35,546 bases of DNA from Octopus bimaculoides (taxonomy: Eukaryota): positions 56,286,173 to 56,321,718 of the forward strand of contig NC_068996.1 of the NCBI RefSeq assembly GCF_001194135.2. Direction: 5' to 3'. Positions 1 to 35,546 of this stretch are shown here, piece by piece. The notes beneath the pieces were generated by a model. It worked only from the letters and a program-made list of their open reading frames with translations. It made no database searches and was not told the origin of the DNA. Each line of letters starts with the position of its first letter. The first letter of the stretch is position 1. Position numbers and translations under genes: made by a program.

Positions 1-498
1 GTGTTATCATGTACATTGTTTTGTCTTGGTATAAAAAGATGGGCTTCAGCAAATATTCTGCTCAATACCACAGATTTGCTTGTCAGTTGTTTGACCTTAA
101 CCAGTTGAGCATGTCCCTTGGTGGCTGAGAATATGTGAATCTCTGATTACGAGCAGAAGTAGTGAGAGAGCATCATAAGCATGTGTTGGGAGGAATTCTT
201 TGGGCTTTGAATAATTAACATTGGAAATATGGGTGTTTCGTTCAACATCCTTAAACAACCCTTATTCAGGGACCTTTTGTGCGGGATGGGTTACTCAACC
301 TGAAGAAAATTCTAACTGGGCCCCACCTGCGAGGTCATGCGCTGTTTATCTTGATATGAGATCTCCATATCGCACACGTATGGTTGTGATGCATGTGTCT
401 GGTGTATCCTCATCAGACAGGTAGTCTTGATGAGTATAATGGGCTTCGTATATTTGTACCCCAGTTTTATTTTGATGGCATGCGCTGCTCTCTCACTC
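1..498. mobile_element. ~510-bp non-coding interspersed repeat, copy A (truncated by window start), ending in (AAT)n
   Basis: Colinear with 27248-27759 (e.g. gcaaatattctgct..ataccacagatttgcttgtcagttgtttgaccttaaccagttgagcatg; ends ctctctcactcaa) and followed by an AAT array at 499-525. Confidence 0.8.
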
Positions 499-525
499 AA
501 TAATAATGATAATAATAATAATAAT

Positions 526-640
526 CTTTTCTACTATAGGCACAAGGCCTAAAATTTTTGGGGAAGGGGTTAGTTGATTACCTGACTGGTACTTATTTCA
601 TCAGCTCTAAAAGGATGAAAGGCAAAGTGAACCTTGGCAG
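526..640 (-). mobile_element. SINE family A, 3' part, with (ATT)n tail
   Basis: aggcacaaggcc...ctggtacttattt...aaaggatgaaaggcaaagt matches the full copies at 18058-18290 and 23575-23790. Confidence 0.75.
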
Positions 641-664
641 TACAATCACCAGTACAATTTACAG

Positions 665-1155
665 AGCTAGCAGAGGTCAATTGGACTACCTTATTCAGGC
701 TATATGAATGTTGTCTCAAGACACTGAGATGATATAGAGAAATGGCTGTTATTGAACTGAGGAGAGGGCAAAAAGTAGACAGCAGTGTAGAACGACTTCC
801 AGATTATGAGTGGATAAGAGAAGTGAATGGAGGTGGTTACAAGTATCTTGGTGTTTTACAATTTGATCAGTTGATGAACATCAAAATGAAGGGAAAAAAT
901 TATTATAAATATACCAGAAGAGTGAAAAAGTTATGTAGATCCAAGCTGAATAGAGGAAATCTGATTAGAGGCATCAACACTTGGACTGTAGGTGTGGTGC
1001 GCTACTGTGCAGGAGTTGCAGAGTGGACAAAAGAAGAACTGATCAACATGAATAGAAAAAGCTAGGAAGGTAATAGCTATGCATTGGGTACCTTCAGACC
1101 AGAAATAACGTATCGGGGCTTTACTTAACTAGGAAGGAAGGGGGCATAGAAAGGT
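665..1155 (+). pseudogene. R4/Dong-like (RLE-type) non-LTR retrotransposon RT C-terminal/thumb fragment, decayed
   Basis: ORF 742-1065 reads YKYLGVLQ...RRVKKLCRSKLNRGNLIRGINTWTVGVVRYCAGVAEWTKEEL; a shifted frame continues LYLTRKEGG. This matches the R4-clade pattern YKYLG..SKLNG.N.I.AINTWAV..RY..G...W...EL..LY.PR.EGGRG. Confidence 0.85.
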
Positions 1156-2200
1156 AGAGCTCAGACCATCTATTCCCAGTGACTTCTCTCCTGTGCAACT
1201 ATCCAATGCTTCCCATATTTCATAAACCTTTACAGAATTCCTCATCCCCAGTCAAGAGCTGCAGCACACCCTCGAGGTAGGCAGTAAAGTCCACTCTTGT
1301 CTCCAGTTCACCATCCAACTAAGTGAAGTGACACTGGAAAGCTGCACACATCTGCTTGCAAGTGAGTGGCACATGCCCCACTCTATCCATCAAACATCAA
1401 ATTGTGGCTTTGCTTTGTAAGTTATATCTTTGTCACCTGGTTTATGTTCGCTGCCTGTCTTAGAGCATGTACCATAGCTCTCATAATGCAGCCTTTGCAC
1501 TTAGCATTAAAGAATTGGTCAAGGGCCAATCTCATCACCAGCATGTAAGTCACAATGCCTTTCCTAAGTGATTCTTCAGGATTACTAATTCCATTTTAGA
1601 ATTCCTTATCACAATTTTCTTACTAAACCATATTGATTCTAATGTAATTACTCTTTTCAAGGTTAACCACTATTAATCATTAATAATTAGTCCTGTTAGC
1701 TCCCTCTTAACTAACTATCTAATCCAGTTCTCTAGCATGTTGAGAAAGACACTTTCAGTTTTCAATAACCTTTGTCTTTTATACAGCCTGTCTATGTCAA
1801 CCATACAAATCACAAATTTGTGGTCTGTGTAGCTGACCACTTTAAGCTATGGACAGTCTATGCTGTCCCTAACTACTGGCCAACAGAACGATCTATCAAG
1901 ATATGATCTGGATGACCTGAAGTGTTTTGCTTATGTTCACGTGGATGCATTCAGGAAATTCAGCTGTAACCTGTCAGTCTGTTGGAAATGTTTAAGCAAG
2001 TTTGCAAGGCTTTTACACCACCACCTCCCATTAGCTAGCACCACACAATCAGGACATACATTTGAGATATATACTATTGAAAGCATTCTGAACTGTGACA
2101 TTTGCCTCATGAAAAGCACATGTTCTTGGTGTATAGTGTCGAAAAGCATAGATAACTATCTGCAGCAGATGAAGGTTGTTCAGTAGCACCAGTGGAATTG
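1155..2200 (-). pseudogene. L1/Tx1-like LINE fragment: APE endonuclease C-terminal half, linker and start of RT, decayed
   Basis: Minus-strand translation with stops and frameshifts: FRMLSIVYIS, KSLANLLKHFQQTD, SYLDR, VVSYTDHKFV (SDH motif), a degenerate GY(W)KL, then DFTAYLEGV...LDSCTGEKSLGIDGL (KSPGxDGL). Confidence 0.75.
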
Positions 2201-2417
2201 TTTTTGCTTTTTAGCTCCACCAGTTGCAAGTGTCCAGATACTGTTTGTCAAATAAACATTGGATTCTGGTCAATGCTGTTAAACAGTGATTCGAAGAGCC
2301 ATTCATTTTGTATTTATCTGAAAGACTGAATAAAAATGTAATTGTATGTGACAGAAGAAGTAACACTTCAAATTAGTGATGTTATCATACTTTAAGTATG
2401 TATTCAGCTAAAAGGAA

Positions 2418-2462
2418 CATACATACATACATGCATACATACATATATGCATACATATATAT

Positions 2463-2507
<45 letters not shown>
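2418..2507. repeat. (TACA)n/(CA)n microsatellite abutting an 803-N gap (2508-3310)
   Basis: Seen directly. Confidence 0.95.
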
Positions 2508-3310
2508 NNNNNNNNNNNNNNNNNNNNNNNNNNNNNNNNNNNNNNNNNNNNNNNNNNNNNNNNNNNNNNNNNNNNNNNNNNNNNNNNNNNNNNNNNNNNN
2601 NNNNNNNNNNNNNNNNNNNNNNNNNNNNNNNNNNNNNNNNNNNNNNNNNNNNNNNNNNNNNNNNNNNNNNNNNNNNNNNNNNNNNNNNNNNNNNNNNNNN
2701 NNNNNNNNNNNNNNNNNNNNNNNNNNNNNNNNNNNNNNNNNNNNNNNNNNNNNNNNNNNNNNNNNNNNNNNNNNNNNNNNNNNNNNNNNNNNNNNNNNNN
2801 NNNNNNNNNNNNNNNNNNNNNNNNNNNNNNNNNNNNNNNNNNNNNNNNNNNNNNNNNNNNNNNNNNNNNNNNNNNNNNNNNNNNNNNNNNNNNNNNNNNN
2901 NNNNNNNNNNNNNNNNNNNNNNNNNNNNNNNNNNNNNNNNNNNNNNNNNNNNNNNNNNNNNNNNNNNNNNNNNNNNNNNNNNNNNNNNNNNNNNNNNNNN
3001 NNNNNNNNNNNNNNNNNNNNNNNNNNNNNNNNNNNNNNNNNNNNNNNNNNNNNNNNNNNNNNNNNNNNNNNNNNNNNNNNNNNNNNNNNNNNNNNNNNNN
3101 NNNNNNNNNNNNNNNNNNNNNNNNNNNNNNNNNNNNNNNNNNNNNNNNNNNNNNNNNNNNNNNNNNNNNNNNNNNNNNNNNNNNNNNNNNNNNNNNNNNN
3201 NNNNNNNNNNNNNNNNNNNNNNNNNNNNNNNNNNNNNNNNNNNNNNNNNNNNNNNNNNNNNNNNNNNNNNNNNNNNNNNNNNNNNNNNNNNNNNNNNNNN
3301 NNNNNNNNNN

Positions 3311-3546
3311 CAGGTGGCACATAAAATACACCATTTGAGCGTGGCCGTTGCCAGTACCGCCTAACTGGCCTCGTGCGGGTGGCACGTAAAAAGCACCCAC
3401 TACACTCTCTGAGTGGTTGGCGTTAGGAAGGGCATCCAGCTGTAGAAACTCTGCCAAATTAGATTGGAGCCTGGTGTAGCCATCTGGTTTGCCAGTCCTC
3501 AGTCAAATCGTCCAACCCTAGCTAGCACGGAAAGCGGACGTTAAAC

Positions 3547-3586
<40 letters not shown>
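3311..3586 (+). mobile_element. SINE-like family B, 3' part with (GAT)n tail
   Basis: Near-identical to 4030-4295; ends tcgtccaaccc..gctagca.ggaaagcggacgttaaac(gat)n. Confidence 0.85.
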
Positions 3587-3588
<2 letters not shown>

Positions 3589-3916
3589 GAGATAAGTTAT
3601 TCTAGTGGATATCATATTGTCTCTCAAATTCGGTTTAGATGTCGGCTATCCACAACAATCCATTTTATGGTACTCAACCTTAGAAAGAAAAACTGGTACT
3701 AGTAATACCAGCAGAGGTGATTATAAGACCAGCATACCATCGAATATAACCAGTAACCAATATTACCTTCAACTGAATACCAACACAGAATGCTTGTTTG
3801 AATTAGTGATGATCACTTGATGGAATTGCAGCAACTAGGATGCATAATTGCATGCAGAGCAATGTGCAGCTGCTGCAGTAGAAACATATGTTGGTCATTG
3901 TTATATTTGCTAAGCC

Positions 3917-4295
3917 AAGTGAGACCAAAATCCAAGGCCTCTGCCAGGGATGTAGCCAGCCCACTTACGCGTAACATTCCTTCATTGAACATTTGAGCAA
4001 GATCGTTGCCAGTGCCGATGGACTGGCTCCTGTGCAGGTGGCATGTAAAATACAGCATTTCAAGCATGACCGTTGCCAGTACTGCCTGACTGGCCTTTGT
4101 GCCGGTGGCACGTAAAACACCCACTACACTCTCGGAGTGGTTGGCATTAGGAAGGGCATCCAGGTGTAGAAACTCTGCCAAATCAGATTGGAGCCTGGTG
4201 TAGCCATCTGGTTTCACCAGTCTTCAGTCAAATCGTCCAACCCATGCTAGCATGGAAAGCGGACGTTAAACGATGATGATGATGATGATGATGAT
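3917..4295 (+). mobile_element. SINE-like family B copy with (GAT)n tail and internal ~60-bp subrepeat
   Basis: Direct repeat of 3311-3586; cgttgccagt..ctggc..gtgc.ggtggca.gtaaaa occurs twice internally (~4004-4050 and ~4071-4118). Confidence 0.85.
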
Positions 4296-4431
4296 NNNNN
4301 NNNNNNNNNNNNNNNNNNNNNNNNNNNNNNNNNNNNNNNNNNNNNNNNNNNNNNNNNNNNNNNNNNNNNNNNNNNNNNNNNNNNNNNNNNNNNNNNNNNN
4401 NNNNNNNNNNNNNNNNNNNNNNNNNNNNNNN

Positions 4432-4470
<39 letters not shown>

Positions 4471-4489
4471 TTGTGTGTGTGCAGGTAAA

Positions 4490-5075
4490 GTTCACATTGC
4501 AGCCACATAGTTTTGGTTCCAACCCCACAGTGAGGCACTCTGGATATGTGTATTCTACTGTAGTCCAGGGTTATCCAAGCCTTGTGAGTGAATTTGGTAA
4601 ATGGAAACTGCATGGAAGCTTGTCATATGTATGTGTGTGCATATTTGTTTGTTTGTGTATGTGGCTGTGTGTGGACGAGTATGTCTGTCTGTTTGTGTGT
4701 TTTCTTCCAGATTGTTCCATAGCAAGTGTTGGTAACTCTGTCATTTTGTTTCATTAGATCGTTGCAAGTGATACCCTATCAACAAGAAAGAAGGAAAAGA
4801 TAAAATAAAATAAAATAAAATAATATATATATATGTTGTGTGGGGTGGGGCTGCATGCATCTTTATGCTTGTCTCTCAGCACTTGATAACTGGTGTAGGT
4901 TTGTTTACCCCCACTCCAGAACTTGATGGTCCAACTAAAATGTGACTGATAACCAAAGTACGATGTTTTAAAACCATGAACTGGAATCAGACCAGTCAAG
5001 TAAAAAACAAAAAAAAAAAAGCTTCATTATGTTGCCCCAGCTTGGCCACTCCTGGTGACTAAGACAGGAGTAATG
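4490..5075 (+). mobile_element. SINE family C, degenerate and interrupted
   Basis: Head gccacatagttttggttccaacccc...gccttgtgagtgaatttggtaaatggaaactg; tail gttgccccagcttggccac at ~5030. Confidence 0.5.
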
Positions 5076-5160
5076 GTATGATATATAAAATATCTTCAAA
5101 AATCATTAAAAACTAGAAATTTCTAACAAAAGCAGTTTGAATAATATAAATCATTTAAAT

Positions 5161-5487
5161 GTTTCAGTTATTAGACCGTGGTCATGCTAGGGCACCAGCT
5201 TCACGGTTCAGCTGAACGAATCAACTCCACTCCTTATTTTTATTTTTCGTAAATTTGATACTTAATCTATCCATTTCCTTTGCCAAACCAGTGTTATGAG
5301 GACGTAAACAAACCAGCACCGGTTGTCAAACAGTGGTGGGGATAAAGACCAGATCCTTATGTATGAGTTTCTTTCTAGATTCGTTGAAGAGGCATTGGTC
5401 AGACTGAGCCTCTAGCAGAAGCCACTTGCCCAAAGTACCAGTCATTGGAATTGAACCTGGAACCATGTGGTTGGGAAGCAAACTTAT
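5161..5487 (-). mobile_element. SINE family C (tRNA-like head, CR1-like 3' tail)
   Basis: Minus strand: gcttcccaaccacatggttccaggttcaattcc (B-box-like)...ctttgggcaagtggcttctgct...ggtgccctagcatgaccacggtctaataactgaaac. Confidence 0.75.
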
Positions 5488-5989
5488 TATCATGAAACCA
5501 CAGACAAATTATTCCCCACCCCTGAATTTCAGGAGTTTACCCTGAAATCCTAGAATTTCCATTATTCGAGAGTGAGGTTGTGAATTTCCTCAGATTAGTG
5601 TTGCAGATTTAATCTAGATTATCCAACTTGAAATATGTAAAGATGTTACAACTATGGAGAGGTTTAAAAAAATCATTATTACGACAGTAGTTGTCTCCCT
5701 TCGATCATTTTTTTAAAAACTTCGATTTCTACAGTTTTTTTTTTATATAAATTTTTCCAGAGTTTCAACGTAAAATAGCAACAATAGATATTAGAAGAAC
5801 CATAATCGATATAGAAAGCAGAAACTTTTTTTGCAAAACGAAGATTACTAGAATTCATTTGTGGATTGATGTCAAAAATGTAGGCTGGTGTGGATGTATG
5901 CTGAGCAGTTTGCTTCCAATCGATTTGGTTTTGGGTTCGGTCCCATTACATGGCAAGGGATTGAATTGGGTAGATCGAAACTGAATATA

Positions 5990-6270
5990 CATATGTATAC
6001 ACGCACAAACACACACACACACACACACATACACACACACATGCAGAGAGAGAGAGGGGGGGAGAGAGAGAGAGAGAGAGAGGGAGGGAGGGAGGGAGAG
6101 AGNNNNNNNNNNGAGGGAGAGAGAGAAGAAGAGAGAGAGAAAGAGAGAGAAGAAGAGAGAGAAAGAGAGAGAAGAAGAGAGAGAGAAAGAGAGAGAAGAA
6201 GAGAGAGAGAGAAAGAGAGAGAAGAAGAGAGAGAGAGAAAGAGAGAAGAAGAGAGAGAGAAGGAGAGAAA
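5990..6270. repeat. (CA)n followed by (GA)n and a ~20-bp purine-only minisatellite (agagagagaaagagagagaaga)
   Basis: Seen directly. Confidence 0.95.
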
Positions 6271-6399
6271 TAGTGATGTATACAAACATGCTTGTTCTTG
6301 ATATATAAAATATACATAGTACATATACACGTGTAAATATAGGGATATATACCGAGAAAGAAAAACTGAAAATATTAAGATAAACACTCGTGTAAAGGC

Positions 6400-8815
6400 A
6401 TGTAGACATTTATTTATTTACAGAACAAATTTACATGGAGTAAAAAAAATGCAGAAAACTAAGAGGAGAGGGCATGGTATTTCAAGTCCGACAGCTGTTT
6501 CTGGGGGCTCGGATTTACGTAATAGTTGAAATGTTATCAGATGGAATGTGCAAAAAAGTCAAGGATATGCAAACAGTAGTTGATACATATAGAAATTACC
6601 GTAAAGCCGGTCTACGTCTTCAGGGTAGAAAGATTGCGAACTAGCGGTTTAAATTCGAGAGAATTTAAGTGTAGAATATGTGAAGGGGACGAATAGATGT
6701 AAGTGTAAGGAAGATGTAGGCGGTTTGCGAAGGCGGGGCTGAAGCAGAAAAGAGACAAGAAGAAGAGAGGCAGAGCAAGGAGAGGAAGTGGGTGAGTGAC
6801 CAGAGGATTGAAGGAAGTAGAAATAGAAGAGGTAAGTCGGGAAATGAGTGGGAATGGGTGGGAGGGATAGTGTTTTGAAGACTGGCGTTGTTGTTGTCTG
6901 TGTTGACAGCAAGTGTTATTAAGTAGGGGTGGTGGTGGCTATAAAAAGAAGCGATGAATGAAGTAAGGAGTGGGAGTGGGATAGCGAGGCCAGAGGGACT
7001 ACTGAAAAAAGGGAAGTAGGTACAATGAAGGAAGGGAATGAAATGAAGGGAAGGGAGCTAGTTATAGACGCCAGCAAGAAGGCGAGGGGGAAATTCGAAG
7101 AATGAAGCAGGGTTGGCGGCAGAGGAAGGATACTGAAGCGGGGAGAAGGGTATGAGGGTGAATAAGGAGGGGTAGACGGAGAGAGAGAAAAGTGGGATCA
7201 GTTGGTAGCAATGGTAATGGTAGTGCTAAGTGGTTCTAGTTGAGGATTAAGCTAGGAGGAGGAGGAGAAGGAATTCGAGGGATAAAGATGGGGTGGTGGC
7301 ATAGAAGGATGTGCTAGGTAAGGAGGAATGTAAGAGAATCGATAGAGAGAGAAATATATATTTAGGAGAGGGATAAGTAGAAGGGATATGTTGTTAGCAC
7401 AGCTAAGTTGTAACTCAAGGTTAAATCGTAATGGGGGTGATTGGTTATATAGTCTTTATGTAATGGGCAAACGATGAATAAAATTTGTGCTTACATGAAA
7501 GAATTACATCTAATAATCTATTGAGTAATAAGGGGTTGTGATGGCGAAGGATGGTGAGTGAATTCCTTATACACAATTTACAAATTCGGAGGCTAATACT
7601 GAACGGAGGATCCTCGCAATATGGACAAGGTTAAGGTATAAGGAATATTTCGGGACTTCAAGTTGTGTATGGAAGTTGCTCGACATGTAGATAGTTCAGA
7701 GATTTTATTAGAGAAAGAATTCATGTGCGCTCGGTAGCGGCACTTGAAATCGAGTGTGCCGCTAATGTAGGCTCTTGCCTGATGGGAACGTGGTGTTATG
7801 ACCCGACATTTTTAGACTACGTTATTGCGTAGACAAACTTCCGATTGGACAGAATTGAGAGACCCAGCAATTTCAAGTTTTCCTACAAGCACGGGTTGGA
7901 ATTGGTCCCTGCAGAGGTCTTGTTCATATGGTCAGTTACCACCAAAGAGGTACGGGGGTGGGGTATTATCAGTACCGGTTTTGGGCTGGGAGGGAGCATC
8001 ACCGCTGTTATATAAGGTAATGTTGGTAGTAGTATGGGAAGTAGCATTATGGTTGGTATTATTGAATTGGGTGGGGTTTCTAAGGGTTGTATTGAGTCGT
8101 TGAAGTTTGCGTCTATTAGAGGAAACAATTATGGATCCTAAATTAGGCGTGGTTGAGGAGGAGGTTTTTAATAGAAGATTTGTTACAGTTAGGGTAATAT
8201 TTATGCTGTGGTGGGAAATAGGAGTTTAGAAATTTTTAAAAAAAGCTTAGGTTGAGATTTACCTTGAAGGGAGAAAGGTGACGCAAGCTACATGCTCTCT
8301 TGCTTCCTGCCCTTGGAGGGTTTAGAACGTGGAGGTATAATGGGTAAATATACATAAGGAGGCTTGAGGTATTATATCTTCGAGGTCGCCAGAGGGGCGA
8401 GCGACCACGGCACGTTGGTATGTAGTTGTAGCTTGATAGAGTGGATGGGTGGAAGTACATCTGGTCGGGCCAGCGTCTGCATTAGAAAAGTGAAGTGCGA
8501 GTTTAGCTTCAAGTTTAATGTTGGGGATATAGGAGAACTCTGCAATAAAACTTCCACTTTAGGAATGACTGGATATTGCGGCTTGTGTACAAGCAAGAAG
8601 TAGAAAAAAGTAACTTTTTATTGTTAAGGAAGCTTGTAAATTTTCCAGGGAACTTGGCGTTAACTCTGAAATCACTGCTATCAAGAAAGCCAAATGAATC
8701 AAGCAGACTGCTAAAAGGAACAGGCAGAAACAAACTGAGGAGCGGTGGGACAACTAATCCATGCATGGACAATATATTCTTCAAAGTCAGAATGCTAATG
8801 TAGACAACAACACTT
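6400..8815 (-). mobile_element. Penelope-like element (PLE), 5'-truncated and decayed: RT-thumb/linker, GIY-YIG endonuclease, long pyrimidine-rich 3' region
   Basis: Minus strand ~8270-8100 PFSLQ..KFLNSYFPPQHKYYPNCNKSSIK..TPNLGSIIVSSNRRKL; ~7840-7560 CLRNNVV*KCRV...AYISGTLDFKCRYRAHMNSF...LKSRNIPYTLTLSIL. Both match the PLE linker and GIY-YIG patterns. Confidence 0.85.
6488..6541 (-). ncRNA. Degenerate hammerhead-like motif at the PLE 3' end
   Basis: Minus strand CTGATAA..32 nt..GAAACAGCTGTC; palindromic stem III and GUC site are intact, but the core has G8 to A and stems I/II pair poorly. Confidence 0.35.
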
Positions 8816-8894
8816 GTTTCAAATTTCGGCCCAAGATCAGCAATTTCGGGAAAGGGATAAGTCGATTAAATTGACCCCAACGCTGGTAGTTATT

Positions 8895-9625
8895 TAATCG
8901 TTCCACTCCAGAAGCATGTGTTGCTTTGATTTACCATTCTTTCATATTCAGGTAATCGGGTTTCATACAAAGCGGCTATGTCGATGTTGCAGCTCTCCTT
9001 TGCAACTAGAGCAGTCTGGCACTCAGGTCTTTCAGATCTTATATTATCAAGTAGTGTTCTAACATTCCATTTAGCGATGTTCATTGTTTTCCTGCATCCT
9101 ACCTTATTCTTTACCGGCTGCCAGAACGCGAGCGAACCAGCGCAGACCTTGTTTACATGAGCGACGTCTGATCAGGTATGAGAATCTTTGCCTTTGTCAT
9201 TCACCTGAGAACTGCTTGCAAAATCATGAAGTGAAACTAGTTTTTGTAATTGGCTAGGACCACCCTCTGGATACAACATTAATATTGTCCAGTAGGTAAC
9301 GACAGATCAAGATATGCTGGCATCAGTGTCTTACTGTAGCGGCTGGTCAGATGATATGTTTGCTTATCTCCGCACTTGGGTGAAGCCATAGGTCACCATC
9401 TGGGAGTGGTTTATCATAGACATATGTACAAATTATTGGATGGCTGTTGACTCTCATGAGTTTCTCTGCCCTTTGCGAGGCTTTTCTTTTAGTCCCGCAG
9501 GATGTCCAATAATCACCCTCCTCACCAAGTAAACTTGGTGGGGTTGCTGGTTTAGTCGCCGACGATCCGACTATGCAAAAGGTTGTACAGGGTTAGATGT
9601 TATCAGTAGCCCTGCGAAGTGACCT
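8895..9625 (-). pseudogene. RTE-clade LINE 5' UTR and APE N-terminus, 3'-truncated
   Basis: ORF 8890-9084 MNIAKWNVRTLLDNIRSERPECQTALVAKESCNIDIAALYETRL...TCFWSG matches RTE IATWNVRTL..RPERRTALVA.EL.RYNIDIAALSETR. Confidence 0.85.
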
Positions 9626-9794
9626 GATACACTACTATCGCTACCAACACTTTTAGACATTATTATCATTACTGTTATTGCTAGCACTGTTATTAAAATT
9701 ATTACTACAATATGTTGGTATTGTTGTCTGTGTCAGTCGTAGCTCTGTAGTTACGATGAATCTGTTGCTGCTGTCGTCATTAATATTTTGAGAG

Positions 9795-9900
9795 CTGTTG
9801 TAAATGGTTTTGTCACTGCAAAGTCACCCGTAAAAAGTGATTTGCCTCAGGGAACGGTTCTAGGACCATTATTATTGACCATCACCCTATCAAGTATAGG
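9795..9900 (+). pseudogene. CR1-like RT fragment (PQG motif)
   Basis: AVVNGFVTAKSPVKSDLPQGTVLGPLLL. Confidence 0.7.
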
Positions 9901-9984
9901 ATCATAAGTGCAAAAATATCAATGGCTATCCAAACACTAGAACATACCGTCACACTCCAAAATAAGCTCAATCTCATTTATTAA

Positions 9985-10222
9985 TAACATACACACACAT
10001 AGACTTCTCACACAAACTTAAACACATACACACAGTTAACACAAATATACACACACAATTAAAACTTCAGACACACACACAGAGTTACCACCATACGTAC
10101 ACACGCTACCACGCGCACACACACGCATACACACACACCGCGCACACATACACATACAGCTACTGCTACGCACACACACACACACGCTACCATACATACA
10201 CACGCTACCTTACATACACACG
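9985..10222. repeat. Imperfect CA-rich simple repeat
   Basis: Seen directly. Confidence 0.85.
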
Positions 10223-10224
10223 CA

Positions 10225-10448
10225 GGCTGGCAGAAACGTTAGCACGCCGGGCGAAATGCTTAGCGGTATTTCGTCTGCCGCTACGTTCTGAGTTCAAATT
10301 CCGCCGAGGTCGACTTTGCCTTTCATCCTTTCGGGGTCGATCAAATAAATACCAGTTACGCACTGGGGTCGATATAATCGACTTAATCCGTTTGTTTGTC
10401 TTTGTTTGTCCCCTCTGTGTGTAGCCCCTTGTGGGTAGTAAAGAAATA
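10225..10448 (+). mobile_element. SINE family A, full length (tRNA-like head, central gcctttcatcctttcggggtcgat domain)
   Basis: A-box-like ggcagaaacgttag and B-box-like gagttcaaattcc; colinear with at least 5 other copies in the window. Confidence 0.9.
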
Positions 10449-10631
10449 ACACACGCTATCACATACACACACACACATACCGACCATCTTCATACTCTCC
10501 TGTCCCAGAAAGCACTTTCTGTTCATTCCTTCTATTTCCGATCATTTCAAAACTGTAACGTCACGTGGACTGTTGGCCACTTTTTTACCCTCCGTCTTCC
10601 TTCTTTCCCTTTGGATCTTCCTGCTTTTCCT

Positions 10632-10666
10632 GTTTCCGAAGAAGAGCTATTCTCGAAACGTAAAAC
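10632..10666 (+). ncRNA. Minimal type I hammerhead ribozyme motif (PLE pseudo-LTR type)
   Basis: gttt-CCGAAGA-a-gag ctatt ctc-GAAAC GT-A-aaac: stem I gttt/aaac, stem II gag/ctc, palindromic ACGT stem III, GUA site; U4 is replaced by C. Confidence 0.6.
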
Positions 10667-10964
10667 AACTACTATTTTCCTTCTATGAGCGTCATACTAA
10701 TACATTGCTTGTGCTGTGTCTCTACGTTTGTCTTTTCCTGTTTCTCTGTTTTTTTCAATTGATTTTATATATATATATATATATATATATNNNNNNNNNN
10801 NNNNNNNNNNNNNNNNNNNNNNNNNNNNNNNNNNNNNNNNNNNNNNNNNNNNTGAACAGGATTGGGGATTATAAGTCGTGTATTAGCGTGTGTATATATA
10901 AATATATAAAAATAAAAAGATAAAGAGAGCAAAGGTAAGGTTGGAGAAGTATTTTATGGATAGA

Positions 10965-11013
10965 GTCTTACAGCTGTTTCTGGTAAGATCCAGTACTTCC
11001 CTTCATCGGAGAC
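10965..11013 (-). ncRNA. Minimal type I hammerhead ribozyme motif
   Basis: Minus strand gtct-CCGATGA-agggaagtactggatcttacca-GAAACAGCTGT-A-agac: stem I gtct/agac perfect, palindromic ACAGCTGT stem III, stem II weak. Confidence 0.55.
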
Positions 11014-11324
11014 AGAAAAAATAAAGTAATCTATTATTATATCCATAGGCGGATATTTTTAGTATGAAGTGGCAAAGAGTGTGATGTGCTGAAAAAAAGA
11101 GAGAACAGTACTTGAAGTGTAGTTTCATTCCAGTGGTAAATATCCGTGCAAAGTAATCCATGTGTGGATAATCCGGAAATTTATGTTGGAGCGAAAGTTG
11201 ATATAGCATAGATAGCAGAGGTACATATATTCTAGGAAATACTAGTTCTGAGCAGATTAGATTATTGCTCACAGCTTTGGTCTTCTAACTCATCCTGTCT
11301 CATGAGAGAAACTGAAGGGTTACA

Positions 11325-11805
11325 GATAACATTCACCTATAAAATATGTTCGGTTAAAAGTCTTAACTACTGGGAACGCCTGAAAGCTTTCTGTGTCTAC
11401 TCTCTTGAACGCCGAAGAGATAGATGTTCTATCGTATACATATGAAAACTTCGGTATTAGAGAGAATCTTACTACACGAACTGGTCGACAGCTTCCAAAT
11501 AAAACCTTCGAAATCATGAGCAAAACCACTGTATTGAACCAGTCTGATATTTAGAGGTCCTCAACTGTTCGACTGCTTACTTATAGAAATAAGAAATATA
11601 AAAGGAACCTCTACTGAAACATCGAAAAACTCCTAATGATGATACCAGACCAGCCAACCATTCAAGGACACACTCGGGAAAGATCAGCTGCCTCAGACTC
11701 AATCAGAAACCAAATTTCAGTCATAAAGCGGCAACAAAACCGATATAAAATAAATTCAGACGGTGCTCATACATGGCCGTAGTCTTACGACTGAATGCAT
11801 TAAAA
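11325..11805 (+). pseudogene. CR1-like LINE 3' end (ORF2 C-terminus and 3' UTR)
   Basis: TFTYKICSVKSLNYWERLKAFCVYSLERRRDR...SLIFRGPQLFD...IPDQPT...RSAASDS, then tail ggtgctcatacatggccgtagtcttacgactgaa. Confidence 0.85.
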
Positions 11806-11886
11806 GAATAACTGCATCAGCTTATAATGAGAAGTGGTCGACTTCTACTGAAGAATATTGTGATTAGTTATAAGAGAATGTAAGAC

Positions 11887-12110
11887 GGCGATCAGGCAGA
11901 ACCGTTAATACGTGGGACAAAACAAAATCCTATCGTAATTACTTCCGGCTCTTCACGCTCTGCGTTCAAATTCCGCCGAGATAGCCTTTGCTTTTTATCC
12001 TTTCAAGGTCGATAAAATAAAGTATCAGTGGAGCACCGGAGTCAATGTAATCGGCTGCTCTATCCGTTTAAAATTGCTGGCCTTGTGTTAAAATCAAAAA
12101 TTATATTATA
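11887..12110 (+). mobile_element. SINE family A
   Basis: gttcaaattccgccgag...ttatcctttcaaggtcgataaaataaagta...aattgctggccttgtg. Confidence 0.8.
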
Positions 12111-12190
12111 AACGCCAATTAGAAGGAAATTAATAGAAAAGAGAGAAACAGCATCGTCAGTGTGTCTGTGTCTTTGCTATGTCTCACATA

Positions 12191-12583
12191 TGTAGGGAAG
12201 TGGTTATACACCATTAGGTGTACTCCGCTTCCGTACATTAAATTTCTTGAAGAAACAACGGAACGCAGATTCTGAACTATCAACACAACAATATTTATTA
12301 CAATAGAATCCAGCAGCACTTCGCCCTTTGGTTACTGAGACGCCGTCAATGATGTTGCGTGGTTATTTGTCTAACTACAGAGTTGGATTGTTGGAGAGAG
12401 GCTGCTACGACGTCTAGGCCCTTCGTCGGCCAGGGTGAAAGAGGGTGAAAAGAAGCGCGAAAGCTTGGATATCGATGACTACGCATGCGCATGAGACTCT
12501 TCCTGTATTCCTTCCGGAACTAGTCCCTGCGCATGCGTGGATAAAAACTCCGGAAATGTCATCTGCTATAAGGCGTCACTACA
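12191..12583 (-). repeat. 3' LTR
   Basis: tgtagggaag...gcgtcactaca; about 15 substitutions versus 14614-15006 (manual count). Confidence 0.95.
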
Positions 12584-12595
12584 TGGCTCCCCCTC
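12584..12595 (-). other. Polypurine tract
   Basis: Minus strand GAGGGGGAGCCA immediately 5' of the TGTAGTG start of the 3' LTR. Confidence 0.85.
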
Positions 12596-12960
12596 GAGTG
12601 CCGAAAGCACGAAAATAGAAAATTTGGAGCGGCGCCTGAGGCAAGATGGCCACCGAAACCACCCACAAGATGTGGCACAAACACACACAAGGAAAAATCA
12701 AAGAAATGATGTACACTTGTGAGATACATGCATGCAATGTACAAAAGAATTGACAATGACAAAACAATCGTGATGACAACTGTCCAGGAAACTGGAATCA
12801 CGCGATGTAAAAGACTGATTTTTTTTTGTTTTTTTCTGAAAGGAAAGAAAATATATGAGTGCACAAGTGTGTGTGTGTGAGAAAGTAACGCATAACATAG
12901 AAAGAGTGACTATAGAGTAAAACCAGTTCGTATTAAAGTTCCACGAGGAGAATAGAATGT

Positions 12961-13311
12961 TCATACGTAGGAAGTTGTGGTCAAGGAGCAGAGCTGTAGG
13001 TGAACGTCAAATGCTGGGACCTGTGTTACCTGGTACGGAATATTCTGGCTGGTTAGTTCTGGTCTGTTGATCGTGAGTGGAAACATCCACTCTAACAGGG
13101 TCGAGATAAAACCTCGCTTGTTGATGTTGGTGTTGCTGGCGACGACAATGGTAGACAGTACATTGGTGGTGAAAACGTCAGCGCTGGAACTGGCTGTAGC
13201 TGTGTTCTGTATGTGTGTTTGCGATGGTGTATGCATTGGTAAATATGTTGACAGTGGTGTGTGTGGTGGTTGTGACAGGGCGTCTATTTGAGAGATACCG
13301 TTGAGTGGCAT
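12961..13311 (-). CDS. Hypothetical 116-aa Ser/Thr-rich ORF inside the LTR element
   Basis: Open frame in element sense orientation; no recognised domain; may be non-coding. Confidence 0.25.
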   Translation of the reverse strand: MPLNGISQIDALSQPPHTPLSTYLPMHTPSQTHIQNTATASSSADVFTTNVLSTIVVASNTNINKRGFISTLLEWMFPLTINRPELTSQNIPYQVTQVPAFDVHLQLCSLTTTSYV

Positions 13312-14495
13312 TGCTTGAAAATGCTGTCATGAATTCNNNNNNNNNNNNNNNNNNNNNNNNNNNNNNNNNNNNNNNNNNNNNNNNNNNNNNNNNNNNNNNN
13401 NNNNNNNNNNNNNNNNNNNNNNNNNNNNNNNNNNNNNNNNNNNNNNNNNNNNNNNNNNNNNNNNNNNNNNNNNNNNNNNNNNNNNNNNNNNNNNNNNNNN
13501 NNNNNNNNNNNNNNNNNNNNNNNNNNNNNNNNNNNNNNNNNNNNNNNNNNNNNNNNNNNNNNNNNNNNNNNNNNNNNNNNNNNNNNNNNNNNNNNNNNNN
13601 NNNNNNNNNNNNNNNNNNNNNNNNNNNNNNNNNNNNNNNNNNNNNNNNNNNNNNNNNNNNNNNNNNNNNNNNNNNNNNNNNNNNNNNNNNNNNNNNNNNN
13701 NNNNNNNNNNNNNNNNNNNNNNNNNNNNNNNNNNNNNNNNNNNNNNNNNNNNNNNNNNNNNNNNNNNNNNNNNNNNNNNNNNNNNNNNNNNNNNNNNNNN
13801 NNNNNNNNNNNNNNNNNNNNNNNNNNNNNNNNNNNNNNNNNNNNNNNNNNNNNNNNNNNNNNNNNNNNNNNNNNNNNNNNNNNNNNNNNNNNNNNNNNNN
13901 NNNNNNNNNNNNNNNNNNNNNNNNNNNNNNNNNNNNNNNNNNNNNNNNNNNNNNNNNNNNNNNNNNNNNNNNNNNNNNNNNNNNNNNNNNNNNNNNNNNN
14001 NNNNNNNNNNNNNNNNNNNNNTACACAGAGTCGGGAAAAAAAACTGAGTGGGCACAGACATGATGATAACAACTCTAAAGGCATAACATTGTGGTGCATG
14101 TGTAGAACTGGGTGCGTGCGAAGAAAGTTCAATCTATGACTGTTGAAGAACGTTGCTCGTGTGGGCTTCCATAGAGTTATCCGGTTAGTTCTTGGTCGGA
14201 TAGCTGTTCGAAATGCTGTATTTACTTATGTCAGCGGTTTCTCTGGTGGATCTATGCATCGGGTTGCATTGCATTCTCTGGCAGGTCGAAAGTGAATCGT
14301 GGGTGTCCATTGTGTCGGTGAGTTCTTTTCCTTTGTGATGTGCGACAGTCGAAACAAAACCTATGCAGAGAAAGTTGTTATTCTTGTGTTCGATGTTTAA
14401 GGCTACACTGGAAAGCATGTGTGAGACAGCGACGGCTCGTGTAGTATTATTGGTCGGTAGTTCAAAGTTTTCGGCTGCAGTTGTTCTTGATTCGA

Positions 14496-14613
14496 GGTCA
14501 CCAATTGTAGGGAAATGGTTGAATCGAATCACGTCGGGGTCACCAATTGTAGGGAAGTGGTTGAACCGAATCACGTCGGGCTGTATGAATCGAATCACGT
14601 CGGGGTCACCAAT
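14496..14613 (-). repeat. Tandemly reiterated U5-tip + tRNA-Trp primer-binding site
   Basis: Full TGGTGACCCCGACGTGAT at 14594-14611 and 14528-14545; partial copies at 14570-14580 and 14496-14503; the LTR tip (plus strand tgtagggaa.tggtt) starts at 14614, 14548 and 14506. Confidence 0.92.
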
Positions 14614-15006
14614 TGTAGGGAAGTGGTTATACACCATTAGGTGTACTCCGCTTCCGTACATTAAATTTCTTGAAGAAACAACGAAACGCAGATTCTGAAC
14701 TATCAATACAACAATATTTATTACAATAGAATTCAGCAGCACTTCGCCCTTTGGTTACTGAGACGCCGTCAATGGAGTTGCGTGGTTATTTGTCTAGCTC
14801 CAGAGTTGGAATGTTGAAGAGTGGTTACTACGACGTCTAGGCCCTTCGTCGGCCAGGGTGAAAGAGGGTGAAAAGAAGCGCGAAAGCTTGGATATCGATG
14901 ACTACGTATGCGCATGAGACTCTTCCTGTATTCCTTCCGGAACTAGTCCCTGCGCATGCGTGGATAAAAACTCCGGAAATGTCGTCTGCTATAAGTCGTC
15001 ACTACA
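14614..15006 (-). repeat. 5' LTR
   Basis: TG..CA ends; minus-strand AATAAA at 14717-14722; tgcgcatgcg and ccggaa motifs in the presumed U3. Confidence 0.95.
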
Positions 15007-15102
15007 CATACAAACACACGCACACACTAGCGCGCGTATGCACAGATGAGTGTATGTATCAAGGTATATATCAGCACTGAGAGACAGACATAAATATATA
15101 TA

Positions 15103-15333
15103 CAGTAATTTCCTGACTATCACGGGTGTTAGTTCCAAAACCTACCGCGATAGGTAAAAATCCGTGAAAAAGAAACAGTACTGTGCTGTATATTTGTTTT
15201 TCTATTATTATTTTTATAATTTATATATATTTATATTATTATAAACGCAAAACAACACCAAAGAGTAACCGACGTAAGCTTAAACAACAAACCGCTATAG
15301 GTGAACCGCGATTTGGCGAGGGATAACTGCAGT
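15103..15333. mobile_element. Tc1/mariner (Tigger-like) MITE
   Basis: TA-cagtaatttcctgactatcacggg ... aaccgcgatttggcgagggataactg; degenerate TIRs starting CAGT with TA context. Confidence 0.5.
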
Positions 15334-15814
15334 ATGAAAAGTACACTTACAATATGGTCAACATTAAATGACCTTATCAGAATTATTTGGGGACAGGGTA
15401 AAGAAACGGACATACTGACAACGCTGTTTCTCTTTTTTTTTCTTCTTCTAATTGTTGCTGCTCGGTGCAAAAAAGATATCCCACTTGATATACGGAGTTC
15501 TCCTTGGCATGTTGTTCTTGCTAGTTAAATATGACCTGTGTCTAAATAGATATATGGATTCACAGTGAGAAATGCATATGAAAATGTCTGTGTCCATGTG
15601 TAAACACTTATGTACGGGGCCCTGCATCTGAAAAAGGTGCAAATTAACACCGGTAATATAAACATTTACGAGTGGGTCCTGATGTGTAATTCGATATATG
15701 GATGCACAGACAGAAATGAATATGAGTTTGGGATCTTTTGTGTTTGGCTGCCAGCGGCTGCCAGCGTCAATTTTCTGTTCGAATTGATTTCACATTCTGT
15801 GTAATGATACACAT

Positions 15815-15925
15815 CATCATTATCATTATCACCACCATCATTTAACGTCCGTTTTCCATGTTGGCATGGGTTAGGCGGGTTGACAGGATCCGACGAGCCT
15901 CAAAGCTGCGTCAGTTTCTAACGTC
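15815..15925 (-). mobile_element. Family B-related 3' end with (GAT)n-like tail
   Basis: catcat..tttaacgtccgttttccatgttggcatgggtt is the reverse complement of the family B tail. Confidence 0.65.
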
Positions 15926-16399
15926 ATGTGTGTGTGTGTGTGGGGGGGGGTTGTGTTCCCCCTTGTGTGTACTGCTGTCACCAACTCCAAATATTAACAG
16001 AAATATTTTGTGTGGTTATTTGATTTACAAAACATGAACACCCGACTTTATTTTCCTCCTTTCTCATAGAAACCATTTAAAAATTTTCTATACTGACCCT
16101 CTACTTTCTCTTTTCCCGTATTAATAAACATTGCAATACGCTGGTGTGTAGCGGTGTGTCTGATGTGGCAGGGAGCCAAACTATCTTGCGCTACTTACTT
16201 CCATCCTCCCATGTTCCAAGTCTGAAATCTCATTGGTGTCAACTTTGCCTTTTATTTGTCCGTCTTTTATAAAACAAGAACCAAAGAACTAGTGAAGTGA
16301 AAACAATTAACTATGACCACCCGGCAACCTCCTAAATTTTGTGGCTTTCTGCCAATGTACGGGGTGGAACGAATAATTATTTAATTCCGACCTAAGTTG

Positions 16400-16860
16400 T
16401 CGGCTGACGTAATGCTAGGACTGGAATACTTAGTCATATTTTGAGTTCAAATTCCGCTGGGAACAAACCGTCTTTATCCATTACTGGGTCGATAGAATAA
16501 ATGCTATTCACATACCGAGGTGTCTGAATAGAGTTCAATAAAATCGCCCCTATAAATATTTGGCTTTCAGCCAATGTCAAAAAACAAAAAATTTAAAAAG
16601 GCAAACAAAATAAGCGCATTTACATTAGAACGAGATTGCAAAAATTTATAAGTAGTGAGATGATTAAATTGGCCGCCATAAATTGAGATGCATTGCACTC
16701 CAGACACATAAACATGTGTGCAGCTTTCAATTCTTTTACTGGTTTCAGTCATTGAACTATGGCCAGGCTGGGGCAACACCATGAAGAGTTGAGTCGATTA
16801 TATCGATCTCAGTACTTTATTATTTCAGACTGGTGAATAGTTTATCGAACCATTTTAGTT
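16400..16860. mobile_element. Degenerate SINE remnants (family A head at ~16400-16570 plus; family C tail at ~16735-16860 minus)
   Basis: gagttcaaattccgctggg...gggtcgatagaataa; gtttcagtcattgaactatggccaggctggggcaac. Confidence 0.5.
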
Positions 16861-17166
16861 ATGAGACATAAAGAAGAGAACAATATATGAACAGCTTTTT
16901 TCGATCACTGTAGACACACTCATTCATATATAACACATACACACACACATAGATATATAAATATATATCTATAAAGACATATATAAACACGTATACGTCA
17001 ATACATATAGCTAAATACATTACACACATACACACACACATGTATACGAGTGAGTGACAAACAAGCTTGATGAGTTAGTTTCTTTCATGAACCTACAAAA
17101 CTTTAAGTTGGATAGAGATGAATTAAGTTGTAATTAAATAATACATACATACATAAGTATATATAG

Positions 17167-17213
<47 letters not shown>

Positions 17214-18057
17214 ATCGAGTAAAATTTACTGCTCAGAGCGAAACACTAATTATTGAAAAACAAAAAAAACTGAACTACGTAATTTGAATATTTTTTTCAA
17301 ACTGAAAAACCATAAAATGACTAACTGGGCTTTCACATCGACCAAAGCACTTTTGCGTCGCCTTCTTTGTGCATAGTCTTGTATTGATATGTCTGAAATC
17401 AATATTTCGACTGAGTTTCAGTTCGATGCTGAGTCAACCAAAGGTCGCCTAGCGCCACTGGTCTGATATGTTTGGTCTGAGACAGTTCTTTATCTGTTGA
17501 GGTTGCCATTACAAACTTATGAGAAAAATCCAGAGTGTTGCACAAAAATGTGAATGTTTTTTTTTTCCAACTTAGAGTTGTACATTTTCTTGACTAAATC
17601 TACGGATTTAAGTTAGGGTCGGTTTCCAGAAGCTGCTATAGCGTGTCTGTAAGTTCATAAGAAAGTTCTATGCCATTCATATGAACAGGATGGCGTTGTG
17701 GAAACTGCACGCTCTTCGTCATCAAAAGATTGTTCTATTTGTGAGCGTAGCCTGGTACCGCTGAAAGAATGAGAGAAATGTTTAGAAATTTTCTTTATAG
17801 CTTTGAAGCTTGTCGTAAATCATTAATACCAGAATCGACAAAGACAAATCGATGTCTGAAATAATAATTCCACATAAGTGTCAGGATCTTTTGCCTGACT
17901 CATCATTTGACTTTCCTACCACCAAAGAAACGAATAAAAAAATTTTGTTTTCCCCCATTAATGTTATACTACTTTAACTTAATTGCAATTCGCAGCTGAC
18001 TCTTAGTGACATCTTTTGATTCTGTCAACAAAATGTCAAATTGATCGCGTAGTTTCT

Positions 18058-18290
18058 TATTTCTTTATTACCCACAAGGGGCTAAACATAGAGGGGACAA
18101 ACAAGGACAGAGAAAGGGATTAAGTCGATTACATCGACACCAGTGCGTAACTGGTACTTAATTTATCGACCCCGAAAGGATGAAAGGCAAAGTCGACCTC
18201 GACGGTATTTGAACTCAAAACGTAAAGACAGACGAAATATTGCTAAGCGTTTCGCCCGGCGAGGTAACGTTTCTGCCAGCTCGCCGCCTT
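18058..18290 (-). mobile_element. SINE family A, full length with 13-bp TSD
   Basis: TCGCGTAGTTTCT at 18045-18057 and 18291-18303 flanks a complete copy. Confidence 0.95.
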
Positions 18291-20344
18291 TCGCGTAGTT
18301 TCTGCAGATCTTTTATCAGTATTTCAACGTTGCTAAATCCATGTCAGTGTGTGACATAGTAGCAGTTATTCGAAACCCTAATCGCTGGATAACCGGACAA
18401 ACATCACGAGTGGACCACCACAGTTTTACGTGATCAATCTATTAAGCAACCGATCGGCAAGAAGCTTTGGAGTGATGTGGTTTTCTCGAATGTTCTTTCT
18501 TGTATCCTAATTAAAGACCGTTTTGCTGCTCAGTTAATCGCAGAATGTTGAAGGCGGTTGAGCAACATTCGCTTCCGTTCTTGCCACGCTGACAGTTTCA
18601 GGCATTTACGCAGACAACTCCAGGTTCTTGGACAGACCCATTTGAACATTCACAGATGCGACACAGTTCCCCTCCCCTTCCCTCTCTCTCTCTCTCTCTC
18701 TCTCTCTCCCAGTTAGCAAACATTTATGTTGTTCATTGTAAATAGCCATCACCAAATGTCTTTATGTCTGACAATAAATATTTCAGTTAAATGTTCTTGG
18801 GCTTGCTCCAGTTTTTATTCACTCAGCCGACTGAATATATCTTCATTGATCAGCTCATTTTGAGCACTCAAGCCAAAAATGGTGAAACTCGACTAAAAAA
18901 AAAATAGATCAGTAAAATCACGTAATTGGTGACAACAGACGTTAATCTTCACCTAACAACATTTGGTGATATTCGATTCAGAAATAAAAGAAAAAAAAGC
19001 TTCAAAAAACCGCAACAATAGACCTGACTCATCAATCTCATGAAAATCAACTCGTCACCACCGCCACAACAAGGAGGAAGACACCACTGCCTATTACTTC
19101 TACCATCACGCCTTCCATCTGTTTATGCTAAAAATATGCTTCAACACACGAATTCACATAAAGAATCTTGCAAGTCAAATACAAAAACGAAATGTTATAA
19201 ACCTGTCATGGCGACTTTTAATGGCTTAGGCGTATCTTTCATTCACACGAAATTATAGTCAAAAGTAACTTTCAACACCGAGTTAAGTTTCTTTTTCTCT
19301 CGAATGAACGATTCCAGAACTTTCTCAAGTTCGCTGTAACAGCTGCTATTTAATCTCTTCATATCCTTTGGGTAGTTCCAACTAATTCGTGTTTAAAAAT
19401 GGCAACTTCGCATAGTATTATGGATATTTCTCCTTCAAATACTTCTAATGCGGATACTTACCCTCCTGCCTTCATCTCTTCCGTTTCTTCTGAACTGGCA
19501 AATTTTCGTAAGACGTCTGAAGACAAATCCTGGTTCTGACAGATTCGTGCAAAGACAAGAGCTTCGTTATTTTGTGCCCTCGAATCCTCGTGTCAGAAGG
19601 ACTTCCAAAAATCATTTATTCATTGCGTTCTTTTAAATTAGCAGCTGAAATACGGTAAATCAACAGCTTCTTTCTTAGTAAAAGCATGTACGCCATTTCT
19701 GGAAGGCAGACTCTTAACCATGTGTGTCAATCTTCAACCATAACACGCGCATTGTAATCCAACACGGATAGATACTACCTAAGAGATAGTAAACACCTTA
19801 ATTATATTTCACAGATTACTGCGGATATACTGCACATCAAGGGCGCTGAAAAAAAAATTGCAGCAGGAGCATTATCTCTTTTTCTTATCACTGCTTTGTA
19901 TACCGAATACACTCAAACTCACGTTTTTCTACACAAAAAAAAAATGATTAGTTTTAACAGTTTCAAGAAAAAAAAAAAAAGAAAAGAGAAGAAAATCTGC
20001 AGAACTTCGCAACTCGAGCAGCGACAAGTCAGCGACGGCATTCTTACGATGAGAGAATGGCGAGAAGCTTTACATTAAATAATATTGTTTGTGCTTGGCT
20101 GATATATCGGCCCCAACATCATATCTTTGGATCCTACAATATTCTAAGAGAAAATTTTTCCATCTCAGATGAAAAAACTGGTTTCCTCACAACAGTCTTC
20201 AGTTTTTTTTTGTTTGTTTTTTTTTTTAAAGATAGAATTCTCTTTTGACTCTTGAATTGCGATTTATAATTGGAACATTAATCTATGACTAATGTTGTCT
20301 ACTTGACATGTGCGGATTCAGTTGTTAGGCAGCTTTCATTGATT

Positions 20345-20556
20345 TCAAAATTTGGCAGAAAGTCAGCAGTTTGGGGGTAGGGGTTATGTTGATTACATCG
20401 ACCTCAGTACACAACTGGTACTTATTTTATTCGACATTGAAAGGATGAAGGGTAAAGTCAACCGCGGCAGAATTTGAACTCAGAACGTAAAGACGAAGGA
20501 AATGCCCCTAAGCATTGTGTCTGGCGTGCGAACGAGTCTGTCTGCACGCCACCTGG
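20345..20556 (-). mobile_element. SINE family A
   Basis: ttgattacatcgacc...ctggtacttatttta...aaaggatgaagggtaaagtcaacc...atttgaactcagaacgtaaag. Confidence 0.85.
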
Positions 20557-20887
20557 CGTCAGCTATTATTTAAGGTATTTTGTCTTTGATCTTTCAGAGA
20601 GCATATTCTTTAAAATGAAGTCGGCGTAAACAGAAATCGGTTTATTTTTGGTTCAACTCCAGACAAGCAGCTGATCTTACCAACTTCCTTTATTCCAGAC
20701 AGCCAGAAATAATGGCACAGATTTTAGCTTTCCTTTCTTTGATCTTCCAGATATGGTTTCAAGAATAAGTTTCAGGAATCAGCCTAAAATAATTGCTATA
20801 TTGGGCATCATCGATCAGATGAGAGGAACCATGCAAAACTACCCCCTTTCACCTTCAAACAAAGTAATGTCAATATAAAAACAATGC

Positions 20888-21110
20888 GAAGGCGGCGAGC
20901 TGGCAGAATCATTAGTACGCCGGACGAAATGCTTAGCAGCATTTCGTCCGTTTTTAGGATTTGAGTTTAAATTCCACCGGGGTTGACTTTGCTTTTCATC
21001 CCTTTCGGGATCGATAAAATAAATACCAGTTGAACACTGGGGTCAATGTAATCGACTCACTTCTCTCTCTTAAAATTGCTGGCCTTGTGCCAAAATTTGA
21101 GATCAGTATT
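20888..21110 (+). mobile_element. SINE family A, full length
   Basis: gaaggcggcgagctggcagaa...aattgctggccttgtgccaaaatttgaga. Confidence 0.9.
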
Positions 21111-21324
21111 AAACAGTGTGAACTATTATTAAAGGTAGCCTTCTCTGCTACAATTCCTTCGTGAAGAAAATCCACCAATGTTCCATACATCTTCTTGAAA
21201 TTATTTCGAATCCTCTGTTAGAAACCCCGTCGTATGTTTTTCTTGATTTTTCTCTTGAACACCGTTTTTACACTTCACTGCTTACCTTGTTTTCTTTCAT
21301 TGTTGAATAAATGCATACAAACGC

Positions 21325-21340
21325 TCCTCTCTTTCTCTCT

Positions 21341-21399
<59 letters not shown>

Positions 21400-21456
21400 C
21401 CCATCCAACATCCAACCACTTCTACGTATATTCGGTTAGCAGGCAGGGATCAACAC

Positions 21457-21494
<38 letters not shown>

Positions 21495-21810
21495 TTGCAT
21501 AATACAAATATGTACACTGTGTGTATGTATGTATGTATGTATGTATGTATGTATGTGCGTGTGTATATGTGTGTGTATTTGTGTGTGTATGTGTCTATGT
21601 GTGTATATGGACATATGTATGTATGCGTGTGCGTGTGTGTGAGTGTATGTATGTACATATGTATGTACGTATGTATGTGTGTGGAGGTGTATATACATAC
21701 GTATGTATGTATGTATGTATGTATGTATGTATGTATGTATGTATGCATGTCAGTGTATGTATGTGTGTATGTATGTATGTTAGTATATGTATGTGTGTAT
21801 TTATACACTG
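21325..21810. repeat. (CT)n, (CA)n and (TATG)n compound microsatellites
   Basis: Seen directly. Confidence 0.95.
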
Positions 21811-22159
21811 AGGAGGTTTCATAAGTCGGAAAATAGAGCACTCTCAATATATAAAGTAATAGAGTGGGCTCTTGTGTACTGGAAGTCAATTTTGTCTTTT
21901 ATTTCTCAAGGAACGATAAGATAAAGTACCAGACATGTACTGGGGTCGATTGTTTTCTCTTTCATCTCCTTCCCTGTCTCTCTTTCTCAGCGGGACATGT
22001 AATTTCCGTAACAGTTTGACACAAAGCGTCATGCTAATGAAGCCTAAAAATCAGGTTTGGCGCACAGGTCTCCGTGGTATACTCATCCACTTAACTTCAT
22101 AAAAACTTCTAATAATTGAGACTGACGTAGAATCTGTCAACAGACGTTATCTTTAAATT

Positions 22160-22329
22160 GTGTGTGCGTGCGCGTGTGTATACATACATACATACACACA
22201 TATATACATATATATACAAACACAAACAGGCATATACATATACATACATATATGTATATATATGTGTGTGTGTATGTGTGTATATATATGTGTGTGTGTG
22301 TATGTGTGTGTGTGTGTGTGTGTGTATGT

Positions 22330-22360
<31 letters not shown>

Positions 22361-22375
22361 CATGCGCACATGTAT
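22160..22375. repeat. (CA)/(TA)/(TG) compound microsatellite
   Basis: Seen directly. Confidence 0.95.
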
Positions 22376-22659
22376 ATAGGGATGCGTATTTGTATTAACT
22401 TTTAAAATAAGTAAATTGAAAAAGGTTGCTTGAGAGTTATGAAATGTTAAAGAAGCTATTTCCGTTGGTGTCTAACCCCAAGAGATTTTCCAATTATGAC
22501 CATCCCGAATGTTAGCATCTCACCGTCTTAAAAAAACAAACAAGGCATGTTGGATAATGTTGTTTGTATATAAGAAAAAGACACGGTGGTCATATTTGGA
22601 ATATTTTTGCTCATAGGATCTGTTTGACCCGGAAAGTAAACAACAATTAGTTTTAATTT

Positions 22660-22850
22660 AGGTATAAGGCTAACTATTTTAAAGGGAGGGGTTAGTTAGT
22701 CGATACTATCAACTCTTTTACACGTTTGGTACTTTATTTTGTCAAGTACAGTATGGTAAAGTGGACCTGAGTGGAATTCGAACTCAGACCTTAAACTATC
22801 AGAATGAATATCAAGAGGAATATTTCTTACGTTCCAACGATTCTGCAAAT
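22660..22850 (-). mobile_element. Degenerate SINE family A
   Basis: gttagtcgatactatc...tggtactttatttt...aaagtggacctgagtggaattcgaactcaga. Confidence 0.55.
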
Positions 22851-22852
22851 CT

Positions 22853-22861
22853 CCCACCACC

Positions 22862-22893
<32 letters not shown>

Positions 22894-22950
22894 CAACAAC
22901 CACCACCACCACCACCACCAACCACCACCACCATCAACAACAACTGCAAT
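22853..22950. repeat. (CCA)n/(CAA)n compound trinucleotide repeat
   Basis: Seen directly. Confidence 0.95.
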
Positions 22951-23195
22951 AACGAAATTATAACGTGCACATGGTAACTTTCGTATATCCAGGAAAAATT
23001 TTGTCGGCTGATTTTCATAAATTCTCAATCTCCACGGTCATAGTCCTTTATCACGTATAACAATACGGAAATGACTAGGAAATTCCCTACCAAGGGAGAG
23101 AACCATTATTATGGAAACTAAAAGATGAGAGTTATGTCCCATAGTGAATGCAGGTATCGGGTGCGGCAATATATATTTTACCCATTATTAAAGCG

Positions 23196-23398
23196 TGGAT
23201 CCTTCTGATTTGGCGGGCACCATTTTTTTATCAATGTTTTATTTAGTGTGTTTTCTACCGAAACACTTTAAAACTTCGTATACTTGTATATTTTGTCTTG
23301 AGTAAAAGATGTTTTATATGACACATTCTACCAGTGTCCCAAGTTTGAAAGTGTTTCGTTAAGAAAACAATTGGCGCTCGCCAAATCAGAAAGATCCA
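23196..23398. mobile_element. Foldback MITE with terminal and subterminal inverted repeats
   Basis: tggatccttctgatttggcgggcaccatt (from 23196) versus the reverse complement of aattggcgctcgccaaatcagaaagatcca (to 23398); inner pair gttttctaccgaaacactttaaaactt / aagtttgaaagtgtttcgttaagaaaac. Confidence 0.75.
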
Positions 23399-23574
23399 AT
23401 ATATCTCTTCATTAAATTGTTAAAATCTAATGACCTTCTCTCTATGTTACCTTCCATCAATTAGATGCAGCCGACATAGTTATACATATATAGCAGTGAT
23501 TTTCAAGCTTTTATTTTAGTTCAGTGTCTTCTTTCACCAACAGCATTTTATAAACATTTCATGTGTACATAATA

Positions 23575-23790
23575 ATCCTTTCTACTGGAGGCACAAGGCC
23601 GAAAATCTGACGGGAGGAGACTAGTAGATTACATCAACCCGGTGTTTGACTGGTATTTAATTTATCGACCCTGAAAGGATGAAAGGCAAAGTCGACCTCG
23701 GCGGAATTTGAACTCAGAACGTAGTAACAAGCGAAATGCCGCTAAGCATTCCGTCCAGCATACTAACGGTTCTGCCTGCTCGCCGCCTTT
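23575..23790 (-). mobile_element. SINE family A, full length
   Basis: atcctttctactggaggcacaaggcc...gctcgccgccttt, with a short aataat tail at its left end. Confidence 0.9.
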
Positions 23791-23796
23791 CATATG

Positions 23797-23916
<120 letters not shown>

Positions 23917-24534
23917 ACTTCACCATTCAAACTGACAGAAAGATAGATGCAAATAGGCCAGACATCATACTGAAAGACTTCAGACAAAAATCATACCTCC
24001 TCATTGATATGACTGTCCCAATCGNNNNNNNNNNNNNNNNNNNNNNNNNNNNNNNNNNNNNNNNNNNNNNNNNNNNNNNNNNNNNNNNNNNNNNNNNNNN
24101 NNNNNNNNNNNNNNNNNNNNNNNNNNNNNNNNNNNNNNNNNNNNNNNNNNNNNNNNNNNNNNNNNNNNNNNNNNNNNNNNNNNNNNNNNNNNNNNNNNNN
24201 NNNNNNNNNNNNNNNNNNNNNNNNNNNNNNNNNNNNNNNNNNNNNNNNNNNNNNNNNNNNNNNNNNNNNNAAAATGGCTGAAGTTCAAAAGATAGTGCTC
24301 ATGGGAACTGCCCATATCCTACGTAAAATACTGTCTATGTGATCTCAAATTTTAAAACAAACACATAATTTTCTTATGGTTTCTTAAACATTCTCTGGAA
24401 CAAAACTGTACAAATCCAAATATATGGTACCCTAGGCATAACACCTACATGAACTTCTAACTTGTTGTCTCTTGAGGTCTCTGGGTGAAACTTGGATCCA
24501 ACTTGTACAAATGCAAAGCAAAAGTCAAACATAG
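23917..24534 (+). mobile_element. R4/Dong-like retrotransposon, 5'-truncated: restriction-like endonuclease (RLE) domain and 3' UTR
   Basis: FTIQTDRKIDANRPDIILKDFRQKSYLLIDMTVPI (RPD..D motif), N-gap, then KMAEVQKIVLMGTAHILRKILSM* (stop 24340-24342); AAT arrays on both sides. Confidence 0.9.
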
Positions 24535-24547
24535 AATAATAATAATG

Positions 24548-24606
<59 letters not shown>
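24535..24606. repeat. (AAT)n array shared by the Dong-like 3' end and the Tx1-like 3' end
   Basis: Seen directly. Confidence 0.98.
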
Positions 24607-24608
<2 letters not shown>

Positions 24609-27180
24609 CTTCTTTTATTGGCCACAAGGGCCGAATACAGAACAAATTGGAACAATACAATACAAGGGACAAGTGGTGTTGAACAATGCCGTGTATACAA
24701 TAAGTAACAAAAAAATAACAAAATTTAATAAGAATTCCCCAAAAGCAGGGAGTTCCTCACAGGGACAACTGCAGAACCCCACACACCCTGGTTATCCTGA
24801 CCACCAAGTGGACCTCAGTAGGCGCCTCTCTCCTCAACTCAGATTTACAAACGAATGTTCAGAGTAGATGCACCCAGCTTTCAGCAAATTTACTGAGGGT
24901 TAGAACTTCCCTCTCTACCCTCATTGGGACTTTAAAAAGTCAATGAGGGCTTGGCCGAAGAGGAAAGTATCTGTCGTCAGTCCTTTCAATCTCGTCCACC
25001 ACACTACCTTCTTCGCCATAGCCACCAGACAGAAGTAAACTGCCTTTCCTTCCCAGCTAAAGGATGGCAGCGATCTTCACGATGGATTCGGCTGATAACC
25101 GGATCCGTCCTACACGTGATAACAGTTGTCCGACAAAGCTCCACAAGTCAGTAATGCACGGACACTGGACGAGTGCGTGCATGACGGTTTCGTCGCCCTG
25201 CGCACCCCTCAGACAGATCCATCTGGCAGCACTTCCGTGTCTGTAGAGTTTGTCTCGAACCGTCATAGCTCCCCGGTAGCACTGCCAGGCTAGAGATTTC
25301 TGGAAGTTATCCATAAGCCCCAGCCCGAAANNNNNNNNNNTGATCCTTTCCAACGCCCAGAGCTTCCCCAAAGATGCCATCACTCTTTCCCGCCACTAAT
25401 CCCCTATAGAACTCCATAGCGGAACTTCCACCGACCGAGTTGTCCGACAGGTAGAAAGCTAGCGCTTTCCTACACTTCAGGTGCCAAACGCCTTATTTGG
25501 TCTACGTTTGATCCAGGACTGTAGCGCCGTCAACGAGATGAGCTGCAGAAAATCTTGCTTGACAAACGGCGACCACACCTGGTCACCGTTAAGAAAATGT
25601 TGGAGATGTTGTAGCCTCAGTGCGTGTCTGCGCATCATTAGCCACGGCATGCCCAGTCCTCCACTCAGCGGTTGTTGACAGCTGTCTGACGAGTGGAAAA
25701 GTATGCGCTCCAGCTTGGTCAGCCATGAAGCAGTGCAAGGGACGACGGTCAGGTGGTAATAGATGACGGAAGCGATGTACGCATTCGCCACCTCCAACCG
25801 ACCTTTCAGGGATAGTTTCTTCTCTGCCCATTTTTGGGTGAGACGGACAGCCCAACTCGTCACATCCCATAAGAACTGGTGGGATGTGACCAAACCAGAC
25901 CCCGAGCAATTTAACCGGTTCTTCTGTCCAGCGCCAACGACTTCTCCTGATTAAATTTTGCTCCTGTCATCACTTCGTACCCCCTTAAGGCAGAGCCGAT
26001 CACCTCAATTTCCGAGTTGTATAAGGTCGGGGATTTTTTCCATGTTTTCCGGCTTCACAAGGAGCAGGATTTCAATGGTTATCCAGGACCAGTTTTCCTT
26101 GCTGCTCCGTTTCACTACTAGAAGTGACTCCGAATCCTCTACCACGCACGCTATGATCCATCAGACGTTCACGCCTGGTATGTTTATTCTGGCAGTTCTT
26201 TTTGAGAGGTAGGTTGGGTACAGGACTCACTCCTCACTCCATCGAGGCGTTACTGCATGTTTACGTGCAAGTTTCTCACTTGTGAAGAGGACTTCGATGC
26301 TGGCATTTTGCCTGCCTCTTTGTAAGTGGGCCACGTCTTCTAAGATGTCCTTCAGAATCTCCTACACTTTATATATAGATGCTATTTCTACTCGCCTGCT
26401 CTAACGCGCGACATATTTAAAATAAATAGTTTTTTCTTTCATTTCCAACAATTCAGGAGGTACAAGAACCGCTGCTTCATCCCACTCAATTTCTATGAAT
26501 TCTTGGCTTGGGCCAATTCTTTTACCTCTTCATTCAGGGTCAGCGGAAACATTTCTTTTTTAAAGCTGGCTTCGTCGGAAATTTTAAAAAAATTCGTGGA
26601 GTTATTGTTGTGGTCGGAGTTCTTTTCGTTATTTAATTTTGTCTTTGATTTGATGATTTCTGTTTCGCAGGTGTCAATCGTGTTCGTTGTGGTCTTGCTC
26701 TAATTTTTACTCTCTTCTTTCTCTCTCTTTTCCGTCTTCGCATTTCTGCTGTTCTTGCAGCTGATTTCACATGCTCCGCGAGCTCTCACGTTGCTTAGGC
26801 TGTTGTTGTTGTCGCTGGGAGTGAGTGATATGAGGTGGGGGATTTTCTTCTGTGGGTGGGTTAGTGGGAGAAACGGCTTTCCCCCTCAACGCTCCCATGA
26901 TGGTCGCTGATGCCGATGGTGATGTAGATGATGACGACGCCATCTTGTGTGTTCATTTTTTTTTTACACAAGATGGGGCATTTTCTAAGTGCAATAGATA
27001 ATAAAACGAATAAATTCTGGGGCAGAAACAACCACCAAACACCTGTCAAAAGGCTCCAGGTGTTCTTATTGTCAGTTTATAGCAAGAATTTATGAGATAT
27101 TTATAAAGACAGGGTGAAAAACATATTTTAACGCATAACTTACGAAGCATGTTCGTAAGAACGTCTTACGTATTCCGTAG

Positions 27181-27181
<1 letters not shown>
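24607..27181 (-). mobile_element. L1/Tx1-like LINE, copy 1: 5' UTR and ORF1 N-half joined to the RT C-half (internal deletion), zinc-knuckle region and 3' UTR
   Basis: ATG at 26943 (caagATGGCG; MASSSSTSPS..); decayed ORF1-like frame ends VKPENMEKIPDLIQL at ~26020 and abuts SEIEVIGSALRGYEVMTGAKFNQEKS..LLGVWFG..LSLKGRLEVAN..GGLGMPWL..CLRGAQGDETVMHALVQCP; stop ~24845. ORF1 identity and the 5' boundary are less certain than the ORF2 part. Confidence 0.75.

Positions 27182-27247
<66 letters not shown>
27182..27247. repeat. (AAT)n array
   Basis: Seen directly. Confidence 0.98.
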
Positions 27248-27250
<3 letters not shown>

Positions 27251-27759
27251 ATGTCCTGATACCTCTCATGGCTTCTGATCTTAATTGATTGGAAGTGTTA
27301 CCATGTACATGTTTTGTCTTGGTATAAAAGATGGGCTACAGCAAATATTCTGCTTAATACCACAGATTTGCTTGTCAGTTGTTTGACCTTAACCAGTTGA
27401 GCATGCCCCTTGGTGGCTGACGATATGTGCATCTCTGAGCAGAAGTAGTGGGGGAGCATCATAGCCATGTGTTGAGAGGAATTCTTTGAGGTTTGAATAA
27501 TTCACCTCTGGATACATCATTAAACAACCCTTATTCAGGGACCTTTTGAGCGGAATGGGGTACTCGACCTGACGAAAATTCTAACTGGGCCCCATCTGCA
27601 AAGTCATGCGCTGTTTATCTTGATATTTGATCGCCACATATGGTTGTGATGTATGTGCCTGGTGTACCCTTATCAGACGGGTAGTCATGATGGGTATAAT
27701 GGACTTCATATATTTGTACCCCAGTGTCACTTTGATGGCATACACAGCTCTCTCACTCA
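27248..27759. mobile_element. ~510-bp non-coding interspersed repeat, copy B, inserted in a trinucleotide array
   Basis: Colinear with 1-498; (AAT)n on the left, (TAC)n(GAT)n(AAT)n on the right. Confidence 0.85.
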
Positions 27760-27760
27760 A

Positions 27761-27824
<64 letters not shown>

Positions 27825-27831
27825 GATGATG

Positions 27832-27887
<56 letters not shown>
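27760..27887. repeat. (TAC)n-(GAT)n-(AAT)n compound array
   Basis: Seen directly. Confidence 0.98.
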
Positions 27888-29150
27888 CGTTTCTTTATTG
27901 GCCACAGGGGTCGAACACAAATCAAATAAAGACGATACAATACAAGGGACAAATGAGGCGAGGAACAATGCTAAGTATACAATAAATAGCAAAAACAATT
28001 AACAAACCAGTTAAACAATAATAATTTCCCAAAAGGGAAAAGTACCTCACAGAGACAACCAAGTGACCCCATACATTCTGGTTATCCCGACTGCTAGATG
28101 CATCTCAGCAGACGCCTATCTCCTTCTCAATTCCTCAGGTTTAGAAACGAATGTTCAGAGCAGGTCCATGCACACGGGCCATCCTCGCCACATGCACCCA
28201 CCTTTCCAAAAATTTACTGAGGGTTAGAACTTCCTTCTCTACCCTCACTTTTCTTTTCAAGCAGAACTTTAAAAAGTCGATGAGAGGTTGGCCGAAGAGG
28301 AAAGTATCTGTCTTCAGTGCTTTCAATCTCGTCCACCACACTACCTTATTCGCCATAGCCACCAGACAGAAGTAAACTGCCTTTCCTTCCCGGCCAAAGG
28401 GTGGCAGCGATCTTTATGACAGACTCGGCTGATAACCAGATTCGTCCTACATGCGATAACAGCTGTCCGACAAAGCTCCACAAGTCAGTAATGCCCGGAC
28501 ACTGGACGAGTGCGTGCATGACGGTTTCGTCGCCCTGCGCACCCCTCAGACAAGTCCATCTGACAGTACATCCGTCACTACAGTTTGTCTCGAACTGGCA
28601 GAGTTCTTTGATAGCACTGTCAGGCCAGGGATTTCTGGAAGTTATCCGAAAGTCCTCCGACCCCCCCCCCCNNNNNNNNNNNNNNNNNNNNNNNNNNNNN
28701 NNNNNNNNNNNNNNNNNNNNNNNNNNNNNNNNNNNNNNNNNNNNNNNNNNNNNNNNNNNNNNNNNNNNNNNNNNNNNNNNNNNNNNNNNNNNNNNNNNNN
28801 NNNNNNNNNNNNNNNNNNNNNNNNNNNNNNNNNNNNNNNNNNNNNNNAGTTAATCGATCCCTCCCAACGCCCAGAGTTTCCCCGAGGACGTTGTCGTTCT
28901 TGCCCGCCACTAACCCCCTATAGAACTTCATGGTGGAACTTCCACCGACCGCATTGCCCGACTGGCAGAAAGCTGTGAGCGCTTGCCGATACTCCAGGTG
29001 CCAAGCGCCTTTTCCTGGTTTACGCTTGATCCAGGATTGTAGCTCTGTCAATGAGACGAGCTGTGGAAAATCCTACCTGACAAACGGTGACCACACCTAC
29101 TCACCGTTAAGAAAGTGCTGGAGATGCTGCAACCTCAACGCAAATATGTG
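27888..29150 (-). mobile_element. L1/Tx1-like LINE, copy 2, 5'-truncated 3' end
   Basis: LRLQHLQHFL..WIKRKPGKGAWHLEYRQAL..DETVMHALVQCP..VVWWTRLKALKTDTFL..RKVRVEKEVL..ERWVHVARM; 3' UTR ends cctgtggccaataaagaaacg then (ATT)n. Confidence 0.85.
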
Positions 29151-30424
29151 GTCTGTAGCAAACAAGTTGATGTAGACCAGAAGCACACCCATCAGTGGCC
29201 ATGTAACCGAATTATGCCCACCCCCAAAATTACTGGCCTTCTGCCAAAATTTGAAACCATTATTATTTTTTCTTCTTTTTCTTTTGAAAATGTGTTTGAA
29301 ATATAAGTTTTAAGCGCAAAGACCACTCATGGCGCCCCACCACCTTGCCATTCCACTATACTCCCAAAGGAAATATTGCTTAGGTGTCTTCAAAACAATG
29401 CTACATTGTGGTATCTACGTAGTTAGAAGGACGGTGGCGCGCTATGATGCGTATTCTGAAACAGGGGTTTTGGACCGTTGACATTTCAATAAAATATGTA
29501 TGCTGTGTCAGAAATAGAAAGCGAACCTCAAACCTGCCGTCTCAATAAGTAATACACTATCAACAAGTTAATTGGCAATGTTCTGTAAACATACAAAACT
29601 GTAACAAGGAATTACTTTTATAATCTATGCGAATAACAACAAATGAACGGATTAAAACAGAGATTTGCCTCAAGAAACAGGTATCAAATAATCTGATTAA
29701 CACTTACAACATCTTTACTGGAAGCAAAACTTATACAAGTATGACAAGATGAGAAACTCTCTTCCCTGGCAAAATTGTCTTTCTACCTGTTTATCCATCT
29801 ACATACTTATATATATATATATATATATNNNNNNNNNNNNNNNNNNNNNNNNNNNNNNNNNNNNNNNNNNNNNNNNNNNNNNNNNNNNNNNNNNNNNNNN
29901 NNNNNNNNNNNNNNNNNNNNNNNNNNNNNNNNNNNNNNNNNNNNNNNNNNNNNNNNNNNNNNNNNNNNNNNNNNNNNNNNNNNNNNNNNNNNNNNNNNNN
30001 NNNNNNNNNNNNNNNNNNNATATATATATATATACACACAGCTAATCTAAATATAATATTTTATTAAAATGAAAGTTAACACATTTAATGTAGGAACTTA
30101 AGAAATTTTAATAATTCTCTTTCTTTTAATTCTTTGAACATATCTCATGGCGATATGAATGGTTTCTTACTCAGAAATATCGCTTTATTACAGGAATATA
30201 AACAATAAATAGCTACATGCGAAATTTAGTAAAAAAATCTTTGATATTTTTGCTGTTCCAATGATGGATTTCATTTTCAGAATTCTTGTTAGAAGGTCAT
30301 TTTTGGTGTTGATGCTGACGCTGTTGTTGTCAGAGAATCCAAATCTTCAAAATTATTTCTAAACCATTAGTAGTTGATACAGTTAAATGCACCAATAACT
30401 ACAGGAACAATACTCTTTAACTTT

Positions 30425-33400
30425 TCAGCTAGTTTCAGCTCGAGAGTTGCGGCCAGGCCGGGGCACCTCCGTTAGTTTTGCTAGTCTTTCACCACTTGAA
30501 ACCTCCTCTCATATGTGGCATTTAGTGGAAGAAGGAATTTGATGCTATTGCCCTCATTTACGTTTCCTGCCGTTTGGTAGGCTCATCCGGAACTCTTGAC
30601 AATGAGGAGATCCAGTTCTGTTTTGAAGACACCTACATTCACCCCATGCAGGGGTGAATGAGAAGATATTGAAGAACAGCGGGTCCATGAAAGTAAAGCT
30701 CTTGCAGTATCTGGTCCAGTGTTTTGAGAGCGATGTTGGGATATTTGTCAGTGGCACCTCGCTCTGCTGTTTGCGTAACTTTCAATGCCAAGGTTTGGTA
30801 CACGTCCTTTTATGATTTTCATAACTTTTCTGCCTTCGTTCTAGGGAGTAAAGTCTTAAATTTTTCAGTCTCTCCCAGTAGCTGATATGTCACTTTGAGA
30901 CGAATCTCTTTGTGTAACTTCGCTTGATTGCTTCAAGTTCCGCCGTTAACTTTACACTGTGTGGTGACCGTAGTAGTGTAAGAGCAATATTGTAAACCAG
31001 TGCTCCGCAACCTTTTTTTTTTCATTTGCGGCACACTTAAGTTCTTTTCAAAATTTGACGGCACACCTGAACTAAAAACGTAACTAAAAGTATAGGGAAA
31101 AAATAGTATTCAGTTTACATTGTGGCACATCTAACATCGTCTCATGGCACACCAGTATGTCACAGCATACCGGTTGCGGGGCACTGGTCTAAACGACTAA
31201 GGACTATTTGTTCTCTGACTTTACGATATGTAAAGTCAGAAAAATAGACCTATAAATTTTAGCATCTGATCTACTTCCTCCTTTGTGGCTAGGGCATATT
31301 ATTCTCTCCTTCAGTTTGCCTGGAAGCTTACCACTAGCAAGGAAGCTCTGGAAAAGAAGCTGTAATAGTTTTGCAAGGTCTTGTTTGCATGATTTAAGAA
31401 GGATTGCTGGGAATCCATCAGGACCAGCAGCTGAGCTTGCGTCTATCGCATCTATATCCAGTATTAGATCTTTAATGTCGATCTAATCAATTATTACTGT
31501 CTCCTTGGTTACAGGTGAAGTGGTGAAGAACTCAGCTGATTCGTTCACTTGCCTGTGTCTTAAAGTAGTAGTGGAAACGCTTTTGAACTGCTCGTTCAGT
31601 ATTTCACTTATTTTCATTGGGTTCCCTGAGAGGGGACTTTCCTTTTGGAAGAGGGCTCCTATATTGTAGCATACTGAAGCCGTTTCTTTGGAAAAGTTAA
31701 AGAAAACTTTAGGCTTTGACTTAATATCTTTTATAACCCAGGTCTCTTTGTCTGCCCTCTCTTTTTCATGGGACTAAAGCAATTTTTTCTCTATCTCCAA
31801 CAGCATTCTTTTCAGGCGGAGCTTTTCATTATTTTTGAGATGTTTGTTCAGGTGGTTTACAATCTTTGTTATTGCCTCATAAGGGATCTTGTCTTTGTGT
31901 GTGTTAGCATTGTGCTCTGGGACGGCTTGCATTACGGACATGAAATGTTTGAGTCTCGAGTTAGAGTCTGGTGTGAAGATGCATTTAAACTAATACTGTT
32001 TGTGGATTTCTTTCAGAATCGATTTCCAGGCTGGAGAGATCTCGGTTGAGCAGGAGACTCCACCTGCGATTGTTGGCAGTGTGTCATTCCCGAAAACATG
32101 AGTCCTTCGGGCCATCCCACATAACGGAAGTTGAAGTCACCCACAAGGAATACACTAATGTGTTGTTCTAGTTTGATGAGAGCTCCTGTTTTTGCGAAGC
32201 AGTCCTCAAACTCGCCTGTGTGATGTGGAGCATCTTGTAAGCGAATGTTGTACACATCACAATATCAAGTTATGTGTATCATTTGAGTGTCACATAGTGA
32301 ATTTGAATATGACAGCAGGATCTGGGGCTTGGGGTCTTCACAGATGTATCATGTGAAACTCCACTGTGACTTCTTTCTTTTCAGTCCGTTCGTATTACAA
32401 CATACTTTGGTATGTGTAATTCTGCATCCCCTATTCAGGTCTGAGATGCGTTTCCACAAGTGTTATGCATCGAGCTTGATTGCGTGTATCACGGTCTCTC
32501 AAGAAAGAGATTTTTTGTTTTGCTGTTGAGGTGCAACTGACCTCCGATATTCAGTAGAAATATTGGTGTGACGCCTGTGTTAGTGTTAGCAATGGTCATC
32601 CTGTATATATTGACTGTGGATACCTCGTATAATGGTAGTTATGGTTCCAAGTCTGTGCTTGACGTAGCCAGGTCGGCTGTTGCAAAATATTTTGTACCAG
32701 CTGCTGCACTTTACACATCTGGGTGAAGCTGGTTGTTTGGAGTAAAGCACACTAGGTCTACACTTCGTCTTTTACGTGAAGACTGTGTGTATGTTCTTCC
32801 TCTTTGGTGCCTCTCTTTTCTTCTGGAAAGAAGTTCTGATTCAGATTCGGGCCCGTTGCACTTTTGGCAGGGCTTCTGATATGCAAAACAGCAGTTTGCA
32901 CCACCGTCTCGATGCCAGCAGTTTCCTTGCTGGTATAATCTGTATTTGTTTCTATTTTTGCAACTTCTATTTCTTTTGCCCACATTGTTGCAAGTCTTCT
33001 TCTTTTGCTCTAAAGTTTGTTTTTCGCCTGTATTTTAGACGTTTCACTGGAAACTCCACATATGGCTTGTCCGGGTTGTTCTCTGTAATGGTTTACCTTG
33101 AAGGCTATACATTTTGTGCTTTCTTTCTTTTCTTTTTCTCCGCTCTTCGTTATTACTGGAAGCTTTCGTTTAGTCATTGATTTGTTTATTCTTCCCTTTT
33201 CAACCCTTTAATCCCTTCGGCCGTTTACATTAGGAGGGAAAGTGGTAGGGCCAATATCATGTGTTTCTTTTGTTAGCAGATTGCTCAGTCGAGGCTTCAG
33301 TTTCGTTCTTTTGAGGGTTTGCTGGGCCCGGGAGACTTTTCTGTTCCTTTTCAGTTACTCCACCCTTCTTATCATCCTTGCTGCAGTTGTTTCTCACGAT

Positions 33401-33540
33401 GTTGATCTGAGGTTTAATGAGGGCATAGGAACAGAAGAATTCCATTTTCTTCCTCTCTATCTGGGCCGTAGTTCTGGTGAAACCATTACTCTTTAGTTTT
33501 ACTTGCAGGATTGCCGTTTGCAAATCTCCAGGTTCGCATT
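30425..33540 (-). mobile_element. CR1-like LINE, near full span but decayed, with the RT core deleted
   Basis: ORF1-like YQQGNCWHRDGGANCCFAYQKPCQKC (~32850-32960); APE LNIGG, VETHL, RTD*KKRSHSGV, GDFN; RT start SAAGPDGFPAILLKSC..HKGGSRS..YR; C-terminus SYWERLKNLRLYSLERR..DPLFFNI; tail ggtgccccggcctggccgcaactctcgagctgaaac. Confidence 0.85.
30998..31186. mobile_element. hAT (Charlie/Buster-type) MITE
   Basis: TIRs cagtgctccgcaacc / ggttgcggggcactg (14/15); flanking 8-mers TTGTAAAC and GTCTAAAC, both nnnTAnnn. Confidence 0.8.
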
Positions 33541-33900
33541 AAAAAATTGCAGATCCTTGATTCTCAAATTTCGCGCCATCAGAGGGAGGGAGGGAGAGAA
33601 AGAAAGAGAGAGAGGGGGGGAGAGAAAGAAAGAGAGAGAGGGGGGAGAGAAAGGGGGGATTGTATAGATATATATAGACATGCGCGTGTATGTACATCTA
33701 CACAAACATAAGTCTATAGGAAGTGAGAGATATAATGAAAGAAGAGAAAAGATCTTAGCTGGGAGATCAATGTGTGTGTGTGTGTGTGTGTGTTTGTGCG
33801 CGTGCGCGCGCATATTAATATTTTGCTTAAGCATTGCGAGACTAATAACCTGGTGTAGAGTTCATGTCCTTCAGAAAGAGAGGCCAGTCGAGTACTGAGC

Positions 33901-34207
33901 GATAAGAAATTGGGATGACAAGAGAAATAAACAGTCGTGTTATGAAATTCATTAGCTTACAGCTGTTTCTGCAATAAGACGCAATGCGCTGATAGTCGAA
34001 TGCCCGAATAACATCCTATAGCTTCATCAGAGTTTCAAGCACGAAAGCATTTCATGTCTAACACTAAAAAGTATTACTCAAGCTATAAAGCTGAAGCTAT
34101 AAAGTATTACTCAAGCATTCAACTATAAATGTATTGCGTCTTCTGGTAGAAACAGCTGTAAGTTTATAACACAATTGTTTATTTCTTTTGTCATCCCAAT
34201 TTCTTAT
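33901..34207. repeat. Inverted repeat (~130-bp arms) carrying two hammerhead-like motifs
   Basis: ataagaaattgggatgacaa.agaaataaaca..gtgttat..cttacagctgtttc on the left mirrors 34149-34207; the homology runs through the ribozyme bodies. Confidence 0.85.
33954..34034 (-). ncRNA. Type I hammerhead ribozyme motif with intact core and extended stem II
   Basis: aact-CTGATGA-a-gctatagga..tcttattgc-a-GAAACAGCTGT-A-agct: canonical core; stem II 8/9 paired (one G-U); palindromic stem III. Confidence 0.7.
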
Positions 34208-34385
34208 GTATGTATGTATTTATGTATGTATGTATGTATGTATGTATGTATGTATGTGTGTGTGTATGTATGTATGTATATATGTATGTGTGTGTATGTA
34301 TGTATGTATATATGTGTGTGTGTATGTATGTGTATGCATGTATGTATGTATGTGTGTGTGTGTATGTATGAATGTATGTATGTAT
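34205..34385. repeat. (TATG)n/(TG)n microsatellite
   Basis: Seen directly. Confidence 0.95.
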
Positions 34386-34932
34386 CCGCGCGTGTAAGCA
34401 TAACTACTGATATATTGCTTTATGAATATACCCTATGCATGTGCATACAAATGTATGAGCGCGCGCGCGCACCCACACACACACAGTGGGGGAGAGATAG
34501 AAAGGAGAAGAGAAAGAATGAGACTGAGTGGAAAAGAACGCGAAAGTGAAACTAGAACAGTATGTCTGAAGGGAAAATAAAGAGAGAAATAAAGAAAAAC
34601 GGATGAGTCATGAGTCATGGTGGCAATTTATGATCTACGTTTAGCGATTTATTTTATCGAAGAACCGCTGTTAGTGGAACAAACGATTTACGATCGACGT
34701 TTGTTGATTTCATTTCTCGAAAGCCTTCCTGAGTATAAACAAAACGATTCTAGATCTAAGTTTTCAATTTAGTTAATCCGGAAATGAAAGTGTAAACAAA
34801 AGGTTTACCAGCAGATCTGTAGGAAGCAAGGACAAATAGATAAATAAATAAATACTTATTCTTTTATGCTTTACTTTTCCTTAGACATATTTGCGTATAT
34901 GCAGCGTATTTTATGAAAGGATATATATATAT

Positions 34933-35482
34933 AAACAATATATGAGTATATGCATATATATGTACATGTATGTATATACGTTCATCTACATGTACATATG
35001 AATACATAACTGGGTACATGACGTGGCAAAAGAACAAGGACAAAATGGTAAACAAGGTGCAACAAACAAGCAGGCCACATAGAAACATCCCCTTCATCAG
35101 CTGCCACCATTAAAACTCCGGCGTTTCGAAGAATTAAGGCAGTACGCATCGTTAAAATGGTTCTTCCCACGAACACAAATTAAATTGTTCTCGTGGAGGG
35201 TAGTGGCGGACGGAAAACAAGACAGGAAAACGAAACGGTGAAATAAACAAACAAAAAGGCTGTACAGCCATACGTGAAGTGTGTATGTCTTGAACGCTGT
35301 TTTAATGGTGGCAGCTGATGAAGGGGATGTTTCTATGTGGCCTGCTTGTTTGTTGCACCTTGTTTACCATTTTGTCCTCGTTCTTTTGCCACGTCATGTA
35401 CCCAGTTATGTATCTATATGTACATGTAGATGAACGTATATACATACATGTACATATATATGCATATACTCATATATTGTTT
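34933..35482. repeat. Near-perfect inverted repeat, 184-bp arms (34933-35116, 35299-35482) with 182-bp spacer
   Basis: About 3 mismatches by manual comparison; the same ORF (MKGMFLCGLLV..) appears on both strands in the ORF track. Confidence 0.92.
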
Positions 35483-35546
35483 GTATCACGACAGAACGCA
35501 CGCGTTACCTTTATACAGTAAGTTTTATATATATATATATATATAT

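Follow-up and report, generated by a model that had tools for sequence, protein, structure and literature searches.

A tandem array of U5-tip and tRNA-Trp primer-binding-site modules behind the 5' LTR of a short non-coding LTR retrotransposon copy

How does a module that spans the junction between an LTR and its primer-binding site (PBS) come to stand four times in a row, and what would the repetition mean for reverse transcription? The question is raised by a 35,546-nt stretch of DNA, analysed here as a whole and referred to as the window. At 14489-14628 (140 nt) of this window, a 42-bp module is arranged in four head-to-tail units that adjoin the 5' LTR of an integrated element; two of the units are intact and identical and the other two are damaged. 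The window is part of a draft, gap-rich and micro-satellite-rich eukaryotic assembly, which bears on the trust to be placed in the array. It contains nine N runs of 10-803 nt, and nearly all of its 88 TRF rows are di-, tri- or tetranucleotide arrays.

The array belongs to a single integrated copy of a non-coding LTR element that occupies 12191-15006 on the minus strand and measures 2816 bp as assembled (~2.8 kb). In element sense, the 5' LTR occupies 14614-15006 (393 bp, delimited by direct repeat and alignment) and the 3' LTR 12191-12583 (393 bp, TG..CA, delimited by direct repeat, global alignment and blastn). The two LTRs align without gaps by global alignment and blastn and are identical at 378 of 393 positions (96.2%). 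The 15 differences, 10 transitions and 5 transversions, correspond to an LTR divergence of 3.8%. The internal region, 12584-14488 as assembled, includes a 685-N scaffold gap at 13337-14021. A target-site duplication, CATA, directly abuts the outer edge of the left LTR at 12187-12190, and its right copy, equal over the 4 bp, lies at 15007-15010; a 4-bp match of this kind has a chance of 1/256. The 3' LTR has no array unit added to it: its end is the canonical U5 tip, adjacent to the target duplication. The initial annotation had placed the array behind the 5' LTR of an element, and the minus-strand element with its paired 393-bp LTRs bears this out.

Three features set the minus orientation: a PBS 2 nt past the CA of the right LTR, a purine run 3 nt from the left LTR and an AATAAA on the minus strand. 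The AATAAA lies at 14722-14717 in the 5' LTR, about 105 nt ahead of the U5 end, and the LTR carries this motif in the minus orientation only. The purine run, read from the sequence at 12587-12595 (minus strand), is a candidate polypurine tract 3 nt upstream of the 3' LTR; at 9 nt it is short, and it might serve as such a tract in the minus orientation, with which it fits. The opposite orientation, suggested by a TGG-start sequence next to the left LTR on the plus strand, was considered and rejected. It needs a tRNA with a base other than C at the near-invariant position 61, and it would also be left with neither an AATAAA in the LTR nor a purine tract.

The locus thus has the structural marks of an LTR retrotransposon, namely paired LTRs with TG..CA, a 4-bp target-site duplication, a PBS and a short candidate polypurine tract. 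Coding capacity is another matter. The internal region has no similarity to gag or pol, and no Pfam family rises above noise in the element-sense frames of either sequenced part. The sequenced internal DNA has no wholly contained ORF of more than 116 aa and holds short ORFs only. The 685-N gap would be too small for gag-pol, provided that its size is roughly right. Since gag and pol are absent from the sequenced parts, the element does not qualify as an autonomous LTR retrotransposon of the Ty3/gypsy, BEL/Pao, Ty1/copia or retrovirus type, and its want of coding capacity marks it as non-autonomous. A TRIM usually has LTRs of some 100-250 bp and stays under about 1 kb in total; the 393-bp LTRs and the 2816-bp element rule this class out, and an intermediate-size non-autonomous LTR element fits better. 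In one published description, TRIMs are very small, and their short terminal repeats enclose a short internal domain (PMC6934838). To judge by its sequence, the locus is a short non-autonomous LTR retrotransposon copy primed by the 3' end of tRNA-Trp.

In element sense, the 42-nt module begins with the 15 terminal nt of U5, which end in CA, and continues with an AT spacer, the 18-nt PBS and a further 7 nt; on the plus strand each unit therefore reads 7-mer, PBS in tRNA sense, AT, LTR tip. All four units are on the minus strand and are numbered here from the LTR outwards. Unit 1 (14587-14628, 42 nt) is intact: its tip, 14614-14628, is the true 5' LTR end, and its non-LTR part, 14587-14613, comprises the AT, the PBS at 14594-14611 and the 7-mer. 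Unit 2 (14563-14586, 24 nt) is damaged and retains part of the tip and 11 nt of the PBS, together with a 7-mer that has one substitution. Unit 3 (14521-14562, 42 nt; PBS 14528-14545) is intact and 100% identical to unit 1. Unit 4 (14489-14520, 32 nt), distal and damaged, has a tip with one substitution, the AT, 8 nt of the PBS and the 7-mer, and unique leader lies beyond it. Full PBSs are thus present at 14528-14545 and 14594-14611, partial PBSs in units 2 and 4, and CA-ended tips at 14506-14520, 14548-14562 and 14614-14628. These counts are the same as those of the initial annotation.

Independent repeat searches recover the same structure. TRF reports a period of 42 with 2.1 copies, 93% matches and a score of 157 at 14492-14580, and a repeat search finds four copies at spacings of 42, 42 and 24 nt. 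The 43-mers at 14520-14562 and 14586-14628 are 100% identical and lie 66 nt apart; a period of 66 in place of 42 was rejected, as the 66-nt halves do not match each other. The head-to-tail copies go well beyond chance. A 17-mer core is found twice in the window where 0.02 occurrences are expected, and the 15-nt tip, with up to 2 mismatches allowed, four times where 0.10 are expected; 0 of 100 shuffles reach two and four, respectively. Both strands stay open across the array, as the unit lengths of 42 and 24 are multiples of 3, and two ORFs run through it, 14185-14742 (minus strand, 185 aa) and 14363-14698 (plus strand, 111 aa). A coding repeat was nevertheless dismissed: no homologue of either array ORF was found among 5.8 billion proteins, and the 185-aa ORF is without a Pfam match.

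The 18-mer and the base preceding it are, in both intact units, identical to the consensus that Rfam RF00467 (RSV_PBS, the model for Rous sarcoma virus, whose primer is tRNA-Trp) gives for the PBS. This letter-for-letter match upholds the earlier recognition of the 18-mer as a tRNA-Trp PBS. The two RF00467 alignments score 19.8 and 19.2 bits, far short of the gathering score of 47, and cover the PBS only. The U5-IR/U5-leader structure of RF00467 is unmatched, and no Rfam match reaches gathering level anywhere in the window. Read from its letters, then, the site has the sequence of a tRNA-Trp PBS, yet the locus is not a member of the RF00467 structured family. ARAGORN finds no tRNA gene in the 35,546-nt window. 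That the 18-mer matches the host's own tRNA-Trp, and the identity of position 57, are deduced from the Rfam consensus and general tRNA rules. A scan of viral and prokaryotic collections with a 15-mer gave 206 matches, with no tRNA around any of them by ARAGORN; these are chance matches and viral PBS-like sites.

A PBS pairs with tRNA positions 59-76, and the positions that come next, A58, R57, C56, psi55 and T54, are nearly universal in tRNAs. The predicted match at this locus runs on into them. A 22-nt tRNA-sense stretch is present at 14524-14545 and again at 14590-14611. Scored against the universal T-loop T54-psi55-C56-R57-A58, which it fits if R57 is G, the match continues past the PBS for 4 nt in units 1 and 3 (to position 55), 5 nt in unit 4 (to position 54) and 3 nt in unit 2. 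With R57 left free, a 4-nt continuation has a chance of about 1/128. The 22-nt match described in the initial annotation holds for the intact units if R57 is G; the damaged units depart from it, unit 4 extending 5 nt and unit 2 extending 3 nt in place of 4. Since unit 4 borders unique leader, the extension appears to be part of the ancestral leader and not to have been added unit by unit.

Such an extension has precedent. Plus-strand strong-stop DNA has its main stop before m1A58 and minor stops at psi55 and m5U54 (PMC13191261), and m5Um54 is a second stop where m1A58 is missing (PMC8599865). In lentiviruses and spumaviruses, a 'primer over-extension sequence' just after the PBS lets over-extended products transfer (Muthuswami et al. 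2002, J Mol Biol 315:311, as cited in PMC13191261). The HIV-1 initiation complex pairs 22 nt of primer (PMC7472051). The contrast once drawn between the long match and a halt at m1A58 accordingly marks no anomaly, as the match ends at the known secondary stops psi55/m5U54. The extended match is known in kind and may be a new example of the logic of primer over-extension: by analogy, it would let plus-strand strong-stop DNA that had passed m1A58 still anneal in second strand transfer. Eight viral contigs carry the same 15-mer followed by CCA, and in all eight the neighbouring base breaks the tRNA match.

The nearest known parallel to the extension is the lentiviral and spumaviral primer over-extension sequence, with which the predicted match would share its complementarity directly 3' of the 18-nt PBS and its end at tRNA position 55 or 54. 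It differs from the lentiviral case in its primer, which is tRNA-Trp and not tRNA-Lys3, and in its carrier, a non-coding LTR retrotransposon known from the sequence of one copy. The 22-23-nt match suggests that the 'second stop' logic of lentiviruses and tRNA-Lys3 may occur in a tRNA-Trp-primed retrotransposon outside retroviruses; its occurrence beyond retroviruses would argue for an old, general device.

The repeated tip may also matter to the folding of the leader. At the U5 end (14614-14660, minus strand), the predicted leader RNA fold pairs the 15-nt tip with upstream U5 around a small hairpin (z = -2.98). The position of this pairing is reminiscent of retroviral U5 inverted-repeat stems. 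If the model holds, the extra tips could compete for the same U5 pairing partner.

Searches for relatives of the element returned little. Within the window, blastn of the LTR and the internal parts finds the two LTRs only, with no further copy and no solo LTR. Translated ORFs across the array, on both strands, have no match in a collection of 5.8 billion proteins. Against a representative library of 1.84 billion, the LTR ORF gave three matches only, all spurious and to unrelated tandem-repeat translations. An exact look-up of five element ORFs and one neighbouring ORF in public assemblies found none on record. A DNA pattern made of 13 nt of the PBS, the 2-nt spacer and the LTR heptamer matched 0 viral contigs and 1 metagenome contig, Ga0058701_10082747, which was rejected as a family member: it holds an unrelated eukaryotic element with a single site. 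That contig (L001 1240-1461) is eukaryotic, with exons and an intron, and the intronic element combines 13 nt of this tRNA-sense 3' end with a 2-nt spacer and an identical LTR-end heptamer; a 22-nt copy of that tip lies 196 nt away.

Other repeats are scattered through the window. A SINE-like repeat forms an inverted pair at 10226-10454 and 18052-18280 (229 nt, 89%), and a third, partial copy is seen in the pair 10283-10349 and 11955-12021 (67 nt, 85%). It has no Rfam or ARAGORN match and may resemble cephalopod SINEs. Two ORF fragments on the minus strand, 25477-25893 and 28620-29051, resemble the C-terminal part of a LINE reverse transcriptase and have no Pfam match. The first has two relatives, at 62% and 46% identity, in Logan assemblies only (sample SRR11869391); the second has a peptide motif in common with the first and is interrupted by an N gap. 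The minus-strand ORFs 3813-4217 and 2408-3457 have a near-identical peptide stretch in common, which suggests another repeat family; 3813-4217 is without a Pfam match.

For the origin of the array, we propose tandem duplication by template switching of reverse transcriptase at a strand-transfer hot spot, followed by carriage as neutral baggage, an account to which we give about an even chance. The enzyme would have switched template where both strand transfers occur, either in the cycle of this copy or in an earlier one, and the 42-nt module spanning the U5/PBS junction would have been re-copied three times. Two units would later have lost sub-unit stretches by deletion, and the array would have been carried on. 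It could be tolerated as baggage because each intact unit is a complete initiation module. As the 3' LTR ends at the canonical tip by the target duplication, the last priming event would have used the LTR-proximal site, unless the array was born in that same cycle. A template end defined by RNase H was considered as the cause of the 15-nt tip length and set aside, as known RNase H cleavage near the primer does not support it.

The placement and the age of the array both bear on this account. By TRF, it is the sole complex-sequence array of period >26 in the 35.5 kb, and it is placed on the strand-transfer site, the duplicated stretch starting 15 nt short of the U5 end and running 7 nt beyond the PBS. 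Sub-unit deletions number three in ~170 nt of array and none in 786 nt of LTR (Poisson ~0.0014 if one per 786 nt is taken as the rate), very small numbers from a tandem array, a kind of sequence that itself has raised indel rates. The damaged units carry three substitutions in ~54 comparable nt, similar to the 3.8% divergence of the LTRs, which on equally small numbers puts the array at about the age of the insertion and not younger. The joints share a 2-nt (AA) microhomology; slippage in host replication would leave identical joints with such microhomology just as readily, which counts against an origin in reverse transcription. These arguments are all drawn from one locus.

Host slippage is the main competitor. 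After integration, slippage or unequal exchange in the host could have duplicated 42 bp across the LTR/PBS border, giving birth to a minisatellite private to this locus, and later slippage could have damaged two of the units. The tandem structure with its identical joints and 2-nt microhomology is what such an event would leave, the abundance of simple repeats in the window indicates a slippage-prone genome, and the 3' LTR is without any unit. The identity of units 1 and 3 over 43 nt points the same way, though such identity has P = 0.19 even at the age of the LTRs. On the other side, the remaining arrays of the window are all micro-satellites or low-complexity sequence, with none built on a complex unit of this size, and a random 42-bp duplication has a small chance of enclosing the 20-nt spacer and PBS. 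Sub-unit deletions are confined to the array and spare the LTRs, and damaged and intact units differ about as much as the LTRs do, so that the array is not young. Weighing these points, we lean towards an origin at the time of reverse transcription over slippage after integration, and consider the latter possible but the less probable of the two. The initial annotation had offered either slippage or mis-transfer during second strand transfer or a heritable multi-PBS leader, and between these, too, the arguments, all of them indirect, tilt towards an event of reverse transcription. Much lower still we place an assembly artefact, in which a short-read assembler, stuttering over a repeat-rich element near a scaffold gap, would have produced the array or its unit number. 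The assembly is indeed a draft with nine N runs, one of them, the 685-N run, inside the element and 465 nt from the array, and an exact 43-nt repeat with copies 66 nt apart is open to mis-resolution by a small k-mer. The four units are non-identical, however, with distinct deletions and substitutions that give unique joints which a stutter would not invent, and the whole 140-nt array is within ordinary paired-read reach; we regard this explanation as very improbable.

The remaining alternative gives the array a purpose. It would be a selected, heritable multi-PBS leader with priming at any intact unit, a CA tip in each unit, a unit number shifted by mis-registered plus-strand transfer, and a role as a silencing buffer or in the titration or attraction of tRFs. 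In its favour, an intact unit lacks nothing that a module needs, having the tip, the spacer, the PBS and the putative over-extension match; two units out of four are undamaged; and engineered two-PBS vectors reportedly initiate at both sites. In addition, 3' tRFs of 18 and 22 nt act on mammalian PBSs (PMC7472051), and the intact units match 22 nt. Damage to the other two units speaks against selection on them, and the lack of a U5 extension in the 3' LTR means that distal priming did not produce this copy. More perfect 22-nt sites would bring more exposure to tRF silencing, not less, and the copy is non-coding and 3.8% diverged. A leader shaped by selection in this way therefore strikes us as improbable, and the sponge or target for 3' tRNA fragments suggested in the initial annotation finds no support in the analysis. 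We are similarly doubtful, if marginally less so, that the array is a heritable family trait in which each intact unit is a self-sufficient start module and minus-strand synthesis can begin from any of them.

If the array were heritable, priming at a distal site would add 42 or 66 nt to the LTRs of the progeny and place a PBS within U5, and the number of units would drift through mis-registered plus-strand transfer. The leader would then be a natural counterpart of engineered two-PBS vectors and possibly a buffer against PBS-directed silencing. A cDNA primed at unit 3 would, from the arrangement of the modules, end correctly, with LTRs 66 nt longer and a PBS inside U5. The proposal in the initial annotation that the array offers alternative integrase ends is reasonable to the extent that full units carry the 15-nt CA tip and the 2-nt spacer; the 3' LTR, for its part, shows no sign of their use. 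Were the array common to independent copies, it would show a natural leader to hold several complete start modules for reverse transcription. The site used could then be told from sequence alone, by how long U5 is in both LTRs, and so could the way in which strand-transfer errors reshape a retroelement leader. None of this implies a present function at the locus, where the array is most likely a by-product of reverse transcription. What the draft assembly offers is a single decayed copy devoid of genes, and the array in it is for now a curiosity for which an ordinary origin is plausible.

The array is an unusual variant of known PBS duplications. We found in the literature no natural head-to-tail array of complete U5-tip and PBS modules, an absence that proves little, as text searches are noisy when PBS also denotes a buffer. 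The closest parallel to the duplication comes from HIV-1, where 14% of isolates carry the MAL-type partial PBS duplication, a 23-nt insertion that follows the PBS (PMC3185550). Like the present array, it is a tandem duplication that touches the PBS and lies in the leader right behind it, and in HIV-1 it is heritable. In contrast to the 23 nt of the MAL type, the unit here is 42 nt long, includes the whole PBS, the 2-nt spacer and 15 nt of U5, and is present in four copies. The 'two PBSs' of Gypsy and Ty3 are separate sites at the 5' and 3' RNA ends that pair with different parts of one tRNA (PMC1635307). The bipartite PBS of these invertebrate and yeast LTR retroelements thus shares its wording with the array, but it is not made of tandem copies of one site. 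Closer in kind are the engineered retroviral vectors with two PBSs, which, in work attributed to Voronin and Pathak (J Virol 2004), reportedly start minus-strand synthesis at either. The vectors resemble the array in that a single leader offers the same tRNA two or more complete PBSs. The vectors are laboratory constructs with their PBSs apart, whereas the array is natural and head to tail, with its own copy of the U5 end before each PBS.
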